A DNA stretch of 64,000 nucleotides, taken from Anaerolineales bacterium. Lineage in GTDB: Bacteria; Chloroflexota; Anaerolineae; Anaerolineales; UBA11579. The translations under genes were made by a program, and so were the position numbers. This document shows, one piece after another, positions 1 through 64,000 of the stretch (position 1 is its first letter; every line of letters starts with the position of its first letter). The notes beneath the pieces were generated by a model. The model was not told where the DNA came from. It ran no database searches and was given only the letters and a program-made list of their open reading frames with translations. Location: contig JAFGDK010000009.1 in the NCBI GenBank assembly GCA_016932165.1, positions 5,437 through 69,436 on the forward strand, given 5' to 3'.

Positions 1-223
1 GCTGATGTTCCATCTGAATCAGAATGGAGTGGCTGTGTCGATGGGGTCAGCCTGCACCTCACAGTCTATAGAGCCTTCCCATGTGCTGCTGGCGATGGGC
101 TTAACAGAGAAACAGATTGAGGGGACGCTTCGTATATCAATTGGTGAATTCACGACCCGCGAGGAAATCCACCAATTTGGTGAGATCCTATATAATGTAT
201 TGCCAGGATCATCTATGGCTTGA
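1..223 (+). CDS. cysteine desulfurase (NifS/IscS-like), C-terminal fragment; 5' end outside window
   Basis: The frame is open to the left edge. The tail ...MGSACTSQSIEPSHVLLAMGL...GTLRISIG... resembles the active-site Cys loop and C-terminus of class V PLP cysteine desulfurases. Confidence 0.7.
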   Translation, partial: LMFHLNQNGVAVSMGSACTSQSIEPSHVLLAMGLTEKQIEGTLRISIGEFTTREEIHQFGEILYNVLPGSSMA

Positions 224-242
224 TAAAACGTGATGAGGGAAG

Positions 243-1214
243 ATGGCAAGAAAACTAACCGAAGATCGCGATAACCTGCTGGCTGATGTTGCGGAGATGT
301 ATTTTGTTGAGGGGATGAATCAGTCGGAGATATCCAAGCAGATTGGTGTAACCCGCTCGATGGTCTCACGCATGCTGACTGAAGCCCGTAGTAAAGAAAT
401 CGTGAAGATCCAGATCGACCGACGTTTCGAGTTTGATCATAAAATTCAGGCAGAGATTACCAGGCGATTTGCATTGGAAGATGCTGTGATCTTTACTGGT
501 TATGTGGAAGACAGCTTTCGCTATCTCTCACGGCTTGGATCTGTTGCTGCGAATGTGATCCAACCGTATATAAAACCAGGAATCACACTGGGGACGGCAT
601 GGGGAACAGCGCTAGATGCAACGATCAACGCTCTTGAAGTTCAAAAAACACGAGATATTAAGGTGATTCAGTTGGTTGGAGCGCTGCGGGGAAGGAACCT
701 GGATATTGATGGACACGGTGTGGTCCAGCACCTGGTTACAAAAACCGGGGGAGTTGGCTATTTCCTTAATGTGCCTTACATTGTCGATAAGCCAGAAACT
801 ATCAAGTCCTTGATGCAGGTGCCAGGGGTTTCAAGCACAATGCAATTGATGAAGGAATGTGATGTGGGTCTGTTCGGGGTGGGGAGCGCGGATTTAGATT
901 ATTCCACCTTCTACAGTGGAGGATATTTGATCGCTGAAGAGATGCGCGGATTGATCCAGTTTGGGGCAGTTGGTAATGTGGCGGGCCTGTTCTTCAATCT
1001 TGATGGGAAACCGACAGGACGGGAATTCCAGGCAAGGTCTTTCACGATCTCACGGCGGGACTTGATGGAAATCCCGGTGAGATTTGGGATTGCAGGTGGG
1101 ATGGGCAAAGTAAAGGCAATATTGGGTGCCCTACGCGGGAAGTATATTAACATCCTGATCACAGATGCTTACACAGCCAAGGGCATCCTGGAGATGGATG
1201 CAGAAGAAACTTAA
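243..1214 (+). CDS. SorC/DeoR-type sugar-binding transcriptional regulator
   Basis: N-terminal HTH (MNQSEISKQIGVTRSMVSRMLTEAR) followed by a SorC-like sugar-binding domain. ATG start. Confidence 0.8.
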   Translation: MARKLTEDRDNLLADVAEMYFVEGMNQSEISKQIGVTRSMVSRMLTEARSKEIVKIQIDRRFEFDHKIQAEITRRFALEDAVIFTGYVEDSFRYLSRLGSVAANVIQPYIKPGITLGTAWGTALDATINALEVQKTRDIKVIQLVGALRGRNLDIDGHGVVQHLVTKTGGVGYFLNVPYIVDKPETIKSLMQVPGVSSTMQLMKECDVGLFGVGSADLDYSTFYSGGYLIAEEMRGLIQFGAVGNVAGLFFNLDGKPTGREFQARSFTISRRDLMEIPVRFGIAGGMGKVKAILGALRGKYINILITDAYTAKGILEMDAEET

Positions 1215-1235
1215 ATCAACAAGGAGAATTTATCA

Positions 1236-1865
1236 ATGACCCTAAAATCAGTTTATGATGCAGTTCTGGCGGGGGATGCAGATGGTGCAAAGGAAGAGGT
1301 TCAGGCAGCAATCAATGCCGGACTTTCACCAGAAAAAATCCTGAATGAAGGATTAATTTTAGCTATGTCTGAAGTGGGGCAACTTTTTGAAGCGGGCGAG
1401 TATTTCGTCCCTGAAATGTTGATCGCTGCACGGGCGATGCAAGCCGGGTTGGGTTTACTAAAGCCCCACCTTGCTGCTGAGGATGTGAAGTCTTCTGGCA
1501 AAGTGGTAATCGGTACTGTCAAAGGCGACCTGCACGATATTGGAAAAAACCTGGTGGGAATGATGCTGGAAGGGGCCGGTTTTGAGGTTGTTGATCTAGG
1601 CACAGATGTGGACCCGGCCAAATTCATCGAGGAGGCTAAGAACGGTGCACAGGTGATTGGCATCTCGGCTTTGCTGACCACTACAATGAACAACATGAAA
1701 CAAGTGATTGCAGCTGCTGAGGAGGCGGGAATCCGCGAGGATGTTAAAATCGTGATCGGCGGGGCACCCGTCACCGATGAGTATGCCCAGCAGATCGGGG
1801 CCGACGGCTTTGCTCCGGATGCTTCCTCTGCGGTCCGCCTGGTCCAGCGCCTGGTTGGCGCATAG
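1236..1865 (+). CDS. corrinoid (B12-binding) methyl-carrier protein
   Basis: B12-binding cap helix plus Rossmann domain with the DxHxxG motif (GDLHDIGKN). SD-like AAGGAG lies upstream. Confidence 0.85.
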   Translation: MTLKSVYDAVLAGDADGAKEEVQAAINAGLSPEKILNEGLILAMSEVGQLFEAGEYFVPEMLIAARAMQAGLGLLKPHLAAEDVKSSGKVVIGTVKGDLHDIGKNLVGMMLEGAGFEVVDLGTDVDPAKFIEEAKNGAQVIGISALLTTTMNNMKQVIAAAEEAGIREDVKIVIGGAPVTDEYAQQIGADGFAPDASSAVRLVQRLVGA

Positions 1866-1891
1866 CTGATCTCGATAACACGAGGTGCGAT

Positions 1892-2743
1892 TTGGAAACT
1901 AAAATCAGCTACAAAGATACAGAAGTCGTCATCAGCCCCGGTTCACCCTTCAAGATCATCGGTGAACGCATCAACCCCACCCGGCGCAAGAAACTCGCTG
2001 CCAGCATGGCTGAGGGTGATTTTAGTCTTGTCCAGCAGGATGCCATCATGCAGGTGGAGGCCGGCGCCCACATCCTGGATGTGAATGCCGGGATCCCCGG
2101 TGCAAATGAACCCGCCATCATGAAAGGCGCTTTGCAGGCTGTCCTGGAAGTGGTACAAGTCCCTTTGTGCTTCGACAGCGCAGACCCGGCAGCCTTGAAG
2201 GTTGCTCTGGAGAACTACGAAGGTAAGGCTTTGATCAATTCCACCACAGCCGAAGAGGTGATGATGGGAAAGATTCTGCCACTTGTCAAAGAATACGGCG
2301 CAGCAGTGATTGGTGTGATCACCGATGACAGCGGGATCCCCGCCACCCCGCAGGACCGGCTGGCCACCGCCCGCAAGCTGATCGAGCGGGCCGCTGACTA
2401 CGGCATCCCGGCGGAAGATGTGGTCATCGACGCCCTTGCACTTACTGTGGGCGCCGATCATAACGCCGCACGGGTTACTCTGGATTCGCTCAGGCTGATC
2501 CGCAAGGAACTGGGCGTCAACCTCAACCTGGGAGCCAGCAACGTTTCCTTCGGTCTGCCAGACCGGGCAGTGATCAATACCGCTTATCTCTCTTTGGCGA
2601 TCGCCAATGGGCTGACCACCGCCATCACCGACCCCACCAAAGAGGATATCCAGACCACCTTGCTAGCCTGTGATCTGCTGATGGGCCGCGATGAATATGC
2701 GATGAGGTGGATCAAGGCTTTCCGCAAGCGATCTGCTGAGTAA
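1892..2743 (+). CDS. methyltetrahydrofolate:corrinoid methyltransferase (pterin-binding, MtrH/DHPS-like barrel)
   Basis: Pterin-binding domain features (IGERINPT, NSTT, ...GASNVSFG). TTG start. Lies directly downstream of the corrinoid protein. Confidence 0.8.
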   Translation: METKISYKDTEVVISPGSPFKIIGERINPTRRKKLAASMAEGDFSLVQQDAIMQVEAGAHILDVNAGIPGANEPAIMKGALQAVLEVVQVPLCFDSADPAALKVALENYEGKALINSTTAEEVMMGKILPLVKEYGAAVIGVITDDSGIPATPQDRLATARKLIERAADYGIPAEDVVIDALALTVGADHNAARVTLDSLRLIRKELGVNLNLGASNVSFGLPDRAVINTAYLSLAIANGLTTAITDPTKEDIQTTLLACDLLMGRDEYAMRWIKAFRKRSAE

Positions 2744-3121
2744 TATTAATTTCCTAACACCACACCTGACAGACGATCCTACCCTGTATTCTATTCTGGG
2801 ATTGCAGGAAAATTGATGCACACTGCAGCTATAAACCTGGAAGAGGAAATCTAAAAAAGTTGCCGAGCTATGGTTAAAAGATTGGCATCATGAAAGCATC
2901 TGTTTGGAAGAAACTGGTCCTCTGGTGTGAGTTCATCGCGCGATCCAGATAATCTCCTTCCTCCCATTTGTGAGATTTTTGGAAATTATATGCCGACCAG
3001 GTGGATTAAAAGCGAATTCGATAGCTGGTTTTCCGCTCTGATTCGATCTAACCATTCATGATTCTGTTTACCAATTAGGTTCTGTCTTGGCTGATCAAAT
3101 CTGGGAATACAATCTCATTGA

Positions 3122-4462
3122 TTAATTGTAGTATTGGATTGATTTGGGATTTGGCTTCGATCCTTCCCAGTTTTCAACAAAATAACTTTCGCAGGCTGTA
3201 TCGATTAAGTCGATTGCCAGTACGGGTTCACGGTCTTCATATTCACATAAGGCTTTCAGTATTTTCAGCAGGTCGCCCGGATGGACTGCCTGAAAGTCTC
3301 GCCCCACATCATGGTAGTAGGTTTTAACCAGATAGTTGTAGATTTCCTCATCAAATTCAAGGTCAAACAGCTGGCAATTCAATTCAAAAATCTTGCGGTA
3401 ATTCTCCTCGGAGGGGGAATCGACCTTGACCTTGATTTGAATGCGGCGGAAAAAAGCGTCTTCAGCCAGATCGTAGGGATTCAGGTTGGTGGCAAAGACG
3501 ATCAACTGCCGGAAAGGGACGACTACCGTTTGCCCGGTTTTAAGCCGAAGGTAATCGACTTGATCGTCAAGGGGAACGATCCATCGATTAAGCATATCCA
3601 AAGGACGCGCCTGCTGGCGGCCAAAATCATCAATCAAGAACATGCCCCCATTGGCTTTGATGTGTAACGGGGCTTCGTAAATCTTGGATATCGGATCAAA
3701 CCGCAGGTCAAGCTCAGACAATTTTAGTTCGCCCCCCACCACGACAGATGGCCGCCGGAAGAGACCAAATCGGGGATCGACTTCACCGTAGATCTTTGTG
3801 TGCTGTTTGGTGACTTCAATCTGTTGGTGCACCAACCGGTCATGGATTTGAATGATCTGCCCGCCCGCGGTGATTGCATACGGCAGCCAGATCGGTTCAA
3901 TATCTGAGATCAACTCGGCCATTTTTTTGGCGATGGTTGTTTTTCCGTTGCCGGAAGGGCCATAAATGAACAATGAGGCTGCAGTATTCACCGCCGGACC
4001 AATTTTGCGGTGAAAGTCCTCTGGGAGTACCATGTCTTGTAAGGATTCAATCACTTTATCGGGCTGTACGCCCCGGTTGTTAATCGATTGTAAATCGATA
4101 ATCTCATTGTAAAGTTGAACGGGTACAGGGGCAGGTCCGATATACAGGCTGCGCTCCATCGCCGCCCGAGCGCGCCTCTCCCCATTCTCTGTAAGGCTGT
4201 AAAGGTAACCAAGGATCCCCATTCCGGAATTTCCGGATTGGACCCTGATGACCTTGTCATCGGTCAGCTGTTTTATCAGTTCTTCAATTGCCATTGGCAC
4301 TTTGATAACGTCGATAATCCGGCGAACAGTCAACAGTCCCTCGGAGTAGAACAAACGCAGCATGATGTCGATCAGCAGGTTCTGCGGGATACCCAATGCG
4401 CTGAGATTTGGGGGTTTTTCCAAGAGCGTTTTGAGTCTTTCAAGCTGGGGTGATGAGATCAT
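3122..4462 (-). CDS. AAA-type ATPase with N-terminal helical/winged-helix-like region; function unknown
   Basis: Walker A (GPSGNGKTT) and Walker B-like (MFLIDDFGR) motifs. I prefer the ATG at 4462, preceded by AGGAAATAAA, over the TTG at 4510 used by the ORF track. Confidence 0.6.
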   Translation of the reverse strand: MISSPQLERLKTLLEKPPNLSALGIPQNLLIDIMLRLFYSEGLLTVRRIIDVIKVPMAIEELIKQLTDDKVIRVQSGNSGMGILGYLYSLTENGERRARAAMERSLYIGPAPVPVQLYNEIIDLQSINNRGVQPDKVIESLQDMVLPEDFHRKIGPAVNTAASLFIYGPSGNGKTTIAKKMAELISDIEPIWLPYAITAGGQIIQIHDRLVHQQIEVTKQHTKIYGEVDPRFGLFRRPSVVVGGELKLSELDLRFDPISKIYEAPLHIKANGGMFLIDDFGRQQARPLDMLNRWIVPLDDQVDYLRLKTGQTVVVPFRQLIVFATNLNPYDLAEDAFFRRIQIKVKVDSPSEENYRKIFELNCQLFDLEFDEEIYNYLVKTYYHDVGRDFQAVHPGDLLKILKALCEYEDREPVLAIDLIDTACESYFVENWEGSKPNPKSIQYYN

Positions 4463-4974
4463 TTTATTTCCTGTCCCTTGTTTATTTTTTTGGATCATGT
4501 CCCAGATCAAATCTGGCTTGGGAGTATGGCTGCTATGTACTTATGCTTCTCTAAAATGCGACTGGGACTGGTAAACATTCCGCTTGGACATTTTATCATA
4601 TCAATGTCGTCAAACGTTATCATAGTGTTGCAGTTGTCTTCTAGTAGTGTGTTATCCCTTACGCTTTTAGATAGGAGGAAATTAGTTCTAACCAAAGTCG
4701 CCACAGGGTTTGAGGAAGGTGAAATTTCCGATCAGGTAGCAAGATGGTTATAAAGTTCAATTCAACCAAAGGATGTTTTGCGCACAAATCGAAAAATCAA
4801 AGATACTGCCTTTGTACAGGTGAGCTGGGGCCGTTTTGAGCTTTGAACGCGAGTTAAGTGACATATGGTGGCAGCTCAACTCCACCTTAATGCAAAACAC
4901 TGGCTGCGGAGAGGAGTGTAATCGGCTTGTATGAAGGCAAACGCCCACCTTTGGTTGTGTTCTGTGTCCGCTGG

Positions 4975-6291
4975 TCAGGTTTCCCTAATCCGGTAGCGCA
5001 GCATTGTTTTGGATGGCCGGCTGGAGCCCAATCCGCGCTGCACCTTTAACTCACCTGAAATGATCTCAAGCTCATACCGCTCAAAGAGCAGGGCAGCGAT
5101 GATCGCCATCTCCATGTTGGCGAAGTTCATGCCGGCGCATTTATGCAGCCCGCCACCAAACGAAAGGATGGCATGCTTCTCTTTGCGATCTTCTTTTCGC
5201 TCAGGTGAAAAACGAAGCGGGTCGTACTCCTGGGGATTGTCGAAGAGGTCTTCCCGGAAATGGTCTACGGCAGTGGCGGTTTGCACCATCCATCCTGCGG
5301 GTACGGTGATCTCACCGATAACCAAGTCTTCTTCCACCGTGCGCATGATGGTCTCGGCAGAAGGATACATGCGGGAGGTCTCATCCACCGCCATGCTGAC
5401 ATATTTCAAGTCGCGCAGGGTGTTGTGATCGATGGCGTCAGCCGCGGTGATCAACTCGTCAATTTCGGCGCGCACAATTTTCAGATAGTCGGGGTTCTGA
5501 ACCAGCTGGATGATTGTCCAGGCGGCCTGGCCGGCAGTGGTTTCATGCCCGGCAAACAGCAGCGCCATCAGCAGCTGGACAATTGTCTCTTCGGAGGGTA
5601 AGCTACCGTCTTTCATTTTAGCCTCCACCAACAGCTGGAAGGGGTCATCTTTAGGATTGGCGCGGCGTTCCCAGACAAGGGGATGGAGTACGTTGCTCAG
5701 GTAAGCTTTGGCTTTGTCGCGGCGGATGAATTTTGGCAGCGGCCAGGTGGGCGGCAAGACTGGGTCCAGGGCTTTGCTCAGGTCGTTATAGGCCAGCCAG
5801 AAGCGGTTACCCAAATTCTCATATATCTCATCCCCCAAGAAGCATCGCCCGGCAACTTCTTGTACCAGTTCGATCATTTCCCCGGCAATCTCCATCTCTC
5901 CTTCTTCGCCCAGGTTATCCAGCCATCTAGAGACGACCTCCACGATCACATCCAGATAGACGGCCATCTGGCTGCGGCTGAAAAGGGCGTGCAGGATGGG
6001 GCGGTGGTTCTGGTAAGTTTGGTGGTCTGCCAGGAAGGCAACCTTACCGAATATGGCGGCTAAGAATTCGTAGGCTTCTTCCATATTCAGAGTGCGGTCT
6101 GTTTCTGTGAAGAAAGCATTTTTAGCTTCTGGTCCGGTCAGCACAGCCACTTTCTGGCCCATCAGGTTAAGGCCAAAGATTGCCCCATATTCTTTAGCGC
6201 CTTTTTGCAGCAACTGGTCTTGTTTGGTCACGAAATCAATCAGGTGCCCCAGGACGGGTAAACCTCCAGATACCATTTGAGGTGATTTCAT
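4975..6291 (-). CDS. cytochrome P450, CYP51-related
   Basis: Heme-thiolate loop FGGGLHKCAG, helix I FAGHETTAG and an ExxR region. From my recollection of mycobacterial CYP51, it is collinear with that protein. I prefer the ATG at 6291 with GGGAGA upstream; the track uses the TTG at 6330. Confidence 0.85.
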   Translation of the reverse strand: MKSPQMVSGGLPVLGHLIDFVTKQDQLLQKGAKEYGAIFGLNLMGQKVAVLTGPEAKNAFFTETDRTLNMEEAYEFLAAIFGKVAFLADHQTYQNHRPILHALFSRSQMAVYLDVIVEVVSRWLDNLGEEGEMEIAGEMIELVQEVAGRCFLGDEIYENLGNRFWLAYNDLSKALDPVLPPTWPLPKFIRRDKAKAYLSNVLHPLVWERRANPKDDPFQLLVEAKMKDGSLPSEETIVQLLMALLFAGHETTAGQAAWTIIQLVQNPDYLKIVRAEIDELITAADAIDHNTLRDLKYVSMAVDETSRMYPSAETIMRTVEEDLVIGEITVPAGWMVQTATAVDHFREDLFDNPQEYDPLRFSPERKEDRKEKHAILSFGGGLHKCAGMNFANMEMAIIAALLFERYELEIISGELKVQRGLGSSRPSKTMLRYRIRET

Positions 6292-6621
6292 GTTCTGAAT
6301 TCTCCCACATTCATTTATCGGTTTCTTCAATTATATTATACAGCGAATTGGCAGGCTGAGAGGAGCGCATAAGCCTGGATGTCGAGAGCAGATTCCCGGT
6401 GAATCAATGACCAATCCATTTCAATTGATCTTGGTTGGTTTTCTAACTTTTACATAAAGGCCTAAATTGGCTCTGGTTTGTTTGGTGTTGATTCCCCGGT
6501 TTTTTCAGAGCAGCAAGAGTAAAATCAACACCAACACAACATTATAGTATACAAGTGTCAACTTAAGTGGTATGATATTAACAGCAACTACAAATCTCTT
6601 AGTTTATTGAAGGGAGATGAT

Positions 6622-7062
6622 ATGTATAAAAAAATTCTGGTGCCCTTAGATGGTTCCAAGCGGGCAGAAACAATCTTGCAGCACGTAGAGGAGTTGGCAT
6701 TAAAGTATCAGGCGGAAGTCTTCCTGCTGCAGGTCGTCGAGCCGCAAATTGTGTATGCTTCCCCACATGGATTTCCAATCGTCAATATTGAAGAACTTTC
6801 CTATGAGGCTCAGGAGAAGGAAGCGGTTGCTTATCTTTCCGGGCTGGAGGCAAAGCTCAGAAAGAAGAATATTGAAGCAAAATCGGTGATCGAATACGGG
6901 CAGGTTGCCCATTCGATCATCAAGGTTGCGCGACGAGAGGAGATTGACCTGATTGCCATGGCAAGCCATGGGCGGACTGGCCTGTCGCATGTTTTTTATG
7001 GCAGTGTGGCCGCAAGTGTGCTTCATTTGATCGACCGTCCTTTGCTGCTGGTTCGCGCTTAG
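6622..7062 (+). CDS. universal stress protein (UspA family)
   Basis: KILVPLDGS...ASHGRTGLSHVFYGSVA motifs. The ATG at 6622 is preceded by GGGAG; the track starts at the TTG at 6607. Confidence 0.85.
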   Translation: MYKKILVPLDGSKRAETILQHVEELALKYQAEVFLLQVVEPQIVYASPHGFPIVNIEELSYEAQEKEAVAYLSGLEAKLRKKNIEAKSVIEYGQVAHSIIKVARREEIDLIAMASHGRTGLSHVFYGSVAASVLHLIDRPLLLVRA

Positions 7063-7075
7063 GGTAGATAATATT

Positions 7076-8038
7076 ATGATGCAATATGTGTTTGGTCCGG
7101 TCCCGTCGCGTCGGCTAGGACAATCTCTTGGGATTGATACGATTCCTTTAAAAACATGCAATTGGAATTGTGTTTACTGTCAATTGGGGCGCACAAAGCC
7201 ACTTTGTAATCAGCGGAAAGATTACATCCCAATCCATGAGATCCTTGCCCAGATTAAAACTGCGCTAAAACGGCATACCGCCGGGGAGATTGATTGGATT
7301 ACCTTTGTGGGGTCTGGTGAGCCAACCTTACATGCTGGGATCGGTTATCTGATCAAAGAGGTTCGATCACTGACGAACATTCCAGTTGCGGTGATTACGA
7401 ATGGGTCGCTGTTGTTCCTCAAGTCTGTGAGAGATGCGCTGCGCCAGGCAGATGCTGTCCTGCCTGGTCTGGATGCGGGAACGCCTGAGCTGTATAAAAA
7501 GCTCAATCGTCCCCATCCAGATATCACCTTTGACCGGTATATTGGCGGGTTGGTTGAGTTCAGGCAAGAGTATCGCGGAAAACTTTGGGTGGAAGTCATG
7601 TTGGTGAAAGATCTCAATGATACTGCTAAAGCTCTGGAGAGGATTGCCTGCCAGATTGAAAAGATCCGCCCTGATAAAATCCATATTGGGTTGCCCACCC
7701 GGCCTCCTGCTGAGAAGTGGGTTTTCCCGCCAACAGAGGAGGGTGTGTTGCGGGCGATTGAGATTTTAGGGAACGTGGCAGAAGTTGCATCACCGTTGGA
7801 GGGAAAGTTTGATATCCGAGAGGCTGACAACATCGTGGACGCAATCCTCGCGATTATCATACGGCATCCGATGAGTGAGGAACAATTATTGGAATCCCTC
7901 GCAGATTTTCCTGAAGAAAAACAGGCTGAAATCCTGGAAAACTTGCAAGCCTCGCCCCATGCACAGGTGATTCAACGATATGGCCGGCGGTTTTGGTGCG
8001 GGGACCTTGCGTTTTTCCCGGATTCAAAAAATCACTAA
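7076..8038 (+). CDS. radical SAM protein, unknown substrate
   Basis: CX3CX2C cluster motif (CNWNCVYC) after the conserved GPVPSRRLG..SLGI N-terminus. Lies 13 nt after usp. Confidence 0.85.
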   Translation: MMQYVFGPVPSRRLGQSLGIDTIPLKTCNWNCVYCQLGRTKPLCNQRKDYIPIHEILAQIKTALKRHTAGEIDWITFVGSGEPTLHAGIGYLIKEVRSLTNIPVAVITNGSLLFLKSVRDALRQADAVLPGLDAGTPELYKKLNRPHPDITFDRYIGGLVEFRQEYRGKLWVEVMLVKDLNDTAKALERIACQIEKIRPDKIHIGLPTRPPAEKWVFPPTEEGVLRAIEILGNVAEVASPLEGKFDIREADNIVDAILAIIIRHPMSEEQLLESLADFPEEKQAEILENLQASPHAQVIQRYGRRFWCGDLAFFPDSKNH

Positions 8039-8062
8039 AATTTTATCCCTGGTTTTGAGGAA

Positions 8063-8995
8063 ATGAACATGGAAAAGGATCGTTTGAATCTAGTTGGCAA
8101 AAGAATTGGAATCTTTGGAAAGGGAGGGTCTGGAAAAAGCACGCTGACAGCGTTACTGGCAATGGGGTTGAACCAGCGCGGTTACCATGTATGTGTGCTT
8201 GATGCCGACTCAACTAATGTGGGGCTGCATCAGGCCTTTGGGTTTGACCAATCCCCAACGCCTTTGCTAGATCACTTTGGCGGGGTGGTGTTTAGCGGAG
8301 GTTTGGTGACCTGCCCGGTTGATGACCCCGCGCCCATAGATCATGCGAGCGTGAACATTGACCGCTTGCCTTCAAAATACTACCAGAAAACAGACCACGG
8401 TTTAATTTTTCTCGCCGCGGGAAAGATAGGCGATCAGGGCCCAGGTGCGGGTTGTGATGGGCCGATTGCGAAAATTGCCCGAGACCTTGTCGTCTATTCA
8501 GATCGAGAAGAGTTTGTGAATATAATTGACTTCAAAGCTGGTTTTGAAGATTCTGCGCGGGGGGTGTTGACCAGCCTGGATTGGGTGATCGTAGTGGTTG
8601 ATCCAACAACGGCTGCCGTTGAAATGGCCGTCAATATGAAGGAGATGGTTGAACAAATCAAATCAGATGTGCTGCCAGCCACAGCACATCTGGAAACAGA
8701 GGAGATGGTTTTTTTGGCGAATAAGATATTTACCGAGGCCGCGGTGAGTGAAGTTTTTTGCGTGCTGAATAAGATTCCGAACACAGAAGTTGAAGATTAT
8801 TTGCGAAAAAAGCTTGCACATTACAGAATTGAACCACTAGGCTCGCTCCATCTAGATGAAGCGATCTCGTTGTCCTGGCTAAAGGGCAGGCCGCTTTTTA
8901 GTCCAGAGGCAAATGAGGAAATTAAGAACTTGATCAATAAATTAGAGCAATTTGAGATTGAGAGTGATGTGATAAGAAATTTGAACTCAGAATAA
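8063..8995 (+). CDS. CooC/MinD-superfamily P-loop NTPase (CooC-like metallochaperone candidate)
   Basis: Deviant Walker A GKGGSGKST. The loop GAGCDGPIAK sits where CooC has its CxC metal motif, but only one Cys is present here. A second ATG at 8069 is an alternative start. Confidence 0.6.
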   Translation: MNMEKDRLNLVGKRIGIFGKGGSGKSTLTALLAMGLNQRGYHVCVLDADSTNVGLHQAFGFDQSPTPLLDHFGGVVFSGGLVTCPVDDPAPIDHASVNIDRLPSKYYQKTDHGLIFLAAGKIGDQGPGAGCDGPIAKIARDLVVYSDREEFVNIIDFKAGFEDSARGVLTSLDWVIVVVDPTTAAVEMAVNMKEMVEQIKSDVLPATAHLETEEMVFLANKIFTEAAVSEVFCVLNKIPNTEVEDYLRKKLAHYRIEPLGSLHLDEAISLSWLKGRPLFSPEANEEIKNLINKLEQFEIESDVIRNLNSE

Positions 8996-9198
8996 ACACA
9001 GTTGTGAAAGATCCCACCAGGTAGCTGTTAGATTGCTGGTAGATATTTTATTAACCGAGGATTGTTAGCTAAAAATTCTGTGGGATTTTTGAGGTTTCAA
9101 TTCATATACAATTAAGAGATAATTTGGAGTAACAAAGTGACAGGTCTGAAAACCCGCTTGATTGCTATTCTAACCAATGTTTCTCAAGGAATAGGGAT

Positions 9199-11892
9199 AT
9201 GAATCAATATGAAACAGATGTTGCCCTAAAGGATGGTTCCCTTGTCCACATCCGGCCAGTGGTTACCACAGACCAACAATTGCTTCTTGACTTCATCCAG
9301 AATCTTAGCCCTGAAACTTACCAGCTGCGTTTCCCAAGAACGGTAATCTCCGATAATGCGCTCGGGCAGTTATTGCATGAGGACAATCGGTTTTGTTTGA
9401 TTGCACTTAGGGACGACAGAGTTATCGGGCATGCTTCCTATATGATCAGTGAAGTCAAAAAGGCAGATATCGGTTTGGTTGTGATGGATGAATACCAGGG
9501 AAAGGGTCTGGGAACAATTCTGCTTGGACAACTAATTCAGGCGGCAGCAGAAGAAGGCGTGGAATTGTTTGATACCCTTGTGCCCTCCGAGAATGCGCCG
9601 TTGCTTCGCGTGCTGCGTGGACTGGGGTTTCCCACCGAGCTTAAGATAGCCCAAGGGCTGATCCATGTTATATTCCCGGCATCCAACCTCCCAGAAGCGC
9701 TGGAACGTTTTGAAAAACGCGAAGCGGCATCTGCAGCAGCTGCCATGAAGAAGTTTTTTAATCCGCGCGGCATTGCGGTGATCGGCGCTTCACGAGACCG
9801 GGGCAGCATAAGCGGTGAGTTGTTTCATAATATTCTCGAGGCTGGCTTCCAGGGGCCTGTTTATCCTGTGAATGCCAAAACCGATGTGGTCCAATCTGTT
9901 GCGGCCTACCGCTCTGTTCTGGATTGCCCCGGAAAAGTTGATTTGGCTTTTATTGTTGTGCCAGCCCCCGCGGTACTTGCTGTCGCCAGAGAATGTGCTC
10001 AAAAAGGCGTGTCTGCTCTGGTGGTTATTTCGGCTGGCTTCTCTGAGGCGGGTGAGGCCGGTGTGGCGTTACAAGAAGAATTGGTGAGGATTTGCCGCGA
10101 GGCAGGTATGCGCCTGATCGGGCCGAATTGTATGGGGATCATCAATACGGATCCAGCGGTGAGCCTCAATGGTCAGTTTTCTCCTTTCGCTCCCATCGAG
10201 GGTAAAATTGGGTTCCTCTCCCAGTCAGGCGCGTTGGGGATTGCGGTGATCGAGTATGCCACCCGGTTGGGTCTGGGCATGTCCTCATTCGTCTCAGTGG
10301 GAAACAAAGCGGATATATCAGGTAACGACCTGGTTCAATATTGGGAGAGCGACCCCAATACTGATCTGATCCTGTTGTACCTGGAATCCTTTGGGAACCC
10401 GCGCAAATTTTCCCGGATTGCGCGTCAGGTCAGCCGTAAGAAACCGATCATCGCGGTAAAGGGCGGCCGCGGGGCCGCGGGGTTCCGTGCCACCCAATCC
10501 CATACTGGTGCTCTGGTAGCTTCTTCGGATATCAACGTTGATGCCCTCTTCCGTCAAGCCGGGGTTATTCGGACTGATGTGCTTGCTGAAATGTTTGATG
10601 TGGCTGCGTTCCTGACCACTCAGCCTGTACCAAAGGGGAATCGAGCCGCAATCATTACCAACGCGGGGGGAGCTGGGATTCTGGCAGCTGATGCCTGTGA
10701 AGACCTCGGGCTGCAGGTTCCTGAATTTACACCAGAAACACAGGAAGAACTAAAAACCTACCTGTCCCCAGCCGCAGGGGTGAAGAATCCGGTAGATATG
10801 GTCGCCTCTGCACAAGCGCTTGACTATGCGCGGGTGATCGAAATTGTTGCCCAAGATCCAAATGTGGATGCCTTGATTGTGATTTTCATCCCTCCAATGG
10901 CAGTGAGACCTGAGGAAGTGGCCGCTGAAATTCTCAATACTGCCAAAAAGCTGCAGAACAAAGTCCCGATACTCAGCACCTTTATGGCCAGCCATGGCGC
11001 CCAGGAAATTCTCTCAGATGGGGAGATCAGTATTCCTGCCTATCCTTTCCCCGAAGCAGCTGCCCGGGCTTTATCCAGCGCGGTTCAATATGGTCAATGG
11101 CTGCAAAGGGAGGATTGCTGCTATCCGAAATTCTCTGATATCCGGCAAGAGGATGCCATGGCGATTGTGGCACAATCTCTGAAAGATGGTGAACGCTGGT
11201 TGACCCAGAGGGAGACTGGAATGCTGCTGGATTGTTACGGTATTCCGCTTGTTGAGACTTTGTATGCATCAAGTCCGAAGGAAGCCGGCCTGGCTGCAGA
11301 GAAATTAGGTAGAGCAATTGCACTAAAAGCCACGGGCCCGGGCCTGGTGCATAAAACAGAGATCGGTGCCGTCCGGCTCGCACTGGTCGGGCGGGAAGAA
11401 ACTGAAATCGCGGCTGAAGAGATGTTGTCAGAGGTACAAAGCATGGGGATAACGGGTGTTGAGTTTATCCTCCAGCCTATGGTGTCTTCGGGCATAGAAA
11501 TGATCGTGGGGGTTACCCATGATCCGGTATTTGGACCGATCGTGGTCTGCGGCGCGGGCGGCACGATGGTCGAGCTGCTTAAGGATGTCGCTGTTCGGAT
11601 CACACCATTGACCGATCAGGATGCGGGTGAGATGGTGCGTTCGTTGAAGACCTTCCCGCTGCTGACAGGTTTTCGCGGGGAAGCTCATTATGATGTGGCT
11701 GCACTTGAGGAACTGATTCTTAGAATTAGCACGCTGGTTGAGGATATCCATGAGATCGCTGAATTGGATCTGAACCCGGTGATTGTGCTGCCTGAAGGAA
11801 ATGGCGTATCTTTGGTCGATGCCCGTATCCGCGTGGCAGAAGCGCTGCCTCCGCTTCCTTTTGGCGCAAAAAAACGTTCGTTTGGCAAATAG
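9199..11892 (+). CDS. GNAT N-acetyltransferase fused to ADP-forming acetyl-CoA synthetase (Pat-like, GNAT at N-terminus)
   Basis: N-terminal GNAT (QGKGLGTILL), CoA-binding domain, ligase-CoA domain with QSHTGAL, and a C-terminal ATP-grasp. 897 aa. Confidence 0.85.
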   Translation: MNQYETDVALKDGSLVHIRPVVTTDQQLLLDFIQNLSPETYQLRFPRTVISDNALGQLLHEDNRFCLIALRDDRVIGHASYMISEVKKADIGLVVMDEYQGKGLGTILLGQLIQAAAEEGVELFDTLVPSENAPLLRVLRGLGFPTELKIAQGLIHVIFPASNLPEALERFEKREAASAAAAMKKFFNPRGIAVIGASRDRGSISGELFHNILEAGFQGPVYPVNAKTDVVQSVAAYRSVLDCPGKVDLAFIVVPAPAVLAVARECAQKGVSALVVISAGFSEAGEAGVALQEELVRICREAGMRLIGPNCMGIINTDPAVSLNGQFSPFAPIEGKIGFLSQSGALGIAVIEYATRLGLGMSSFVSVGNKADISGNDLVQYWESDPNTDLILLYLESFGNPRKFSRIARQVSRKKPIIAVKGGRGAAGFRATQSHTGALVASSDINVDALFRQAGVIRTDVLAEMFDVAAFLTTQPVPKGNRAAIITNAGGAGILAADACEDLGLQVPEFTPETQEELKTYLSPAAGVKNPVDMVASAQALDYARVIEIVAQDPNVDALIVIFIPPMAVRPEEVAAEILNTAKKLQNKVPILSTFMASHGAQEILSDGEISIPAYPFPEAAARALSSAVQYGQWLQREDCCYPKFSDIRQEDAMAIVAQSLKDGERWLTQRETGMLLDCYGIPLVETLYASSPKEAGLAAEKLGRAIALKATGPGLVHKTEIGAVRLALVGREETEIAAEEMLSEVQSMGITGVEFILQPMVSSGIEMIVGVTHDPVFGPIVVCGAGGTMVELLKDVAVRITPLTDQDAGEMVRSLKTFPLLTGFRGEAHYDVAALEELILRISTLVEDIHEIAELDLNPVIVLPEGNGVSLVDARIRVAEALPPLPFGAKKRSFGK

Positions 11893-11903
11893 GAGTTTTT
11901 TAG

Positions 11904-12101
11904 ATGTGTATGGTTGCAGTTTATCTAGATGAAGAGAAGATTTTGGAGAATGTCATGTTGGTGGAACCGACCCCAGAGGGTGTGCGGCTGGTGGCGATGT
12001 TCGAGCCAACCCAGATCGTTCCAGCGGTGATTCGGCAGATCGATTTGATGGAAAATAAAATCCACTTGACGCATATTGATAAAGGAGCAGACCAGCAATG
12101 A
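11904..12101 (+). CDS. cooT: CooT-family nickel-binding protein
   Basis: 65 aa starting MCM... (Cys2). The pattern of beta-strand residues resembles Rhodospirillum CooT from memory. AGGAG lies 8 nt upstream. Confidence 0.7.
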   Translation: MCMVAVYLDEEKILENVMLVEPTPEGVRLVAMFEPTQIVPAVIRQIDLMENKIHLTHIDKGADQQ

Positions 12102-12334
12102 ACGAGACCGATAAACTCAGGGTACTCATCCCTCATTGGATTGAGCACAATCACGAACATGCCGAGGAGTTCAGCCAGTGGGCTGAAAAGGCGGCAAATG
12201 CATCTGGAGATCTGCTGGCTGCGGTTGAAGCCATCAAAGCTGCCAATCAAGCGCTTGCTGCCGGGCTGGAAAAATTAGGTGGAGGTCTTCCTCATCAGCA
12301 TCAGCATCACCATCATCATCATGATGATGATTAA
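12098..12334 (+). CDS. small helical protein with poly-His/Asp C-terminal tail (CooJ-like metal chaperone candidate)
   Basis: 78 aa ending HQHQHHHHHHDDD, with HWIEHNHEH near the N-terminus. Its start overlaps the cooT stop (ATGA), implying translational coupling. Confidence 0.55.
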   Translation: MNETDKLRVLIPHWIEHNHEHAEEFSQWAEKAANASGDLLAAVEAIKAANQALAAGLEKLGGGLPHQHQHHHHHHDDD

Positions 12335-12625
12335 ACATACCATCTTTTCCAGCGCAAAAAGAATCTAATCTAGAAAATTCTCTTGAAGGAATGCAACCAG
12401 TAAGTGACCATCGAGGACACATTCTGGCTGATTAAGGTCTCAAGGATGAATCCAGATCAATTTCTTCAGGAACCCGGTTGCAATTGTTTAGACAATTTTC
12501 TTGCTAAATTTGTTTTGTGCTAAAATGTGATTGTTGGATCGGCGGTCGCAGTGGACAATATTGAGTGTACTGCGGCGTGGGATGTAGATCCCGCGAAAAG
12601 TGCCGCTCTATCCTTCCGCCGACCC

Positions 12626-13513
12626 ATGAAAATTTGCCAGAGTTTCCATTATTCAAATAGTATAGATGATGCCCTCGCTGCCATGCGCCAGGCGCGGGGA
12701 GCGTTTGCCGTCCTTGCAGGTGGCACAGACTTGCTGTTGGATATCCAGCAGGGGAGACATCCCGTTGTGGATACCCTGGTGGATGTCAGTAACATCCCGG
12801 AACTGAGCACAATTGAAGTGTATCAGGACCACATCTATCTTGGAGCTGGGGTAACCCACAAACAGATCATCAGCAGCCAATTACTTCTGGAAAACGCCCA
12901 ATGCGTGGTGGAAGGCTGCGGTCTGATCGGAGGCCCCCAGGTACGCAATGTTGCTACGATCGGGGGGAATGTATCCCATGCGCTCCCGGCGGGTGACGGC
13001 ACAATCTCACTGCTGGCGCTCGATACCCAGGTGGAAATCGCCTCCATTGGGGGACGCCGCTGGGAACCGCTATTGGAGATATTCGCCGGACCGGGGAAAG
13101 TGACTTTCGATCGCCAACAAGAACTGGTCACCCGTTTCCGGTTTAACAAGCGCTTGGAACGGGAAGGTTCTACCTTTCACCGGGTGATGAGGCCGCAGGG
13201 GGTCGCCATCGCAATTCTCAACATGTCTGGTTGGGTGAAGCTGGATGACAGCGAACACCTGGCCGACGTGCGCATTGCCTGTGGCCCGGCTGGCCCGAAA
13301 CCATTCAGGGGATTTGAAACAGAATCCTTTCTGAGAGGGAAATGTCTTGATGAAACGATTCTGATGGAAGCTGCCCGGGTTTTGGATGCGGAAGTCAATC
13401 TGCGCACCAGCAAACACAGGGCGACCAAAGACTACCGCCACAGCCTGCTGCCAGTTTTATTGAAACAAGTGCTCCTATTAGCGGTCTCAAGAGCAAAAGA
13501 AAATAGGGAATAG
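12626..13513 (+). CDS. molybdenum hydroxylase FAD-binding (medium) subunit, XdhB/CoxM-like
   Basis: FAD-binding PCMH-type domain (LAGGTDLLLD, ATIGGN). The ATG at 12626 gives a typical N-terminus. The track's GTG at 12527 adds 33 atypical residues. Confidence 0.85.
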   Translation: MKICQSFHYSNSIDDALAAMRQARGAFAVLAGGTDLLLDIQQGRHPVVDTLVDVSNIPELSTIEVYQDHIYLGAGVTHKQIISSQLLLENAQCVVEGCGLIGGPQVRNVATIGGNVSHALPAGDGTISLLALDTQVEIASIGGRRWEPLLEIFAGPGKVTFDRQQELVTRFRFNKRLEREGSTFHRVMRPQGVAIAILNMSGWVKLDDSEHLADVRIACGPAGPKPFRGFETESFLRGKCLDETILMEAARVLDAEVNLRTSKHRATKDYRHSLLPVLLKQVLLLAVSRAKENRE

Positions 13514-13522
13514 GTGCACACG

Positions 13523-16303
13523 ATGACCAAGTTAACCTTTATTGTCAATGGAGAACACAAACAGGTTGAGATTGAACCTGGTGAGATGCTGGCGGAGGTG
13601 CTGCGCAAGCGTCTGGGATTGACGGGTACCAAGATCAGCTGTGATGAACTGGAATGCGGGGTGTGCACTGTGCTGGTTGATGATTTGCCAGTTTTGTCAT
13701 GCAATTATCCAGCAATCAAAGCGAATGGTAAGCATGTCACCACAATCGAGGGGCTGGCATCTGATGGGAACCTGCACCCACTTCAAGAGGCTTTTGTCAA
13801 AAAAGGGGCAACCCAATGCGGTTTTTGCACACCCGGTCAGATCATGACAGCCGCGGCGCTGCTCAAGGAGCATCCAGATCCCACAATTGACGATATTGAA
13901 TACGCCTTGAATGACACCCTTTGCCGATGCGGGGCCTATCCGGCGATTGTGGATGCAATTCGGGCGGCATCTGACAAGATCAACCACGGTACGCCAATTG
14001 AATATCCCCAATATGAGTTTGAGGGCGGTCACAAAGTTATCGGCCAGGTGGTAAAGCGGCCTGAAGCGGTTGACAAAGTGACAGGTGCGGCAATCTATAC
14101 AGATGACATCAGCTTCCCGGATATGTTGATCGGGGCTACCCTGCGGGCCGGGATTCCGCATGGACGGGTAACCAGGCTGGATACCACCGCGGCCGAAAAG
14201 CTGCCCGGTGTGCACGCTGTTCTGACCGCGGCGGATATCCCAGGCCGGGTCAATCATGGTTTGGTGATCCAAGACTGGCCGGCGCTGGTTGGGGTGGGCG
14301 AAAAGGTTCGTTATGTCGGCGATGCCATCGCCATCGTTGCCGCTGATACTGAAGATATCGCCAGGCAGGCGCTTGACCTGATCGAAGTGGAGTTTGAGCA
14401 GCTGCCGGTTGTTACAGACCCGGTGGAGGCCAAACTTGACGGCGCTCCTCTGGTTCATCAGGAAGGCAATTTACTAAAGCATATCAAAGTGGACAAAGGG
14501 GATATTGCCGCTGGATTTGAGCAAGCTGACGTGATCATGGAAGACATCTATACCATGCCCACCTATGAACATGCCTTCATGGAGCCGGAGTGCAGCGTAG
14601 CCCGGGTGACGGAGGATGGCAGAATTGAACTGTGGGTCGGTTCGCAGATCCCTTACGCAGACCGTGAACAGGTGGCGGCTGCTTTGGATTTGCAGCCGCA
14701 AGAGGTGCGGGTGCGCAGCCCATTGACCGGCGGCGGTTTTGGCGGGAAAGAAGATATCGCCGGTCAGATCCACGCGGCCATGCTTGCCAGGTCAACTGGC
14801 AGACCGGTGAAGATTTTGTACAGCCGGCACGAGAGCCTGCTGGTCCATCCAAAACGCCACGCCACCAGAATCAAGGTGACCCTGGGTTTGAAGAAAGACG
14901 GCAGATTGACAGCCGCGCAGACTGAATTGTTTGGTGATACCGGCGCTTATGCTTCCTTGGGCACCAAGGTGATGGGCCGGGCGACAACCCATTCCACTGG
15001 ACCGTATATCGTTCCAAATGTAAAGATTGACTGTTACGCTATGTATACCAATAATCCCCCGGCAGGGGCCTTCCGAGGGTTTGGAGCCTTGCAGGCCTGC
15101 CATGCGATCGAATGCATGATGGATCAAGCCGCAGAGAGGCTGGGGCTGGACCCGGTAGAATTCAGGCGGATGAATGCTTTGCGTGAAAACTCGATCACCA
15201 ACACCGGCCAGCACCTGACTGAGAGCGTGGGCTTACTGGAGTGCATTGATCGGGTTGAAGCTGAGATGTTGCAATCCACTAATGGGGCCGCCCCGTTTGC
15301 TGCCAGAGAAGTGAAGGGACAACCCAATAAACGCCGGGCTTGGGGCTTTGCGGTGGCCTTCAAGAATACCGGGCTGGGTGAAGGCGCGCCCGATAAAGCT
15401 ACCGCTGAAGTTGAATTGTTAGACGGAGGTATTGCTGAGGCGCGGATTTCCTCTGCTGAGATCGGCCAAGGGTTGGTGACTGTGCTGCAAATGATCACCT
15501 CTCAAGAATTGGGCCTGCCCCTAGACCAGGTTCGGGTGCTGCTCTCGGATACAGACCTGACCCCTGACGGCGGACCGACGACTGGCTCCCGGCAGACCTA
15601 TATCTCCGGGAATGCGGTCCGGCATGCGGCCAACTCTCTGCGGGAGCAAATGGCAGCTACACTGGCTGAAAAGTTCGATGTGCCTCCTGATGAAATTAAA
15701 TTTATCGAAGGTCTGGCCCAGGTGAGAGAGGAAATGGTACCGGTTACAGATGTGGTTGCGCTGATGAAGCAGGAGGGGAAAGAGCCAAAGGTTGTGTATG
15801 AATACTGGGCGCCAAAGACCTTCCCGTTGGGTGAAGAGGGAGACAAACACTTTGCCTATTCCTTCGCCGCACAGGCAACCGAGATCGAACTGGACCTGGA
15901 TACCGGGGAGGTGGCAGTGATCCGCACGATTGGGGCCACAGACGTTGGCAAAGTGATCAATCCGCTTGGCTTCCAGGGTCAGGTGGAAGGCGGAACTATC
16001 ATGGGGATCGGCCATGCGCTGACAGAGGAATTCATTATTGAGGATGGCATCATTTTCACAGATTACCTGGCCCGATACCGGATGCCCTCTATTCACCATA
16101 CACCCCGAGAGATCAAGGTGATTGCGGTGGAACACCCGACTAGTGAAGGGCCGTATGGCGGGAAGGGGGTGGGGGAGATCTCAACCATGCCGGTGCCGCC
16201 TTCGATTGTGAATGCCATCTACAACGCCTGCGGAATTCGAATAAAAACTTTGCCGATCGATCAGGATTGGCTTGCATTAGAATTGAGGAAGAAAGCAAAA
16301 TAA
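13523..16303 (+). CDS. molybdenum hydroxylase, fused [2Fe-2S] small subunit and molybdopterin-binding large subunit (xanthine dehydrogenase family)
   Basis: Two 2Fe-2S motifs (CDELECGVCTV; QCGFCTPG...CRCGAY) followed by aldehyde-oxidase/XDH hammerhead and MoCo domains with a GAFRGFG loop. The ATG at 13523 has AGGTG upstream. Confidence 0.9.
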   Translation: MTKLTFIVNGEHKQVEIEPGEMLAEVLRKRLGLTGTKISCDELECGVCTVLVDDLPVLSCNYPAIKANGKHVTTIEGLASDGNLHPLQEAFVKKGATQCGFCTPGQIMTAAALLKEHPDPTIDDIEYALNDTLCRCGAYPAIVDAIRAASDKINHGTPIEYPQYEFEGGHKVIGQVVKRPEAVDKVTGAAIYTDDISFPDMLIGATLRAGIPHGRVTRLDTTAAEKLPGVHAVLTAADIPGRVNHGLVIQDWPALVGVGEKVRYVGDAIAIVAADTEDIARQALDLIEVEFEQLPVVTDPVEAKLDGAPLVHQEGNLLKHIKVDKGDIAAGFEQADVIMEDIYTMPTYEHAFMEPECSVARVTEDGRIELWVGSQIPYADREQVAAALDLQPQEVRVRSPLTGGGFGGKEDIAGQIHAAMLARSTGRPVKILYSRHESLLVHPKRHATRIKVTLGLKKDGRLTAAQTELFGDTGAYASLGTKVMGRATTHSTGPYIVPNVKIDCYAMYTNNPPAGAFRGFGALQACHAIECMMDQAAERLGLDPVEFRRMNALRENSITNTGQHLTESVGLLECIDRVEAEMLQSTNGAAPFAAREVKGQPNKRRAWGFAVAFKNTGLGEGAPDKATAEVELLDGGIAEARISSAEIGQGLVTVLQMITSQELGLPLDQVRVLLSDTDLTPDGGPTTGSRQTYISGNAVRHAANSLREQMAATLAEKFDVPPDEIKFIEGLAQVREEMVPVTDVVALMKQEGKEPKVVYEYWAPKTFPLGEEGDKHFAYSFAAQATEIELDLDTGEVAVIRTIGATDVGKVINPLGFQGQVEGGTIMGIGHALTEEFIIEDGIIFTDYLARYRMPSIHHTPREIKVIAVEHPTSEGPYGGKGVGEISTMPVPPSIVNAIYNACGIRIKTLPIDQDWLALELRKKAK

Positions 16304-16399
16304 TCCGCGAAGATATGCTCACCAGTGTTCTTCGTTCTAGATAAAGCGATCTGGGTAAGCAGTAGAACCACATCAAAATAGCACAAGGAAGGTCTATCG

Positions 16400-17563
16400 A
16401 TGAATAGAAAGCGCCAATCTGAGGTGGTATCAAAGCTAATGGATGCGTTGCTCCCTGTCTTTGCGGTGCTGGCTGCGCTGGCAATCGGGGCTGTGATGCT
16501 GATCATTTTGGGGGCAAATCCGATCGAGGCATTTGGCGCTTTGCTGGAAGGGGCTTTTGGCAGCGCCAATGCCCTCGCCGATACGGTGGTGAAAGCCACA
16601 CCTCTCCTGTTGATCGGCCTGGGCATCTGCATTTCATTCAGGGGCAATGTGATCAATATCGGCGGTGAGGGGCAGATGATCATCGGGGCGCTGATGGCGA
16701 CAGCCCTGGGGCTGGCATTCCCGGAGTGGCCGGGTTTGTTGATGATCACATTGGCGATGGTTGTAGGTTTCCTGGGCGGGGCAGTCTGGGGAGGGATTCC
16801 GGGCGCGCTGAAGGCATATTTTGGGGTTAACGAAATCTTGAGCACGATCATGATGAATGCCATCGCGGTCCAGCTGATGAATTTCCTGCTGGCCGGCCCG
16901 ATGATCGATCCGGTACAGGCTGGAAAAGCTTCTAAAATTCCACAGACGGCCAGATTATCCAATGCATTTGACCTGCCCCGCTTGATACCGACGCGGCTGC
17001 ATCTTGGGGCTTTGATCGCTGTGATTCTGGCGGTGGTGGTGTATATCCTGTTATGGCGCACAACCCTGGGGTACCGGATCAGGGCGGTAGGCCAAAACCA
17101 GGATGCGTCACGCTACGCCGGAATTGATGTCAAGCGGCAGGTGGTGCTGGCGCTGCTCCTCAGCGGGGCGTTTGCCGGTCTGGCCGGGGCAATCCAGGTG
17201 TTCGGCGTTAATCACAGGATGATTACCGATGGTTCTGCTACCGGGTTCACTGGCAGTGCAGGGTTCAATGGGATTGTGGCGGCTTTGTTTGGCCAGCTGC
17301 ATCCCCTGGGGACCATTCCAGCGTCATTTCTATTCGGTGCGCTCCTGGTGGGGGCCAATAAATTGCAGCGCGTGGTGCAGGTGCCCTCTGCTGTGATCAC
17401 CGCGCTGAATGGCTTGGTGGTGATCTTTGTGGTCAGCAGCGAGATTTGGCGCCGCCGGCGTGAGACCAAACGACGGACGGAGGCAACATTTGAGATGGAA
17501 ATTGAAGAACTCCACCCACCGCCTGCGCAAGACCTTACGGCCAATGAGGAGGGCGTATCATGA
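16400..17563 (+). CDS. ABC transporter permease (BMP/nucleoside-type)
   Basis: Polytopic membrane protein of the simple-sugar/nucleoside permease type. Overlaps the next permease by 4 nt. Confidence 0.85.
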   Translation: MNRKRQSEVVSKLMDALLPVFAVLAALAIGAVMLIILGANPIEAFGALLEGAFGSANALADTVVKATPLLLIGLGICISFRGNVINIGGEGQMIIGALMATALGLAFPEWPGLLMITLAMVVGFLGGAVWGGIPGALKAYFGVNEILSTIMMNAIAVQLMNFLLAGPMIDPVQAGKASKIPQTARLSNAFDLPRLIPTRLHLGALIAVILAVVVYILLWRTTLGYRIRAVGQNQDASRYAGIDVKRQVVLALLLSGAFAGLAGAIQVFGVNHRMITDGSATGFTGSAGFNGIVAALFGQLHPLGTIPASFLFGALLVGANKLQRVVQVPSAVITALNGLVVIFVVSSEIWRRRRETKRRTEATFEMEIEELHPPPAQDLTANEEGVS

Positions 17564-18492
17564 TTGGGAATTTATTTACAGAGGCGGTATTGGTTGGGAT
17601 TCTGGCTTCGGGCATCCGTCTGGCAACACCTTATCTCTATGCTGCAATTGGAGAAACTTTCAGCCAGCGCAGCGGGGTATTGAACCTGGGCGTGGAAGGA
17701 CAGATGCTGATCGGCGCTTTTGCGGCATTTTTTGTCTCCTTTACCACAGGCAGCCTGTGGTTGGGGCTGTTGGCGGCAATTATCTCCGGCCTCTTGATGG
17801 GTCTGGCGATGGCGTTTGTGAGCATTAACCTGCAGGCCGAACAGGGGATCAGCGGGATCGGATTCTATTTGTTTGGGCTGGGTCTCAGCGACCTGTTGTT
17901 TCAAAAGATGCTTGGTACCGTGGAAACAGTCAGCGGTTTTCGCCCGATCTACATCCCCTACCTGAGCGATATTCCCATCATTGGAGATATCTTTTTCAAC
18001 CAGAATATTCTGGTTTATGGGGCTTACCTGCTGGTAGTAGCGGCATGGTTCGTGCTGAACAAAACCACGATTGGATTGAAGATCAAAGCGGTGGGCGAGT
18101 CGCCAGAGGCTGCAGATTCCCTGGGTGTGAGCGTGGCCAGGGTGCGCTATTTCACGGTTATCCTGGGCGGAGGGCTATCAGGGCTGGCTGGCGCTTCGCT
18201 ATCAATTGCACTGCTGAATGTTTTCCAGCAGAATATGACCAGCGGATTGGGGTTCATTGCAGTCGCCCTGGTTTATTTTGGCGGGTGGCGTCCTTTCGCC
18301 GTGATGGGCGGGGCGCTGCTGTTCTCGATGGTGAACTCGCTGCAGTTGTGGGTGCAGGTGCTCAATATCCCCATTCCATCAGATTTTGCTGTGATGATGC
18401 CCTATGTGCTCACGATTATTGCATTGGTTATTACAGTTCAAAGAGTTAGACCGCCCTCTGCTTTAACCAAGCCATTTGAGCGCGGTCACTAA
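17560..18492 (+). CDS. ABC transporter permease (BMP/nucleoside-type)
   Basis: Second polytopic permease. Start overlaps the stop of the upstream gene (ATGA). Confidence 0.85.
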   Translation: MIGNLFTEAVLVGILASGIRLATPYLYAAIGETFSQRSGVLNLGVEGQMLIGAFAAFFVSFTTGSLWLGLLAAIISGLLMGLAMAFVSINLQAEQGISGIGFYLFGLGLSDLLFQKMLGTVETVSGFRPIYIPYLSDIPIIGDIFFNQNILVYGAYLLVVAAWFVLNKTTIGLKIKAVGESPEAADSLGVSVARVRYFTVILGGGLSGLAGASLSIALLNVFQQNMTSGLGFIAVALVYFGGWRPFAVMGGALLFSMVNSLQLWVQVLNIPIPSDFAVMMPYVLTIIALVITVQRVRPPSALTKPFERGH

Positions 18493-18572
18493 TAAAAGGA
18501 GGTGCTGCTCAAAAATTGATATGTGGATCAAGTGGTTTGAAACTTATAAAATTCTAAGGAGAAGAAAGAAAG

Positions 18573-19565
18573 ATGAAACATTTAGGAAAGATTTTGATCC
18601 TGTTGACAGTAGCAGTAATGCTGCTGGCTGGGTGCGGTGGTGGTGAAGAAGAAGTTGCTGCTCCTGAGGTTTTCCGTGTAGCGGTCGTGATGCCCAGCGC
18701 AATCAACGACCTGGCTTTCAGCCAGTCGATGTATGATGCCCTCTCTGCCATCCAGGCTGAGCGCGGTGCAGACAAATTTGAGTTTGTTTACTCAGAGAGC
18801 ATGTTCGTGGTGGATGACGCCGCGGCGGCCATTCGAGATTATGCCAGCCAGGGATATAACCTGATCATCGCCCATGGCTCGCAGTACGGCAGCTCTTTGC
18901 AGGAGATCGCACCGGAATTCCCAGAAACCAGCTTTGCCTGGGGAACGACGGTGGATACCTTTGGGCTGGACAATGTGTTTGCCTACGAAGCCCGTGCTGA
19001 AGAAGGCGGCTATGTGATGGGTGTGATGGCGGCAATGCTCTCAGAGAGTGGGATTGTCGGTGTGGTTGGCCCCATCGAGACCGGCGACGCCAAGCTGTAT
19101 GTGGACGGCTTCACCGCAGGTGTTACCGCCACCAAGGGCGAGGCACAGGTCAATGCCAACTGGATTGGCTCCTTCTCGGATGTCGCCCTGGCTTCTGAAG
19201 CTGCCCAAACCCATATCGGCGCTGGCGCGGACATCTTGACCGGTACCGCCCAGATGGTGGTCGGGGCGATTGGCGTAGCTGAGGAGAATGGTGTTCTGTG
19301 GTTCGGCACCCAATCCAGCCAGACCTCTCTGGCCCCCAGCATAGTGGTGGCCAACCAGGTCTACCGCTGGGAAGTTGTGCTCAAGGAAATGATCTCCCTG
19401 ATCGAAGGTCAAACGTACGGCGGCCAATCCTTCCTGATCACGCTAGAAAACGGCGGGCTGGAAGTTGAGTTCAACAGCGCCTATGCCCTTCCGGATGAAG
19501 TCAAAACAGCCGCCCAGGCTGCAATTGACGGCATCGTGGACGGCTCAATCGATCCTCTACCCTAA
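18573..19565 (+). CDS. BMP-family substrate-binding lipoprotein (purine nucleoside-type)
   Basis: Signal peptide with lipobox (LLAGC) and a Bmp/PnrA-like fold signature (VAVVMPSAINDLAFSQS). Confidence 0.85.
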   Translation: MKHLGKILILLTVAVMLLAGCGGGEEEVAAPEVFRVAVVMPSAINDLAFSQSMYDALSAIQAERGADKFEFVYSESMFVVDDAAAAIRDYASQGYNLIIAHGSQYGSSLQEIAPEFPETSFAWGTTVDTFGLDNVFAYEARAEEGGYVMGVMAAMLSESGIVGVVGPIETGDAKLYVDGFTAGVTATKGEAQVNANWIGSFSDVALASEAAQTHIGAGADILTGTAQMVVGAIGVAEENGVLWFGTQSSQTSLAPSIVVANQVYRWEVVLKEMISLIEGQTYGGQSFLITLENGGLEVEFNSAYALPDEVKTAAQAAIDGIVDGSIDPLP

Positions 19566-19651
19566 TTTACAATGAATTCGGGAGGCAGTATTTTACTGCC
19601 TCCCCAGTAATTATCTTAATAGAATAACCAGTTTTGAGGATGTGATCTGCG

Positions 19652-21196
19652 ATGACTGAAACCCAACTACTCCCTTCTGGAAAGCCGATAATCTCGCAGC
19701 TTGAGATGTTGAATATCACCAAGCGTTTTCCTGGTGTGATCGCCAATTACAAGGTGAATTTTGATGTGCGGTCGGGTGAAGTGCATGCCTTGCTGGGTGA
19801 AAATGGAGCCGGGAAAAGCACCTTGATGAAGATCCTATACGGCCTTTACCAGCCAGAGGAAGGGCAGATCAAACTGGATGGAAAAGAAGTCTCGATCCAT
19901 TCACCGGTTGACTCGATTGACTTGGGAATCGGGATGATCCACCAGCATTTTATGCTGGTGGAATCGTTGACTGTGGCTGAGAATGTCGCTCTGGGCTTGC
20001 CATCCTCGCGCGGCTTTCTAACGGACCTGGATAAGGTCTCAGAGCGGATTCTAGAGCTGGCAGAGATCTACGGCCTGCAGGTGGATCCCGAGGCTTATAT
20101 CTGGCAGTTGGCTGTCGGGCAGCAGCAACGGGTGGAGATTATCAAAGCGCTTTACCGGGGCGCGGCGCTGCTAATTTTGGATGAACCGACGGCAGTACTT
20201 ACCCCGCAGGAGGTGGATGAATTCTTTATCACCATGCGCCAGATGATCGATGATGGGCACGCGCTGATCTTCATCTCGCATAAGCTGCATGAGGTCATCG
20301 AGATCAGCCACCGGGTCTCGGTGCTGCGGGATGGACAGATGATTGGCACGATCCCCACAAAAGGGGCCACAAAGTCCAAGCTGGCTGAAATGATGGTCGG
20401 CAGGGAGGTGGGGATCAAAAAGGACCGCTTTGAGACAGATACCTCTGAAAAACGGCTGGTGCTCGAAAATGTATCAGCTCTGAGCAACCGCGGCACACCT
20501 GCACTTACCAATGTCACCCTTGACGTGCGATCTGGAGAAATCCTGGGTATTGCCGGGGTTTCGGGGAATGGCCAGCGCGAGCTCGCGGAGGTGATTACCG
20601 GCCTGCGCCCGGTGACCGGCGGCAAGATCATCCTGGAAGGGGAAGATGTGACCGGCCTCACCCCAAAACAGCTGATGAACCGCAGCCTCTCTTATATTCC
20701 AGAGGAGCGCATGAAGGATGGGATGATCAAGGAGTTCACCGTGGCAGAGAACCTGATCCTGCGGGAACATGATCTGGAACCGTTCTCGAAAAATGGTCTT
20801 CTCAACCTGAAGACAATTTCGGCTCATTCTGAAAAGCTGATCACCAGTTACAACGTAAAAACCCCCTCTCAGGAAACTATGGCCAAGAACCTCTCCGGCG
20901 GAAACATTCAGAAACTGGTGTTGGCAAGAGAGATTTCTCGCAAGCCACATACGTTGATTGCCGCACAGCCAACCCGCGGGCTGGATATTGGGGCAACAGA
21001 ATATGTCCACCTCCGCCTGTTGGAGCAGCGCGAGGAAGGCACCGCTACCCTGCTAATTTCAGAGGATTTGGATGAAATCCTGGCTCTCTCAGACCGGATT
21101 GCGGTGTTATTCGAGGGAGAGGTGATGGGCGTGCTGCATCAGAGCGAGGCAACCCCTGAAAAGCTGGGTCTGTTGATGGCTGGCGTTGTGGAGTAG
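19652..21196 (+). CDS. ABC transporter ATP-binding protein, duplicated ATPase
   Basis: Two ABC cassettes (GENGAGKST...LSGG-like; GVSGNGQRE...LSGGNIQK). 514 aa. Confidence 0.9.
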   Translation: MTETQLLPSGKPIISQLEMLNITKRFPGVIANYKVNFDVRSGEVHALLGENGAGKSTLMKILYGLYQPEEGQIKLDGKEVSIHSPVDSIDLGIGMIHQHFMLVESLTVAENVALGLPSSRGFLTDLDKVSERILELAEIYGLQVDPEAYIWQLAVGQQQRVEIIKALYRGAALLILDEPTAVLTPQEVDEFFITMRQMIDDGHALIFISHKLHEVIEISHRVSVLRDGQMIGTIPTKGATKSKLAEMMVGREVGIKKDRFETDTSEKRLVLENVSALSNRGTPALTNVTLDVRSGEILGIAGVSGNGQRELAEVITGLRPVTGGKIILEGEDVTGLTPKQLMNRSLSYIPEERMKDGMIKEFTVAENLILREHDLEPFSKNGLLNLKTISAHSEKLITSYNVKTPSQETMAKNLSGGNIQKLVLAREISRKPHTLIAAQPTRGLDIGATEYVHLRLLEQREEGTATLLISEDLDEILALSDRIAVLFEGEVMGVLHQSEATPEKLGLLMAGVVE

Positions 21197-21285
21197 GCGC
21201 ATCTGAAAGGCTGCCGTTTTTGGCTGCAAATCTGCTGATAATCCAATCGATAAAACCCAAGATCAGTGCAGGTCTGTGAAATTGT

Positions 21286-22092
21286 ATGTCTGCCAATAAG
21301 AAGCTTAAGGCCGCCAAGTGTTTTTTGATTGACATGGACGGCACGACCTACCTGGAAGCGCGTTTGCTTCCTGGTGCGGCGGAGTTTGTCAGCTGCTTGG
21401 ATGAGATTGGTTTCCCTTACTTTTTTCTGACGAACAATTCCTCCCGCTCCCAGGCAGACTATGTGACTAAATTAGGAAAATTAGGTCTTTCTATCCCACC
21501 AGAGAAGATTTTTACCTCAGGTGAAGCCACCGCGCTCTATCTCAGCAAGCAAAAACCAGGGGCAAGGATATATCTGGCAGGGACGCCTTCCCTGGAAGCG
21601 GAATTTATCAGGTTCGGGTTTGAGCTAACCAATGAATCTCCTGATTTTGTCGTGCTGGGGTTTGATACCACCCTGAGCTATGAGAAGTTGGTGCAATTGT
21701 GCGACTTTGTGCGCCAGGGGTTGCCATACATCGCCACCCATCCGGATATCAACTGCCCGGTGGAAGGCGGTTTCATCCCCGATATTGGGGCGATCATGGC
21801 GCTGGTTGAGTCCTCTACAGGCCGGGCTGCAGATGTAATTGTGGGTAAACCGCACACCCCGATGGTCGAGGCAATTGTGGAGAAGACCGGTTTTGAAGCT
21901 GGGGAGATCATCATGGTGGGAGACCGGTTGTATACCGACATTGCTCTTGGTGTGGCGGGATTAGGTACGGTGCTGGTGTTGAGTGGGGAAACCAAGGTTG
22001 AAGATCTTCAATCCTCTCCGTATCAGCCTGACCTTGTGGTTGAAAATCTGGCTGAACTGCATCAGCTTTTTCTGGCTGTGCAGCGGGATTAA
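21286..22092 (+). CDS. HAD-IIA family hydrolase (NagD-like sugar/nucleotide phosphatase)
   Basis: DMDGT motif I, TNNS motif, and GDRLYTDI motif IV. Confidence 0.8.
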   Translation: MSANKKLKAAKCFLIDMDGTTYLEARLLPGAAEFVSCLDEIGFPYFFLTNNSSRSQADYVTKLGKLGLSIPPEKIFTSGEATALYLSKQKPGARIYLAGTPSLEAEFIRFGFELTNESPDFVVLGFDTTLSYEKLVQLCDFVRQGLPYIATHPDINCPVEGGFIPDIGAIMALVESSTGRAADVIVGKPHTPMVEAIVEKTGFEAGEIIMVGDRLYTDIALGVAGLGTVLVLSGETKVEDLQSSPYQPDLVVENLAELHQLFLAVQRD

Positions 22093-22372
22093 TCTGATTG
22101 GTATTTTGGGGGAGATGACCCACACGCAACATTCTTGCGGTATCTCCCTTGGAAGGGCGCGACCAAATTCCTCTTCCCCAGCTTACATGAACTGAAATTG
22201 CATTTCACTGCCGATGGTTGGGGAAGGGGGTAGAGGGGATAGGTCTAAAACCACTTTGCCAAAAGACTATTTCCTCATCATTTGTCATACTCTCAGGGAC
22301 TTAATCCGCCGTGAAGATTGAAAAGATTTATAATTGTTCTAAATTGTTCCCACTAAATATGGATGGAAAAAG

Positions 22373-25300
22373 ATGATTAATCATAGAAACTGGCAGTTTT
22401 TTGTGGTACTCGTGGCCTTGATTTCCCTATGGTCAGGGTCTTCTGTGTCAGCGGGTACCTTGTTGCAAGATGAAGCAGTGGTCTGTCCGGAGGCGGTGCT
22501 GCACTATTACCGGCCGGGCGGAGACTATGATGATTGGGGGCTGCATATCTGGGGCCCGATCGATGTATCTGGCGTGACCTGGACGACGCCTTTGATGCCC
22601 ACCAGCGAGGATGATTTTGGCCTGATCTGGCAGGTGCCGATGGAGGAGGGCGCCGAGTACCTGAACTATATCGTCCATCTGGGGGATACGAAGGACCCGG
22701 GGCCAGACCAGCAAATGAATTTTGCCACCAGCGGGTGTGAAATCTGGCTGGTGCAGGGGGATGCCACCCAGTATCCCGGTGCGGATGATGCGCTCAGCGG
22801 GGTGGTCCCGTCGCTGGATATGAACTTCACCGAAGCGCCTGAGGTGGGGGAAAACCAGGTGATCATCCATTATCACCGCAACAAGAGCGATTATAACGCC
22901 TGGGGACTGCATGTGTGGGGCGATACCCCGCTGGTGGAATCTATCACCTGGACCAATCCGCTGCAGCCCGCCGGCCAGGATGAGTACGGGCTCTATTTTG
23001 TGATCGATGTGAATGCCGGCGCTGAAAGCGTGAACTACATCGTGCATCAGGGGGATGTAAAAGACCCCGGCCCAGACCAGAAACTGGTATTTGCTGAAGC
23101 TGGCTGGGAGATCTGGTTGATCGAGGGAAGCGCAACCCAGTTTAGTAGTCCGGAAGAAGCCCTGGAAGTAGCCAAACTGGCCGCGGTGGGCGATATTTCC
23201 CGGTTGAAGGCTTACTGGGTCTCTGAGGATTTGATCGTGTACCCCACGGAATTCAGCACCCAGAATGATTATGCCCTGGTTTACAGCCCGAAGATTGAGA
23301 TCCAGGTCACCGCTGAGGGTCTCAAGGGGGCAGAATTGATCCCGCTGGCCCTCAATCCTGGCGGGCTGCCAGAGGAGCTGGCTGCCAGATTCCCCCACCT
23401 GATTGGGAACCCTGTCTTCAGGATTCCGGAAGAATATCTGGAGATGGTGCCAAAAATTTTGCGCGGGCAGGTTGGGGTGGCTTATTGGGATGGGGCCGGC
23501 GCGCTAAAAGACCTGACCGGGCTGCAGCTCCCCGGCGTGCTGGATGATCTGTTTGCCTACGACGGTCCGCTGGGATTGACCTGGGAGGGAAACACACCGG
23601 TTTTCCATTTGTGGGCGCCGACGGCCAGTTTTGTGGGGATGTATCTTTATGCAGATACCGAACCGGGTACGATCGGCATCCCCGACCCGATGAGTTTTGA
23701 TCCGGAAACAGGGGTGTGGTCAAAAGTGGGCAAGCCTGAGTGGAAGGGGCAGTATTACCGCTATGAGATTGATGTGTATATGCCCTTCGAGGGACGGGTG
23801 GTGCGGAACGAGGTCACTGATCCGTATTCGATCGGGCTTTCGACCAACAGCAAGCACAGCCTGATTGTGGACCTGGATGATCCAGCCCTGATGCCCGAGG
23901 GCTGGGAGAGGTTGGAAAAACCGGCCTTTACAGTCCCAGAGGATATCGTGTTGTATGAGCTGCATGTGCGGGATTTCAGCGCCTTCGACCAGGGCGTCCC
24001 GGAGGAAGTGCGGGGAACCTTTGCCGCCTTCACTTATCCCCAATCGGCCGGGGTGCAGCATCTGCAAAAGCTTGCCCAGGCCGGGCTGACCCATGTCCAC
24101 CTGCTGCCGGTGTTTGACATTGCCACGATCAATGAAGATAAGAGTGAATGGCAATCTCCGGATATTGAGGTACTGGCAGGATTTGGGCCTGATTCAGAAG
24201 AACAGCAAGCCCTGGTAAATGAACTTCGGTTGGAGGACGGTTTCAATTGGGGGTATGATCCGCTCCACTATACTGTGCCAGAAGGGAGCTATTCTACCAA
24301 CCCGGAGGACGCTGCCCGGATCCTGGAGTTCCGCCAGATGGTGATGGCTCTCAATGAAATCGGGCTGCGGGTGGTAATGGATGTGGTCTATAACCATACC
24401 AACGCCTCAGGCAACAGCCAGAATTCGGTGCTTGATAAGGTCGTACCGGGTTATTATCACCGGTTGAACAACGCCGGTGTGGTGGAAAACAGCACCTGCT
24501 GCTCCAATACCGCCACCGAGCATTACATGATGGAGCGCTTGATGCTCGATTCGGTGCTGACTTGGACAACTGCCTATAAGGTGGACGGCTACCGCTTTGA
24601 CCTGATGGGACACCACATGAAGGAAAATATGCTCAACCTGCGGGAGGCGCTGGACAGTTTGACCCTTGAGCAGGATGGGGTTGATGGCAGGGATGTGTAT
24701 ATCTACGGGGAGGGCTGGAACTTTGGCGAGGTGGCGGATAACCTGCGTGGGGTGAATGCCACCCAGGTCAACATGGCAGGCAGCGGGATTGGCAGTTTCA
24801 ACGACCGGCTGCGGGATGCGGCCCGCGGCGGGAACCCATTCGGAGGGCTGCAGGAGCAGGGCTTTATCAACGGGCTGTTCACCAATCCAAATGGCATTGA
24901 TCCACGTTCTCCTGAGGAGCAAAAAGCTGCCCTGTTGGAGTTCAGCGACCTGATCCGGGTTTCTCTGGCTGGGAACCTGGCGGATTATCAGATCACCAGT
25001 GGAACTGGTGATATTGTCTCCGGGGCAGACTTGCTGTATAACGGCAATCCCGGGGCGGGTTACACCGCCGATCCGCAGGAAAACATCGTCTATGTTTCAG
25101 CTCATGACAATGAGACCCTTTTTGACGCCATCCAGTACAAAGCACCTCAGGAGACATCTATGGACGACCGGGTGCGGATGCAGAATATGGGCCTCAGCCT
25201 GGTCTCGCTTAGCCAGGGGATACCGTTCTTCCATGCCGGTTCAGAACTGCTGCGCTCCAAGAATCTAGACCGCGACAGCTATGACTCGGGGGATTGGTTC

Positions 25301-25984
25301 AACCGGCTGGACTACAACTATCAGGACAATAACTGGGGCAAGGGTTTGCCGATCGCCGATAAGAACAGCAGCAACTGGGAAATCATGGGGCCCCTGCTGG
25401 CAAGCCCGGATTTGAAACCTGCCACCGGGCATATCCAGGCTGCGCTGGAACATTTTGCCGAGATGCTTGCAGTTCGGGCGAGTTCACCTTTGTTCAGGCT
25501 GCAGACGGCTGAGCAGATCCATGAACGGGTACAGTTCCACAACACCGGACCGGACCAGGTGCCGGGGATGATCGTGATGAGCATCGATGACCGGGTGGGC
25601 GAGAATCTTGACCAGAATGCGGAATATCTGGTGGTGGTGTTCAACGCATCTGATGAGATGCAGACCGTTGGATTGGATGCTGAATTTTCTGGTTCGCTGG
25701 CACTGCACCCCATACTGGTTAATTCAGCCGATGTGATCATGAAACAATCCAGAATCGATGAAGCCACCGACACGGTGATTGTCCCGCCAATGACAACAGC
25801 GGTGTTCGTGGCGGAGGAAGTTGTGGCAGAGATGCCGGTTTCTCCAGAACCTGAGAGGGACAGCGGCAGCCTGCTGATCCCGGTCGTGATATTGGGAGCT
25901 GCCCTCCTCGCGGGGGTGGGGGTATGGCTGATGCAAAGATCGGGGGATGATGTTCTAAAACCAGAAAAAAAGGAAAAATCGTAA
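22373..25984 (+). CDS. pullulanase-type alpha-1,6-glucosidase (GH13), secreted, with a C-terminal membrane anchor
   Basis: N-terminal signal peptide and two tandem pullulanase-associated (CBM41-like) modules (HYYRPGGDYDDWGLHIWG / HYHRNKSDYNAWGLHVWG). GH13 catalytic motifs are present (YNWGYDP-like FNWGYDP, GYRFDLMGH, YGEGW, YVSAHDN). The C-terminus has a hydrophobic helix plus a charged tail. Confidence 0.9.
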   Translation: MINHRNWQFFVVLVALISLWSGSSVSAGTLLQDEAVVCPEAVLHYYRPGGDYDDWGLHIWGPIDVSGVTWTTPLMPTSEDDFGLIWQVPMEEGAEYLNYIVHLGDTKDPGPDQQMNFATSGCEIWLVQGDATQYPGADDALSGVVPSLDMNFTEAPEVGENQVIIHYHRNKSDYNAWGLHVWGDTPLVESITWTNPLQPAGQDEYGLYFVIDVNAGAESVNYIVHQGDVKDPGPDQKLVFAEAGWEIWLIEGSATQFSSPEEALEVAKLAAVGDISRLKAYWVSEDLIVYPTEFSTQNDYALVYSPKIEIQVTAEGLKGAELIPLALNPGGLPEELAARFPHLIGNPVFRIPEEYLEMVPKILRGQVGVAYWDGAGALKDLTGLQLPGVLDDLFAYDGPLGLTWEGNTPVFHLWAPTASFVGMYLYADTEPGTIGIPDPMSFDPETGVWSKVGKPEWKGQYYRYEIDVYMPFEGRVVRNEVTDPYSIGLSTNSKHSLIVDLDDPALMPEGWERLEKPAFTVPEDIVLYELHVRDFSAFDQGVPEEVRGTFAAFTYPQSAGVQHLQKLAQAGLTHVHLLPVFDIATINEDKSEWQSPDIEVLAGFGPDSEEQQALVNELRLEDGFNWGYDPLHYTVPEGSYSTNPEDAARILEFRQMVMALNEIGLRVVMDVVYNHTNASGNSQNSVLDKVVPGYYHRLNNAGVVENSTCCSNTATEHYMMERLMLDSVLTWTTAYKVDGYRFDLMGHHMKENMLNLREALDSLTLEQDGVDGRDVYIYGEGWNFGEVADNLRGVNATQVNMAGSGIGSFNDRLRDAARGGNPFGGLQEQGFINGLFTNPNGIDPRSPEEQKAALLEFSDLIRVSLAGNLADYQITSGTGDIVSGADLLYNGNPGAGYTADPQENIVYVSAHDNETLFDAIQYKAPQETSMDDRVRMQNMGLSLVSLSQGIPFFHAGSELLRSKNLDRDSYDSGDWFNRLDYNYQDNNWGKGLPIADKNSSNWEIMGPLLASPDLKPATGHIQAALEHFAEMLAVRASSPLFRLQTAEQIHERVQFHNTGPDQVPGMIVMSIDDRVGENLDQNAEYLVVVFNASDEMQTVGLDAEFSGSLALHPILVNSADVIMKQSRIDEATDTVIVPPMTTAVFVAEEVVAEMPVSPEPERDSGSLLIPVVILGAALLAGVGVWLMQRSGDDVLKPEKKEKS

Positions 25985-26964
25985 TGAAAGTGTTATTTAT
26001 TGGTGGTACCGGGGTAATTTCTTCTGGCTGTGCACCGGAGGCTTTGGCCTCTGGCTTTGAGCTGACCCTGCTCAACCGGGGAAAATCGTTTCGTGCTGCC
26101 CCACAAGGGGCGGAAGTGCTGGTGGCGGATTATCATGATCAAGCCGCAGTGGAACGAGTGCTGGCGGGGAGAGAATTTGATGTGGTGGTGGACTGGATCG
26201 CCTTTACCCCGGATCAGGTGGCGCGGGATATCGCCATGTTCCAGGGGCGGGTGGGGCAGTTTATCTTGATCAGCTCGGCATCGGCGTACCAGAAACCGCC
26301 GCGCTCGCTGCCGATCACTGAATCCACGCCGTTGGAGAATCCTTTCTGGGCATATTCTCGCAATAAGATCGCCTGCGAGCAGGTGTTGATGGAAGCCTAT
26401 TTCAAAGACGGTTTTCCAGGGACGATTGTGAGACCTTCACATACCTATGATAAGACGATGGTCCCGTTGCGCGGCAAAATTACCGCGTTGATAAGGCTGC
26501 TGGAAGGACGGCCGGTGATCGTGCATGGGGATGGCACCTCCTTGTGGGTGCTGACCCACCACCAAGATTTTGCCACAGGTTTTGTTGGTTTGATGGGCAA
26601 CCCGCATGCGGTTGGTGAAGCCTTCCATATCACCTCGGATGAACTCCTGACCTGGAACCAGATCACTGAATTGGTGGCGGCAGCAGCAGGCGTTGAGGCG
26701 AATATTGTGCATCTCACTTCCGAGAGGATCAATCGATATGATCCGGAGTGGGGGGCTGGTCTGCTTGGTGATAAGGCGCATTCGGTGATCTTTGATAACA
26801 GTAAGCTCAAACGCTTTGTGCCTAATTTTAGGGCAAAAATTCCGTTCTACCAGGGGGCGCAAGAGATTGTGGATTGGTATCTTGCTGATCGATCAAGACT
26901 TCAGGCCGAGTTTGACCCGATCCTGGATCAACTGATCGATCGGATGATCGCTGAGAATCAATGA
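25984..26964 (+). CDS. NAD-dependent epimerase/dehydratase (extended SDR)
   Basis: GGTGVISSG Rossmann motif and YSRNK catalytic motif. The start overlaps the pullulanase stop by 1 nt (TAATG). Confidence 0.85.
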   Translation: MKVLFIGGTGVISSGCAPEALASGFELTLLNRGKSFRAAPQGAEVLVADYHDQAAVERVLAGREFDVVVDWIAFTPDQVARDIAMFQGRVGQFILISSASAYQKPPRSLPITESTPLENPFWAYSRNKIACEQVLMEAYFKDGFPGTIVRPSHTYDKTMVPLRGKITALIRLLEGRPVIVHGDGTSLWVLTHHQDFATGFVGLMGNPHAVGEAFHITSDELLTWNQITELVAAAAGVEANIVHLTSERINRYDPEWGAGLLGDKAHSVIFDNSKLKRFVPNFRAKIPFYQGAQEIVDWYLADRSRLQAEFDPILDQLIDRMIAENQ

Positions 26965-27025
26965 GCATGCAGGGGTGAATAACTTTACAAAATGTTAACC
27001 CACCCTTTGAAAAAGGTTCAACTCA

Positions 27026-27751
27026 ATGGCTTATATTTGTATTATGAGCTATGGAAATAAATTGACACTATTTTTGGACCTGGATGGAACAGTTTACGAC
27101 AAACATAATGGGATGTGGGAGGAGATGTCTGCCCGGATTGACAATTACTTCCGGGAGGTGCTCGGCTTGCCTGAGGAACAAATCTTACCGACCCGAGACC
27201 GTTATTATGCACAATACGGGTCTACGCTGCGTGGAATCCAACTGAATTATGAGATTGACCCGGAAGATTATCTGGCCTATGTACACGGGATAGACTTGAA
27301 TAAATACCTTTCCCCAAAGCCATGCATGCGAGAGATGCTCACCTCTCTTCCATACCCGAAGTGGATCTTTACCAACTCCGACCGCAACCATGCCAGTCGG
27401 GTACTGAAAATCCTGGGGATTGAGGATTTGTTTGCGGGCATCCTGGATGTTTGGGAAATGTCCCATATCCCCAAACCTGATCCAAGAACCTACAGACATG
27501 CCATAAAGGCGGCTGGGAATCCAGACCCTTCCACATGCGTTTTTGTGGATGATACCCTTAAGAACCTGGCGCCAGCCAAAGCAATGGGCTGGCATACGGT
27601 CTGGGTAGATAGTTTCACTCTGGACCCGAGTGCTGAATACAGCATTCCAGCATTAAAGTATCTACCAGAGGTGATTTCTGATATAGAAGCCGAAAGCTGG
27701 GTGTTCCCCTTAGAGATACACCAGCCACAATTCGAAGATTGCAATTACTAA
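27026..27751 (+). CDS. HAD-IA hydrolase, pyrimidine 5'-nucleotidase-like
   Basis: DLDGTVY motif I, FTNS motif II, and DD motif (FVDDTLKN). Confidence 0.7.
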   Translation: MAYICIMSYGNKLTLFLDLDGTVYDKHNGMWEEMSARIDNYFREVLGLPEEQILPTRDRYYAQYGSTLRGIQLNYEIDPEDYLAYVHGIDLNKYLSPKPCMREMLTSLPYPKWIFTNSDRNHASRVLKILGIEDLFAGILDVWEMSHIPKPDPRTYRHAIKAAGNPDPSTCVFVDDTLKNLAPAKAMGWHTVWVDSFTLDPSAEYSIPALKYLPEVISDIEAESWVFPLEIHQPQFEDCNY

Positions 27752-27763
27752 TATAAAAACCTT

Positions 27764-28789
27764 ATGACTGAAAAAATCCTGTTTATCTGTGGTTCATTGA
27801 ATCAGACCAAGATGCTGCACCAGATCGCGGAGCAGCTTGCCCCCCGGTATGAGTGTTATTTCTCCCCATATTATGCGGACGGCCTGATCGACCGGCTGGC
27901 CCGCTGGGGGCTGCTGGGGAACACCGTGCTGGGCGGGCGGCATCAGCAGGATACCCTTGATTACCTCCACGAGCACGATCTGGAAATAGACTGGCGGGGC
28001 AAAAAGCATTGGTATGATCTGGTGGTGACTGGCAGCGATCTGATTGTGCCGAAGAACGTGCGCTGGAACCGCCTGGTCCTGGTTCAGGAGGGGATCACCG
28101 AACCTGAGACCTGGCTCTACCACCTGGTGAAATGGCTGAAGCTGCCGCGCTGGCTGGCCAATACCGCCACAACTGGTCTTTCGGATCTGTACGATGTGTT
28201 TTGTGTCGGCTCACAGGGGTATCGAGAGCATTTTATCAGGAAAGGGGTGAACCCGGCTAAAATCGCAGTGACGGGTATGCCCAATTTTGATCATTTCGCA
28301 CAGTTCAGGGATAACAAATTTCCGTATTTTGATTATGCTCTTGTGGCGACCACACCACTGCGGGAAACTTTTAGACTGGATGACCGCAAAAGATTCCTGA
28401 ATGAATGTGCCAGGATAGCGAATGGGCGTCAGTTGATCTTCAAACTGCATCCCCTGGAAAATGAAGACCGGGCCAGAAAAGAAATCAACAGCATATGTCC
28501 GGGAGCCCTGGTTATCACCGAGGGCAGCGTGGATGAAATGATCGCCAATGCTGAGGTGGTCATCACCCAGCTATCTACCTGTACATTTACCGCAGTAGCC
28601 CTGGAAAAGGAAGTTCACTCCTACCTGGATCTGGCGGAATTGCAAAGTTTGATGCCAATTCAAAACAAAGGTGCGTCTGCAGAGCGGATCGCCCGAATCT
28701 GCCGCCAGGTGCTACACACTCCCCTGCCTGTACTCAAAGCGATCAGCGCAGGTTTCCGATCGCATCCGGGATGGGAGCAAGACCTGTAA
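27764..28789 (+). CDS. hypothetical protein, possible GT-B-fold glycosyl/glycerophospho-transferase-like
   Basis: Long ORF with coding-like composition. The two-lobed Rossmann-like pattern is only weakly recognisable, and I cannot assign a family from sequence alone. Confidence 0.45.
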   Translation: MTEKILFICGSLNQTKMLHQIAEQLAPRYECYFSPYYADGLIDRLARWGLLGNTVLGGRHQQDTLDYLHEHDLEIDWRGKKHWYDLVVTGSDLIVPKNVRWNRLVLVQEGITEPETWLYHLVKWLKLPRWLANTATTGLSDLYDVFCVGSQGYREHFIRKGVNPAKIAVTGMPNFDHFAQFRDNKFPYFDYALVATTPLRETFRLDDRKRFLNECARIANGRQLIFKLHPLENEDRARKEINSICPGALVITEGSVDEMIANAEVVITQLSTCTFTAVALEKEVHSYLDLAELQSLMPIQNKGASAERIARICRQVLHTPLPVLKAISAGFRSHPGWEQDL

Positions 28790-28899
28790 TCTGGCTTGGA
28801 CTGACCGATTAACTCAGAAAGGGATCACCGCTGGAAGATTTGCTGGCGGTGATCCGGTTTAAGCGTATTGGTGATCAGGTATCTTGTAAAGAGGAGAAT

Positions 28900-29637
28900 T
28901 TATCGCCGGAGATGAGGGCTCGCGCAATGCTGGCGAATCAGGCCTGAAAACTTGAACAGGTCTTTATCATCCTGCTGACAAGGATCGTCCAATTCAACTG
29001 CCAGCGAACTCCAAGTCTCCTGATTCTCTTCCGTGATCAAGCTTCTGCACTCGAAACCTGAGAAGTACACGAACAGATGGGGATATGTCTCGACGGAGCC
29101 CGGGCTTCCATCTGCCCAATGCTGTGTGCCAAAATGGAGACGGTCTCCAATATTCTCCCCTGGAGTTAATGGGCCATAGGAGCGCCAGCCTGCTGATTGC
29201 ATTGCACCATTATCCCAGATCCTGTATTAGTTGAATACTAAATCTTGCGAGAAGAAATTTTCCAAGACGAAATCGCCCTGGCATGCTTCTTTAGTTTCAT
29301 TTGACCCATCGTTATTCTTGTTGGCGAACTCAACCCGGTACATGGAAGGTGCAGCCTGGCATTCCTTGATTGCTTCAACAAGCTATTCACTCTGGTTAGT
29401 ATTACCCTCTTCGGGTTGGCTTGTCGGATAGTTGGCAGTCTCGCCGCTTCGCCAGGCGTTATAATCTTCTATGTCAATACCTCTCGCGCCGCTGCGATAA
29501 TCAGAATTGAATGGGTTATATGGTCTTCCTGACAGGAAGTCATCTTCAATCATTTCTCCGCCGGTAACCATGCAAAGAAAGGAATCGAGCGCTCCGCAGG
29601 AAAGAGAGAAAAAGGCAAAGGCCAACAAGAAAATCAC
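28900..29637 (-). pseudogene. possible decayed lipoprotein gene (three collinear ORF pieces interrupted by a frameshift and a TAA)
   Basis: The 29637..29383 piece has a lipoprotein-like signal (FFSLSCG). A protein-like reading (LVEAIKECQAAPSMYRVEFANK...) continues in another frame to a TAA. The same frame then continues into ORF 29202..28900. Confidence 0.35.
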
Positions 29638-29738
29638 TACGCCGACCCTGGGATTGTTTTTTATGTATTCCGCCTGGTGTGCTTCAGTTTTATGCCTGCC
29701 AGTCTATTTCGTCAGGGGAGGGGGTATTGAGGATGAGG

Positions 29739-30230
29739 TTATTCTGTTTCACCCACCTGTTGCAATTCTTCCAGCAGCCATGAGAGGATAAAGTCGGCGG
29801 CTTGCTGTTTAACCGCCAGCCGGTCTCCGCTGAAGATACGATGTGTGGAGATGGATTTCTCTGGCGTGCTGAGACCGAAATAAACCAGCCCGACGGGTTT
29901 TTGGGGCGTGCCGCCGCCTGGTCCGGCAATCCCGCTGATCGAGACCCCGATATCGGCATCCAACATCTTCCGCAGCCCTTCGGCCATCTCGATAACCACC
30001 TCGTCGCTGACTGCCCCGTGAGCATTGAGGGTATCCCATTTCACCCCCAGCAGGCGCACTTTGGCTTCATAGGCATAGGCCGTAATGCTGCCGAGGTAGT
30101 AATCTGACGACCCCGGGATATTGGTGATGCGGTGCCCGACCAACCCGCCCGTGCAAGATTCAGCGGCGGCAAAGGTCAGACCGCGCTGGCGCAAAAGGGC
30201 GCCAACGCGGGTTTCTAAACTCGGATCCAT
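29739..30230 (-). CDS. CinA-family protein (PncC-like NMN amidohydrolase domain)
   Basis: 163 aa with AESCTGG and typical CinA C-terminal domain motifs. Confidence 0.85.
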   Translation of the reverse strand: MDPSLETRVGALLRQRGLTFAAAESCTGGLVGHRITNIPGSSDYYLGSITAYAYEAKVRLLGVKWDTLNAHGAVSDEVVIEMAEGLRKMLDADIGVSISGIAGPGGGTPQKPVGLVYFGLSTPEKSISTHRIFSGDRLAVKQQAADFILSWLLEELQQVGETE

Positions 30231-30236
30231 CTGGGG

Positions 30237-31028
30237 TTATTCCTTTTTAGTAAATGAGCTTACCAGAACCCAACCGCCAAACAAGATCAATACAGCCGGG
30301 ATGATATATTTTGCCAGATTGGTGCCGGCAAAAAAGCCCAGACCAATCACGCCAAGGATCCCTCCGGGGATCAGTGCCCAGCGGTTTTGCTTGCGGTTGT
30401 TAAGGAAGACCACAAAGAAGGGAATCGCAATGGCAAACATGATGTAGGCTGGAATGGCTAGGTTCAGCAGGATGCGGGTATCGATCAGGAAGATCATCAT
30501 TCCGATGGCGAGCAGCGACCAGGCCGGGATCAGCGCCCACCAATTATCCCGGTTGAGGAAGAAAACCACCAGAAATGGAAGGGCAATGCTGCCAAGGATG
30601 TATAGCGGGACGACCCCGCCAGGCAGGAGGTTGAGTCCAAGCAGGAAGACCATCAGCCCAATGGAGACCATCACCCAGGAGGGGATCAGCGCCCACCAGT
30701 TTTCTTTTGGGTTGAACAGGAAGACCACAAAGAAAGGCAGGGCGACCAGCATCAGTACTGCCGGGGCGATGATCGTGCCGCGCAATAGATCGAGGGAGAC
30801 GATTGCGGTGATCAGGGCAGCCGACAATAAGATATAGGCCGGAATCAGCAGGACCCAATCCTTGCGGTCGGTGAGGAACAGCGCCAGGTTGACCAACCCA
30901 CCGCCTGCCAGGATCAGAACGATCATCCAGTCGGAGATGCTAACGAAAAGATTGAGCAGGGCGACAATCCCGAAGGTGATCAGCAGGATGCCCCAACCGA
31001 TATCACGTTTGTTTTCTCTTGAAACCAT
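30237..31028 (-). CDS. integral membrane protein built from about four tandem ~50-aa two-helix repeats
   Basis: Repeated blocks ...ALPFFVVFLFNPKENWWALIPSW..., ...ALPFLVVFFLNRDNWWALIPAW..., ...AIPFFVVFLNNRKQNRWALIPGG..., ...LALFLTDRKDWVLLIPAY.... Lies 6 nt from cinA. Confidence 0.75.
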   Translation of the reverse strand: MVSRENKRDIGWGILLITFGIVALLNLFVSISDWMIVLILAGGGLVNLALFLTDRKDWVLLIPAYILLSAALITAIVSLDLLRGTIIAPAVLMLVALPFFVVFLFNPKENWWALIPSWVMVSIGLMVFLLGLNLLPGGVVPLYILGSIALPFLVVFFLNRDNWWALIPAWSLLAIGMMIFLIDTRILLNLAIPAYIMFAIAIPFFVVFLNNRKQNRWALIPGGILGVIGLGFFAGTNLAKYIIPAVLILFGGWVLVSSFTKKE

Positions 31029-31254
31029 GTATACCTTCTCCTTGTAAAAATATGGTCAAAGCCAAGTTTTGTTTATTAGTATATACGATTGTTTGTGCTG
31101 AGGGTTGCACACTTGATGATGGTCTTGTCACTCCGGCGGAAACCCATATGTTTGGCAAAGATCATGGATCAGATTAGATCTGCCAGGCATCGCCCAACCA
31201 GGGTTTTACTCAGAAGTTTTTCCTTTCGCCCCGGGTTTCTGGGTGGATTAAATG

Positions 31255-31304
31255 CCAAAAAATAGAAAGGGCGGCTGGCTGAGATAAGCTCAGGTAGGCC
31301 GCCC
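31255..31304 (-). terminator. rho-independent terminator downstream of pepF
   Basis: On the minus strand: GGGCGGC...(inner CTGAG/CTCAG)...GCCGCCC followed by TTTCTATTTTTT. Confidence 0.6.
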
Positions 31305-31325
31305 AATTTGTTTGCAAGCGTCTGC

Positions 31326-33149
31326 CTAACTGGTCAGTTCTTCGATCTGATCGACCATGCTGGCCAGTACGCCAAAGGCAGCCTTCACCGGCTCTGGTGA
31401 GGTCATATCTACCCCCGCCAGTTTGAACTGGTCCATGGTGTACATAGAGGTGCCAGTAGAAATGAACTTGAGATAGTTGGCTGCTGTCCCTGGTTCTCCG
31501 GCTTTGATCCTGGAAGTCAGTAGATCGGCAGCCGAGATGCCCACCGCGTACTGGAAAGTGTAAAAGGGGATGTAGAGATGGCCAAATTGGGCAAAGGTGG
31601 TGGCGGTGCGCTCAGGGTCGTCTGTCATCGTGTCGCCATAGCCAGCGGCATAAATTTCTTTCATGATGTCTTGCAGGATTCCAGCTGAAAGCGGCTTGTT
31701 CTGCTCTGCCCGGGTGTAGACTTCCAATTCAAAGGCGGCCAGGTTGAGCATCTGGAACAGGTAGCGGTGGTAGTTGTCCATGGCCTCCTCCAGCAAGGCC
31801 AACTGGAACTCGACATCGTCAGCGCGTGATTGACGCAGGTAGTTGCGGGTCATGGCCTGGTTGGTGTTGGAGGCGGTCTCGGCCAGGGCCATGGAACCAT
31901 ATGTGGCGTAGATTTCGGGTTGGTTTTTGTTGGTGAAATAGGCGTGCATGGAGTGTCCCAGCTCGTGCGAGAGGGTGGACATTGCCGAGATATCATTGGT
32001 AAAAGACATCATGATCAGAGGGGGCAGATTTTCTTTGCCAAGGGTGGAGAAAGCGCCCTGGCTTTTGGTGTTATTCGGGGCCCAGTCTACCCAGTTGTCC
32101 TCAAGGCAGCCCTTGCGAAGGATTGAGACATATTCCTCTCCAAGTTCTTTGTTCCCTTCAGTGATCATTTCAACTGCTTCTCCAAAACTGATCTCTGGCG
32201 GATTTTTGCTCAGCGGCGCCCAGATATCGTAGGGATGGATTTGATCAACTCCCAGGGCGCGGCGTTTCACGTCCCAGTATTTGTGCCAGGTGGGCAGGTT
32301 GGCCTTAAAGGTGTCAATCAGGTTGTGGAAGACCTCTAGCGGCACGTTGAAGGGTTTTAACTGCGACTCCAATACTGAGCTGTAACCGTGCACGCGGGCA
32401 TTGAAGACCTGGGCTTTGACGTAGGCCAGGTAGTTGCTGGCAAAGGTGTTGATATGTGATTTGTAGCCATCACAAAAGCTTTCCCAGGCGGTGCGCCGCA
32501 CTTCCCGGTCGGGGTTGGTCGCATTCTTGTCCAACAAACCCTGGGTAACAGGGAATTCTTTCCCATCGGTACTTAAGGCGGGTGAGAATTTTATGTCAGT
32601 TTCAGCCAATTCATCTGCAGTCTGTGTAATCTGCCGGAAAGTATCCTGGAGCAAGCCGAGGATTTCCTCGACCTCGGAAGAGCGGGTGTGTTCCTTCATC
32701 CGTATCAAATTGTGGAACAGGTGGTAATGCTTCTCCAACCGGGGTTCTTGTCTGGTCCATTTAAGGATTTCTTCGCCGATTTGAAGTAATTCGGGTTCAA
32801 CAAAGGCGGTCATCGCGGCGGCCTGGCTCATCAAGCCCATGATTTGCCCCACGTAGGCTTTAGGTTCCTGGTCTGATTTATCAACAGCCATGGCAAAATG
32901 AGCGAAGGTCATCATTTTTAAGGCACGTGGCAGTTGCAATTCCCATTCTTGATAAAAGTCAGCCACCGTGGATGGGCCTTCCTTGAAGCGGCCTTTATAT
33001 GCGGCCAGCCTGGAGAGATCGGCTTGGGCGGCTTCAAAATCAGCCTCAAAGGCTTTCCAGTCGGCGTAAATCGCTTTGGGATTCCATTTACTTTCAGGGG
33101 GAAAATCAGATCGATTTGACTTTGTGGACATAATGGAACGTACCTCCAT
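31326..33149 (-). CDS. pepF: oligoendopeptidase F (M3B metallopeptidase)
   Basis: HELGHSMH zinc motif with M3B-like length and layout. An alternative ATG lies at 33131. Confidence 0.9.
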   Translation of the reverse strand: MEVRSIMSTKSNRSDFPPESKWNPKAIYADWKAFEADFEAAQADLSRLAAYKGRFKEGPSTVADFYQEWELQLPRALKMMTFAHFAMAVDKSDQEPKAYVGQIMGLMSQAAAMTAFVEPELLQIGEEILKWTRQEPRLEKHYHLFHNLIRMKEHTRSSEVEEILGLLQDTFRQITQTADELAETDIKFSPALSTDGKEFPVTQGLLDKNATNPDREVRRTAWESFCDGYKSHINTFASNYLAYVKAQVFNARVHGYSSVLESQLKPFNVPLEVFHNLIDTFKANLPTWHKYWDVKRRALGVDQIHPYDIWAPLSKNPPEISFGEAVEMITEGNKELGEEYVSILRKGCLEDNWVDWAPNNTKSQGAFSTLGKENLPPLIMMSFTNDISAMSTLSHELGHSMHAYFTNKNQPEIYATYGSMALAETASNTNQAMTRNYLRQSRADDVEFQLALLEEAMDNYHRYLFQMLNLAAFELEVYTRAEQNKPLSAGILQDIMKEIYAAGYGDTMTDDPERTATTFAQFGHLYIPFYTFQYAVGISAADLLTSRIKAGEPGTAANYLKFISTGTSMYTMDQFKLAGVDMTSPEPVKAAFGVLASMVDQIEELTS

Positions 33150-33382
33150 GGTAGTTGTACCGTAATTGTACCTTATTGAAATTAATGGTGATAGGGAAGT
33201 GGATTTGATCTATTGATTGTTTTCGTAATCAGAACACTTTCTCTGCGCTGTTTTTATTCCGAATCATCAGGTGATGATTTGTTCATCCGGTTATTTTCCT
33301 TAGAAATTTGTAAATCCAATCTGCAGTTGGTTCACTTTTTGGTACAATATGAGGGTTAATTTCAAAGTGAGGAGTAATCAGA

Positions 33383-33532
33383 ATGGCACAAAAGAAGAAA
33401 AAGGGGTCCGCACCCCGTAGTAAAGAGCCAGTCAAGAGGAAAAAAAGCCTCAACCAAATCCTGTTTTCAGTCTTTGCGGTCTTCATGGTTTTGTTGATGG
33501 TTGTTCCGTATTTGCTGAGCCTGCTTCAGTAA
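33383..33532 (+). CDS. 49-aa small tail-anchored membrane protein (below the ORF-track cutoff)
   Basis: MAQKKKKGSAPRSKEPVKRKKSLNQILFSVFAVFMVLLMVVPYLLSLLQ. GAGGAG lies 8-9 nt upstream of the ATG, and a strong terminator starts 19 nt after the stop. The competing antisense ORF 33283..33486 has no such signals. Confidence 0.5.
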   Translation: MAQKKKKGSAPRSKEPVKRKKSLNQILFSVFAVFMVLLMVVPYLLSLLQ

Positions 33533-33550
33533 TTAAACTGAACGAAAAAT

Positions 33551-33607
33551 ACACCTCAATCCGCCTGGTGTGGCTTTCCATTCAGGTGGATTGAGGTGTT
33601 TTCGTTT
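33551..33607 (+). terminator. rho-independent terminator
   Basis: ACACCTCAATCCGCCTG...CAGGTGGATTGAGGTGT (17-nt arms, one mismatch) followed by TTTTCGTTT. Confidence 0.7.
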
Positions 33608-33663
33608 ATTTGGTTTTAGAAACCATCAATGATATAATACTGAGAGTAAGTATCAATTAGGCG

Positions 33664-34101
33664 GTGAATTTGACAGGAGAAATCTTGCTGGATACTGCGA
33701 TACAGCGGTTGAAAAACGCTGGTTATAAGCTAACCAATGCCCGGCGCATGGTGCTGGAAATTTTGTGCCGGGATGACGCCCATCTTACCTCTGCTGAGGT
33801 GTTGGAACGCGCTTCATTGGGGAAAGATCCAATTGGCCGTGCAACTGTTTTTCGTACCCTGGACCTGCTGACAGAACTGGCGATTATCCGGCCAACCTAC
33901 CTGCGTCCGGGCACCCCGCATTATATTGTGATGCCAGAAAATGGACATCATGCCCATATCATCTGCCCTAAGTGTCAACGAGTGATCGAAATTGATGACT
34001 GCGAAATCGAAGGGCTGCTGGATGAATTGGTATTAAGGCACAAGATCAAGATCAGTGGTCATTTGCTCGAGCTCTATGGAGAATGCGAGTACTGCCGGTA
34101 A
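33664..34101 (+). CDS. zur: Fur-family metalloregulator, probably Zur
   Basis: Winged-helix N-domain, HHAH plus CPKC...CEYC metal sites, and GTG start. Lies immediately upstream of the znuACB-like operon. Confidence 0.75.
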   Translation: MNLTGEILLDTAIQRLKNAGYKLTNARRMVLEILCRDDAHLTSAEVLERASLGKDPIGRATVFRTLDLLTELAIIRPTYLRPGTPHYIVMPENGHHAHIICPKCQRVIEIDDCEIEGLLDELVLRHKIKISGHLLELYGECEYCR

Positions 34102-34211
34102 GATTCTGCCCTCTATCCCACTCTAGTAATTGAGACCAAGTATCGTTTATGTTAACAGGAGCTGGGCGTTTTCAGGAATTTTGATACAAATTCTCAGTTT
34201 GAGAGGATAAA

Positions 34212-35174
34212 ATGAGGAAATTTTGGTACATCATCTTTCTGTTGGTCATTGGACTGATTCTGCTTGCTGCCTGCGGTGCCGAACCACAGCAAGACAACAG
34301 TAAGCTCGCTGTGGTGGCAACCACCAGCATAATTGGGGATGTGGTCGCCAACATTGGCGGCGATATGATCGAGCTGACTGTGATTGTGGGGATTGGCCAG
34401 AACCCGCACAGCTTCGAACCCACGCCGAAGGATTTGGCTGCGATTGAAACCGCTGATGTGGTGTTCATTAACGGGTTGGACCTGGAAGAAATGCTGGTCG
34501 AGGCAATTGACGATATTGCCACCGGCGTAGTGGCGTCAGTTTCGATTGGTATTGACCCATTACCCTTTGGCGATGATCAATACGCAGACCACAGGGATGA
34601 CGAGCAGGAAGAGGAAGACAATCACACAGCAGGTGATCCGCATTTCTGGGTGGATCCCAATAATGTGATTGTGTGGGTGGAAAATATTGCCCGAGTGCTG
34701 TCGGAAGCTGACCCGGTAAATGCAGTGGGCTTCAATGAGAATGCCGCCGCCTATAGTGTGGAGCTGAATGCTTTGGATGCGTACATCCGCCAGCAAACAG
34801 CCCAAATCCCAGAAGAAGAACGTAAAATTGTTACTGACCATCATTCCCTTGGCTATTTTGCCGAGGAGTACGGATATCAGATCATCGGAGCCGTGATACC
34901 CAGCACCTCGGATACTGGCGGTGCCTCGGCCGGCGAAGTGGCAGAACTAGCCGGGTTGATGAAAGCAGAGGATGTGCGGGCGATCTTCATCGGGGAAACA
35001 GCAGGACAGGGGATGCAGAACCTGGCAGAAGCGCTGGCTGAGGAAGTTGGTGGTGCGGTGCAGATCATTACATTGCTGACAGGATCTCTGGCCGAAGCAG
35101 GAGAGCCAGGCGACACTTACCTGGGTTACCTGCGGTACAATACTGATCAGATTGTGGCCGGGTTGGCAAACTGA
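34212..35174 (+). CDS. znuA: cluster-9 metal ABC transporter substrate-binding lipoprotein (ZnuA-like; Zn more likely than Mn)
   Basis: Lipobox LLAAC and ZnuA/TroA fold motifs (NPHSFEP, DPHFW). It has a charged His/Asp/Glu loop (DHRDDEQEEEDNHTAGDPH). Confidence 0.75.
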   Translation: MRKFWYIIFLLVIGLILLAACGAEPQQDNSKLAVVATTSIIGDVVANIGGDMIELTVIVGIGQNPHSFEPTPKDLAAIETADVVFINGLDLEEMLVEAIDDIATGVVASVSIGIDPLPFGDDQYADHRDDEQEEEDNHTAGDPHFWVDPNNVIVWVENIARVLSEADPVNAVGFNENAAAYSVELNALDAYIRQQTAQIPEEERKIVTDHHSLGYFAEEYGYQIIGAVIPSTSDTGGASAGEVAELAGLMKAEDVRAIFIGETAGQGMQNLAEALAEEVGGAVQIITLLTGSLAEAGEPGDTYLGYLRYNTDQIVAGLAN

Positions 35175-35220
35175 CCCAATCCTGCTTTAGATGATCACTG
35201 AGTCACACGGATAGAGGATT

Positions 35221-36030
35221 ATGGTCACAAAATTGCTGGATTACGGGAAACCATGTGACACCCCTGCGATTGCGGATACCCCAGCCCTATTGGTAACGGG
35301 AGTGAATTTTTCATATCCTCAATTGAACCACAGGGTGCTGGAAAATATAAACCTGGTGATCCATCCTGGTGAAAATATTGCCCTGGTTGGTCCCAACGGG
35401 GCGGGGAAATCTACGCTGATAAAACTTGTCGCCGGGTTGGAGAAGATCCAGGCTGGAACGATTGAGGTGTATGGCAATCCGGCAACTGCCTGCAAACATC
35501 GCATCTCGCTGGTGCCGCAGCGCAGTCAGGTTGACTGGAGCTTCCCGGTCAGCGTGCGCGAGGTGGTGATGATGGGGCGCTATGCGCATCTGGGGTGGGT
35601 CAAACGACCAAGACAAGAGGATCACGACAGGGTGGAAGCAGCTCTCAAGCGGCTGGAAATTGACTGTCTGGCTGAGCGGCAGGTGGGTGATCTCTCTGGC
35701 GGGCAGCAGCAGCGAGTGATGCTGGCGCGGGCGATTGCTCATGACGCCGATCTGCTGCTGTTGGATGAGCCGCTTAACCATGTGGATATCGCCACCCAGG
35801 AGTTGATCTTCCACCTGCTGGAAGAGTTGTGCGAGCAGGGTAAAGCTGCAATCACCAGCACGCATGATCTGGGGATTTTGCCGGTGCATTTCTGCCGGGC
35901 GGTATTCATTGACCGGCAGGTGATTGCAGACGGGGCGGTGGACGAAGTGCTGACCGCCGAGAACATTGCCCGCGCCTATGGATTTGAGTTCCACAAACAA
36001 AAGGACCTGAGCCAATGGTTGAATGGATAA
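35221..36030 (+). CDS. znuC: metal ABC transporter ATP-binding protein
   Basis: Walker A GPNGAGKST, LSGGQQQRV signature, and LLLLDEP Walker B. Confidence 0.85.
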   Translation: MVTKLLDYGKPCDTPAIADTPALLVTGVNFSYPQLNHRVLENINLVIHPGENIALVGPNGAGKSTLIKLVAGLEKIQAGTIEVYGNPATACKHRISLVPQRSQVDWSFPVSVREVVMMGRYAHLGWVKRPRQEDHDRVEAALKRLEIDCLAERQVGDLSGGQQQRVMLARAIAHDADLLLLDEPLNHVDIATQELIFHLLEELCEQGKAAITSTHDLGILPVHFCRAVFIDRQVIADGAVDEVLTAENIARAYGFEFHKQKDLSQWLNG

Positions 36031-36836
36031 TTGAGCCGCTGAGCTATGCTTTCATCATGCGCGGTCTGGCGGCGGCCATTTTAACGGGGATCGCCTGTGC
36101 GGTGCTGAGTGCTTTTGTGGTCTGGCGGGGGATGTCCTTTGTGGGGGATGCCATGGCGCATGCCATTCTGCCGGGAATCGTGCTGGCATATATTACCGGT
36201 ACCAGCCTGTTCTTCGGCGCGCTGGGGATGGCAGTCATTGTGGCTGCAGGGATTGGCTGGCTCTCACGCAGAGGGGAGATCAAAGAGGATACCGCCATTG
36301 GGGTGATCTTCACCGGCTTCTTTGCCCTGGGGATCCTGATGCTCAGCCGGGTAACCAGCTACCAGGACCTGACCCATATCCTGTTCGGCGATATCCTAGG
36401 AGTTTCAACTGGCGATCTGACGATCATGCTGGTGATCATGGTGATCGTGCTGGCAGTGATATTTGTTTTCTACAAGGAATTACTGGTGACCTCGTTCGAT
36501 CCCAGCCATTCGATTGCCATCGGCCTCTCCCCGGAACTGGTGCGCTACGGCTTGTTGATGCTGATTGCGCTGACCGTGGTTTCAGCGATCCAGGTGGTGG
36601 GGGTGGTGCTGGTGCTGGCATTATTGATCACGCCCGCAGCAGCGGCTTCCCAGCTTGCCCGGCGGTTACCGGCAATCATCGGTTTGAGCGTGCTCTTTGC
36701 GGTGATCTCAGCCATCGTTGGCTTTTATGCCTCTTATTATGCCAACGTGGCTTCAGGGTCAGCGGTGGTGCTCACCCTGACGGTGATCTTTGGTATCAGC
36801 TTTGGGGTGAACACGCTTAAGAATCGAATCAAGTAG
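36015..36836 (+). CDS. znuB: metal ABC transporter permease
   Basis: ABC-3 type polytopic permease. Overlaps znuC by 16 nt. Confidence 0.85.
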   Translation: MVEWIIEPLSYAFIMRGLAAAILTGIACAVLSAFVVWRGMSFVGDAMAHAILPGIVLAYITGTSLFFGALGMAVIVAAGIGWLSRRGEIKEDTAIGVIFTGFFALGILMLSRVTSYQDLTHILFGDILGVSTGDLTIMLVIMVIVLAVIFVFYKELLVTSFDPSHSIAIGLSPELVRYGLLMLIALTVVSAIQVVGVVLVLALLITPAAAASQLARRLPAIIGLSVLFAVISAIVGFYASYYANVASGSAVVLTLTVIFGISFGVNTLKNRIK

Positions 36837-36857
36837 AGTTTGGGCAGCAAACGCTTA

Positions 36858-37133
36858 AAGATGACAGACCCCAAACCTAATGATTGGGGAAATGAAACGC
36901 ACTGAGGTGATTTCCAGTGCGTTTGATTGTATTTACAGCTTGATGCGCAGGTGCTAAATGCCCTGGTATAAATGTCAAGGTACGAAAAGGTTACAAAAGG
37001 TTACAAAAGGTTACACTTTTTTATTTGTTCTTGAAAGTTTCAAGCGAGTAGACAAACAGCAGGCTGGATTTGTGGAAGCCGGGTATTGAGTATTGGGATT
37101 GGAAATGGGTGTGGAGAAAGATGATACATCACC
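36858..37133. repeat. dispersed intergenic repeat, copy A (partner at 50521..50812, same orientation)
   Basis: Collinear with copy B. Shared parts are hairpin CCCCAA-9nt-TTGGGG (36869..36889), hairpin CGCACTG-AGGTGATTTC-CAGTGCG (36898..36921), the conserved block GCTTGA..GCAG..CTAAAT.CCCTGGTA, the tandem GGTTACAAAA array (36979..37016), GTTTCAAGCG.GTAGACAAAC.GCA, and GTATTGGGATTGGAAA. Confidence 0.8.
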
Positions 37134-37423
37134 CAGGGAGCAACTTGGGGAAATGATGGGTCTCTCGCTTGTCAGGGATTAAATTTGGGGCGGGTCATGT
37201 CAGGCACTCAGGTGCTTAAGTTTCTCCCCCTGAATGGTTTCTCTCTTCATGATTTTCCACTAGAATCAAGTTAGATATATAATCTTCAACCCTTTACCAG
37301 CTTTGTACATCTTTGGTGCCCCTCGCTTTCTAAAGGGGAAGGGTGTATGCGCAGCAGACGGGATGGGGTTCGTACCAAATCATAAAACCCAATCTTGGGG
37401 AAGATAACACACAAGGAGTCACT

Positions 37424-39130
37424 ATGATGACCGAAGACATAAAAATCGAGGAAAACAAAGCCCCAGATTTTATCCTGAAGCGCAAATCGACTTACATCTG
37501 GGCGGTGCTGGCGCTGGGATGGCTGTTTGACTATATGTTCTGGGACAAGGTTCCCGGGATCTCGATATTCATTTATCTCACCGCGATCACCGTGGGGGGA
37601 TTCCTGCTGGCCCGCCACCAGGGTATCCAGCCTGCGAAAAGCATCTATTGGCTGCTGATCCCGCTGGTTTTCTTCACCGTGATGACTGTCGTCCGGGCGG
37701 AACCAATGACCATCTTCCTCAATGTGGTGGCGTCAGTGACTATTCTGGGGATCATTGCCAGGTCATTCCAGGGAGGAAAGTATTGGCAGTACAGCTTTGC
37801 GGACTATATCAAAGGCGGGTTCATGCTTGGGTTCGAGTCCCTTTTCCGCCAGATCGCCGTATTCAGCAGCCAGCCCAAACAGGAGAATGCGGGGGGGGCG
37901 CCCAGAGAGGGATTGCGTAGGTCGTTGGCTGTGGTGCGCGGCCTGTTGATTGCCCTGCCGATCGTGCTGATCTTCGCCGCCATGCTGGCGGAGGCGGACC
38001 CGATCTTCGGCGATGCTTTCGAGAATTTCCTGGATATCTTCAATATTGAAAACCTGGGCGAGTACATCGTCCGGGGGATTCTGATCTGGATTATTGCCTA
38101 TCTGTTGCTGGGGGTCTTGATGCATGCCTTCTACAAGGATCACGATGCCGAGTTGGATACCGAAAAACGCTGGCTGCCGCGCTTTTTAGGGATCACTGAG
38201 ACGATCATCGTCCTTGCCAGCGTTAATTTGCTCTTCCTGGCGTTTGTCAGCATCCAGTTCCAGTATTTCTTCGGCGGGGAGACGATGATCAGCATCAATG
38301 GATACACCTACGCTGAATACGCCCGCCGCGGCTTTGGCGAACTGGTCGCGGTGGCGGTCTTCAGCCTGCTGCTGTTCGTTGGGCTGTCCTTCATTGCTAA
38401 ACGGGAGCAAGCCGGTCACCAGAAACTGTTCTCGATCATGGGTCTGGTGTTGTTCGCCCTGGTGAGCGTGATCCTGGTCTCTTCTTTTCAGCGGTTGCTG
38501 CTGTACGAATCGGCGTACGGCTTTACCCGCCTGCGGACCTACACCCATGTGTTTATCTTCTGGCTGGGGGCGTTGCTGCTGGCGGTCAGTTTGCTGGAGT
38601 TGTTCGGAAAGCAGCGGTTTTTTGCCCTGGCGGCTCTGATCGCCGGGATGGGTTTTATTGTCACCCTGGATGTGATCAATGTGGACGGGTTTATCGTCCG
38701 CCGGAATATCGCCCGGATGGCAGAGGGCAGTGGCCTCAACGAGACCTACGACGAGCGCAGCTACTCAACTGTAGTGGATATCGCCTATCTTGCCTCTCTC
38801 TCAGAGGACGCTGTCCCGGCGCTTTCTAAGCTGTATGAAACCAGCCAGACCGCGCAGGAAAAAGAGGTGATTGCCGGTTCGATCGCCTGTCTTGCCGCCT
38901 TCCATGAGAATTACGATTATCCAGATCATCCCCGCAGCAACTACACCTGGCAGAGCTTCCATTTCTCCCGCCTGAGGGCACACAACGATTGGAAGGCTAA
39001 GATGGCCTCCCCGGAGGCAGATGTATTCCAGGCCTTCAATGATGATGTCGATGACCATTTTTGGACCACATATGTGATCGTGGATGGTGAGGAAATCCCT
39101 TGCAGTGGCGGCAGTTATGGTTGGGACTGA
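37424..39130 (+). CDS. large polytopic membrane protein (DUF4173/DUF4153-like), function unknown
   Basis: Many TM helices followed by a soluble C-terminal domain. The ATG at 37424 is preceded by AAGGAG; the track's GTG at 37343 is less likely. Confidence 0.6.
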   Translation: MMTEDIKIEENKAPDFILKRKSTYIWAVLALGWLFDYMFWDKVPGISIFIYLTAITVGGFLLARHQGIQPAKSIYWLLIPLVFFTVMTVVRAEPMTIFLNVVASVTILGIIARSFQGGKYWQYSFADYIKGGFMLGFESLFRQIAVFSSQPKQENAGGAPREGLRRSLAVVRGLLIALPIVLIFAAMLAEADPIFGDAFENFLDIFNIENLGEYIVRGILIWIIAYLLLGVLMHAFYKDHDAELDTEKRWLPRFLGITETIIVLASVNLLFLAFVSIQFQYFFGGETMISINGYTYAEYARRGFGELVAVAVFSLLLFVGLSFIAKREQAGHQKLFSIMGLVLFALVSVILVSSFQRLLLYESAYGFTRLRTYTHVFIFWLGALLLAVSLLELFGKQRFFALAALIAGMGFIVTLDVINVDGFIVRRNIARMAEGSGLNETYDERSYSTVVDIAYLASLSEDAVPALSKLYETSQTAQEKEVIAGSIACLAAFHENYDYPDHPRSNYTWQSFHFSRLRAHNDWKAKMASPEADVFQAFNDDVDDHFWTTYVIVDGEEIPCSGGSYGWD

Positions 39131-39229
39131 TTCAATCGGCCATAAGGCTAAGTGAATTTAAGGGTTTGAAAAATCACGTTTCTCGTTTTTTCAAACTCTC
39201 CGATTTCAAGATCAGAGGGAGATATTGAA

Positions 39230-39272
39230 CAAAAAGGCTGCCCAAAAGTCGATGGGGCAGCCTATACTTTTT
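39230..39272. terminator. bidirectional terminator between convergent genes
   Basis: AAAAA-AGGCTGCCC-loop-GGGCAGCCT-ATACTTTTT. A-run and T-run flank a 9-bp GC stem. Confidence 0.6.
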
Positions 39273-39286
39273 GGTAATCGGGCAGT

Positions 39287-39670
39287 TTAGGAAAACTTAG
39301 TCGGATCGATGATCGCAGCCTCGTGGATCAAATCCTCGAGGGCCTGCCAGGGAACATCTTGATAGCGGGTGAGGGTCAGGATGCGCTTGGCCTTTTGTTT
39401 CCCTTTAAGCAGATTCACGGGGTCGGGCATGAAGGCGCCGAAAATAAACCCGATCTCCACCCGTTCTGCGGCTGGCATCAGATGGCAGATCATGCCCTTG
39501 AGCGGGGTGGAATTTTCTTGCTTGAAGTAAGCCAATCCACCCATTTTGGGGCGCTCCCAGACATTGGGCACGGTGCTGAAGACACTCTCCCGGACGCCGC
39601 AGCAGATATCCTGGATTTCACTGGGGTATAGGTGCAATATGTGTTTGACTTCACGGTTGGATAACCGCAT
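39287..39670 (-). CDS. small conserved protein, DUF1801/YdhG-like
   Basis: 127 aa. Only weak family recognition from sequence pattern. Confidence 0.45.
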   Translation of the reverse strand: MRLSNREVKHILHLYPSEIQDICCGVRESVFSTVPNVWERPKMGGLAYFKQENSTPLKGMICHLMPAAERVEIGFIFGAFMPDPVNLLKGKQKAKRILTLTRYQDVPWQALEDLIHEAAIIDPTKFS

Positions 39671-39682
39671 GACAACCTCGGT

Positions 39683-40000
39683 TCACGGCTCCCGCACCAG
39701 GGCTGCCCGGAAGAGATGCAGTTCAGCGCTAAACAGGCTGTGTTTGATGAAAGGATCTGCCCGCATGAAGCTGCGAGCTTCCTTCTGACTGCCGGCTTCA
39801 AAGACCACCACAGCAGGGCCGATCCCGTCCAGCGAACGGCCGGCAAAGATGAGGATGCTATCCTCCAGGGCTTGTTTCAGATAATTAAAATGGTCAGCGG
39901 CGATCTGGTTATCGGCTTTGGTCCAGGCGTCTGGGTTCCTGGCCAGGTCCGGCCTGTCTGCGGGCAGAAACTGATAGAGGTAATGCTGCTTTTCGGGCAT
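39683..40000 (-). CDS. YciI-family protein
   Basis: 105 aa with a YCII-like pattern (...ADHFNYL...ILIFAGRS...VVVFEA.S..EA..F...DPF). Start overlaps the upstream stop (TAATG). Confidence 0.7.
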   Translation of the reverse strand: MPEKQHYLYQFLPADRPDLARNPDAWTKADNQIAADHFNYLKQALEDSILIFAGRSLDGIGPAVVVFEAGSQKEARSFMRADPFIKHSLFSAELHLFRAALVREP

Positions 40001-40485
40001 TAGACCACCTTGTCATCCGTGCCGGCTAGCTGGCGCAGATACTCGGTCTGACCGGCGTGGTAGGTATCGTGCCAGCCGAAGAATTCGATCCGCTGGGCGA
40101 GTGTGGCCGTGTTTGAACCGAGCTTGACATCTCTTTCCAGATCATCGGGGGCCAGGGCTTTGACCGCCTCGACCAACATTGCGGCAGATTTTTCCAGCAT
40201 GGCCAGTAGTTCATCCAGTTGGATCAGTTTGGGGCCATCTTCAAGCACAGGGTCTGCACCGAAGTCGTAGCGCTGGAATTGCTCCTTAGTCAGCAAAGGC
40301 TTGAGGTCGAGCATCTCCATCACTTTCTCACGGTGAACCAGCATGTGACCAAGGATGAAGTTGAGGCAGTTGCCGCGCGGCTCAGGTTGCAGCAGGCTGT
40401 CGGCATGGGTCAGGCCTTTGGTTTGTTCACCAATCACCCATTGGTTGCGGGAAAAAACATTGGCTAATACTTCAGGGTCGTGCAT
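40000..40485 (-). CDS. DinB-family protein (four-helix metal-binding bundle)
   Basis: His triad context (ILGHMLVH ... WHDTYHAGQ). 161 aa. Confidence 0.75.
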   Translation of the reverse strand: MHDPEVLANVFSRNQWVIGEQTKGLTHADSLLQPEPRGNCLNFILGHMLVHREKVMEMLDLKPLLTKEQFQRYDFGADPVLEDGPKLIQLDELLAMLEKSAAMLVEAVKALAPDDLERDVKLGSNTATLAQRIEFFGWHDTYHAGQTEYLRQLAGTDDKVV

Positions 40486-40557
40486 ACTAACCTCGTTGTT
40501 CGTTCGTGGTTTGATCGCCTGATGGTTGGATCGGCTGGACCTATTTTATCAGCAGGA

Positions 40558-41031
40558 TTATTCAGAGGCGGCCATTTCCTTCAAAGTTGTCAAGATTTCT
40601 TCATTCTTGGGGATATCTGCCATGTTGTGACCGTAATGCACAAAGCGGACAATGCCTTGTTTGTCGATCACCGCCATTGCGGGCATGCGTCCCAGTTTGA
40701 AGATGTTGACCTCCTGGCCGTAAAGTTTGAGCACGCTGGATTTGGGATCTGGCAGGCCGGTAAAGGGCAGATCTTGTTCTGTGAAGTACTTTGCAAAAGC
40801 ACATTCATCCTCTGGTCCAACGACAATGATCTCGATCTCCTGTTGGACAAATTTTTGGTAGTCCTGGCGCAACTGCGCCATGTGCGCGCGGCAGAATGGT
40901 CACATGAAGCCGCGGTTGAAGACCAGCAGCACGTTTTTACGGTTTTGATAGCTGCTGAGTGTCACCGGTTGTCCGGTGTAATCCGGCAAGGTGAAATCCG
41001 GTGCAGGTGTGTTGATCGATACTTTTGGCAT
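40558..41031 (-). CDS. peroxiredoxin/redoxin (AhpC/TSA-like) with in-frame TGA at the first redox Cys position (U-P-F-C): probable selenoprotein, alternatively a nonsense pseudogene
   Basis: Hand translation from ATG 41031 (AGGAG 5 nt upstream) gives MPKVSINTPAPDFTLPDYTGQPVTLSSYQNRKNVLLVFNRGFM-[TGA 40902..40900]-PFCRAHMAQLRQDY... This continues in frame into track ORF 40558..40881. The whole matches the redoxin pattern APDF.L.D..G..V.LS.Y....VLLVF.RG.WCPFC... Confidence 0.65.
40865..40880 (-). promoter_or_regulatory. candidate bacterial SECIS hairpin apex
   Basis: The mRNA UGGCGC-AGUU-GCGCCA forms a 6-bp GC-rich stem with GU in the loop, at +23 to +38 from the UGA. An alternative hairpin (CUGC(C)GC...GCGCAG) starts at +9. 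Confidence 0.35.
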
Positions 41032-41103
41032 ATTATCTCCTAAAAAATTCTTGGCCGGATCAATAATTCTGCCGGCATACCCTGGATGTATGTTAATTAA
41101 ATC

Positions 41104-41132
41104 ACAAACGGCCCAGTTTTGGGGCCGTTTGT
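41104..41132. terminator. hairpin terminator between the small hydrophobic gene and the peroxiredoxin-like gene
   Basis: ACAAACGGCCC-loop-GGGCCGTTTGT. The T-run is strong on the plus strand and weak on the minus strand (GATTTAATT). Confidence 0.45.
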
Positions 41133-41162
41133 TTTTCTGAGTGGGTTGGTCAGCCGGATGTG

Positions 41163-41333
41163 TCAGAAGATGGCGATCAGGATGCCGATGGGGAGCAGGA
41201 TCAGGCCGATGATCAGGGCGACGACCACGATCCCAATAATCCCACCCACCAGGCCGAGTACAGCTCCGACAATCCCGACGACCAGACCGATGATCCCGGT
41301 GATCAGCCCGACAATTGCTTTGATTAAGCCCAT
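41163..41333 (-). CDS. 56-aa Gly/Ile/Val-rich hydrophobic mini-protein
   Basis: MGLIKAIVGLITGIIGLVVGIVGAVLGLVGGIIGIVVVALIIGLILLPIGILIAIF. GGAGG lies 6 nt upstream of this ATG. The longer 89-aa track ORF lacks an SD. Confidence 0.5.
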   Translation of the reverse strand: MGLIKAIVGLITGIIGLVVGIVGAVLGLVGGIIGIVVVALIIGLILLPIGILIAIF

Positions 41334-41497
41334 GATATACCTCCGTTTACAAAAAATCTCTGTGTAAGGTTTTTTGGGGCAAACCTCACATTTTTGGCGT
41401 GTTTCTATATGCATATACGGAGAAGGCGGCAAAAGGTTGCATAACCAAAATGGAGATTTATTTTTATATCAAGATCTTGAAACCACGGTACGATTGG

Positions 41498-41535
41498 GAA
41501 AAGAAAAACACCCCGAAGCTGATCGCATGGGGTGT
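41498..41535 (-). terminator. rho-independent terminator downstream of metG
   Basis: On the minus strand: ACACCCC-loop-GGGGTGT followed by TTTTTCTTTT. Confidence 0.65.
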
Positions 41536-41560
41536 TGGCGATTGATTGAAGGTTTATGGT

Positions 41561-43351
41561 TTATCCCAGCCGGGCGCGTTCCTCCTCGGCCACTTTGGGA
41601 TCGAGCTTCTGGTACAACGGGTGGGGTTGGAGGAATGGTTTTCCGGCTTCCAGTTTGACAGGTTGCCAGCGCCCGGAGGCATCGGCGGGTTTGTAGTGCA
41701 AAGTGATATGCTCGCCCTGTGCATCGGTCACTGGCTGGGTGAACTGTTCGCCGAACAGCGGCTGGCGATAGCCAAGATAGGTATGCAGCTGCTCGCTGGA
41801 GAAAGGCAGGAAGGGGGCAAAAAGTGTTTTGAGGTGGTCGATGGCCTGCAAGGCAGTATAGACGATCGTAGCGGCGCGCTGTTTATCCGTCTTAACCGCA
41901 GACCAAGGGGCGGCCTCATCCAAATATTTATTGACCTCCGAGGCCAGTTCCATTACCGCCAGTAAAGCGGCGCGCAGCCTGACCTTGTCGAGCAAATCGC
42001 CGACAGTCTCGAATCCTCTTTCTACACGATCCACAAGAGCCTGGTCTTCAGCGGTGAGTTCCCCAGGGGTGGGGATGTGACCCTCCCAGTGTTTGTGGGC
42101 AAAGGAAAGCACCCGGTTGGCGAGGTTGCCCCAGGTGGCGACCAACTGGGAGTTATTGCGGGTGACGAAATCGTCCCAGTCCCAGTTGGCGTCTTTGGTT
42201 TCAGGCATGTTGATCGTCAGGTAGAAGCGCAGGGCATCTGGTTGGTAGCGGGAGAGAAAATCCAGCCCCCACACCGCCCAGCCGCGGCTGCCAGAGAGCT
42301 TCTGGTCTTGCATATTTAGAAATTCGTTGGCAGGGACATCGTAGGGCAGGGTCAGTTGGGTGTTTTCTTTTTCTTCAAAGATTTTGCCAAACCATTCACC
42401 AGCCCCGGCCAACTGTGCCGGCCACATCACGGCGTGGAAGGGGATGTTGTCTTTCCCGATGAAGTAGTAAGCCTGGGCATCGGGGTTGTACCACCAATTG
42501 TGCCAGGCATCTTTATCGCCATTGAGCTGGGCCCACTCGATGGCCGCAGAGAGATACCCGATCACAGCCTCAAACCACACGTACAGGCACTTGCCTTTCC
42601 AGCCTTCCACCGGCACAGGGATGCCCCAGTCCAGGTCTCGGGTGATGGCGCGCCCGCGCAGAGGATTAGCCTTGATCTGCCCGAGGGATTGGCGCAGCAC
42701 ATTGGGGCGGATGCGTTCTTCACGCGCTTCCAGGAATTCAATGATCCCGGGTTCCAGCTTGGACAGGTCCAGGTAGAAGTGTTCGGTTTCTTTCAATACC
42801 GGGGTCGAGCCGTCGTTCTTTGAGCGCGGTTCGATCAACAAGTTGGCCTCAAGCAGATTGCCGCAGTTGTCGCACTGGTCGCCGCGGGCCTGGTCGTAGC
42901 CGCACAGGTAGCAGGTGCCTTCCACATACCTGTCGGGCAGGAAGCGCCCCTCACTCTCTGAGTACCAGTGACTCTGGGTCTCTGTGTAGAGGTATCCGTT
43001 CTCTTTAAGGGCCAGGAAAATGCTCTGGGCCACCTTGGTGTGGTTCTCGGTGTGGGTGGAGGTGAACAGGTCGTAATGCAGGCCGAGTTTCTGAAAGAGA
43101 TCCAGAAAACCAGCATGGTAGCGTTGGTATACTTCCTCTGGTGAAATCCCTTCGGCATCAGACTTGACGGTGATTGGCGTGCCGTGGGCATCGGAGCCAG
43201 AGACCATCAGCACATGATTGCCCTTCAACCGGTGGTAACGGGCAAAGATATCGGCTGGCAAATATGAACCGGTGATGTTACCGACATGGATCTCAGAGCT
43301 GGCATACGGCCAGGCGACTGCCACCAGGATGTGTTTGGGATCATTTGTCAT
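41561..43351 (-). CDS. metG: methionine--tRNA ligase
   Basis: HIGH-type motif (SSEIHVGNITG), zinc knuckle (CYLCG...CDNCG), KMSKS-type motif (KLSGSRG) and anticodon-binding domain. GAGGAG lies 8 nt upstream. Confidence 0.95.
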   Translation of the reverse strand: MTNDPKHILVAVAWPYASSEIHVGNITGSYLPADIFARYHRLKGNHVLMVSGSDAHGTPITVKSDAEGISPEEVYQRYHAGFLDLFQKLGLHYDLFTSTHTENHTKVAQSIFLALKENGYLYTETQSHWYSESEGRFLPDRYVEGTCYLCGYDQARGDQCDNCGNLLEANLLIEPRSKNDGSTPVLKETEHFYLDLSKLEPGIIEFLEAREERIRPNVLRQSLGQIKANPLRGRAITRDLDWGIPVPVEGWKGKCLYVWFEAVIGYLSAAIEWAQLNGDKDAWHNWWYNPDAQAYYFIGKDNIPFHAVMWPAQLAGAGEWFGKIFEEKENTQLTLPYDVPANEFLNMQDQKLSGSRGWAVWGLDFLSRYQPDALRFYLTINMPETKDANWDWDDFVTRNNSQLVATWGNLANRVLSFAHKHWEGHIPTPGELTAEDQALVDRVERGFETVGDLLDKVRLRAALLAVMELASEVNKYLDEAAPWSAVKTDKQRAATIVYTALQAIDHLKTLFAPFLPFSSEQLHTYLGYRQPLFGEQFTQPVTDAQGEHITLHYKPADASGRWQPVKLEAGKPFLQPHPLYQKLDPKVAEEERARLG

Positions 43352-43430
43352 TGTCTTGTCTCCTCAGAATGATTGCGATGTATTTTAGTTGTTTAGGCCA
43401 GTTTCGTCTATAAATGAGATTGGTATATCT

Positions 43431-43458
43431 AAAATAAAAAACTGCCCGTTTGGGCAGC
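43431..43458 (-). terminator. candidate attenuator terminator in the metG leader
   Basis: On the minus strand: (G)CTGCCC-AAAC-GGGCAG followed by TTTTTTATTTT. It lies about 80 nt upstream of the metG ATG and 24 nt after the leader ORF stop. Confidence 0.55.
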
Positions 43459-43481
43459 TTCTAAATACCGGCAGGAGTGAT

Positions 43482-43598
43482 CTACCGGATACGGGCTGCC
43501 CGGGTGTGGGTTTGCATTTCCATCTCCATCATCATCATGGAGAAGATCAGCATCATGGCAGTCGCCTCAATATCGATCAGGTATAACGCTGTTTCCAT
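43482..43598 (-). CDS. candidate Met-rich leader peptide (38 codons) upstream of metG
   Basis: METALYLIDIEATAMMLIFSMMMMEMEMQTHTRAARIR has 8 internal ATG codons, including 4 consecutive. It sits between a promoter-like element and the attenuator hairpin. Confidence 0.5.
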   Translation of the reverse strand: METALYLIDIEATAMMLIFSMMMMEMEMQTHTRAARIR

Positions 43599-43604
43599 GT
43601 AGAT

Positions 43605-43633
43605 AGTTTACGGTTAAGTGATGTCCCTGTCAA
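43605..43633 (-). promoter_or_regulatory. sigma70-like promoter for the metG leader
   Basis: On the minus strand: TTGACA - 17 nt - TAAACT. The leader ATG begins 6 nt after the -10, so the leader mRNA would be leaderless or nearly so. Confidence 0.4.
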
Positions 43634-43674
43634 GCTGGCGGGGTATAATTCAGGGCATTGGAGAATAAAAAAAC

Positions 43675-44712
43675 ATGCCAACATCACATCGCATATTCAA
43701 CCGGCGGGATTTCATAAAATTAGCCGCTTTATCCCTCGCCGGACTCGGCCTTGAGCCGCTGATGACTGCCTGCCGCCGGCCGGATGAGATGCCTCTCCCC
43801 ACACCGACTCCCAAACCGGTGAGTACGATCGTCCCAACGCACACCAACACCCCGGAACCGGAAGCCGTTAGCCCGACAGCCACCTCCGCGCCTACCGAGA
43901 CCCCAGCCCCGGCCCTGAGCGCGCGCCAGCAGCAACGGTTGGCATTGATCGACCGCTACGGGGTGGCGAGCAAAGCCCTTCCGCTGGAATTCCATGGCGA
44001 CCATTATTGGTTTTATGACGGCGCTTACTCGATGGATCCGCCGACCTTTGTCTGGATGATGGAATGGTTCCAAAAAAATGATGTCTGGGCGGTCAGCGCT
44101 GATGAGTTAATTGGCTACCTGGACGGCACGCTCCAGCTTCCCGCCCGCAGCGTGATCCTGACCACTGATTCGGGCGCGGCGTCGATGGATTCGATCGACC
44201 GGATGGTGCCGGTACTCCAGGATACCGGGATGCATTTCATCAGCCTGATCTGGACGATGCAGATGGAAGCCCACGAAACAGCCGCCTGCCCGGATAACCT
44301 GTGCTGGGACAAGTTTAATTGGGCGATGGAGTCGGGGACTTTCTCAATTGGTACGCACAGCGAATATCACCTGCCGCTGGCGGATCATGACCAGGATTTT
44401 GGCTTCCGGGACCTCTCCCAATCAGTGAGCGAGATCAAGGCCAATATGGGGGTAGATGCCCAGGTCCTCTCCTGGCCGAACGAGTCCTGCCCAATGTGGA
44501 TGGATACGCTGCTGCCCACCTTGGGGATCAAAGCAGCGTTTGGCGGGCGCTCCCGTCCGCTGGGAGATTGTGCGGTATACCCGAATGACAATCTGCGATA
44601 CTGCCTGCCGCGTTTGTTCCCCCCTAACCGGCAGGACCGCCTCTCCGGCCGCCCGCCAGGGATGACTCTGGAAGAGATGGCTGTCCTTTACATGGATGGC
44701 TTTGAGGGATAG
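43675..44712 (+). CDS. polysaccharide deacetylase-family (NodB-like) protein with Tat signal and lipobox
   Basis: RRDFIKLAALSLAGLGLEPLMTAC (twin-Arg plus Cys), a Pro/Thr-rich linker, and NodB-like motifs (ILTTDSG; GTHSEYH). Confidence 0.7.
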   Translation: MPTSHRIFNRRDFIKLAALSLAGLGLEPLMTACRRPDEMPLPTPTPKPVSTIVPTHTNTPEPEAVSPTATSAPTETPAPALSARQQQRLALIDRYGVASKALPLEFHGDHYWFYDGAYSMDPPTFVWMMEWFQKNDVWAVSADELIGYLDGTLQLPARSVILTTDSGAASMDSIDRMVPVLQDTGMHFISLIWTMQMEAHETAACPDNLCWDKFNWAMESGTFSIGTHSEYHLPLADHDQDFGFRDLSQSVSEIKANMGVDAQVLSWPNESCPMWMDTLLPTLGIKAAFGGRSRPLGDCAVYPNDNLRYCLPRLFPPNRQDRLSGRPPGMTLEEMAVLYMDGFEG

Positions 44713-44716
44713 AGAA

Positions 44717-45550
44717 ATGATGCTGCCGAACTTCCTGATCATTGGTTCGCAGAAAGCCGGAACCACCTCGCTTTATCACGTACTGCGAGAACACCCCCAG
44801 GTTTTTATGCCGGCACAGAAAGAGGTAAATTACTTTTTCTTGCAGGCCACATATGATCAGGGAGTGGAGGAATATCAGCGGAATTTTGCGGATGCGAATT
44901 CCGGCCATCTCGCAGTGGGGGAGGCATCCCCTGGGTATATCTGCCATCCAATCGCCCCTTCCCGCATCCAGCGGCTGCTGCCCGGGGTAAAGCTGATCCT
45001 GACCGTGCGGCATCCAGTCGAGCGGGCATATTCACAGTATTGGGACAACCGGCGCAGCCTTTCAGAGTACCACACTTTTGAACAAGCGGTGGAGATTTCG
45101 CTGGAGTCCACCTACCATCCGGACCGGCTGGGTTACTTCAGCCGGGGAACTTATATCCAGTATATCCGCCGGTACCTGGACTTATTTGCGAGAGAAAACT
45201 TACTGGTACTGGTGTTTGAAGATTTAATCCTGTCTCCTGAGTTGTTTTACAGGCAAGTTTTCGAGTTCCTTGGTGTGGACCCGGATTTCTATTCCCCTGA
45301 AATGACCGAGAAGTTCAACCCGGCGGCTGTGTGGGAGAACCCGGTGTACCAGTGGTTTTTCCGAAAACCGCTGAGAACAAAGCATTTACCAGCCAAATTG
45401 CGCCAGTTGACCTTCTACGGTGCGCGCACACCCTGGCAGTACCCTCCGATGCGGGCGGATACCCGCCAGATTTTGCTGGATTTCTACCGTCCGTGGAATG
45501 AAGAACTGGCTGAGTTTTTGGGAAGAGACCTTTCTAACTGGAATGATTGA
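44717..45550 (+). CDS. PAPS-dependent sulfotransferase (Sulfotransfer_1-like)
   Basis: 5'-PSB motif PNFLIIGSQKAGTTSL and 3'-PB region (LILTVRHPVERAYS). The ATG at 44717 has GAGGGA upstream and lies 4 nt after the upstream stop. Confidence 0.8.
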   Translation: MMLPNFLIIGSQKAGTTSLYHVLREHPQVFMPAQKEVNYFFLQATYDQGVEEYQRNFADANSGHLAVGEASPGYICHPIAPSRIQRLLPGVKLILTVRHPVERAYSQYWDNRRSLSEYHTFEQAVEISLESTYHPDRLGYFSRGTYIQYIRRYLDLFARENLLVLVFEDLILSPELFYRQVFEFLGVDPDFYSPEMTEKFNPAAVWENPVYQWFFRKPLRTKHLPAKLRQLTFYGARTPWQYPPMRADTRQILLDFYRPWNEELAEFLGRDLSNWND

Positions 45551-45568
45551 AACCGCAGGGACGGAGAC

Positions 45569-46369
45569 CTATTTTAATTTAAATCGCCCGGCAAGGATCG
45601 GTGGAATTTGGGGATAGCTGCTCCAGGAAAGGGGACGCGCATCTGCATCTGGAGAAAAGGCTGGTTCTTCCAGCGCATCCAGCACCAAGCCGGCTTTGAA
45701 GGCTTCTCCGAGCAGTTCTGACAAAGGGCGGTGGTAGTAGTGATGTGGGCTGGGTTCTCCATCCGCACCAACCGCCAGCGCCGGGGGGATATTAAGATAG
45801 GCGCTGATTTTCAGGTAGTTCGCCTGGATCAACCTGCCATCCTGATCTTCCACTTCAGTCAGGAAGATAGGGTTGTTGGAGTTGAAAGCCGGGTGCGAGG
45901 TGGCAAATACAAAGCGCCCATCTGGTTTGAGCAGCCGGGCAATTGCCCGGTAGAGAGGTGCAACCACAGGCATATCCATCAGCGCCATGGTGCAGGTGAC
46001 TGCGGCGAAGCGGCCTTCACCCAAGTGTGCAAGGGTTTGTTCATCGGTGGCGTCTACCACTTGGTATTGCACCGGGTTGCCGCGCACCTGCTTACGGGCC
46101 TGAGCGCGGGCAATTAACTCGGGGCTGAAGTCCACGGCAGTGACATTTGCGCCCAAGGCAGCCATGCGGCGGGCCATCACCCCGCTGCCGCAGGCGATAT
46201 CGAGGATCTGCTCTCCGGGCTTGATGGCCAGTAAGTGTTCCACCGCCGGGCTGACCAGTTCGCGGTGAAAGCGGTTGCCCCCATCACCGTGGAGGTTGTC
46301 CCAGAATTCGGCTTTCTGATCCCATTGTTCTCTGGCTTGATCGTTTCGCTGGGTGTCTTCTGTGTTCAT
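45569..46369 (-). CDS. class I SAM-dependent methyltransferase
   Basis: Motif I ILDIACGSGVMARR. The ATG at 46369 has AGGAGA upstream; the track start at 46390 is less likely. Confidence 0.85.
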   Translation of the reverse strand: MNTEDTQRNDQAREQWDQKAEFWDNLHGDGGNRFHRELVSPAVEHLLAIKPGEQILDIACGSGVMARRMAALGANVTAVDFSPELIARAQARKQVRGNPVQYQVVDATDEQTLAHLGEGRFAAVTCTMALMDMPVVAPLYRAIARLLKPDGRFVFATSHPAFNSNNPIFLTEVEDQDGRLIQANYLKISAYLNIPPALAVGADGEPSPHHYYHRPLSELLGEAFKAGLVLDALEEPAFSPDADARPLSWSSYPQIPPILAGRFKLK

Positions 46370-46596
46370 GCGGTCTCCTGTGTGGTGCAAAGTTTCTTTG
46401 TTAGCATGGCGTAGAAGGTAATCCGCTTATTGGCTTCGCCACGCTTGCCCGGCTTGAGCAGCGCCTGTCCCGGGGCATTATCAAGGATGTACCGGACATC
46501 CGCATCTTTCTTGCTTTGCAGGATTTGCCAGGCGCGTGGCAGCCGGGGATGATTGCCCAGGCCCATCTTGCTGAAAGGGTACAGGATCTCCATCAC
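46366..46596 (-). CDS. hypothetical 76-aa protein
   Basis: Its stop overlaps the methyltransferase ATG (ATGA), which suggests coupling. No recognisable family and no clear SD. Confidence 0.4.
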   Translation of the reverse strand: MMEILYPFSKMGLGNHPRLPRAWQILQSKKDADVRYILDNAPGQALLKPGKRGEANKRITFYAMLTKKLCTTQETA

Positions 46597-46786
46597 AGTG
46601 ATCGTCCAGGTGAAGGGAAATCTGGTTTACGGCAAATCTTTGTGGGCTGGATTTGAAAGGTCTTTGGTTATGAATCGCCCTTCCCGGTTGAGAAAATAAT
46701 TCAGCAGCAACTGGAGGCGGGAAAATCAAGGGGTTCTCTGATTTGAGCAGCCAGGATATTAGCGGTTGATCCATAGTCTCTCTTGG

Positions 46787-48649
46787 TTACGAAAGGTGGG
46801 ATTTCAGGGCGTGCGCCAGGGTTTCATTGATGCCAGGGACTTGAGCCAATTCGTCCACGCTGGCATTTCTAATTTTGTCGAAGGAGCCGAAATGCGACAA
46901 CAGGGCTTTGCGTTTGGCCGGTCCGATGCCAGGGACAGCGTCCAGGATTGAGGTGATCCCCTCACGAGAGCGGCGTTTGCGGTGGGCAGTGATGGCGAAA
47001 CGGTGGGCTTCATCGCGGATGCGCTGGAGGAGGTAGAGGCCCTCCGATTTGCGGGGGAGCAGCAGGCTGGCCTGATGGCCGTGTACGAAGAGTTCCTCGT
47101 TCTGCTTGGCCAGACCGGCCACAGGGAATTTATTGAGCAGGTCGAATTCTTCCAGCACCAGGGCTGCCCGGCTGAGCTGCCCCTTCCCGCCGTCCACCAC
47201 CAGCAGGTCTGGCAGGCGGGAGAAGGACGGATCTGGTTTTTTGCCGGGGGTGTCCTTTTCTTCCTGAGCGGCCTGCCAGCGTTTGAACCGGCGGCGGAGG
47301 ACTTCCTCCATGCTGGCAAAGTCGTCTGGTCCGCTGACGTTGCGGATGTTGAAACGGCGGTAAAGTTTTTTGCTGGGGATTCCCTGTTCAAATACCACCA
47401 TGCTGCCGACAATCGCTTTGCCCTGGGTGTTGGAGATGTCGTAGCACTCGATGCGGTTGGGCGGGGTATCCATTTCAAAGGCGGACTGCAATTCTGCCAG
47501 GGATTCAGTCTGGCGGTGGCGGTCGGTCTTCCACTGCTCATGTAATGAGGAGAGAGTCTCGCTGGCATTCTCGGTCGCCATGCGGATCAGGTCGCGCTTC
47601 TTGCCCCGGCTGGGGATTTTGAGCTCCACTTTCTGGTCGGCGCGCTGGTTGAGCCAGGCGCGGATGATGGCCGCTTCTTCAATGTCGCGGGGGAGGAGCA
47701 CCTCTTTGGGCATGGTGGCGGCCTTCTCATAGAACTGCTTGATAAATTCACTAAGGACTTCTTCATCATTGACATCGGAATCGGTGCCCTCCATCAGGAA
47801 ATATTCGCGCCCAATCATCTTCCCGCCCCGGATGAAGAATATCTGGATACAGGCTTCGCGCTCCGAGCGGGCAATCGCAATCACATCGGAGTCGATATAT
47901 TCGGTATCGAAGACCCGCTGGCGCTTGACAATCTCTTCGATGGCGCGCAGCTGATCTCGCTTGACAGCCGCCTGCTCAAAGCGCATCTGGGCAGAGAGGT
48001 CTTCCATTTCCAGCTGCAGGCGGCTGGTGATCTCGTCGGTGCGGCCGTTGAGGAAGGAGCACAGATCGTTGATCATCTGGCGGTATTCTTGCTGGTTGAC
48101 TTTGCCGATGCATGGCGCGTTGCACATCTTGATATCGTAATACAGGCAGGCGCGGGTATCTTCGCCCGTGATCTCCCGGTCGCAGGTCAGGTAGGGGAAG
48201 ATTTTGCGGAGCACATCCAGGGTTTTATGCACCGCCCAAACGCTGTAATACGGCCCAAAGTAGCGCGAGCCGTCGCTGGTCATCTGACGGGTGACGGTGA
48301 CTTTGGGGTAAGGGTCTGCCCAGTGGACCTTGATATAGGGGTATCGCTTGTCATCCTTGAGACGCACGTTGTAACGCGGGCGGTGCTCTTTGATCAGATT
48401 CATTTCAAGGATCAGGGCTTCCAACTCTGACCCGGCGACGATCCATTCGATATCGGCAATCCGCTTGACCAGTTCTCTGGTTCGGTGGGGGTGCTGGGCG
48501 CTCTGGTGGAAATACGAACGCACCCGCGCCTTGAGATTAATCGCCTTGCCGACATAGATGACCACACCATCCTTGTCTTTCATCAGGTAGCAGCCGGGTT
48601 TGTCGGGCAGGGATTTGAGAATCGGTTCAAGATGTGTTGGAGCTGTCAT
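46787..48649 (-). CDS. uvrC: excinuclease ABC subunit C
   Basis: GIY-YIG N-domain (GCYLMKDKDGVVIYVGKA), UVR domain, Endo V-like domain, and a C-terminal (HhH)2. Confidence 0.95.
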   Translation of the reverse strand: MTAPTHLEPILKSLPDKPGCYLMKDKDGVVIYVGKAINLKARVRSYFHQSAQHPHRTRELVKRIADIEWIVAGSELEALILEMNLIKEHRPRYNVRLKDDKRYPYIKVHWADPYPKVTVTRQMTSDGSRYFGPYYSVWAVHKTLDVLRKIFPYLTCDREITGEDTRACLYYDIKMCNAPCIGKVNQQEYRQMINDLCSFLNGRTDEITSRLQLEMEDLSAQMRFEQAAVKRDQLRAIEEIVKRQRVFDTEYIDSDVIAIARSEREACIQIFFIRGGKMIGREYFLMEGTDSDVNDEEVLSEFIKQFYEKAATMPKEVLLPRDIEEAAIIRAWLNQRADQKVELKIPSRGKKRDLIRMATENASETLSSLHEQWKTDRHRQTESLAELQSAFEMDTPPNRIECYDISNTQGKAIVGSMVVFEQGIPSKKLYRRFNIRNVSGPDDFASMEEVLRRRFKRWQAAQEEKDTPGKKPDPSFSRLPDLLVVDGGKGQLSRAALVLEEFDLLNKFPVAGLAKQNEELFVHGHQASLLLPRKSEGLYLLQRIRDEAHRFAITAHRKRRSREGITSILDAVPGIGPAKRKALLSHFGSFDKIRNASVDELAQVPGINETLAHALKSHLS

Positions 48650-49187
48650 GATGGTCTAATTTTAACATAACCACCGGCAGCCAGGAGTCAGCTGGCAGAG
48701 GTTAGTATGGGTTGGGAAGTGCGGTTTTTGATCTTTGTTGCGGTAGAAATTTTATGGGGTCCCCCCCAATTTTTGCTGATAAATGTCTAATGAAATTCAT
48801 ACTTGACTTTGTCCCCTTTTTTGTTGTATAGTGGACAAAGCAACCCGACATAGCAGAAAATAAGTTCCGGCGCAGGGAATAGATTAGCCGGAATTTTGTT
48901 GCCACAGCCCAACGTTTACGCCAGTTTGACCAAGCAGGCTCCTGGTGTTTGACCATCCAGGAGTGGGTATATTTTTGTCTCTGGCTGGAGTAGATTCTGT
49001 TGATCGAGCTGCAACCACTCAGGTTTGTTTATTGCTTTGGAATCGTTTTAGGAGTATTCTGATTATAGAAGAACAAAGATATATTACATAATTTTCACAG
49101 AATAATCTTATGTAAGATTAACAATGGTTGGTTATTCTAAATTCAGAGATTGACCACAAAAAATTATAAAATAGAGGTCGATTACGA

Positions 49188-50429
49188 ATGGGTTTGATAG
49201 ATAAGAATGTTTTAGATGATATTGGTGATGAGGACGGCGATTATTCTCCAGTCGCACGATTGATCGCGCTTGGACGCGAAAAAACCTACGTCACGATTGA
49301 TGATATTTTGCAGATTTTCCCGGAAGCGGAACGTGATGTGGATAAGCTGGAGGAAGCTTTTGCTGCTTTGCTGAGCGCCGGGATTCCATATGTCGATGAT
49401 GACACCACGATTGAACCCTCTGAGGCCAGCCTACTGGCTGAGATCGATGAGGATGAAGAAGAAATCGAAGAAGACAATCGGGCCGCTCTGGAAGATAATT
49501 ACCTGGCCAACATCGACACCGATGACATGATTGGCCTGTATCTGAAAGAAGTGGGCCGGGTCCCGCTGCTGACTGCCGATGAAGAGGTCTATCTTGCCAA
49601 GCGGATCGAGAAGGGGCGTGTTTCCCGCGAGACACTGGCCCGGGAAGGCATCAGGGTCAGCGCAGATGAACGCTACGACCATCGCACAAACATTGAAGAT
49701 GGCTGGGCGGCGCGCGAGCATTTGATCACTGCCAACTCGCGGCTGGTGATCAGCGTGGCGAAAAAATACATGGGGCGCGGCGTTCCTTTCCAGGATCTGA
49801 TCCAGGAGGGCAATATCGGCTTGATCCGGGCTGCGAAAAAGTTTGATTACCGCCGGGGTCACAAGTTCAGCACCTATGCCACATGGTGGATCCGCCAGGC
49901 GGTGACGCGGGCGATCGCTGACCAGGGCCGCACGATCCGCGTGCCGGTGCACATGGGCGACCAGATCAACAAGCTGCTGCGCGTGCAGCACCAGCTGACC
50001 CAGCGCCTGGGGCGCGACCCATCGGTGGAGGAACTGGCTGAAGCCCTGGATGTGCCGCCCAAAAAAGTGGAAAATATGATCCAGGTGGCCCGCCGCCCGC
50101 TCTCGCTGGAAACCCCGACCGATGACGAAGAAGACTCTGTGCTGGGGGATTTTATCCAAGACCGGGATGCCCCCGCCCCGGACGAATCGGCAACTTACAA
50201 TCTGCTCAAGGAACACCTGGAAGAGGTGCTTAACTCCCTCCCGCCGAGAGAGGTGCGCATCTTGCAGCTGCGCTACGGCTTGCTGGACGGACAAGCCTAC
50301 ACCCTGGAAGAAGTCGGCCGCAAGATGGGCGTGACCCGCGAGCGGGTGCGCCAGATCGAAGCCCAGGCGCTCAGCCGTCTGCGCCACCCGGTGATCCGGC
50401 GCAAGCTGCGAGAGTACCTCGGCGAATAA
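49188..50429 (+). CDS. sigA: primary RNA polymerase sigma factor (group 1, RpoD/SigA)
   Basis: Acidic region 1, region 2 ([16 protein letters not shown]), region 3, and region 4.2 ([24 protein letters not shown]). Confidence 0.95.
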
Positions 50430-50520
50430 TTATCGAGAGGTGAAACCTCTCGATATATGGGCGTTTGGCAAATGGTGCATTTTGGTAAATGCCACGATTG
50501 AGTAATCGACAATAACTGGT

Positions 50521-50812
50521 AAGATAACACACCCCAAACTTAATCATTGGGGAAATAAAACTCACTGAGGTGATTTCCAGTGAGTTTTTTTATATTCAAG
50601 CTTGAAAAGCAGAGCCTAAATACCCTGGTAGGGATGCCAAGTTTCGAAAATACGGCAAAAGGTTACAAAAGGTTACAAAAGGTTACACATTTTAAATTTT
50701 TGTTTACAGTTTCAAGCGGGTAGACAAACGGCAACCTGGCTTTCTCAAAGTGAGGCATTGCGTATTGGGATTGGAAAAGCGAAGGAATTATTGGCCAGGA
50801 TAATCATACCCC
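50521..50812. repeat. dispersed intergenic repeat, copy B (partner at 36858..37133)
   Basis: Hairpin CCCCAA-9nt-TTGGGG (50532..50552), hairpin CTCACTG-AGGTGATTTC-CAGTGAG plus T7 (50561..50591), tandem GGTTACAAAA array (50651..50688), and conserved distal blocks as in copy A. Confidence 0.8.
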
Positions 50813-50931
50813 CCATATAGTATGATCTCTTCTGGTAGATGATAACTTGGCTGGCACAAAAATGTCAGTTGCCCAACCATTTTGATCAGAGTTATTTGTA
50901 TCTATCTGTGTGCATCTGCGGTGAATTTGTA

Positions 50932-51837
50932 TTAGTTGTTGCCGTAGCATTGCTCGTCGACCAGGCTGCCGCCGGGGTCGTAGAGGTGGGCGCAGTCGCC
51001 GGCGTTGGACCACAGGGATTCGTCCCGCCCGAAGGAGAAGCCGCAGCTCTCGGGGTGGACCTCGTTGGTGTAGACCCGGCAGGTCTGGCCGGGGGCAAGC
51101 TCAAATGCCGGGAAGATGAAATCCTGGTGGTAGCCGGCGGAGAGGGTCCAGCCGTTGAGCTGCACCGGGTCGGGGCTGGCGTTGCGGATCTGGGCATATT
51201 CATCGCTTTCCGGGTCGTTCTGGCCGTTATAGAAGATTTGGTCGATGACCACGGCAGGGGCATCTGGCTGCTGGAAGTGGGGCAGGGCCCAGATGCCGGC
51301 CAGGCGGGTGCGGGCATCTTCCTGGGCGGCGAGGAAGGTATCGGCGCAGGCCACGTCTGGGGGGAAGGTGACGAGATGGGCATAGCCGTTATGGATCAAC
51401 TCGTAATTGACGAAGACTCCCTGCTGGTTGAGCACATAGCGCAGCAGACGGTCGTAGCGGTCGGTGTCGGAGACATCCCGCACCAGGGTGAGCTGGCCGC
51501 TCCCCAGCAGGATGCGGTTGGCGGCGCTGGCTTCCTGGTAATACGGATCCTCGCGCTCGGGGGTATCGACTCCAATATAGCGGACGCGCTGCACCTGCCC
51601 GTCGATGCGGACATCGATGGTATCCCCGTCGATCACCGCCACCAGTTCTGCGGTCTGGCGCTGGGTGTTCTGGGGGATGCAGTTGAAAGTTGTGGGCGGC
51701 GGCTGGGTGGGAGGGACCGGCGCTTTGGTGGGGACCGGCCCGGCGCTGACGCAGGCCAGGGCGGCGAGGAGCAGGGCGGCAAGGGCGAGGGTGAGTTTGG
51801 GTGTGGTCATGGGGAGAATTATAAGCGAGAACCCCAT
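50932..51837 (-). CDS. secreted thermonuclease (SNase-like) fused to a lamin-tail (LTD) domain; lipoprotein signal
   Basis: Signal/lipobox (LAALACVSAG), SNase motifs (VIDGDTIDV...RVRYIGVDTPE), and a C-terminal LTD-like segment (EYAQIRNASPDPVQLNGWTL). Confidence 0.8.
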   Translation of the reverse strand: MGFSLIILPMTTPKLTLALAALLLAALACVSAGPVPTKAPVPPTQPPPTTFNCIPQNTQRQTAELVAVIDGDTIDVRIDGQVQRVRYIGVDTPEREDPYYQEASAANRILLGSGQLTLVRDVSDTDRYDRLLRYVLNQQGVFVNYELIHNGYAHLVTFPPDVACADTFLAAQEDARTRLAGIWALPHFQQPDAPAVVIDQIFYNGQNDPESDEYAQIRNASPDPVQLNGWTLSAGYHQDFIFPAFELAPGQTCRVYTNEVHPESCGFSFGRDESLWSNAGDCAHLYDPGGSLVDEQCYGNN

Positions 51838-52237
51838 CCCGGGCTGATACCCGTAGCCTGTTTGACAAATTTTTTATCCTATACGAGGAGATGACCGATG
51901 TCGGTACTCAAAACCTTTGAGATGTAAAACAGACCCTTAAGCGGGGCAGGGGGTTGCGGAACCGCCTGCAAATATGGTATCGGTAAATTATTGGCGGTTT
52001 GCCCTGGCTTTTTGGCCACTCATGCTAAATTCTTTTGATGATTGTTTGATGAGAAGATAGGAGATAAGAAATTGAGTGTTGAATTCGCTTGTAGGGGGTA
52101 ACCTTACCCTCTACAACCCCTTGCCGGGGATTAGATCCGCTGGACCCCGTATGCCGTGCGGAGTGATGGCACATGCTTTAGTCCCCAGGCTTTGTGGGGG
52201 TTGACCGCAATGGTGCGATAGGTTGTAGATGGTTCAT

Positions 52238-52756
52238 CTAGCTGTCTTCTATCGTTTTTGGGGTCTCTAAAGGTTCTCCATCGTAACGGGCTTCTTCTAG
52301 CAGAAATTGCTTTAGCATTTGAGGTGAATATTCCTGCGGATTCTTTTTCATCATGTACTTAACCAGATTTTCATAGGCTGACCAACTATATGGATCATAT
52401 TCCCGAGCTGCGGCAACATATTCTTTTGATACCAACCAGTATCGCACAAACCAGTATTCTTGCAGGTCGTAGGCTAATTGACGGTCGATTGCTTTGCGTT
52501 TTACCAATAATGTAATTCTGGCAAAGTGGTCTAGAACATCCGAAAGTTCATGATTATATGGGTTACCCTCTAATAGTTTTTTTGCTGCAATCTGGCGGGT
52601 TTTAACCATCTCAGGAGAATAGAACTGGTCTTCAAGATGCAAGGCGGTTTCAGTTTTGAGTGCCAGCCGTGAACTGCGGATCTCAATCCATAACCCGATG
52701 ATGGCAAATAGCGAGGTGGCCACCCCGATTAATGAGAGTATTGTTGGCAGGTCCAT
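52238..52756 (-). CDS. membrane-anchored hypothetical protein (single N-terminal TM helix plus helical domain; possibly DUF4760-like)
   Basis: 172 aa with an N-terminal hydrophobic helix (ILSLIGVATSLFAIIGLWI). AT-rich compared with its surroundings. Confidence 0.55.
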   Translation of the reverse strand: MDLPTILSLIGVATSLFAIIGLWIEIRSSRLALKTETALHLEDQFYSPEMVKTRQIAAKKLLEGNPYNHELSDVLDHFARITLLVKRKAIDRQLAYDLQEYWFVRYWLVSKEYVAAAREYDPYSWSAYENLVKYMMKKNPQEYSPQMLKQFLLEEARYDGEPLETPKTIEDS

Positions 52757-52888
52757 CGACTGTTTCCTCCTGCGATTGATTATAACCTCATCGCGGTTAG
52801 AATTATCCCTTTCTGGCCGGTCTATACATGAAAAAGGGGAGGACGGTAGTTAAAGCCTTGCCGGACAAACCCCCTCCTGGCCTGCGGC

Positions 52889-52925
52889 CTGGCGTCCTCC
52901 CCCTTGAAAAAGGGGAGGACGCCAG
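52889..52925. repeat. perfect 14-bp-stem hairpin, with a third copy of one arm at 52830..52845
   Basis: CTGGCGTCCTCCCC-9nt-GGGGAGGACGCCAG. The 16-mer GAAAAAGGGGAGGACG occurs at 52830 and 52906. Confidence 0.7.
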
Positions 52926-52995
52926 GCTGTGGTTTGCTAGGGCGCAGCTGCCGGGATGGGGTACAGAAATACTATTGAAAGATCAATGTGATGCA

Positions 52996-53214
52996 TTATC
53001 TTTGTGGTGTATCAATCATGATTTTTCCAACGCCACCGCATAATTTACATATTATTTTCCCACTTCCCTGGCAGGAGTGACACGCCACTTTTTCTGGTTC
53101 ATTCATATCACGCCAGGAGTAACCTCTGCGCTGAATGATGCCGTTTCCATTGCAGATAGGACAATCGTTTACCCTTCGCTCATTACATCCGGGGCATCTC
53201 TGAACCATTGCCAT
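52996..53214 (-). CDS. 72-aa DnaJ-type (CR-type) zinc-finger mini-protein
   Basis: Four CxxC units, three of them canonical CxxCxGxG (CPICNGNG, CHSCQGSG, CKLCGGVG). AGGAGG lies 5 nt upstream. Lies 15 nt after the HNH gene. Confidence 0.6.
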   Translation of the reverse strand: MAMVQRCPGCNERRVNDCPICNGNGIIQRRGYSWRDMNEPEKVACHSCQGSGKIICKLCGGVGKIMIDTPQR

Positions 53215-53229
53215 ACGAACCTCCTGTGG

Positions 53230-54129
53230 TTAGTTGCCTGCCGCCTGATACCGCTCGAAACGCCAGGCTAAAGCATCCCGATCAGGCCAATCAATTTTCC
53301 TGCTGGGGAGAATGATTTTTGAACCGTGAAGTTCCTGAAGGCCGTGTTTTAAAATTGGCCCATCCACTTCTTCTAGGATATCCTCTCTGACTTCAATAAT
53401 GAAATCTGGAGAAACACCGAGGATGAAGTTATCAAAGGCGGCGTGGTGTAGTTTGCATAATGCCATCCCGTTATCCACGGTCGGACGGCTGATTTCCTCT
53501 GTGTCCGGGATGATATGAGAAGCATCAAGAAGCTCGCGGTGTTTGAGCCTACAAAAAGCGCATTGGTCATGATATGCCTGGAGGACTCTGTCCCGGAAAC
53601 TTCTTTGGTGAATTCTCTGCCGAACTGCAGCAGTAATGTAGCCTCGTTTTTGTTCAGCAACTCTGTCGGCTTTTGGTTTCGCACCAATCTCTACGGTATC
53701 CAAATCATCTACTTGAACTCTGAAGGTCAAAGATGATGGATCATCTCCAACAATATAAACAGGCCAGGTGGCTAAGTATTTACTAGGGATTGTACGGAAG
53801 AAGTAAACCAACGGTAATCTCAGACGCAAAACTTCCCGAAGTCCAATATTATCCCGGTGACTCGGATCGGTCCCCCGGTATCGATAAGTAAGCAGGCCTT
53901 TATCATCAAAACCATCATCGTAGGGACTTCCCGGGATGGTTTTGATCGAGAGTGGTAAATCCATCACTTTTGGTTTGAAAATTCCCTGTGGATTTACCAG
54001 CGGAATTCTATGTCCCTCAAATTCAAAGCCTTGCTGTAATAATTCTAGCGGCAATACATCCCCATGGATTTGCGTTTGTTCTGCAAGCCATTTGAAGGCT
54101 GCGAGTCGGATGGCAAGGTCTTTAGTCAT
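53230..54129 (-). CDS. HNH endonuclease (HNH_2-type) with N-terminal putative DNA-reader domain; restriction-endonuclease-like
   Basis: C-terminal CAFC...ASHIIP...NGMALCKLHHAAFD. The N-terminal about 150 aa is conserved-looking (GLLTYRYRGTDPSHRDNIGLR, PLVYFF...WPVYIV). Confidence 0.75.
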   Translation of the reverse strand: MTKDLAIRLAAFKWLAEQTQIHGDVLPLELLQQGFEFEGHRIPLVNPQGIFKPKVMDLPLSIKTIPGSPYDDGFDDKGLLTYRYRGTDPSHRDNIGLREVLRLRLPLVYFFRTIPSKYLATWPVYIVGDDPSSLTFRVQVDDLDTVEIGAKPKADRVAEQKRGYITAAVRQRIHQRSFRDRVLQAYHDQCAFCRLKHRELLDASHIIPDTEEISRPTVDNGMALCKLHHAAFDNFILGVSPDFIIEVREDILEEVDGPILKHGLQELHGSKIILPSRKIDWPDRDALAWRFERYQAAGN

Positions 54130-54143
54130 TGAATGACTTCTGA

Positions 54144-54944
54144 TTACTCGGTTAGTTTAGTCCTTATAACATTATAGGTTTGTTTATTTATTGAGATGAT
54201 AACATTTTCATCTGAAATTTGGTAACTTACCTTGGCATGATGGAGTTTCATGTGGCATGTTGGGCAAACTATTATGATGTTGTCGGAGCAATATGAGCCT
54301 GGATACAATTCATGTAGTTCTCGAACATGATGTGCTTCGATATAACGCTCCCCATTTTTCTTCTTGAATCCATACGATCCGCAAATTTGACAGGTGTAGT
54401 TCATTAATTGCTTCAGATAGTTAGTGATCACTCCTGGCCTAGCAACTTGCTCTGAAATACTATGTCGCCTGTGGGGGACAGTATTACGATATTTTTCGTT
54501 GAAGTATCTAATCTTTTCTTTCAGTTCCTCAATTGGCAAGGATAAATCAGATGAATATTGGGCCTTTGATTCATTTACAGAATTATATAGGTCTTCAGGT
54601 TCAAGATATTGAAAGTTGTTGTGATAATGGGAGACTGGAATTCCTTGACCTGTTCCATGAATTCGTAGAATGTCATTGTGAATTGATCCTACCCATCTGT
54701 TTCCTTTAGGAACCAAGTTTTCATCAGAAAAAATGGCTTTTACTTCACTATAAGGCATTATGTATGAATCTTCTTCATCATTTGAACCTATTAGAATTAA
54801 ACAGAAGGCTTCACCAAAATCTGAAATGTAAGTATTAAGCTTTCGTAGATTGAAGGAAAACCAATAATCGGTTGAGAAATCTGCTTTTCTGACGTAATGA
54901 AACTTTTCAAGTTCTTCTCTATTTTCAACTATGTAATTTCCCAT
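54144..54944 (-). CDS. McrA-like HNH endonuclease with N-terminal domain of unknown function
   Basis: C-terminal CQICG...YIEAHHV...IIVCPTCHMKLHH (HNH/His-Me finger with two CxxC pairs). Strongly AT-rich codon usage. Confidence 0.75.
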   Translation of the reverse strand: MGNYIVENREELEKFHYVRKADFSTDYWFSFNLRKLNTYISDFGEAFCLILIGSNDEEDSYIMPYSEVKAIFSDENLVPKGNRWVGSIHNDILRIHGTGQGIPVSHYHNNFQYLEPEDLYNSVNESKAQYSSDLSLPIEELKEKIRYFNEKYRNTVPHRRHSISEQVARPGVITNYLKQLMNYTCQICGSYGFKKKNGERYIEAHHVRELHELYPGSYCSDNIIIVCPTCHMKLHHAKVSYQISDENVIISINKQTYNVIRTKLTE

Positions 54945-55069
54945 AGAAAAACCCCGATTTCATAAAGAAATAGTTTCCATTACAAGTATTATACAGATGT
55001 TTATTCCTCTCACCCAAAATATTGTATAATCCTTCACACACTCAATCACACACATAGCGAGGTTATCCT

Positions 55070-57220
55070 GTGACAAACCCCAAGATCCTGGCAGAATTCG
55101 AGTATCCCCTCCAACCGGTGGACAAAGGCTATACCAACCGCACGCTGTACATCAACGTAACAGACAATACGATCGCCTCCAAACCCGTCTCGCAAGAGAT
55201 GAAGGATATCTTCATCGGCGGGCGCGGCTTTGGGCTGAAGCTGCTGTGGGAGGCGGTCAGCGGGGAGACCAAATGGGACTCGCCCGAAAACGAGATCGTG
55301 ATCTCCTCCGGCCCGATCGGCGGGATCACCCAATACCCGGGCAGCGGCAAGTCGATTGTTGTCTCGGTCTCCCCGACCACCAACATCGTGGTGGACAGCA
55401 ACGTGGGCGGCTATTACGGGCCGTACCTCAAGTTCGCCGGCTGGGACGCCATCGAGATCCAGGGGATCGCCGACAAAGAGGTGATCATTTACGTGGACGG
55501 CGAGGAAGGCAAGGTCCAGATCGTCGAGGCGGAGACGGATGAGGTCAATACCCATAAGCTGACCGAAATTTTGCTGGAGATGTTCGCCGACCCGCTGAAG
55601 CCCAACCTGGTCAGCACGGTCACCGCCGGCAGCGGGGCAGATAACACCCTGCTGGGCTGTCTCAACGTCAGCTATTACGACCTGCCCCGCAGGCAGCTGA
55701 AGGTCAAGCAGGCCGGGCGCGGCGGGACGGGCACTGTCTTCCGCAAGAAGAACCTCAAGGCGCTGGTGGTCAAGATCCCCAAGATGAGCGGCAAGCTCAA
55801 CAACGCCGCCGACCAGCAGCTGATCAACGAGACCGGCAAACGGATGAATAAAGAGGTCAACGAGAACGACCCGGTGCAGAACAGCATGGCCACCAAGGGC
55901 ACCCCGGTGCTGGTCGAGATCATGGATAAATTCGACCTGCTGCCGACCCACAACTTCAAGTTCGGCGGCCACCCGGAGGCGCACAAGATCGATTCCACCG
56001 TCTGGGAGAGCCTGTTCGACCTCTCGGCGCCGGACGGCTGCTGGTACGGCTGTACCCTGGCCTGCGCCCACGGTTACCAGGATCTGGAGCTGCAAACCGG
56101 CCCCTACCAGGGAGACAAGGTGTTTGTGGATGGGCCGGAATATGAGACTGTCGGCGGGGTGGGCTCCAACCTGGGGATCTTTAACCCGCTGCAGATCCTG
56201 GAGTTGAACTTCTACTGCGATACCTACGGCATCGACGTGATCTCCTATGGCACGCTGACCGCCTTTTTGATGGAGTGCTGGGAGAAAGGGATCCTCAATG
56301 CGGAGCGCACCGGCGGGATTGTACTGGAGTGGGGCAATTTTGAGGCGGCCGCCGAGGTGCTGCACGGGATGGGCGCGGGAGAAGGTTTCGGCAAGACCGC
56401 CGGGCTGGGCATCCGCCGGATGAAGAAGATCTTTGCCGAGGAATACGGCACCGATGCGCAGCTGCTGGAAGATATCGGGATGGAAGCCAAAGGGATGGAA
56501 TATTCTGAGTATATGACCAAGGAATCGCTGGCCATGCAGGGCGGCTACGGCCTGGCCAACAAGGGCGCCCAGCACGATGAGGCCTGGCTGATCTTCATGG
56601 ACCAGGTGCTTAAGCTGATCCCCACCTTTGAGGACAAAGCTGAAGCGCTGCATTACTTCCCGATGTTCCGCACCTGGTTCGGGCTCAACGGCCTGTGCAA
56701 GCTGCCCTGGAACGATGTGGAGCCGACCGACAACCGCACCAGGTACAGCGGCATTGAAGCTGCCAAAGTGCCGGAACACGTGCAGAACTACGTCAATCTG
56801 TTCGTGGGGGTGACCGGGCGTACGGATGTGAAGCGCGGCGAGGACCTGATCGAGATGTCGGAAGCGGTCTACAACTTCCAGCGGGTCTTCAACGTGCGCA
56901 TGGGCTACGGCGACCGGGATCACGACCGCATCCCCTACCGCTCGGTTGGCCCGGTCACGGTGGAAGAATATGAGTCCCGCCAGGAGCGCTACGACACCCA
57001 GCTCAAAGAGCTGCTGGATTACGACCCGCAGGGCAGGACCACCGAGGAGAAGATGGCCGTGCTGCGCCAGTACCGTGAGGATCAGTACCAAAAGCTGTGC
57101 GATGCGGTCTACAAGCGGCGTGGTTGGACGGAGAACGGCATCCCCACCGTGGAGACGCTCAAACGCCTGAGGATCGACTTCCCCGATGTGGTCGAGGTGG
57201 TCGAGAAGGCGATCAATTAG
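55070..57220 (+). CDS. aldehyde:ferredoxin oxidoreductase family (tungstopterin enzyme)
   Basis: AOR N-terminal domain (YTNRTLYINV...IGGRGFGLKLLWE) and Cys-rich cluster region (GCWYGCTLAC). 716 aa, GTG start with GAGG upstream. Confidence 0.9.
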   Translation: MTNPKILAEFEYPLQPVDKGYTNRTLYINVTDNTIASKPVSQEMKDIFIGGRGFGLKLLWEAVSGETKWDSPENEIVISSGPIGGITQYPGSGKSIVVSVSPTTNIVVDSNVGGYYGPYLKFAGWDAIEIQGIADKEVIIYVDGEEGKVQIVEAETDEVNTHKLTEILLEMFADPLKPNLVSTVTAGSGADNTLLGCLNVSYYDLPRRQLKVKQAGRGGTGTVFRKKNLKALVVKIPKMSGKLNNAADQQLINETGKRMNKEVNENDPVQNSMATKGTPVLVEIMDKFDLLPTHNFKFGGHPEAHKIDSTVWESLFDLSAPDGCWYGCTLACAHGYQDLELQTGPYQGDKVFVDGPEYETVGGVGSNLGIFNPLQILELNFYCDTYGIDVISYGTLTAFLMECWEKGILNAERTGGIVLEWGNFEAAAEVLHGMGAGEGFGKTAGLGIRRMKKIFAEEYGTDAQLLEDIGMEAKGMEYSEYMTKESLAMQGGYGLANKGAQHDEAWLIFMDQVLKLIPTFEDKAEALHYFPMFRTWFGLNGLCKLPWNDVEPTDNRTRYSGIEAAKVPEHVQNYVNLFVGVTGRTDVKRGEDLIEMSEAVYNFQRVFNVRMGYGDRDHDRIPYRSVGPVTVEEYESRQERYDTQLKELLDYDPQGRTTEEKMAVLRQYREDQYQKLCDAVYKRRGWTENGIPTVETLKRLRIDFPDVVEVVEKAIN

Positions 57221-57237
57221 CCCGGTCCGAAACTTGA

Positions 57238-57260
57238 GGAGCGGCGCCGGCCGCTCCTTT
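57238..57260 (+). terminator. rho-independent terminator after the AOR gene
   Basis: GGAGCGGC-GCCG-GCCGCTCC followed by TTT. Confidence 0.55.
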
Positions 57261-57315
57261 GGCATGTTTAGAGCTTATTTGGAGATTTCCATTGCGCACC
57301 CGCAGACCTGATATC

Positions 57316-58530
57316 ATGTTCCTGATCGTGCTGATCCTGATCATCGCGATGGGGGCGATCCTGGTGGTGTTTAATCAGCGGGTGATTGTGCCGCTGGGCG
57401 GCGACCAGGTTTACGCCCCGATTTGGGAGGCCAGCCGGGCGGCGATGCGTTCGCCGGGGGCCAATCCCTACAGCCTGGAGGCGGTCAGCCGTGCCAGTCT
57501 GCTGATGGGGGAGGGCACTGTGCCAAGATTTTTGTATCCGTATTACAGCCTGATGCTGTTCGGTCCTTTTGCCCAGATCACCCCCTATTCGCTCTCCCGC
57601 GCGGTGTGGATGACGGTTTGCCTGGCCTGTGCGGTCGGGCTGGCAGCCAGCGCGGTGCAGCTGACCCGCTGGCGCCCCGGCGCGCTGGCCGGGATCATGT
57701 TTGCTGTGTTTGCCCTGGGCCGGGTGGAAGTCGTCCGGGCGCTGCTGCTGGGCAACCCTTCATTGGTGATCAGCCTGCTGGCGGCGATGGCTATGTTGAT
57801 GGTCGTCGAGAAGATCGATGTTGGCGCCGGGGTTCTCTTCGGCCTGACGATGATCAAACCGACGATGGTGGCGCTGCTGCTGCCATTCGTGTTGGTTTGG
57901 GCGGTCTCCCAGCGGCGGATGCGCCTGGTGGCCAGTCTGATGGTGACAATCACCGTGCTGGTGGCTGCCTCATTTTTCATCTACCCGGATTGGCTGGGGG
58001 GCAACTACGCCGCCTTTCTGGGCTATTATCAAGCGAGTTTTCCCTCATCGCCGGCGGCGTACGTCTGGTCGTGGATCCCTGGCGCTGGTCCGTGGGCGAT
58101 GGGGGTGACTGCCATCTTGCTGGCCGGCTTAATGTTGATCTCCTGGTGGGGGGCGCTGGGTAAGGACGAACGCTGGTTTTTATGGACTGCCGCCTTGACC
58201 CTCACGATCACCAATCTGCTCGGGGTGCCGGTCTCAGTTTCTGACCATGTGCTGCTGCTGATTCCGTTTGCGCTGGCTTTCTCGGTCTGGTCGCAGCGCT
58301 GGCCAGGCCAGGGGAACCAGCTCTCCCTGTTCATCATGGCGGTGATCCTCGGTGCCGAGTGGGCGCTGTTCTGGTTTGAGATGGGGGGGGATTTTTGGGG
58401 CCGCCCGGCAGATATCTTCTGGTTCCTCTCACCGCTGACTGCCCTGGTACTGCTCTATTGGGTGCGCTATTGGGCGCTGGACTCGATCCAGCTGCGCACC
58501 CGCCACTTGGAAGCACTGCGCAAGTTGTAG
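57316..58530 (+). CDS. polytopic membrane protein, GT-C-type glycosyltransferase-like (DUF2029/GT87-like)
   Basis: More than 8 TM helices. The ATG at 57316 starts directly with a hydrophobic helix. Family assignment is by general resemblance only. Confidence 0.5.
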   Translation: MFLIVLILIIAMGAILVVFNQRVIVPLGGDQVYAPIWEASRAAMRSPGANPYSLEAVSRASLLMGEGTVPRFLYPYYSLMLFGPFAQITPYSLSRAVWMTVCLACAVGLAASAVQLTRWRPGALAGIMFAVFALGRVEVVRALLLGNPSLVISLLAAMAMLMVVEKIDVGAGVLFGLTMIKPTMVALLLPFVLVWAVSQRRMRLVASLMVTITVLVAASFFIYPDWLGGNYAAFLGYYQASFPSSPAAYVWSWIPGAGPWAMGVTAILLAGLMLISWWGALGKDERWFLWTAALTLTITNLLGVPVSVSDHVLLLIPFALAFSVWSQRWPGQGNQLSLFIMAVILGAEWALFWFEMGGDFWGRPADIFWFLSPLTALVLLYWVRYWALDSIQLRTRHLEALRKL

Positions 58531-58539
58531 AAATTGGTG

Positions 58540-60156
58540 ATGGATAAACGGGCTTTGATCCTCCTGTTTGTCTTAGGGCTGGCGGTCGGATTGGCGGGTT
58601 CGCTGCTGCAGACCAACCCGGGCTACATGGATGCTTATTACTATTTCTACACTGGTCAGCAGCTGGCCCACGGCGAGGGGTTCACCGAGATGCTGCTGTG
58701 GAACTACTTGGATGATCCAGCCGGGATCCCGCATCCCTCACATACCTACTGGCAGCCGGCTGTATCGCTGCTGACGGCCGCGGGGATCAGGCTTTTCTCG
58801 GGGATTATGCCGGAATTTAAGGCTGCCCAGGTGATCTTGGTTTTGGTGGTGGCTTTGATCCCACCGGTGACAGCCGGATTGGCATATTCGCTCAGCGGGC
58901 GCAAGCCTCTTGCGTGGCTGGCTGGGGTGCTGGCGGCCTTTACCGGCTTCTACCAGCCTTTCTGGACGACCACAGATTCCCTCGGATTGGTGATGCTCCT
59001 CGGCGGGGTATTTTTCTGGGTGGTGGCTGGGATGAAATCGAGGCCCAAAAGGCAGGCGGTGGTGTTGGGGCTTATCGCCGGGTTGATGCACCTCACCCGG
59101 GTGGAAGGGCTGCTGTGGCTTGGAATGGCCGGGCTGGGTGTGCTGTTCAACCTGCATGGCAGCAAGGCTGATTGCAGCTTCAAGCAGCGTTTCCGCAGGA
59201 TGTTCACCCGGGAGTATTTTGTGCTCGGTGTTCTGACGGTGGCGGGTTACGCCCTGGTGATGGCCCCCTGGTTTTTACGCAATTACTTTGCCTTTGGCGG
59301 ATTGTTTGCCCCTGGCGGGAGCAGGGCGTTGTGGGTAGAGGAGTATGACCAACTGTTTGCATATCCGGCCTCTATTCTCACGCCTGAGCACCTGCTGGCC
59401 TCAGGGTGGGAGGCGGTCTTGTCAGGGCGGATCGAAGCGCTCTGGCAGAACCTGCAAAAGAGCTTTGTGGCCGTCGGTGTGGTGGTGCCAGGTATCCTGG
59501 CAGTAGTCGGGGCATGGCAATGGCGGCACAGGAGAGAAATCCGCCTGGGGGTGATTGGATGGGCGATCCTGTATGGGGTGATGTCATTGGTCTTTCCTTA
59601 TTCCGGGATGCGGGGGAGCTATTTCCATGCGGCGGCCAGTTTTGTGCCGCTGGTACTGGCAACAGCGCCAGCCGGCCTGGATGCTGTGGTGGCAGCTTTA
59701 TTGCGCTTATTCAAGCATTGGGAGGCAGGGCGGATCAGACCGTTGATGGTTGGTTTGCTGCTGGTGTGGGTGATTGGTTTTACTGCGGTTTCATATCTCT
59801 CTGGGGTGGTGGGATTTGATGGGGGAGAGGTGATCCAATGGAACCGGACGGAGAGCAGCTACCAGGCGGTAGGCGGTTTTCTGGAGGAGGCGGGCGCGGG
59901 GTTAGATGAGATTGTGTTGTCTATCAACCCGCCTGCTTTTGTGGTGGTCACCGGGATGCCGGCTGTGGGGATGCCCGATGGGGGCCCCGAGGTGATCCAT
60001 CAGGTGGTCAATGATTACGATGTCCGCTGGGTGCTGGTAGAAGGGACCCCAAAAATGGAGGAGGCGGCATTCTTTAGCTCCCTGACTTCTTCAAGTCTAT
60101 TGGAGATTCAGGCCGAGATTGGTGGGATTACGATTTTGAAGAGAATCGATCCGTAG
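58540..60156 (+). CDS. polytopic membrane protein, GT-C glycosyltransferase-like (GT39/ArnT/PMT_2-like)
   Basis: N-terminal TM followed by a GYMDAYYYF...loop typical of ArnT/PMT-like enzymes, then a C-terminal soluble domain. The ATG at 58540 is preferred over TTG 58534. Confidence 0.55.
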   Translation: MDKRALILLFVLGLAVGLAGSLLQTNPGYMDAYYYFYTGQQLAHGEGFTEMLLWNYLDDPAGIPHPSHTYWQPAVSLLTAAGIRLFSGIMPEFKAAQVILVLVVALIPPVTAGLAYSLSGRKPLAWLAGVLAAFTGFYQPFWTTTDSLGLVMLLGGVFFWVVAGMKSRPKRQAVVLGLIAGLMHLTRVEGLLWLGMAGLGVLFNLHGSKADCSFKQRFRRMFTREYFVLGVLTVAGYALVMAPWFLRNYFAFGGLFAPGGSRALWVEEYDQLFAYPASILTPEHLLASGWEAVLSGRIEALWQNLQKSFVAVGVVVPGILAVVGAWQWRHRREIRLGVIGWAILYGVMSLVFPYSGMRGSYFHAAASFVPLVLATAPAGLDAVVAALLRLFKHWEAGRIRPLMVGLLLVWVIGFTAVSYLSGVVGFDGGEVIQWNRTESSYQAVGGFLEEAGAGLDEIVLSINPPAFVVVTGMPAVGMPDGGPEVIHQVVNDYDVRWVLVEGTPKMEEAAFFSSLTSSSLLEIQAEIGGITILKRIDP

Positions 60157-60222
60157 CAAGCCGGTCTAATCCAAAGGGCAGTGTGGGTCTCTCCGGCTGT
60201 TTTTTTCGAAAGGGATAGTTTG

Positions 60223-60251
60223 TTGCTTGGGTAAGGAGCCTGTGCTATACT
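60223..60251 (+). promoter_or_regulatory. sigma70-like promoter upstream of the response regulator
   Basis: TTGCTT - 17 nt - TATACT. This placement favours the ATG at 60292 as the start. Confidence 0.4.
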
Positions 60252-60291
60252 CATTTTGAGTTATCTAGATGAGCCAAACAGGGATGCTGTT

Positions 60292-60993
60292 ATGGATAAG
60301 ATTAAAGTATTAGTAGTAGATGATCATCCGCTTTTTCGGCAGGGAGTGGTGGATTCGTTCTCCCTGGAGCCGGACATTGAAGTGGTTGGGGAGGCCGAGT
60401 CAGGTGAACGCGCCCTTGAGATCATCCGGCATATCCTGCCTCAGGTAACTGTTCTGGATGTTAATCTGCCCGGGATGAATGGGCAGCAGATCACCCGGCA
60501 GATTGTATCTGAAAGGCTGCCCACGCGGGTGATTTTGCTGACGGCTTATGATGATATGGAGCAGGTGATCCATGCCATGCGGGTCGGTGCGTACGCCTAC
60601 AGCGCTAAAGATGTCTCTCCCCAGCTGCTGGTGGAGATCATCCGGGCGGTGGCCGAAGGCTATTATTATATTGAGGGTCAAAAAATGGATGCTGTTGGGG
60701 TAGCTTCGTGGCTGGAATCTAAAATGGATGCTACCCAGAAAGCCTACAGCGATCCTGGCGAACCGTTCTATCCTTTAAGCACCCGAGAGATGGAAGTGCT
60801 GGGCTGCATTACCCAGGGATTAAGCAATAAAGAAATTGCCCTCAAATTGGGGATCAGCCATCAGACTGTTAAGAACCATGTCACGGCGATACTACGGAAG
60901 TTGAATGTAGAAGACCGGACCCAGGCTGCGGTATTTGCCTTGAAACGCGGTTGGATGCGGCTCCATGGTCATGAATCAAGTTCGGAGGAGTAG
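60292..60993 (+). CDS. NarL/LuxR-family response regulator
   Basis: REC domain (VLVVDDHPLFRQG, ...DVNLPGMNG) and a LuxR-type HTH (LSTREMEVLGCITQGLSNKEIALKLGISHQTVKNH). Confidence 0.9.
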   Translation: MDKIKVLVVDDHPLFRQGVVDSFSLEPDIEVVGEAESGERALEIIRHILPQVTVLDVNLPGMNGQQITRQIVSERLPTRVILLTAYDDMEQVIHAMRVGAYAYSAKDVSPQLLVEIIRAVAEGYYYIEGQKMDAVGVASWLESKMDATQKAYSDPGEPFYPLSTREMEVLGCITQGLSNKEIALKLGISHQTVKNHVTAILRKLNVEDRTQAAVFALKRGWMRLHGHESSSEE

Positions 60994-60996
60994 CTG

Positions 60997-62058
60997 ATGG
61001 CCGAGGGAAATTTTCTGTCTGGTGATTTATCTGTGAACGTAGCTGATCTGATTCAGGATGAAATTGATCGAACCTATCGCGACCTGAGAGAAGTGAACCT
61101 GATGCTGGATCAGAGCCAGGTTGAGGTGGAGAAACTGTCCCAGCGGAATGCCACGATCACGATCCACCTCCAGCAGGTGGAAAGCCAGATGGAGGTGCTG
61201 CCGGTCTCAGAGGTGAAGAATGCATATGAGGCTGCCCTGGATGCACAGCAGCGTCTGGTGGGGATGCGCGGACAGGTGGAAAAATTGCAAAGCGATCAAA
61301 CCAATTTAGACCGGTATTTGGCCTCGCTGCGCACTATTCAGAAGGCTGTAGTGGAACAGGGAGATGGGGCCGGCGCTGTAGGGGAGGGAGGGAACTTCGC
61401 CAAAGCCGAAATGTTGATCCAGGCCCAGGAGACAGAACGCAAGCGGCTGTCACGCCAGATGCACGATGGACCGGCACAGGCACTTTCTAACTTCATTCTA
61501 CAAACAGAGATTGCGATGCGTTTGTTCGAGGTGGATCAGGAAAGAGCGCGAGAAGAATTAACCAATTTGAAGGGTGCGGCATCCAAAACATTTCAGAAGG
61601 TGAGAGATTTCATCTTTGATTTGCGTCCGATGATGCTGGATGATCTTGGTCTGGTGCCAACTGTAAAACAGTATGCCAATTCTTTTCGTGAGAAGCACTC
61701 CGTGGATGTAGATTTTACTGCGACGGGGAATGAGCGGCGTCTGGAATCTTACCTTGAAGTGCTGGTTTTCCGGGCTCTTCAGGAATTTTTAAACTTCGCA
61801 GTTGTAAATGGCCAGGCGGCTGATATCCGGGTGCTGCTGGATATGGGGCAAGTGATCCGTCTGGATGTGGAGGACAATGGTTCTGGGGTGGATGTAAGCC
61901 GGCTGGACCGAGAGGAAGATGCTCTGGGTATTAATGTGGTGAAGGACAGGGTGGAAATGCTGGGCGGTGAGCTGGTGATTGACAGTGCGCTGGGGCAGGG
62001 TACCCGGATCAGCCTGATTGTGCCAGATATCCCTCCGCGCGGCATGGTAGGCGCCTAA
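60997..62058 (+). CDS. cytoplasmic sensor histidine kinase (HisKA_3/DegS-like)
   Basis: No TM segments and a coiled-coil N-terminus. H-box RKRLSRQMHDGPAQ and HATPase_c (DNGSGV...GGEL..DS..GQGTR). Confidence 0.85.
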   Translation: MAEGNFLSGDLSVNVADLIQDEIDRTYRDLREVNLMLDQSQVEVEKLSQRNATITIHLQQVESQMEVLPVSEVKNAYEAALDAQQRLVGMRGQVEKLQSDQTNLDRYLASLRTIQKAVVEQGDGAGAVGEGGNFAKAEMLIQAQETERKRLSRQMHDGPAQALSNFILQTEIAMRLFEVDQERAREELTNLKGAASKTFQKVRDFIFDLRPMMLDDLGLVPTVKQYANSFREKHSVDVDFTATGNERRLESYLEVLVFRALQEFLNFAVVNGQAADIRVLLDMGQVIRLDVEDNGSGVDVSRLDREEDALGINVVKDRVEMLGGELVIDSALGQGTRISLIVPDIPPRGMVGA

Positions 62059-62081
62059 CATAACTGTTAGTCGTTTGTCTA

Positions 62082-62110
62082 TTGATTCCTTAAGTGTTTT
62101 CCCCTATAAT
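62082..62110 (+). promoter_or_regulatory. sigma70-like promoter upstream of the flp pilin gene
   Basis: TTGATT - 17 nt - TATAAT. Confidence 0.5.
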
Positions 62111-62166
62111 GTAGTCATATTCAACCAACCACCAATCGGTGGATATTTATGAAAGGAGAATTCGTA

Positions 62167-62322
62167 ATGTTATTTGCACAGAAAGAAAAAGGACAAGGTT
62201 TGGTGGAGTATGCCCTGATCATCGTCTTGATCGCGATCGTCGTGATTGTGGCTATGAACTTCCTTGGACCCACCATCGGTAACGTATTCAACAACATTGC
62301 TACCACCCTTACCAACCCGTAG
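62167..62322 (+). CDS. flp: Flp-family type IVb pilin (51 aa; below the ORF-track cutoff)
   Basis: MLFAQKEKGQGLVEYALIIVLIAIVVIVAMNFLGPTIGNVFNNIATTLTNP. It has the Flp motif G/xxxxEY plus a hydrophobic helix, with AGGAG 7 nt upstream. The antisense track ORF 62121..62315 is a shadow. Confidence 0.8.
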   Translation: MLFAQKEKGQGLVEYALIIVLIAIVVIVAMNFLGPTIGNVFNNIATTLTNP

Positions 62323-62364
62323 AGGGTAAATTTTTACCCGAATCAACTAGAACTTAGCTGATTA

Positions 62365-62395
62365 GTGAAGCCCCTGTCAAGGGGCTTCACTCTTT
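62365..62395 (+). terminator. rho-independent terminator after flp
   Basis: GTGAAGCCCC-TGTCAA-GGGGCTTCAC followed by TCTTT. Confidence 0.7.
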
Positions 62396-62600
62396 AGGGC
62401 AGTAATCGATTTGTTTATCCCAGGTTGTCTTTTGCACTTATTTAGACCTGAATTTCTCATACAATTTCAATGGCAGATAAGGTGAAAATCTTGTAGACTT
62501 AGCGTATAGTTTGTGCGTTGAAATAGTACCCTTCTCTCCTACATTTTGGGAGAAGAGGGGGGTATAGTTGTGACAGTTAATCAGTAGGATTGGAGGCAGT

Positions 62601-63791
62601 ATGCGCCTAGGAAGAATCATTTTACTTATAGCTCTGATCTTGGCATTGGGGCTAGTTTTGGTATTCGTTATGACCCGCGGCAACCAAGTTGGCGGATCGG
62701 GTGTGGACATGGCGGCCACAGAACAGGCCTTGCAAACTGTCCCGGTGGTGGTGATTAAGACCGATGTCCGCCGGGGCGAGGTGATCTCGGAAGCCAAGTT
62801 GGAGATCCGCAACCTGCCAACAGAACTGGTGACGGCAGATTCCACTTTTTCCTCATTCGCCCAGGTGGTGGGAGAAACCGCCCGGATAGACCTGGCGGCT
62901 GGCACCTTCCTGAACCGCAGCATGCTTGTTGGGGGGATTGGCGGTGAGGGTGATCCGGAAGCGACATTCCAGGGGTCTGACCATGCCTGGTTAATCCAGG
63001 AGGGGATGGTGGCTTTCCCGGTGCCGATCAACCGTTTTTCATCGGTGGCGTACGGGCTTACCCGGGGGGATTATGTGGATGTGATCGTGACGATTTCTTT
63101 CGTTGACCTGGATACGCAATTCCAATCGATCACACCCAACCAGACCGCCGGGGTGCTTTCTCCTGGGGCAAATGTTGTGATTGACGGCACCACAGGCGGC
63201 ACGATCACAGCCAATGAGTTTGGTGTCAACAATACGGTGGCCCAGATTGTTTCTGGTGGATCCCTGTCTCCCCAGGGACGGGCGGAGCTGGATGCACTGT
63301 TAGACCAGCCCTTCTATTATGTTCCTTCTGAGTCACAGCGCCCAAGAGTGGTGAGTCAGCGGGTCTTCCAAAATTTGGCGGTGTTGAACGTAGGCACCTT
63401 CCCGGTTTATAATGAGATGGGGCAGGAAGTGCTGCTGGCTACCGAAACACCGGTGCCGACAGGTGAGGAAGCAGAAGCGGCCGCAGCAGCTGCACCGCAG
63501 ATGCCCACCTCTGAGCCGCCAGATATTGTTACCCTGATCATGTGGCCGCAGGATGCCGTGACCCTGAACTACCTGCTTTACACGGGGGCACAGGTGACTC
63601 TGGCCTTGCGCGGGGCTGGCTCGGTGAATGAAGCCAGCACGGCCACGGATGCGGTGACTTTGCAGTATTTGATGGATGTGTATCGCATTCCGCTGCCTGT
63701 GCGGCTGCCATACGGTACTCAGCCCAGGGTGGATGTCCTGATCCCACCAATATTGGAGAATGATCTTGTGACAGAAGAAGGCGCACAATAA
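62601..63791 (+). CDS. cpaB: Flp pilus assembly protein CpaB/RcpC-like
   Basis: N-terminal TM, a SAF-like domain (VPVVVIKTDVRRGEVISEAKL) and an RcpC-like beta domain. GGAGG upstream. Confidence 0.8.
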   Translation: MRLGRIILLIALILALGLVLVFVMTRGNQVGGSGVDMAATEQALQTVPVVVIKTDVRRGEVISEAKLEIRNLPTELVTADSTFSSFAQVVGETARIDLAAGTFLNRSMLVGGIGGEGDPEATFQGSDHAWLIQEGMVAFPVPINRFSSVAYGLTRGDYVDVIVTISFVDLDTQFQSITPNQTAGVLSPGANVVIDGTTGGTITANEFGVNNTVAQIVSGGSLSPQGRAELDALLDQPFYYVPSESQRPRVVSQRVFQNLAVLNVGTFPVYNEMGQEVLLATETPVPTGEEAEAAAAAAPQMPTSEPPDIVTLIMWPQDAVTLNYLLYTGAQVTLALRGAGSVNEASTATDAVTLQYLMDVYRIPLPVRLPYGTQPRVDVLIPPILENDLVTEEGAQ

Positions 63792-63815
63792 TACAACTGA
63801 GCCCGGAGATTTTGG

Positions 63816-64000
63816 ATGGCCGACACAGAAAAAATTACCGTTGTCATTGTTGATGATATTGCAGAAACCAGAGAAAATATTCGGAAGCTTTTACAGTTTG
63901 AACCGAATGTTGATGTAGTCGGTGTCGCCAGATCGGGGGCTGAAGCGATCAAGGTCTCTGCGGAAACCAATCCGGATGTTGTATTGATGGATATCAACAT
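63816..64000 (+). CDS. response-regulator receiver domain protein, N-terminal part (possibly CpaE/TadZ-type); 3' end outside window
   Basis: MADTEKITVVIVDDIAETRENIRKLLQFEPNVDVVGVARSGAEAIKVSAETNPDVVLMDIN... runs off the right edge. Confidence 0.7.
   Translation, partial: MADTEKITVVIVDDIAETRENIRKLLQFEPNVDVVGVARSGAEAIKVSAETNPDVVLMDIN

Follow-up and report, generated by a model that had tools for sequence, protein, structure and literature searches.

A probable UGA-recoded selenoprotein gene of the Prx-like UxxC family in an Anaerolineales bacterium, annotated as two fragments

INTRODUCTION

Prx-like selenoproteins with a UxxC motif have been known since 2004-2005. The family, described in several studies (PMC1088965, PMC2398784, PMC1794560, PMC13188914), is defined by a thioredoxin-like UxxC that takes the place of the TxxC or TxxU of true peroxiredoxins (Prx) (PMC1088965, PMC13188914), and a 2026 review grades it as "predicted with high confidence" (PMC13188914). 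It has been catalogued in Sec-decoding Geobacter, Syntrophus, and Desulfotalea. Prx-like 1, to which the Sargasso Sea "Prx-like protein," the GOS sequences, and WP_010940744.1 of Geobacter sulfurreducens belong, combines an AhpC-TSA domain (PF00578) and a UxxC motif with CxxC-bearing Cys homologues, a bacterial SECIS (bSECIS) element directly downstream, and TGA orthologues in other organisms; it is found in anaerobes, among them Syntrophaceae and other Deltaproteobacteria.

Other redox proteins come close to this description. PrxU of Eubacterium acidaminophilum (NF040737) has an AhpC/TSA fold with an active-site Sec, encoded by a UGA with a bSECIS downstream, and its Sec is the peroxidatic residue of PxxxTxxU. 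SelL and the "SelL-related redox protein" (NF040769) have a Prx-like fold, with UxxU as the motif of SelL. The ResA/TlpA oxidoreductases, which are membrane anchored and extracytoplasmic, place a CxxC-type center at the N terminus of helix alpha-1 in a thioredoxin fold with a Prx-like insertion, and BCP/PrxQ and AhpE carry the catalytic PxxxTxxC.

The bacterial SECIS consensus (the bSECISearch model, with E. coli fdhF as the prototype) is an in-frame hairpin just 3′ of the UGA that is adequately stable and has a small apical loop in which G is followed by U. The published criteria are a loop of 3 to 9 nt with G within the first two positions, followed by G or U; a stem of 4 to 16 bp; a spacing of 16 to 37 nt; and an MFE of ≤ −7.5 (PMC13188914). 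Here we describe a gene that is very probably an intact selenoprotein gene of this kind, with UGA recoded as Sec, presumably by way of SelB and tRNA-Sec.

RESULTS

The gene lies on the minus strand of the 64-kb stretch of DNA analyzed here (the window), as do all of its features described below. A sequence-only reading had noted that the ORF track lists a 107-aa ORF (40558..40881) by itself and that its frame continues across a TGA to an ATG at 41031, and re-reading bore this out. The ORF list also holds a 43-aa ORF (40900..41031) in the same frame, and the public annotation of the source gene consists of two fragments. Joined, the frame runs from ATG 41031..41029 to TAA 40560..40558 and makes a complete gene (40558..41031) of 157 sense codons, in which the TGA at codon 44 (40900..40902) is the sole internal stop. 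Read as Sec, as TGA conservation and Cys homologues suggest, this codon supplies the first residue of U-P-F-C in the local protein reading ...VFNRGFM-U-PFCRAHMAQL...; the second residue of UxxC is Cys47 (TGC, 40891..40893). The Shine-Dalgarno sequence AGGAG that had been reported before the ATG is indeed present at 41041..41037, 5 nt upstream of the start by direct reading, and in 75 homologues the first start codon falls 43 codons before the TGA, the modal value. With U written as C, the product matches Pfam AhpC-TSA (PF00578) over residues 6 to 130, a match that runs across the TGA position (E = 1.2e-24; 87 bits, against a cutoff of 26). A consensus scan found a terminator-like hairpin of 11 bp (41104..41132, minus strand) in the interval that separates this gene from the gene(s) upstream, which suggests that the selenoprotein gene begins its own transcription unit. 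Besides this gene, a scan of the 64-kb window for TGA-interrupted ORFs gave out-of-frame noise only.

TGA occupies the codon 44 column in all 80 species-level genome loci and in 76 of the 78 parsable metagenome loci, the latter fetched using a Cys-only query. Thus, the proposed check of orthologues for TGA against TGC or TGT gave TGA in 159 of 161 parsed related loci (158 besides the source gene) and TGC in 2. These 159 sequences, 152 of them unique, have a median pairwise amino-acid identity of 0.66 and a minimum of 0.42. Over the 36 codons upstream of the TGA, entropy at codon positions 1, 2, and 3 is 0.94, 0.67, and 1.55; downstream, it is 0.70, 0.47, and 1.49. The pattern is the same on both sides, so the sequence before the TGA evolves as coding sequence. 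These data bear directly on whether the gene is broken. A nonsense mutation from TGC or TGT to TGA that inactivated a Cys-type Prx-like gene in the source organism would account for the interrupting stop and the two-fragment annotation, and the Sec machinery was not found in the window. However, this TGA is shared by 159 sequences, which represent about 150 different organisms in several phyla, with purifying selection on both sides, and a search of the relatives for further disruptions, also proposed in the sequence-only reading, found no other stops or frameshifts. A lesion would not persist down to 42% amino-acid identity, and the divergence of the relatives excludes assembly or contamination artefacts of one sequence. 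We therefore give a pseudogene practically no credence.

The recoded column can also be followed through the protein databases. Cys forms, with CPFC, CPHC, or CVFC, are found in nine database proteins and eight loci, and the codon for Cys47 itself, a residue invariant in family alignments, is TGC or TGT in 159 of 159 sequences. Truncation after the codon at the U column affects 60 of the best 120 database proteins, and of the others 48 have W there, 9 have C, 2 have R, and 1 has L; one representative, P0208, shows G. A look-up in the protein database collection found no full-length form with X at codon 44. In all database entries examined, the gene is cut in two or is given an incorrect residue (W, L, R, or G), as had been anticipated for standard gene callers. 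The W and G forms could be taken to mean that TGA is a sense codon in these organisms, Trp as in code 4 or Gly as in code 25. Yet TGA ends 8 of the 46 window genes and also terminates 68 of the 159 homologues; in the source genome it is still an ordinary stop. In addition, every gene contains a single internal TGA, which invariably falls in the column aligned with Cys. The best explanation of the W and G forms is that metagenome gene callers apply alternative translation tables to short contigs: the DNA behind one W-form protein (P0001, locus L001) carries TGA and derives from a contig of 795 bp. Reassignment of the code thus has a vanishingly small probability in our view.

A hairpin follows the UGA closely. 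The predicted SECIS core (40880..40865) consists of a 6-bp stem, UGGCGC/GCGCCA, and the loop AGUU (40874..40871). Beginning 20 nt past the UGA, it spans 20 to 35 nt after that codon and overlaps codons M51-A-Q-L-R-Q56; counted from the U of UGA, it occupies nucleotides 23 to 38, as the sequence-only reading had it. That reading also judged the placement compatible with a bacterial SECIS, and spacing (25 nt), loop (4 nt, AGUU), stem (6 bp), and MFE (−10.8) are all within the published ranges. The fold check gave a divided answer: the 16-nt hairpin by itself is unusually stable (−10.8 kcal/mol; z = −3.1; 1 of 200 shuffles as good), whereas the wider 66 nt after the UGA are ordinary in stability (z = −0.6). 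Differences from the bacterial consensus are the lack of a bulged U, of a convincing lower stem, and of an Rfam model: RNAalifold retains only the central 4 bp, the candidate distal pairs all fall in protein-constrained columns and are hence uninformative, and Rfam gave no match of the hairpin to SECIS or any other family at gathering or permissive thresholds. The sequence is unrelated to that of the fdhF SECIS. There is no second copy of the hairpin within the 64-kb window.

Among 149 unique homologous hairpins, 144 reach an MFE of ≤ −7.5, 148 have the loop AGUU, and three stem pairs are invariant. The other pairs are U-A in 127, U-G in 21, and C-G in 1; G-C in 145 and G-G in 4; and G-C in 120 and G-U in 29. 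Stem changes are limited to wobble-compatible ones and one C-G double change, and because the stem is almost invariant, support from classical covariation is minimal and comes down to one compensatory event. This nucleotide conservation is due in part to the peptide HMAQLRQD, itself conserved and shared by Cys forms. The choice of codons goes further: in Sec forms, GCG, TTG, and CGC/CGT are each found in 159 of 159 sequences and CAG in 158, while elsewhere in the same genes Ala is encoded by GCG in 22.5% of cases, Leu by TTG in 19%, and Arg by CGY in 50%. Synonymous sites neighboring the hairpin vary freely. The hairpin codons are altered in five of the eight Cys forms and the hairpin is intact in the other three, a contrast with Sec forms at a Fisher p of ~1e-6, uncorrected for phylogeny and with a small Cys control set (n = 8). 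That 159 related sequences share this TGA and hairpin is far beyond chance. Together, the conserved TGA, the coding signature upstream, the Cys homologues, and the Sec-specific constraint on the hairpin uphold the earlier conclusion that this is a UGA-recoded selenoprotein gene rather than a broken one.

The hairpin invites two further explanations. In one, there are two products and no recoding: a 43-aa peptide that ends at the UGA and a separate 107-aa protein that starts at the AUG of M51. This AUG is kept in 157 of 159 sequences and is taken as a start by gene callers, and the hairpin could in principle modulate re-initiation. Met51 is also conserved in Cys forms, however, where re-initiation is unneeded, and no Shine-Dalgarno sequence precedes codon 51. 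Judged by the structural model, the 107-aa fragment would lack beta-strands 1 to 3 and the entire UxxC/CxxC center and is therefore not likely to fold or to be active. In 159 of 159 sequences, the N-terminal 43 codons share one frame with the C-terminal part, and the correspondence of Cys and TGA in one column would be left without explanation. We consider separate products very improbable.

In the other, a near-cognate tRNA for Trp or Cys reads through the UGA independently of SECIS, and the only role of the hairpin is to slow the ribosome or the access of release factor. Downstream structure does stimulate stop-codon read-through in other systems. Here, however, the UGA falls exactly on the redox-active Cys column, and the hairpin, whose small loop carries G followed by U at a 25-nt spacing, fits the SelB-type consensus. 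A Sec/Cys column signature of this kind is the criterion applied to every known selenoprotein family (PMC13188914), and the family is already catalogued as selenoproteins in the Sec-decoding genera named above. There is at most a slim chance, then, that read-through of this kind explains the gene, and recoding of UGA as Sec is the reading that we adopt below.

What would Sec do at this position? The sequence-only reading offered "F.RG.WCP.C" as an AhpC/TSA consensus, which is not the canonical motif; the canonical Prx motif is PxxxTxxC. It also took the TGA to replace the first Cys of CxxC and proposed to confirm that the U column is the peroxidatic/CxxC Cys. The first identification stands, as UxxC, and the second does not: in the alignment to Mycobacterium tuberculosis AhpE (FNRGFMcPFCR against FFPLAFTGICQ), U44 falls on the Thr of PxxxTxxC and C47 on the peroxidatic Cys. 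Arg115 (CGC, 40687..40689), invariant in family alignments as part of an invariant G114-R115-x-P117, comes within one residue of the catalytic Arg116 of AhpE, beside an alignment gap, and is plausibly the equivalent of the Prx catalytic Arg. Cys47 is the presumed selenenylsulfide partner of Sec44. In the AlphaFold model of a Cys homologue (P0017; pLDDT 89.8), the first Cys comes directly before a helix at 45-56, and Foldseek matched this model to Bcp1 and Bcp4 (TM 0.83), AhpE (0.82), and ResA (0.70 to 0.74). Read by eye, the N terminus starts directly with beta-strand 1, with no signal or anchor.

Genomic context was of little help. No selA, selB, or selD was found among the ~55 window ORFs (Pfam and NCBIfam), and ARAGORN found no tRNA-Sec in the 64-kb window or in 60 related loci; the 5.4 kb beyond the left end of the window and the flanks of the 60 related loci also yielded no selA, selB, selD, or tRNA-Sec. 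Over the DNA covered, any such machinery is thus unlinked to the gene, and we assume the Sec-decoding trait for the source organism. Anaerolineales and Anaerolinea thermophila have a documented capacity for Sec decoding, including SelB (PMC4959059), and Sec decoding is also on record for Chloroflexota more widely. The window neighbors (DinB_2, YCII, DUF1801, MetRS, and DUF4153) recur in none of the 161 loci, and without recurring neighbors no functional inference is drawn from context. A GPx and TetR pair lies upstream in only 3 to 4 of the 161 loci.

DISCUSSION

By its published description, the gene matches the Prx-like thiol:disulfide oxidoreductase (Prx-like 1) family, with which it shares the features listed in the Introduction. 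Loci from Syntrophaceae, Smithella, and other Deltaproteobacteria (L054, L075, L079, and L082) are 62 to 67% identical to the source gene, which, with Syntrophus being listed for the published family, provides an indirect link only. The clade found here differs from Prx-like 1 in being mainly from Anaerolineae and other Chloroflexota, in its near-invariant SECIS hairpin, and in its proportions, 159 TGA to 2 TGC in the scanned loci, compared to 225 Sec to 2,740 Cys for the whole family in GOS.

The other candidates fit less well. The PrxU model (NF040737) gave 22 bits against a cutoff of 270, and the PxxxTxxU motif is absent: the peroxidatic Sec of PrxU corresponds to C47, whereas Sec here is three residues earlier, at the Thr, and the Pro of the motif is replaced by Arg. 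The best NCBIfam match is the SelL-related model (NF040769; 85.4 bits, E = 3.4e-24, residues 9 to 105), which is below its 120-bit cutoff and covers only the N-terminal model positions 2 to 99 of 173; the redox motif is at the same place, but it is UxxC and not the UxxU of SelL. ResA/TlpA proteins have the highest sequence identity among the structural matches (28 to 30%); the ResA model (NF002854) gave 47.9 bits against a cutoff of 170, no anchor was seen by eye, and the scaffold is closer to BCP/AhpE (TM 0.82 to 0.83, compared to 0.70 to 0.74). BCP/PrxQ and AhpE are the best scaffold matches (Bcp1, 3drn; Bcp4, 3hjp; AhpE, 1xxu), and AhpE is the best PDB sequence match (E = 1e-10). The present protein retains Cys at the peroxidatic position, with an invariant Arg close by, but the catalytic Pro and Thr are replaced by Arg and Sec, and the catalytic Pro-Thr-Cys-Arg set is therefore incomplete; the BCP/PrxQ model (NF006960) gave 43.8 bits against a cutoff of 140.

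We propose that translation starts at the AUG at 41031, with AGGAG 5 nt upstream, and that at UGA codon 44 the hairpin, its AGUU loop presenting G and then U on a 6-bp G+C-rich stem, recruits SelB-GTP-Sec-tRNA(Sec), with selenocysteine inserted in place of termination. The ribosome would then melt the hairpin and read it as M51-A-Q-L-R55, part of helix alpha-1. The product would be a 157-residue cytoplasmic protein of thioredoxin fold, on a peroxiredoxin (BCP/AhpE-like) scaffold, in which Arg41...Sec44...Cys47 replaces the canonical Pro...Thr...Cys of Prx and gives a U-x-x-C like that of thioredoxin and ResA at the N terminus of helix alpha-1. The nucleophile is probably the selenolate of Sec44, and its substrate may be a disulfide, a sulfenic acid, or a peroxide. 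Resolution could proceed through a Sec44-Cys47 selenenylsulfide, followed by re-reduction by a thioredoxin-type reductant.

One can envision a more far-reaching view, which we hold to be doubtful: that these genes form a distinct, almost obligately Sec-dependent subfamily centered on Anaerolineae. Its 16-nt SECIS would have been frozen through its overlay on a protein-constrained helix (HMAQLR), and it would have spread over at least five phyla (Chloroflexota, Desulfobacterota, Actinomycetota, Acidobacteriota, and Calditrichota). A center made of Sec at the Thr position, Cys at the peroxidatic position, and Arg might carry out an uncharacterized reaction, for example, as a selenenylsulfide-based peroxidase or a repair reductase. 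Such a subfamily might also account for SelB-encoding Anaerolineae that have no annotated selenoprotein; A. thermophila encodes SelB and has none annotated (PMC4959059).

The scientific addition is small, given that the family has long been catalogued, and the practical value lies in annotation. Even in a cultured type strain, Longilinea arvoryzae, the gene is split, into GAP15702.1 (43 aa) and GAP15703.1 (111 aa). With entries split or wrongly translated in this way, too few selenoproteins are counted in Anaerolineae and related anaerobes. A simple and highly specific signature for mending such annotations is the invariant hairpin ATGGCGCAGTTGCGY beside TGA-CCN-TWY-TGY. The clade is also a clean natural experiment, in which an RNA signal lies over a protein-constrained segment and is relaxed after Sec-to-Cys conversion, and the culturable L. 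arvoryzae offers a route to a first experimental test of this predicted family.

Anatomy of the gene and status of the TGA

Reading the minus strand of 40400..41200 directly, we find that 41031..40558 (-) translates as a single frame of 157 sense codons that ends in TAA and has one internal stop, a TGA at 40902..40900 (codon 44); the joined product around it reads MPKVSINTPAPDFTLPDYTGQPVTLSSYQNRKNVLLVFNRGFM-TGA-PFCRAHMAQLRQDY.... In the mechanical ORF list the frame is cut into an upstream part of 43 aa (40900..41031, -) and a downstream part of 107 aa (40558..40881, -). AGGAG (41041..41037, -) stands 5 nt ahead of the ATG, and the hairpin UGGCGC-AGUU-GCGCCA, recovered as an isolated fold, occupies 40880..40865 (-). 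Frame, TGA, AGGAG and hairpin are in every detail as the sequence-only reading had described them. With U translated as C, the product matches Pfam AhpC-TSA (E = 1.2e-24) and also Redoxin, and both matches span the TGA.

Protein searches returned two populations, one full length (~155 aa, 55-66% identity) and one of ~105-110 aa that covers the C-terminal two thirds only, yet is 70-80% identical. At the TGA column, 60 of the top 120 matches are truncated just past the codon, 48 have W, 9 C, 2 R and 1 L. In a 4.4-Mb genome (L002) a split of the same kind, 43 + 106 aa, flanks a TGA. The codon in orthologues, a check proposed in the earlier reading, is TGA in 80/80 loci of a scan with one genome per species. 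Metagenomes were scanned with peptide patterns that leave out the hairpin region, starting from an alignment of Cys forms only; this gave 80 loci, with TGA in 76, TGC in 2 and 2 unparsed. Including the window gene, there are 159 TGA sequences (152 unique), whose pairwise amino acid identities have their median at 0.66 and go down to 0.42. Across the 36 codons that precede the TGA, entropies at codon positions 1/2/3 are 0.94/0.67/1.55, compared with 0.70/0.47/1.49 after it; both stretches therefore behave in evolution as coding sequence of a single frame. That the gene is broken can be excluded, given a TGA kept in 159 sequences and a coding signature on either side of it.

Nor is TGA a reassigned sense codon here, since it terminates 8 of the 46 window genes. 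Among the 159 homologous genes, 68 also use it as their own stop, and inside each gene TGA occurs just once, at the column that aligns with Cys. The most likely source of the W residues in database entries is metagenome gene calling that changed to another translation table on short contigs; one W form (L001) has TGA in its DNA, and its database protein does not result from translation under code 11. Other residues occur at this column where relatives have TGA: R in P0042 and P0078, L in P0002 and G in P0208. The local sequence of P0002 is that of a genome locus, L010, which has TGA, and its L is therefore a translation artefact. The single G form may reflect the same switch of translation table, and in the two R forms the codon could really have changed from TGA to CGA.

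The hairpin as a candidate SECIS

The bacterial SECIS consensus calls for an apical loop of 3-9 nt, an upper stem of 4-16 bp, 16-37 nt from UGA to loop and an MFE <= -7.5 kcal/mol (PMC13188914). The hairpin has a loop of 4 nt (AGUU), a stem of 6 bp, a UGA-loop distance of 25 nt and, in isolation, an MFE of -10.8 kcal/mol (z = -3.1 versus shuffles); over a wider 66 nt, stability is not unusual (z = -0.6). The energy threshold is passed by 144 of 149 unique homologous segments, 148 of which have the AGUU loop. The stem is so uniform that it offers very little classical covariation: pair 1 is U-A in 127 segments, U-G in 21 and C-G, a double change, in 1; pair 2 is G-C in 145 and G-G in 4; pair 3 is G-C in 120 and G-U in 29; and pairs 4-6 are invariant. 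A convincing lower stem was looked for and not found, and no Rfam model matches the hairpin.

The stem overlies codons Met51-Ala-Gln-Leu-Arg-Gln56, and the same peptide is conserved in Cys forms, so that the informative test lies in the synonymous sites. In Sec forms the hairpin codons are GCG in 159/159, CAG in 158/159, TTG in 159/159 and CGC/CGT in 159/159; elsewhere in the same genes GCG makes up 22.5% of Ala codons, TTG 19% of Leu, CAG 64% of Gln and CGY 50% of Arg. Synonymous sites flanking the hairpin are saturated, with Pro in all four codons and His as CAC 106 versus CAT 52. The hairpin codons are altered in 5 of the 8 Cys-form loci obtained (GCA; TTA + CGG; CTC..CGC CTG; TTA; CGA). 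In the other three, L122, L165 and L168, hairpin codons 7-11 are intact (ATG GCG CAG TTG CGC); these genes probably changed from Sec to Cys only recently and still have a "fossil" SECIS. L168 has lost the outer U-A pair because Glu replaces Gln56. Exact 15-mers occur in ~157/159 Sec forms versus 3/8 Cys forms (Fisher p ~1e-6, phylogeny not corrected for). A constraint of this kind, acting on the RNA and linked to the TGA, is the one expected of a SECIS.

At codon +5 after the UGA (40885-40887), the third position is G in ~94% of homologues (entropy 0.31), in CGG, GCG, AAG and AGG codons whose amino acid varies. This preference, 15 nt past the UGA, may reflect a further constraint on the RNA; we sought a pairing partner for this G, and none could be established.

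Fold and active site

Among solved structures, M. tuberculosis AhpE is the best sequence match (E = 1e-10); its FFPLAF-T-GI-C-Q lies opposite FNRGFM-U-PF-C-R. The earlier proposal that the U column is the peroxidatic/CxxC Cys holds in part: U is the first residue of UxxC, but Sec44 sits at the Thr position of the canonical PxxxTxxC motif, and Cys47 is at the peroxidatic position. Arg41 replaces the motif's Pro, and the invariant Arg115 falls within one residue of AhpE's catalytic Arg116, beside an alignment gap. An AlphaFold model of a Cys homologue, P0017 (pLDDT 89.8), has a thioredoxin fold in which the first Cys directly precedes helix 45-56. Its structural neighbours include Bcp1/Bcp4 (TM 0.83), AhpE (TM 0.82) and the CxxC oxidoreductase ResA (TM 0.70-0.74), which has the top identity among them, 28-30%. 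All NCBIfam matches are under their cutoffs: SelL-related redox protein (85.4 bits versus 120), ResA (47.9 versus 170), BCP (43.8 versus 140) and PrxU (22 versus 270). The AhpE alignment, the neighbours of the model and these sub-cutoff scores point to a Prx-scaffold enzyme with a predicted thioredoxin-like UxxC centre, and not a strict Sec-peroxiredoxin. The protein is probably cytoplasmic, since its N-terminus, read by eye from the translation, begins directly with the fold.

Annotation, distribution and known family

Database records of the cultured Longilinea arvoryzae KOME-1 (L080) show the gene as two separate CDSs, a 43-aa "hypothetical protein" (GAP15702.1 = WP_269084967.1) and a 111-aa "peroxiredoxin" (GAP15703.1), and none of the top 120 database entries contains U. 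An exhaustive profile search of representatives at 50% identity gave 43 at E <= 1e-30 and 2,773 at E <= 1e-10; among the best 150, at least 52 begin just past the TGA, 12 are Cys forms and 5 W forms. The clade is large, consists mostly of Sec forms and is systematically mis-annotated. Five database proteins of 843-1,717 aa (P0133, P0152, P0185, P0205, P0261) contain 4-6 tandem stretches matching the Prx-like profile.

The loci come mainly from Anaerolineae and other Chloroflexota, with further ones on contigs binned as Deltaproteobacteria/Syntrophaceae, Actinomycetota/Thermoleophilia, Acidobacteriota and Calditrichaceae, short-contig MAG binning being uncertain. Gene neighbourhood is not conserved and so yields no functional clue. 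Immediately upstream of the gene lie a glutathione-peroxidase-family gene and a TetR regulator in L002 (8647-9982), L023 and L052, and likewise a TetR regulator in L018; the pair is not in the window.

The UxxC Prx-like architecture is already described. In GOS it was tabulated as "Prx-like 1, pfam00578, UxxC", counting 225 Sec against 2,740 Cys sequences (PMC2398784, Table 2); a "Prx-like thiol:disulfide oxidoreductase" is present in Geobacter, Syntrophus and Desulfotalea (PMC1794560); and a 2026 review gives the family (PF00578; UxxC or UxxU; example WP_010940744.1) as "predicted with high confidence" (PMC13188914). We infer orthology with these examples from domain, motif and taxon overlap, loci from Syntrophaceae, Smithella and other Deltaproteobacteria being 62-67% identical.

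Selenium traits and other genes of the window

No selA, selB, selD or tRNA-Sec was found within the window, in the 5.4 kb past its left end or in the flanks of 60 related loci. Published work documents Sec decoding in the lineage: both SelB and Sec-containing formate dehydrogenases occur in single-cell genomes of Anaerolineales, and SelB is also encoded by A. thermophila (PMC4959059); Chloroflexota MAGs have up to 46-49 selenoproteins (PMC13326102), and Sec-containing hydrogenases occur in the phylum (PMC13582414). In the window, an XdhB-like FAD subunit (12527-13513, +) is followed by a fused Fe-S/molybdopterin subunit (13514-16303, +) whose best NCBIfam match is TIGR03311, "selenium-dependent xanthine dehydrogenase" (748.6 bits, under the 830 cutoff). 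A second selenium trait, of the cofactor type and likewise dependent on SelD, is a possible reading of this match.

Elsewhere, at 1236-2743 (+), a glycine-betaine/methylamine-type corrinoid protein (MtgC-like) adjoins a methyl-THF:corrinoid methyltransferase, and a URO-D/MtaA-like gene lies just beyond the left end (L170 90-1250); the three resemble the modules for methyl-group demethylation that are typical of anaerobes. A tungsten-type aldehyde:ferredoxin oxidoreductase (55070-57220, +) has AFOR_N and AFOR_C matches; the longer, 739-aa ORF antisense to it (55046-57265, -) is without a family match and was rejected as an ORF artefact. ORF 7076-8038 shows weak similarity to W-cofactor radical-SAM maturases. 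At 53230-54944 (-), a phosphorothioated-DNA-binding restriction endonuclease-like gene (NF045808, E = 1e-18, under cutoff) adjoins an HNH-domain gene, and the two could form a small defence island.

Implications

Conservation of the TGA, the coding signature and the constraint on the hairpin support the sequence-only reading, and the window gene very probably encodes a UGA-recoded selenoprotein and adds one more member to a family already known and defined computationally. It gives a sharp DNA signature for re-annotation, and the clade is a clean case of an RNA signal laid over a protein-constrained helix. A culturable organism is available in which this predicted family could at last be tested.

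Follow-up and report, generated by a model that had tools for sequence, protein, structure and literature searches.

Introduction

In the attenuators of the trp, his and leu operons and of pheM-pheST, the regulatory codons match the amino acid or the synthetase that is controlled. The question raised by the locus described here, in the genome of an Anaerolineales bacterium, is whether a short open reading frame (ORF) rich in Met codons upstream of metG, the gene for methionyl-tRNA synthetase (MetRS), governs metG in the same manner. An earlier note on the 64,000-nucleotide stretch of DNA analysed (hereafter the window) had proposed a Met-leader attenuator, a claim which comparative genomics and modelling support, short of proof. 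The note had also been unaware of any description of such a leader for metG; likewise, none was described in the literature searched, the reach of which did not extend to Table S9 of PMC4007540 or to PMID 20198868.

Organisation of the metG leader

The regulated gene in the proposed model lies at 41561..43351 on the minus strand and encodes a methionine--tRNA ligase of 596 amino acids (Pfam tRNA-synt_1g, 2.9e-138; NCBIfam TIGR00398, 495 bits, cutoff 336); its ATG at 43351 is preceded by a Shine-Dalgarno (SD) sequence, GAGGAG, at 43365..43360. The order of elements read in the earlier note, namely promoter, Met-rich ORF, hairpin with U-tract and metG SD and ATG, holds base for base on the minus strand. 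The promoter, TTGACA-17-TAAACT at 43633..43605, was recovered by a consensus scan with 10/12 matches and consists of a -35 hexamer (43633..43628) and a -10 hexamer (43610..43605) separated by a 17-nt spacer. As the -10 box lies only 6 nt 5' of the leader ATG, the transcript is implied to start at or adjoining the AUG, and would hence be leaderless.

The leader ORF (43598..43482, minus strand; METALYLIDIEATAMMLIFSMMMMEMEMQTHTRAARIR) runs from an ATG at 43598 to a UAG stop at 43484..43482 and has the 38 codons and eight internal AUGs, four of them consecutive, that had been attributed to it. Two of the AUGs form codons 15-16 (43556..43551, minus strand) and the others, at codons 21-24, 26 and 28, belong to the putative regulatory core of codons 21-28 (43515..43538, minus strand), in which four AUGs are followed by GAG, AUG, GAA and AUG. 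These codons are cognate to metG, and the ORF is predicted to be positioned for translation. By internal Met count it comes top of the 521 ORFs in the window that begin with ATG and span 15-80 codons. The peptide has no match in Pfam or NCBIfam. A second Met-rich short ORF, at 12275..12343 on the minus strand, was rejected as the antisense of a His-tail coding sequence.

Between the ORF and metG, a terminator scan located a Rho-independent terminator (43431..43461, minus strand) with an extended stem at 43461..43438, CUGCCC-AAAC-GGGCAG, followed by UUUUUUAUUUU ending at 43431. Its 5' arm (region 3; GAAGCUGCCC) occupies 43461..43452 and is followed by the loop AAAC, the 3' arm (region 4; GGGCAGUUUU) at 43447..43438 and the U-tract to 43431, all on the minus strand. 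In the hairpin, CUGCCC follows the ORF stop after 24 nt, the spacing first reported for it, and the energy is -14.9 kcal/mol. Inside the ORF, codons 33-35 contain GGGCAGC (region 2; 43501..43495, minus strand). Its first base is 16 nt downstream of that of the last Met codon, and 10 nt separate its end from the UAG. This heptamer does copy the terminator 3' arm, as had been recognised, and can pair with GCUGCCC of the 5' arm (-14.8 to -16.0 kcal/mol by RNAduplex), so providing the 5' strand of an alternative anti-terminator which uses the terminator 5' arm.

Folding of the leader, suggested previously as a check, gave the terminator as the minimum free energy (MFE) structure and the GGGCAGC:GCUGCCC anti-terminator as the centroid (z = -2.7); both the MFE and centroid predictions contain a small hairpin, CCGGUAG-AUCACUC-CUGCCGG (43468..43488, minus strand), which holds the stop codon and sits within the anti-terminator helix. 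For any particular 7-mer, 0.004 chance occurrences are expected in 60 positions, and this rarity, taken together with the top rank for Met count and the folding result, points to an architecture beyond chance. One feature of the locus counts against the attenuator reading: between the terminator and metG there is a second, weaker promoter-like site, TAGACG-17-TAAAAT (43382..43410, minus strand; 9/12 matches, from the consensus scan only), a candidate of uncertain status which may be a basal metG promoter.

Conservation of the leader in related genomes

The succession of promoter, Met-rich short ORF and terminator ahead of metG was found in 69 non-redundant Anaerolineae/Chloroflexota metG loci, which come from two independent collections. 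Lack of the short ORF or its Met run in relatives had been named in the earlier note as a result that would tell against its proposal; the Met-rich ORF, together with the terminator, is kept in these 69, with the latter at the same position, 24-230 nt upstream of metG, in every one (69/69). Linkage to metG is also retained across divergent lineages, despite differences in the other neighbouring genes. Approximately 20 related Chloroflexota metG loci are without the element, which counts against the attenuator reading, and in Actinomycetota loci a terminator upstream of metG is absent. The leader ORFs of the relatives comprise 17-40 codons with 2-8 internal Met codons; that several have just two again counts against. 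Of the peptide sequence only the Met pattern is conserved, along with a segment whose conservation is at the level of the RNA; in one locus (L012) the stop codon sits 5' of this segment.

The promoter geometry is likewise a property of the family. TTGNNN-16..18-TANNNT-5..9-ATG occurs in 40/69 leaders (1.5 expected by chance) and TANNNT 5-9 nt before the leader ATG in 54/69 (11.4 expected); in 48 of these 54 the spacing from -10 box to ATG is 6-7 nt, and an SD-like sequence was seen in only seven of the 69. When trinucleotide enrichment was computed without any ORF information, no trinucleotide in the 130 nt 5' of the terminators was more enriched across the family than ATG (2.78x; 216 vs 141.7 +/- 7.6 in dinucleotide shuffles, ~10 SD), and 188 of the 216 ATGs (87%) shared a single phase, where the null gives 118 +/- 4.4. 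Downstream of the ATG defined by promoter geometry the distribution by frame is 166:17:14, with frame 0 dominant in 41/42 loci (p = 8e-19). This supports the attenuator reading by indicating that the Met codons of the family are read as codons and, since the cluster of Met codons shares the frame of the promoter-predicted ATG, it also indicates a leaderless leader ORF. Promoter geometry and the predicted transcription start place the ORF at the 5' end of the transcript without an SD, and on these grounds the mRNA it would be translated from is almost certainly leaderless; this is a refinement to the attenuator interpretation first put forward.

Covariation in the stems, another of the checks proposed at the outset, was found: across the family, changes in region 2 are matched by changes in the terminator 5' arm in comparisons uncorrected for phylogeny. 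There are four sequence classes, and from one to another the anti-terminator strand varies in step with the terminator: in L004 and L006 the three strands (anti-terminator, 5' arm, 3' arm) read GGCAGCC, GGCTGCC and GGCAGCC, and in L085 they read GGCGGCC, GGCCGCC and GGCGGTC. In alignment A1, 78% of cells are paired, compared with 35-45% when the partner is slid, and double-sided changes number 21 against 11.8 +/- 2.9 in shuffles, a value reached in 0/500 shuffles by statistics that ignore phylogeny. At column 113 of the shared arm, no mismatch occurs with either partner (Fisher p ~0.003 and 0.002), a three-way covariation which also ignores phylogeny, and the comparison of cognate with permuted arm pairing by RNAduplex gave z = -3.3. 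Whole-leader MFE folding had proved too noisy for locating the partner of the terminator arm and was replaced by RNAduplex on the post-Met segment; RNAalifold on a MAFFT alignment recovered only four terminator pairs, the classes being out of register with one another.

As to geometry, the distance from the last Met codon to the start of the anti-terminator has a median of 16 nt (IQR 13-21), which puts the anti-terminator immediately beyond the stretch that a stalled ribosome would cover; stop codons fall at or just past the anti-terminator, the terminator starts ~22 nt after the stop, and the energies of the anti-terminator and terminator helices are balanced at -16.0 and -16.4 kcal/mol. The class D leaders (13/69) do not fit a simple 2:3 / 3:4 scheme, another point against the attenuator reading.

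Searches for other regulatory elements

No T-box had been visible to the earlier reader, and searches with Rfam covariance models bear this out, as the T-box riboswitch model (RF00230) gave no hit at E <= 10 in 43000..44000, and a scan of the entire window and of 19 relatives that have no leader likewise yielded nothing reaching the gathering threshold. Neither a SAM riboswitch nor any other Met-related riboswitch of any Rfam family was detected in the window, the sole sub-threshold hit being RNAI (16.5 bits vs a gathering value of 47), and the Rfam Trp, His, Leu and Thr leaders have no match there. A search of the window and all 160 loci for a leader ORF with a terminator specific to other amino acids returned only the metG leaders plus one variant, L139, whilst the only other class I aminoacyl-tRNA synthetase sequence in the flanks of the loci was a C-terminal fragment of MetRS in L018.

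Modelling of ribosome position

The equilibrium probability of the terminator, calculated with a ribosome mask at every codon, barely discriminates between positions (>0.9 in most leaders wherever the mask is placed; p = 0.03), which counts against the attenuator reading, and the analysis was therefore moved to the nascent transcript without the terminator 3' arm. Given that the terminator wins at equilibrium wherever the ribosome sits, the switch would, according to these calculations, have to be kinetic and co-transcriptional. In the nascent transcript, moving the modelled A-site from Met codons to the stop weakened capture of the terminator 5' arm in 41 leaders and strengthened it in 11 (p = 3e-6). 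For the window, capture energy was -9 to -12 kcal/mol through codon 29 and approximately -4 kcal/mol from codon 30, the last Met being codon 28; the anti-terminator thus survives a modelled ribosome at any codon up to 29 and is broken up once the ribosome is at codon 30 or beyond, and family-wide the step comes 2-5 codons past the last Met. With the exception of class D, a stalled ribosome in the model spares region 2 and a ribosome at the end of the ORF masks it. Two further results count against the attenuator reading: in class A, to which the window belongs, the contrast between Met and stop is mixed on average (-6.6 vs -5.9 kcal/mol), and with a ribosome on the stop codon of the window the residual capture is still -7.1 kcal/mol.

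Untranslated nascent RNA behaves differently among the classes. In the window it captures the arm much as the Met-stalled state does (-10.1 vs -10.5 kcal/mol), so that a 1:2 protector is not evident there and the untranslated RNA appears, in the model, to default to the anti-terminator. In class B the corresponding values are -6.8 vs -8.6 and in class C -5.4 vs -9.3 kcal/mol, which suggests a partial protector in these two classes, as in classical attenuators.

Proposed mechanism and alternative explanations

Taken as a whole, the comparative sequence evidence and the modelling make it probable that the leader is a ribosome-mediated transcription attenuator which matches metG expression to the amount of charged elongator tRNA-Met available. 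We infer the following course of events, from where transcription begins and the translation of the ORF to stalling and, finally, termination or read-through. Transcription would start at or adjoining the AUG of the 38-codon leader ORF, which would be translated without an SD. Were Met-tRNA(Met) scarce, a ribosome would stall on the AUGs at codons 15-28 with its footprint stopping short of GGGCAGC, leaving region 2 free to pair with GCUGCCC of region 3 once the latter leaves the polymerase; the terminator hairpin would then form too late and RNA polymerase would read into metG. With plentiful Met-tRNA(Met), the ribosome would pass codon 29 and reach the stop, covering region 2, so that regions 3 and 4 would form the terminator and the transcript would end at ~43431.

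A related but less likely possibility is that the leader is a translation-completion checkpoint dedicated to MetRS, in which a single ORF reports on both products of the enzyme and failure of either would raise metG transcription. A leaderless leader would make initiation dependent on fMet-tRNA(fMet), and termination would then need both successful initiation and successful decoding of Met by elongator Met-tRNA(Met). The apparent default of the untranslated window RNA to the anti-terminator is in keeping with this reading.

It is unlikely that the same parts form a general sensor of translation competence, in which any failure to complete the leader ORF would relieve attenuation, be it a global slow-down or a failure of leaderless initiation with its need for fMet-tRNA(fMet), itself a MetRS product, and in which the Met codons would only add sensitivity. 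The similar capture by untranslated and Met-stalled RNA in the window and the apparently leaderless ORF are what such a sensor would lead one to expect, but the poorer capture by untranslated RNA in classes B and C is not, and the strong conservation of in-frame AUGs argues for Met decoding as the selected signal.

Far less probable is an ATG-rich segment acting as an untranslated structured RNA, bound by a protein or small molecule which controls the terminator; MetRS itself could for instance read CAU anticodon-like motifs, as ThrRS reads the thrS operator. CAUG is indeed self-complementary, and a CCAUG-N3-AUGG hairpin occurs in 14/69 leaders. However, neither a conserved hairpin nor a mimic of the CAU anticodon is supported within the Met cluster, which has no excess of folding (z ~0, p = 0.75) and in which just 35% of the Met codons are preceded by C; the phase coherence of the ATGs, their agreement in frame with the promoter-defined AUG, the consistent position of the stops at or just past the anti-terminator and the lack of any Rfam match also speak against such an RNA.

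M-x-M motifs are known from copper-binding proteins, and this together with the promoter-like site between terminator and metG could be accommodated by a functional Met-rich micropeptide (metal-binding, for example) with its own terminator, metG being transcribed separately from a downstream site and its linkage incidental, but such a peptide is highly improbable in view of the linkage maintained in 69 loci of divergent lineages, a sequence that is unconserved beyond the Met pattern and the RNA-level segment (which the stop in L012 precedes) and unmatched in Pfam and NCBIfam, and an ORF 3' end which covaries with the terminator arm.

Discussion

An attenuator of the kind proposed for metG would add Met and methionyl-tRNA synthetase to the small set of known or predicted leader-peptide attenuation pairs, and would extend this form of control to the Chloroflexota, a largely uncultured and little-studied phylum. 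As the ORF is apparently leaderless and AUG would serve as both start and sensor codon, the metG leader is a natural test case for attenuation without an SD and for feedback on MetRS by initiator and elongator Met-tRNA. With ~70 examples in four co-varying classes, it could also be curated as an RNA or leader family and serve the annotation of metagenome-assembled genomes, where the short ORF otherwise goes unnoticed or is labelled a hypothetical protein. If other synthetase genes of the Anaerolineae have similar leaderless leaders, these could functionally replace T-boxes in this lineage.

In Firmicutes, T-boxes are found upstream of metS/metG and other aminoacyl-tRNA synthetase genes, where the RNA itself recognises uncharged tRNA by means of a specifier codon and the T-box sequence, with no translation involved. 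The outcome, read-through of a terminator when the cognate tRNA is uncharged, would be the same for the metG leader; the model proposed here, unlike direct sensing of tRNA, needs translation, and the T-box is undetected in the window and in the 19 leader-less relatives.

Closer in design are leaderless short ORFs from two other groups. The mycobacterial polycysteine ORFs share with the metG leader a leaderless start, a run of codons for a single amino acid and the sensing of supply by ribosome stalling, with control of downstream genes as the result, but in their case the stalled ribosome is reported to block a structure which sequesters a downstream ribosome-binding site (10.1101/834739). Their output is accordingly translational, whereas the output element of the metG leader is a canonical intrinsic terminator, in place of ribosome-binding site sequestration, and its target is a synthetase. 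In Deinococcus deserti, leaderless leader peptides have been predicted and transcription attenuation proposed, with cysS and trpEGD shown and 14 listed (PMC4007540). The leaderless design is the same; D. deserti belongs to another phylum, and that study offered no comparative or covariation analysis of an anti-terminator.

The trp, his, leu and thr attenuators present the same succession of regulatory codons, region 2, stop, regions 3:4 and U-tract, with an anti-terminator which approximately copies the terminator 3' arm. The metG leader would work like the amino-acid leaders of Rfam but lies outside those families: it would control a synthetase instead of a biosynthetic operon, it is probably leaderless, and in the window it has no evident 1:2 protector or pause hairpin. 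A precedent for leader-peptide control of a synthetase, cited as such in PMC1262725, is pheM-pheST of Escherichia coli. There the synthetase gene also stands behind a short ORF rich in codons for its own amino acid, with mutually exclusive anti-terminator and terminator hairpins and feedback on the charged cognate tRNA. There is no sequence similarity between the two, the one being a Phe system, led by an SD, from the Gammaproteobacteria and the other an apparently leaderless Met system from the Chloroflexota. What further sets the metG leader apart from pheM-pheST is that AUG would be both start and regulatory codon, and that MetRS also charges the initiator tRNA.

Organization of the metG leader

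The region upstream of metG, read on the minus strand, contains the promoter, Met-rich ORF, hairpin and metG that the earlier note had listed. A -35 hexamer TTGACA (43633..43628) is separated by 17 nt from a -10 hexamer TAAACT (43610..43605), which lies 6 nt before the ATG (43598) of a 38-codon leader ORF (43598..43482; product METALYLIDIEATAMMLIFSMMMMEMEMQTHTRAARIR). Internal AUGs occupy codons 15, 16, 21-24, 26 and 28, and the ORF ranks top for internal Met count among the 521 short ATG-initiated ORFs of the window. The anti-terminator strand GGGCAGC lies in codons 33-35 (43501..43495), with 10 nt between its end and the UAG stop. The terminator CUGCCC-AAAC-GGGCAG, with an extended stem (43461..43438), is found 24 nt 3' of this stop and is followed by the tract UUUUUUAUUUU, ending at 43431. 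The ATG of metG (43351, SD GAGGAG) opens a 596-aa ORF identified as methionine--tRNA ligase (Pfam tRNA-synt_1g, 2.9e-138; TIGR00398, 495 bits, cutoff 336). Both of the alternative structures proposed earlier appear on folding the leader: the minimum-free-energy structure forms the terminator, the centroid the GGGCAGC:GCUGCCC anti-terminator.

Between the leader terminator and metG there is a promoter-like TAGACG-17-TAAAAT (43382..43410, minus strand, 9/12 matches), a site which could permit basal metG transcription bypassing the attenuator. Downstream of metG lies an extremely hydrophobic, Gly/Ile/Leu/Val-rich ORF of 89 aa (41163..41432, minus strand) with no Pfam match, after which comes a perfect 11-bp hairpin (41104..41132) with a T-run on the plus strand only. 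Elsewhere, a gene of the molybdopterin/2Fe-2S xanthine-dehydrogenase type (13514..16303) is preceded by two small neighbouring ORFs (11904..12334, plus strand), the first of 65 aa and the second of 78 aa; the second ends ...HQHQHHHHHHDDD, possibly a metal-binding tail. A Met-rich short ORF at 12275..12343 (minus strand) was rejected as spurious, being the antisense of this His tail.

Distribution among relatives

The window derives from an Anaerolineales bacterium (Chloroflexota). For comparison, 80 metG loci from reference genomes and 80 from metagenomes (given L numbers) were sampled, the nearest reference genome having a MetRS 82% identical to that of the window. A strong intrinsic terminator between the upstream gene and metG was found in most Anaerolineae-type loci, always with a short Met-rich ORF upstream of it (e.g., MLDILVIFSLAAGLMLMSMMMEINPRAWAAARR; MKFKLEDLMVPMTVAMQMEMSSRAWIAR; MKIQTSQAMPMGMPSVFRDRRRLSLA), and in none of the fetched Actinomycetota/Gaiellaceae metG loci. 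The arrangement of Met-rich ORF and terminator is kept in a total of 69 non-redundant leaders, plus L083. It is absent from ~20 related Chloroflexota metG loci, where no T-box or other Rfam element stands in its place.

Two relatives without the Met leader carry cobalamin riboswitches on the strand opposite metG, a short way upstream of it (L091, 813..960 (-), 60.6 bits; L039, 2608..2770 (-), 43.8 bits). At a third locus, L139, a Met-rich leader MINCNGSPMCMMQRLRQDRRRRLPRAW and class C terminator (classes are described below) begin at about position 149, ~1 kb upstream of metG, with a 271-aa gene in between; in that lineage both genes may be under the leader's control as one unit. In L018, ~2.4 kb past the real metG, an ORF fragment (about 7222..7730) resembles the last ~60 MetRS residues (...LFGEQYAEDV...EEERARLGR*) and is possibly a duplicated gene fragment.

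Evidence for reading of the Met codons

Two tests of Met-codon reading were carried out independently of ORF picking. None of the 64 trinucleotides is as enriched as ATG (2.78x) in the 130 nt 5' of each terminator: 216 copies were counted, where dinucleotide-preserving shuffles gave 141.7 +/- 7.6, and 188 of the 216 share one phase (null 118 +/- 4.4). When the start codon was instead placed by promoter geometry alone (TTGNNN-16..18-TANNNT-5..9-ATG), giving ORFs of 17-40 codons, downstream ATGs were distributed 166:17:14 by frame and the dominant frame was 0 in 41 of 42 loci (p = 8e-19).

A -10 box lies 5-9 nt 5' of the ATG in 54/69 leaders (11.4 expected), at 6 or 7 nt in 48 of the 54, and the full promoter arrangement is found in 40/69 (1.5 expected). 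As this geometry is far above chance and only 7/69 leaders have an SD-like sequence, the mRNA from which the leader ORF is translated is most likely leaderless. In three relatives (L002, L004, L006) the leader ATG is instead preceded by a 25-30 nt 5' UTR that contains an SD-like GAGG or GAAG, so leaderless and SD-led versions of the attenuator coexist among close relatives.

Alternative pairing and covariation

The terminators sort into four sequence classes, A-D. In class A, to which the window leader belongs, the terminator 5' arm is GCUGCC(C) or GGCCGCC and the anti-terminator strand at the ORF 3' end GGGCAGC(C), GGCAGCC or GGCGGCC; in class B these are GGGCUGUCC and UGGAWAGCACGUU or GGACAGCC, and in class C CCGUCUGUCC and GGACAGACGG, whilst the class D 5' arm is CCGCCAGCCUCGGCUGGCGG. 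In classes A-C the segment at the ORF 3' end nearly copies the terminator 3' arm and is therefore complementary to the 5' arm. The apparent R-A-W conservation near the C-terminus of the peptide is a reflection of this RNA motif (CGCGCCUGG...); in L012 the leader stop codon precedes this motif.

A compensatory change is directly visible between relatives, the anti-terminator, 5' arm and 3' arm being GGCAGCC, GGCTGCC and GGCAGCC in L004 and L006 but GGCGGCC, GGCCGCC and GGCGGTC in L085. In a structure-agnostic MAFFT alignment (A1) the anti-terminator helix occupies columns 29-37:107-115, where, ignoring kinship, 78% of cells are paired against 35-45% with the partner slid by 1-3 columns. The covariation sought between anti-terminator strand and terminator arm was found, with 21 double-sided changes against 11.8 +/- 2.9 on shuffling (0/500 shuffles reach 21; kinship ignored), and A-U alternates with G-C or C-G at two positions. 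Column 113, in the shared strand, is C only if both its partners, column 31 (anti-terminator) and column 128 (terminator), are G; with U in column 113, the partners are either A or G (Fisher tests, p about 0.003 and 0.002, kinship ignored). Swapping terminator arms among loci weakened pairing (z = -3.3, kinship again ignored).

Geometry and ribosome modelling

Across the 69 leaders the median distance from the first base of the last Met codon to the start of the anti-terminator is 16 nt (IQR 13-21). The anti-terminator ends around the stop codon, with about 22 nt from stop to terminator, and the two helices are energetically balanced (medians -16.0 and -16.4 kcal/mol). With a ribosome mask (A-site -18 to +12 nt) placed at each codon, the equilibrium terminator probability was >0.9 almost everywhere and did not discriminate. 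Classical attenuators likewise do not discriminate at equilibrium; in them the anti-terminator owes its effect to being made first.

The nascent transcript ending before the terminator 3' arm was therefore analysed. In 41 leaders, capture of the 5' arm was stronger when the ribosome sat on Met codons than when it sat on the stop, and in 11 it was weaker (p = 3e-6), with energies of -8.6 against -4.7 kcal/mol in class B and -9.3 against -4.2 in class C; in class A the average contrast is weak. For the window, capture is -9 to -12 kcal/mol at every A-site position through codon 29; from codon 30 onward it weakens to about -4 to -5, with -7.1 at the stop, the last Met being codon 28. Family-wide, the profile drops 2-5 codons beyond the last Met codon, so that in the model the Met codons are the last positions at which a stalled ribosome leaves the anti-terminator free. 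The untranslated window leader, with a modelled capture of -10.1 kcal/mol, looks like it would read through; for classes B and C, capture of the 5' arm is poorer in the untranslated than in the stalled state.

Mechanism and alternative explanations

The best-supported explanation is transcription attenuation of the classical, ribosome-mediated kind, with AUG codons acting as the sensor of charged elongator tRNA-Met and setting the level of metG transcription. The attenuator parts, conservation, in-frame Met codons, covariation and spacing, all shown here, support this proposal of the earlier note, with a weak contrast in class A and a misfit in class D; the steps that we infer are transcription start, leader translation, ribosome stalling and the termination decision.

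The class D leaders are a weakness, as they do not fit the simple scheme in which the 5' arm pairs with either the anti-terminator strand (2:3) or the 3' arm (3:4). These leaders (e.g., L008, L013, L103), situated no more than about 200 nt upstream of metG, have only 2-3 Met codons. Inside the ORF they contain a hairpin, GGAGCCGAGGCUCC, with an apex complementary to that of the terminator, AGCCUCGGCU; these features suggest a different switching geometry.

The leader may sense translation competence in general, which would be a variant of the attenuator and not a real competitor to it. The frame coherence of the ATGs, a Met cluster without fold excess and an unremarkable frequency of C preceding AUG speak against an untranslated structured RNA or an anticodon mimic binding MetRS. 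A functional Met-rich micropeptide is likewise disfavoured, as the peptide is unconserved beyond its Met pattern, the ORF 3' end covaries with the terminator and linkage to metG persists across lineages.

Comparison with known attenuators

The leader would work like the pheM-pheST attenuator of E. coli and those of trp, his, leu and thr. The principle is long established and all the evidence here computational, and what is added is a clean, well-conserved regulatory family worth curating and testing. Rfam leader families gave no match to it, and literature searches found no description of a leader-peptide attenuator in Chloroflexota.

Among synthetase genes, classical attenuators have been predicted upstream of Streptomyces trpS and leuS (PMC1262725) and a His leader upstream of hisS paralogues in bacilli (PMC2965389). 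For Deinococcus deserti, leaderless leader peptides have been predicted upstream of synthetase genes, with cysS shown (PMC4007540), and the polycysteine leaderless ORFs of mycobacteria are reported to act on translation (10.1101/834739). No Met leader for metG is described in the searchable papers, a scope that excludes Table S9 of PMC4007540 and Lopatovskaya et al. (2010). Against these systems, the metG leader is new in the amino acid sensed and in the synthetase gene regulated, and its start is apparently leaderless.

Follow-up and report, generated by a model that had tools for sequence, protein, structure and literature searches.

Type IV restriction enzymes are valuable tools for DNA-modification mapping, and they shape the arms race of hosts with modification-bearing phages. 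Among those described, the SRA-HNH enzymes include TagI, ScoA3IV (Sco5333), TbiR51I, and MsiJI (PMC6212794, PMC6765204), EcoKMcrA combines the NEco reader with an HNH domain (PDB 6ghc; PMC7145662), and the SBD-HNH enzymes SprMcrA and EcoWI are phosphorothioate-dependent (NCBIfam NF045808; PMC7461809). PUA/SRA-HNH enzymes are modification dependent and seldom found beside methyltransferases, and S. coelicolor has several reader-HNH enzymes with nearby locus tags, such as Sco5330 and Sco5333 (PMC6765204).

The window considered here, a 64,000-nucleotide stretch of an Anaerolineales bacterium genome (contig JAFGDK010000009.1), contains an islet of four minus-strand genes located between the genes for SNase-LTD (50932-51837) and AOR. 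The ORF coordinates agree exactly with the original prediction made from the bare sequence: P1 (54144-54944, 266 aa), P2 (53230-54129, 299 aa), and P3 (52996-53214, 72 aa) are separated by gaps of only 14 and 15 nt, and P4 (52238-52756, 172 aa) follows after a spacer of 239 nt (52757-52995). The segment had been judged AT-rich by eye, most obviously at P1, and computation bears out both points. The islet has a GC content of 42.9% versus 52.9% for the genome (z = -3.1), a value equally low in just 0.32% of the genome's 5630 windows of the same length, and P1 is its most AT-rich gene at 35% GC. The GC3 values of P1, P2, P3, and P4 (0.31, 0.42, 0.41, and 0.43) all lie beneath the first percentile (0.445) of the genome's long ORFs, which have a median of 0.63; the flanking SNase-LTD and AOR genes have values of 0.84 and 0.85.

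Both borders of the islet are non-coding. On the right, P1 and AOR diverge from an AT-rich 125-bp intergenic region (54945-55069) with TATAAT-like boxes, which probably includes the P1 promoter; GC climbs there from 0.33 to 0.60, and homology to AOR loci of the same genus begins at 55021. On the left, GC drops from 0.66 to 0.45 between SNase-LTD and P4 (51838-52237), where no ORF reaches 50 aa. The islet is found on one separate Logan contig of 3413 bp (51741 to 55153) in the source metagenome, and the flanks are fragmented; the Logan contigs contain neither a joint that skips the islet nor a usable RNA signal.

The window and the four same-genus genomes compared with it all differ in the genes upstream of AOR. 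One of the four (G002) has an AT-rich decayed R-M system there, and the site is variable within the genus. P2 is absent from all seven other genomes of the genus, and the other relatives searched show only remote HNH_2 matches. Where the segment had been read as a horizontally acquired defence island, the compositionally atypical accessory insertion therefore stands, and the defence function is presumed. We consider it probable that this is a small mosaic defence islet of independent cassettes, acquired horizontally at the variable site upstream of AOR and including two self-sufficient type IV-like nucleases.

P1 and P2 had been described as a McrA-like HNH protein and an HNH_2-type protein, and the domain searches return the same assignments, with catalytic motifs intact in both. 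In P1, a helical linker joins an N-terminal domain (approximately residues 1-115) to an HNH domain at the C-terminus that is of the EcoKMcrA/TagI type (Pfam HNH, PF01844, E 1.8e-6). The best PDB match of this HNH domain, by sequence and by fold, is EcoKMcrA (6ghc, E 3.5e-8, or 1.7e-9 with the family profile), and TagI (6ghs) is also matched. The AlphaFold model has a pLDDT of 86.6, but in Foldseek only its HNH part is matched, with 6ghc at a probability of 1.00 over only 69-71 aligned columns, which is the same extent as the sequence match. In PADLOC-DB v2, P1 matches mREase_IV through its C-terminal 90 residues only (E 1.7e-8). The P1 family has 52 members. Its invariant residues are C185, C188, H206, N222, C227, and C230, while H231 and H235 are kept in at least 90%.

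P1 and EcoKMcrA are similar in size (266 aa and a 287-residue chain in 6ghc) and in order, with an N-terminal specificity domain, putative in P1, followed by the C-terminal HNH domain, but the NEco domain of EcoKMcrA has no match in the N-terminal domain of P1. Residues 1-115 give nothing significant against PDB and BFVD (Foldseek with the full model), in a PDB profile search, or in Pfam (isolated domain). This domain is predicted to be well folded (pLDDT approximately 90) and could be a new modification reader; since no relative of known function can be detected for it, we infer its role as a reader from the architecture of the protein. The sole hint from the searches of this domain is to PRC-barrel proteins, at an E-value of about 1.

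P2 shares the two-domain plan of the SRA-HNH enzymes. It has an N-terminal domain (approximately residues 1-141) followed by a C-terminal HNH_2 domain (PF13391, E 7e-10), is about equal in size to TagI (299 aa versus a chain of 311 aa), and has no partner methyltransferase. The Cys/His zinc site of its HNH domain aligns with that of TagI; however, the similarity to TagI is marginal (profile E 0.62) and does not extend beyond the HNH domain. The N-terminal fold looks SRA-like in the model, making the domain a candidate reader: a model of medium confidence (pLDDT 65-89) is matched by Foldseek to SUVH5 SRA-5mC DNA complexes with probabilities of 0.94-0.99, although with E-values of only 0.03-0.13 and TM(target) scores of 0.39-0.49, and weakly to ScoMcrA entries that contain the SRA domain of ScoMcrA. 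Unlike the SRA-HNH enzymes, P2 has no match to Pfam SAD_SRA, its N-terminal domain included. SAD_SRA proteins were also sought in 301 genomes of the class for a profile-profile comparison, and one sub-threshold match was obtained.

The HNH module of P2 is nearer to the SBD-HNH (SprMcrA-type) model than to TagI. The HNH_2 domain and C-terminal extension align with positions 157-280 of the 284 of NF045808 (PT-DNA_restrict), but the score of 67 bits, against a cut-off of 180 bits, comes from the C-terminal half only, and the N-terminal half of the model, which represents the sulfur-binding domain, has no match in P2. The PADLOC HNH model PDLC04132 is matched over positions 143-266 of 286 (E 1e-22). 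P2 stands for a very large and strongly conserved reader-HNH family, with more than 3371 relatives, approximately 60% identity across phyla, and the annotation "putative restriction endonuclease"; in both size and conservation it far exceeds the approximately 160 reported ScoA3IV homologues (PMC6212794, PMC6765204). No biochemically characterized member of the family was found in the present analysis. Among 26 members, C190, C193, H205, N220, C225, H228, H229, and D233 are invariant.

P1 and P2 have the appearance of restriction enzymes that depend on modification (type IV-like), because both combine a putative reader with an HNH domain, neither has an adjacent methyltransferase, and no C5 cytosine methyltransferase is found by PF00145 in their own genome, although the assembly is 86% complete and one could therefore have been overlooked. 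The original prediction had called HNH nucleases with N-terminal readers and no cognate methylase typical of type IV restriction, and the architecture of both proteins supports this reading; its statement that methyltransferases, integrases, and transposases are missing also holds for the domain scan of P1-P4. The N-terminal reader of each nuclease would recognize a modified base in incoming DNA, and cleavage nearby would fall to the C-terminal HNH domain, which has a beta-beta-alpha-metal fold, a catalytic His, and a zinc-binding Cys/His site, while the host is proposed to be spared because it does not have the target modification. The SRA-like reader modeled for P2 would probably flip the modified base, 5mC or 5hmC, into a pocket. 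Since P1 has another N-terminal domain fused to its McrA-like HNH domain, the mark or sequence context that it senses is probably a different one. Neither nuclease would depend on the other.

If, on the other hand, one or both nucleases are sequence-specific type II-like or solitary HNH enzymes, or selfish homing-type HNH proteins, a methyltransferase located elsewhere would protect the host and there would be no dependence on modification. The PADLOC models for type II REase HNH proteins are indeed matched by P2 (PDLC03546, E 3.8e-11) and P1 (PDLC03514, E 4e-4), the HNH modules are matched by phage HNH families, and there are three N6/N4 methyltransferases elsewhere in the genome; but the top matches are the type IV enzymes mREase_IV, EcoKMcrA, TagI, and ScoMcrA, the modeled N-terminal fold of P2 points the same way, and the genes are outside any intron, intein, or phage terminase region. 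Methyltransferases are generally not adjacent to members of the P1 or P2 families in the Pfam tallies of neighbor ORFs, and no methyltransferase family is among the 25 commonest Pfam families in 113 P2-family neighbor ORFs, all of which makes this explanation quite improbable. The original prediction went further in another direction and suggested that the two nucleases and the zinc-finger protein, possibly with the membrane protein, could be an undescribed multi-gene system, which would mean one obligate system, with or without P4, in which the two nucleases are the effector and the zinc-finger protein is its sensor, chaperone, or regulator. The single strand, the tight gaps, and a hairpin found only past P3 are consistent with this, as is a weak match of P3 to the C-terminus of the PADLOC candidate protein PDC-M01B (E 5.5e-5). 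To assess co-occurrence, P1-P4 were compared by tblastn with 56 loci from genomes and 80 from metagenomes, mini-ORFs with four CxxC units were sought by a regex scan, the Pfam families of neighbor ORFs were tallied, and eight contigs were inspected. Relatives of P2, P3, or P4 are near none of the 12 full-length P1-family loci, and relatives of P1 or P4 are near none of the 82 P2-family loci. A P3-type mini-protein was found at one P2-family locus of the 82, where a 70-aa protein with the Cys spacing of P3 is encoded 640 nt downstream of the gene for a P2 relative with 71% identity, but no zinc-finger gene accompanies L158 (69% identity) or L159 (82%), the nearest relatives of P2 that have sufficient flanking sequence. 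Against a single system there are also the difference of 11 points in GC between P1 and P2, the unrelated contexts in which P3-family genes are found, such as behind ruvA, and a same-genus genome (G001) that has P4 at the same site but not P1-P3. Apart from the one P3-type neighbor the trio does not recur, with or without P4, and homologues that do not co-occur elsewhere are what the original prediction itself had named as speaking against it; we regard an obligate system as highly improbable, and the trio should not be listed among candidate multi-gene defence systems.

A less demanding proposal is that the tandem reader-HNH pair is a selected but non-obligate module, in which the P2 family recruits a second nuclease of other specificity against modification-switching phages, with P1 as the recruit here. 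The P2 family has a defence-island context, with an excess of HNH_2, PIN, type I R subunits, NERD, AbiEii, and McrBC among the nearest neighbors of its genes, which counts for the preferred reading of independent cassettes. The commonest neighbor family is an HNH_2 nuclease (10 of 113 ORFs). In the sequence cluster of this partner, seven of nine loci have it directly downstream of the P2-family gene on the same strand; the partner and P2 have only the HNH module in common, and the window repeats the layout with a partner from a different family. However, approximately 88% of P2-family loci are without such a partner, a second nuclease of these families occurs at none of the 12 P1-family loci, and clustering in defence islands accounts for adjacency without selection for pairing, so that a selected pair seems unlikely. 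The tight spacing, the zinc-finger mini-protein near the 71%-identical relative, and the HNH_2 neighbors could reflect some functional coupling. It would take a rather bold extension of this, for which we hold out little expectation, to suppose that P2-family SRA-like-HNH enzymes prefer two-nuclease modules, that P1 is a partner with a new modified-DNA sensor, and that P3-like proteins are occasional accessories. In the preferred reading of independent cassettes, P1 and P2 are proposed to be side by side because such sites accumulate defence genes and two readers would widen coverage. The islet looks like an ordinary patchwork of two unrelated stand-alone nucleases and two small hitch-hiking genes, and it provides a clear negative example: a shared strand and tight spacing in an AT-rich islet do not amount to a system.

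P3 is a stand-alone zinc-finger mini-protein. As had been noted, it has CxxCxGxG repeats, with four CxxC units of which three are CxxCxGxG, and its gene, which begins 15 nt past the P2 stop, has a strong AGGAGG ribosome-binding site. The four CxxC units and Gly-rich turns are like those of the two-zinc cysteine-rich (CR) domain of DnaJ (PF00684), although the score against Pfam DnaJ_CXXCXGXG (29.5 bits) is under the cut-off of 32.7 bits; unlike DnaJ/Hsp40, P3 has CR-like repeats only, without a J domain or C-terminal substrate-binding domains. A word-based search returned P3 alone, as if it were an orphan, but a full HMMER search of the representative library found approximately 30 stand-alone relatives of 61-88 aa with 30-51% identity.

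P4 is a DUF4760 membrane protein (PF15956, 46.1 bits versus a gathering cut-off of 25 bits, model positions 4-139 of 141) whose gene is associated with the site and not with the nucleases. The single N-terminal TM helix that had been predicted for it is consistent with its hydrophobic N-terminus, LPTILSLIGVATSLFAIIGLWI, and N-terminal hydrophobic helix. Upstream of the gene there are a TATAAT-like box and an AGGAGG site of its own. P4 has no match in PADLOC, PHROG, or NCBIfam, and its family is patchy in relatives (10 of 41 genomes). The P4 homologue in G001, with 57% identity, adjoins AOR, and P4 is for this reason rejected as part of a nuclease cassette. A 214-aa membrane protein adjoining a P2 relative was considered as a P4 counterpart, but the two are unrelated.

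The spacer between P3 and P4 had been described as strongly structured, and its minimum free energy of -92.3 kcal/mol compares with -71.0 +/- 4.8 for shuffled sequences (z = -4.4). It contains a perfect 19-bp, GC-rich hairpin on the minus strand (52887-52927), which a terminator scan does not call because no T-run follows it. Given the two short gaps and the position of the hairpin after P3, P1, P2, and P3 are probably co-transcribed, and the hairpin probably marks the end of their transcript. It was also considered as a widespread exact repeat, but the exact stem is unique; what is dispersed in the genome is a hairpin element related to it, with copies on contigs C81, C108, and C117.

The AT-rich segment between the SNase-LTD gene and the AOR gene of the window (C74:5437-69436, one of 128 contigs of a 3.13-Mb source assembly that is 86% complete) appears, as a whole, to be an ordinary mosaic defence islet. 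It holds four open reading frames (ORFs) on the minus strand, found exactly where the original prediction placed them: P1 (54144-54944, 266 amino acids), a McrA-like HNH protein; P2 (53230-54129, 299 amino acids), an HNH_2 protein; P3 (52996-53214, 72 amino acids), a zinc-finger mini-protein; and P4 (52238-52756, 172 amino acids), a DUF4760 protein. The intergenic gaps are, in that order, 14, 15, and 239 nt, and the ORF positions thus bear out the tight packing described for the first three genes. The AT-richness first judged by eye is also confirmed by computation, with a GC content of 42.9% in the islet segment against 52.9% in the genome (z = -3.1), a value as low being reached in just 0.32% of 5630 genome windows of islet length. 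GC3 is 0.31, 0.42, 0.41, and 0.43 for P1 to P4, compared to a median of 0.63 and a 1st percentile of 0.445 for long ORFs, and to 0.84 and 0.85 for the flanking SNase-LTD and AOR genes. Overall GC is 35% in P1 versus 46% in P2, which fits separate origins of the two.

The further proposal, that P1, P2, and P3, possibly with P4, form one undescribed and fixed multi-gene system, is not borne out by the distribution of their relatives. None of 12 P1-family loci (eight full-length or nearly so from a one-genome-per-species collection, and four from metagenome contigs) has a relative of P2, P3, or P4 nearby; the neighbours are chiefly housekeeping genes, and one locus lies amid SIR2-like and NgoFVII-like genes. 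The P2-family loci comprised 80 from metagenomes together with those of the nearest relatives (82%, 71%, and 69% identity); flanks of at least 600 bp were available upstream in 56 and downstream in 59, and no P1 or P4 relative is present near the P2-family gene in any locus examined. A regular-expression scan of all loci fetched by then for mini-ORFs with four CxxC units returned the P3 of the window and one other case, a 70-amino acid ORF (L155:2755-2967 and L156:1864-2076, two samples of one sequence) 640 nt downstream of the 71%-identical P2 relative. Its cysteine spacing is identical to that of P3 (CxxC-x7-CxxCxGxG ... CxxCxGxG-x3-CxxC), and a 102-amino acid ORF without a Pfam match sits between it and the P2 relative. 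That it lies near a close relative of P2 could be chance or could point to a weak real link.

P3 itself has four CxxC units (CPGC, CPICNGNG, CHSCQGSG, and CKLCGGVG), is preceded by a strong ribosome-binding site, and scores under the cut-off for the Pfam DnaJ CR domain. A word-based search returned P3 alone, but its reading as an orphan was rejected when a full HMMER search gave 129 proteins. About 30 of these are stand-alone proteins of 61-88 amino acids, the aligned ones 30-51% identical to P3, which is therefore one of a small group of related zinc-finger mini-proteins. In small single-contig genomes from another family of the phylum, a P3-like gene of 64 amino acids directly follows ruvA (L172:1501-1695 and L173:1498-1692), so that some of the family may have a housekeeping function. 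Large proteins of 630-710 amino acids (L161-L171 and others) from one family of the phylum also have a zinc-finger module, and it matches the P3-family profile (E 1e-14) with a higher score than DnaJ. Within the islet, P3 is rated a hitch-hiker or a minor accessory.

P4 matches DUF4760 (46 bits) and has a hydrophobic helix at its N-terminus; it has no matches in PADLOC, PHROGs, or NCBIfam. It is rated a site-bound gene, and the site itself is variable: the window and each of four same-genus genomes compared with it carry different genes upstream of AOR. G003 and G005 have an M3 peptidase and a histidine kinase there, and G001 has an amylase, a GGDEF protein, a kinase-like ORF, and a DUF4760 protein. 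In G002 the stretch (L154:3200-6000, 30-44% GC) contains an XRE/C-protein-like HTH gene (L154:5464-5718, minus strand), a 134-amino acid ORF without a Pfam match (L154:4885-5289, minus strand), and an N6/N4 DNA methylase gene broken in two by a frameshift (L154:3891-4301 and 4288-4542, plus strand), and looks like a decayed type II restriction-modification system at the site equivalent to the islet. P2 is absent from the seven other same-genus genomes, and other relatives searched give remote HNH_2 matches only.

The P4 homologue of G001 (L151:8410-8886, minus strand; 57% identity) is the last minus-strand gene ahead of AOR, the position that P4 has in the window. In place of P1-P3 it is preceded by a GC-rich P-loop ORF of about 190 amino acids (L151:8891-9469, minus strand; motif GTSSSGKST), which we take to resemble chloramphenicol-phosphotransferase-like kinases; this ORF ends 4 nt ahead of the homologue, and the two look like an operon adjoining AOR. 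GC3 is 0.43 in P4 versus 0.79 in the homologue, while the AOR genes of the two genomes share 86% identity and have GC3 values of 0.85 and 0.86. The mismatch would be explained if a foreign copy had replaced the allele, or if the two genes had inserted independently at one hot spot. One 3413-bp contig (51741-55153, depth 55) carries the islet in the source metagenome, and the flanks of the islet are represented by many contigs at 90-95% identity, a pattern that fits, without proving, a strain-specific insertion between shared genes. Pieces identical to 53688-54563 of the window, including the P2-P1 junction, are present in a hot-spring metagenome from another study (run X3) together with a piece identical to the AOR gene (56082-56232); the same strain is therefore found in at least two sampled sites. 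The SNase-LTD gene that adjoins the islet (50932-51837, minus strand) is GC-rich and of native composition, and encodes a hydrophobic signal-like N-terminal stretch, a staphylococcal-nuclease domain, and a lamin-tail domain. No homologue of it is found in the stretches of about 6-10 kb examined upstream of AOR in four same-genus genomes.

P1 has a C-terminal HNH domain (PF01844) for which the nearest solved structures are EcoKMcrA (6ghc; E 3.5e-8, family profile 1.7e-9) and TagI. The AlphaFold model has a pLDDT of 86.6, and its Foldseek alignment with EcoKMcrA, TagI, and ScoMcrA is confined to the HNH part. Residues 1-115 are modelled as a well-predicted alpha/beta domain for which PDB, BFVD, and Pfam give no significant match. 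The P1 family is small: a word-index search of 5.8 billion proteins retrieves 52, and the hosts are Chloroflexota, Acidobacteriota, Armatimonadota, Nitrospirota, and Bacteroidota. The zinc-binding C185, C188, C227, and C230 are invariant, as are H206 and N222; H231 and H235 are kept in at least 90% of members, and invariant residues of the N-terminal domain include H16, Y17, W28, and F29. P1 would work like EcoKMcrA, but it lacks the NEco domain and for this reason is not, by this comparison, an EcoKMcrA member. Judged by architecture, its N-terminal domain is a putative reader without a known relative, and it is part of what is new here.

P2 has an HNH_2 domain (PF13391). Its family, with more than 3371 matches, is very large, and the expected metal-binding and catalytic residues are all invariant in it. 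The best 120 matches are all full length at 59-84% identity, with hosts including Chloroflexota, Rhodothermia, and Syntrophobacteraceae. Many members are annotated as "putative restriction endonuclease"; no characterised member turned up in the analysis. The NCBIfam model for phosphorothioate-dependent SBD-HNH proteins matches only the nuclease half (67 bits, model positions 157-280, against a cut-off of 180 bits), which argues that the nuclease module is of SBD-HNH type and that the N-terminal domain is not sulfur-binding. By profile, the HNH part also aligns weakly with VcaM4I (EVE-HNH) and TagI. The structure model has a pLDDT of 61 overall and 65-89 in the N-terminal domain, which Foldseek matches to the SRA domain of SUVH5 on methylated DNA (probability 0.94-0.99, E 0.03-0.13, TM on target 0.39-0.49), and there is a weak match to ScoMcrA entries containing the ScoMcrA SRA domain. 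P2 is likened in working mode to the SRA-HNH type IV enzymes; membership of that group is plausible from the model, but not secure because the evidence for the SRA fold is moderate and sequence models give no match.

Among 113 nearest-neighbour ORFs from 82 P2-family loci, classified by Pfam family, the commonest is another HNH_2 nuclease (10 ORFs), followed by PIN (4), then type I R subunit domains, NERD, and AbiEii-type AAA (3 each); McrBC, Fic, and RhuM also occur. This profile is a defence-island signature. The recurrent HNH_2 partner (L058:3655-4575, L102:2639-3586, and about eight other loci) has about 306-315 amino acids and an N-terminal domain unlike that of P2, and usually follows the P2-family gene immediately, on the same strand and after a gap of about 40 nt. 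It shares with P2 the HNH module alone (29% identity over 135 amino acids) and is not related to P1, so the tandem pair of reader-HNH nucleases is a recurrent pattern with interchangeable partners. A partial precedent is provided by several Streptomyces coelicolor enzymes of the reader-HNH kind whose locus tags are close to one another (Sco5330, Sco5333), studied by Lutz et al. (PMC6765204), who also report that such enzymes rarely adjoin methyltransferases.

The original prediction also likened both nucleases to modification-dependent reader-HNH enzymes lacking a methylase. The architecture stands: in both P1 and P2 a conserved N-terminal domain is joined to an HNH module whose active site and zinc site are intact, and no methyltransferase adjoins them. 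Modification dependence is argued by analogy to TagI, ScoA3IV, VcaM4I, and EcoKMcrA (PMC6212794, PMC6765204, PMC7897488, PMC7145662), in which case the N-terminal domain would bind a modified base, the HNH domain would then cut near it, and the host would be spared by the lack of the target mark in its DNA. The target of P2 would most likely be 5mC or 5hmC, read by an SRA-like pocket. No C5 cytosine methyltransferase was detected in the 86%-complete source assembly, and three N6/N4 methyltransferases are encoded elsewhere in it.

The spacer between P3 and P4 has a predicted MFE of -92.3 kcal/mol compared to -71.0 +/- 4.8 for shuffled sequences, in agreement with the strong structure first noted there, and contains a perfect 19-bp hairpin (52887-52927). 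The hairpin lacks a T-run and is not called a terminator by a consensus scan. Its position downstream of P3 and the gene spacing suggest that P1, P2, and P3 may be one transcript. A dispersed hairpin element with a consensus of about ACCCCCACCTGGCCTGCGGCCTGTCCTCCCCCTTTGCAAAGGGGAGGATTATGAG occurs in the source genome (contig copies C81:16894-16943; C108:226-273, 524-569, and 4338-4361; and C117:11293-11313), and the spacer hairpin is a longer-stemmed variant of it, the related stretch of the window being 52867-52927.
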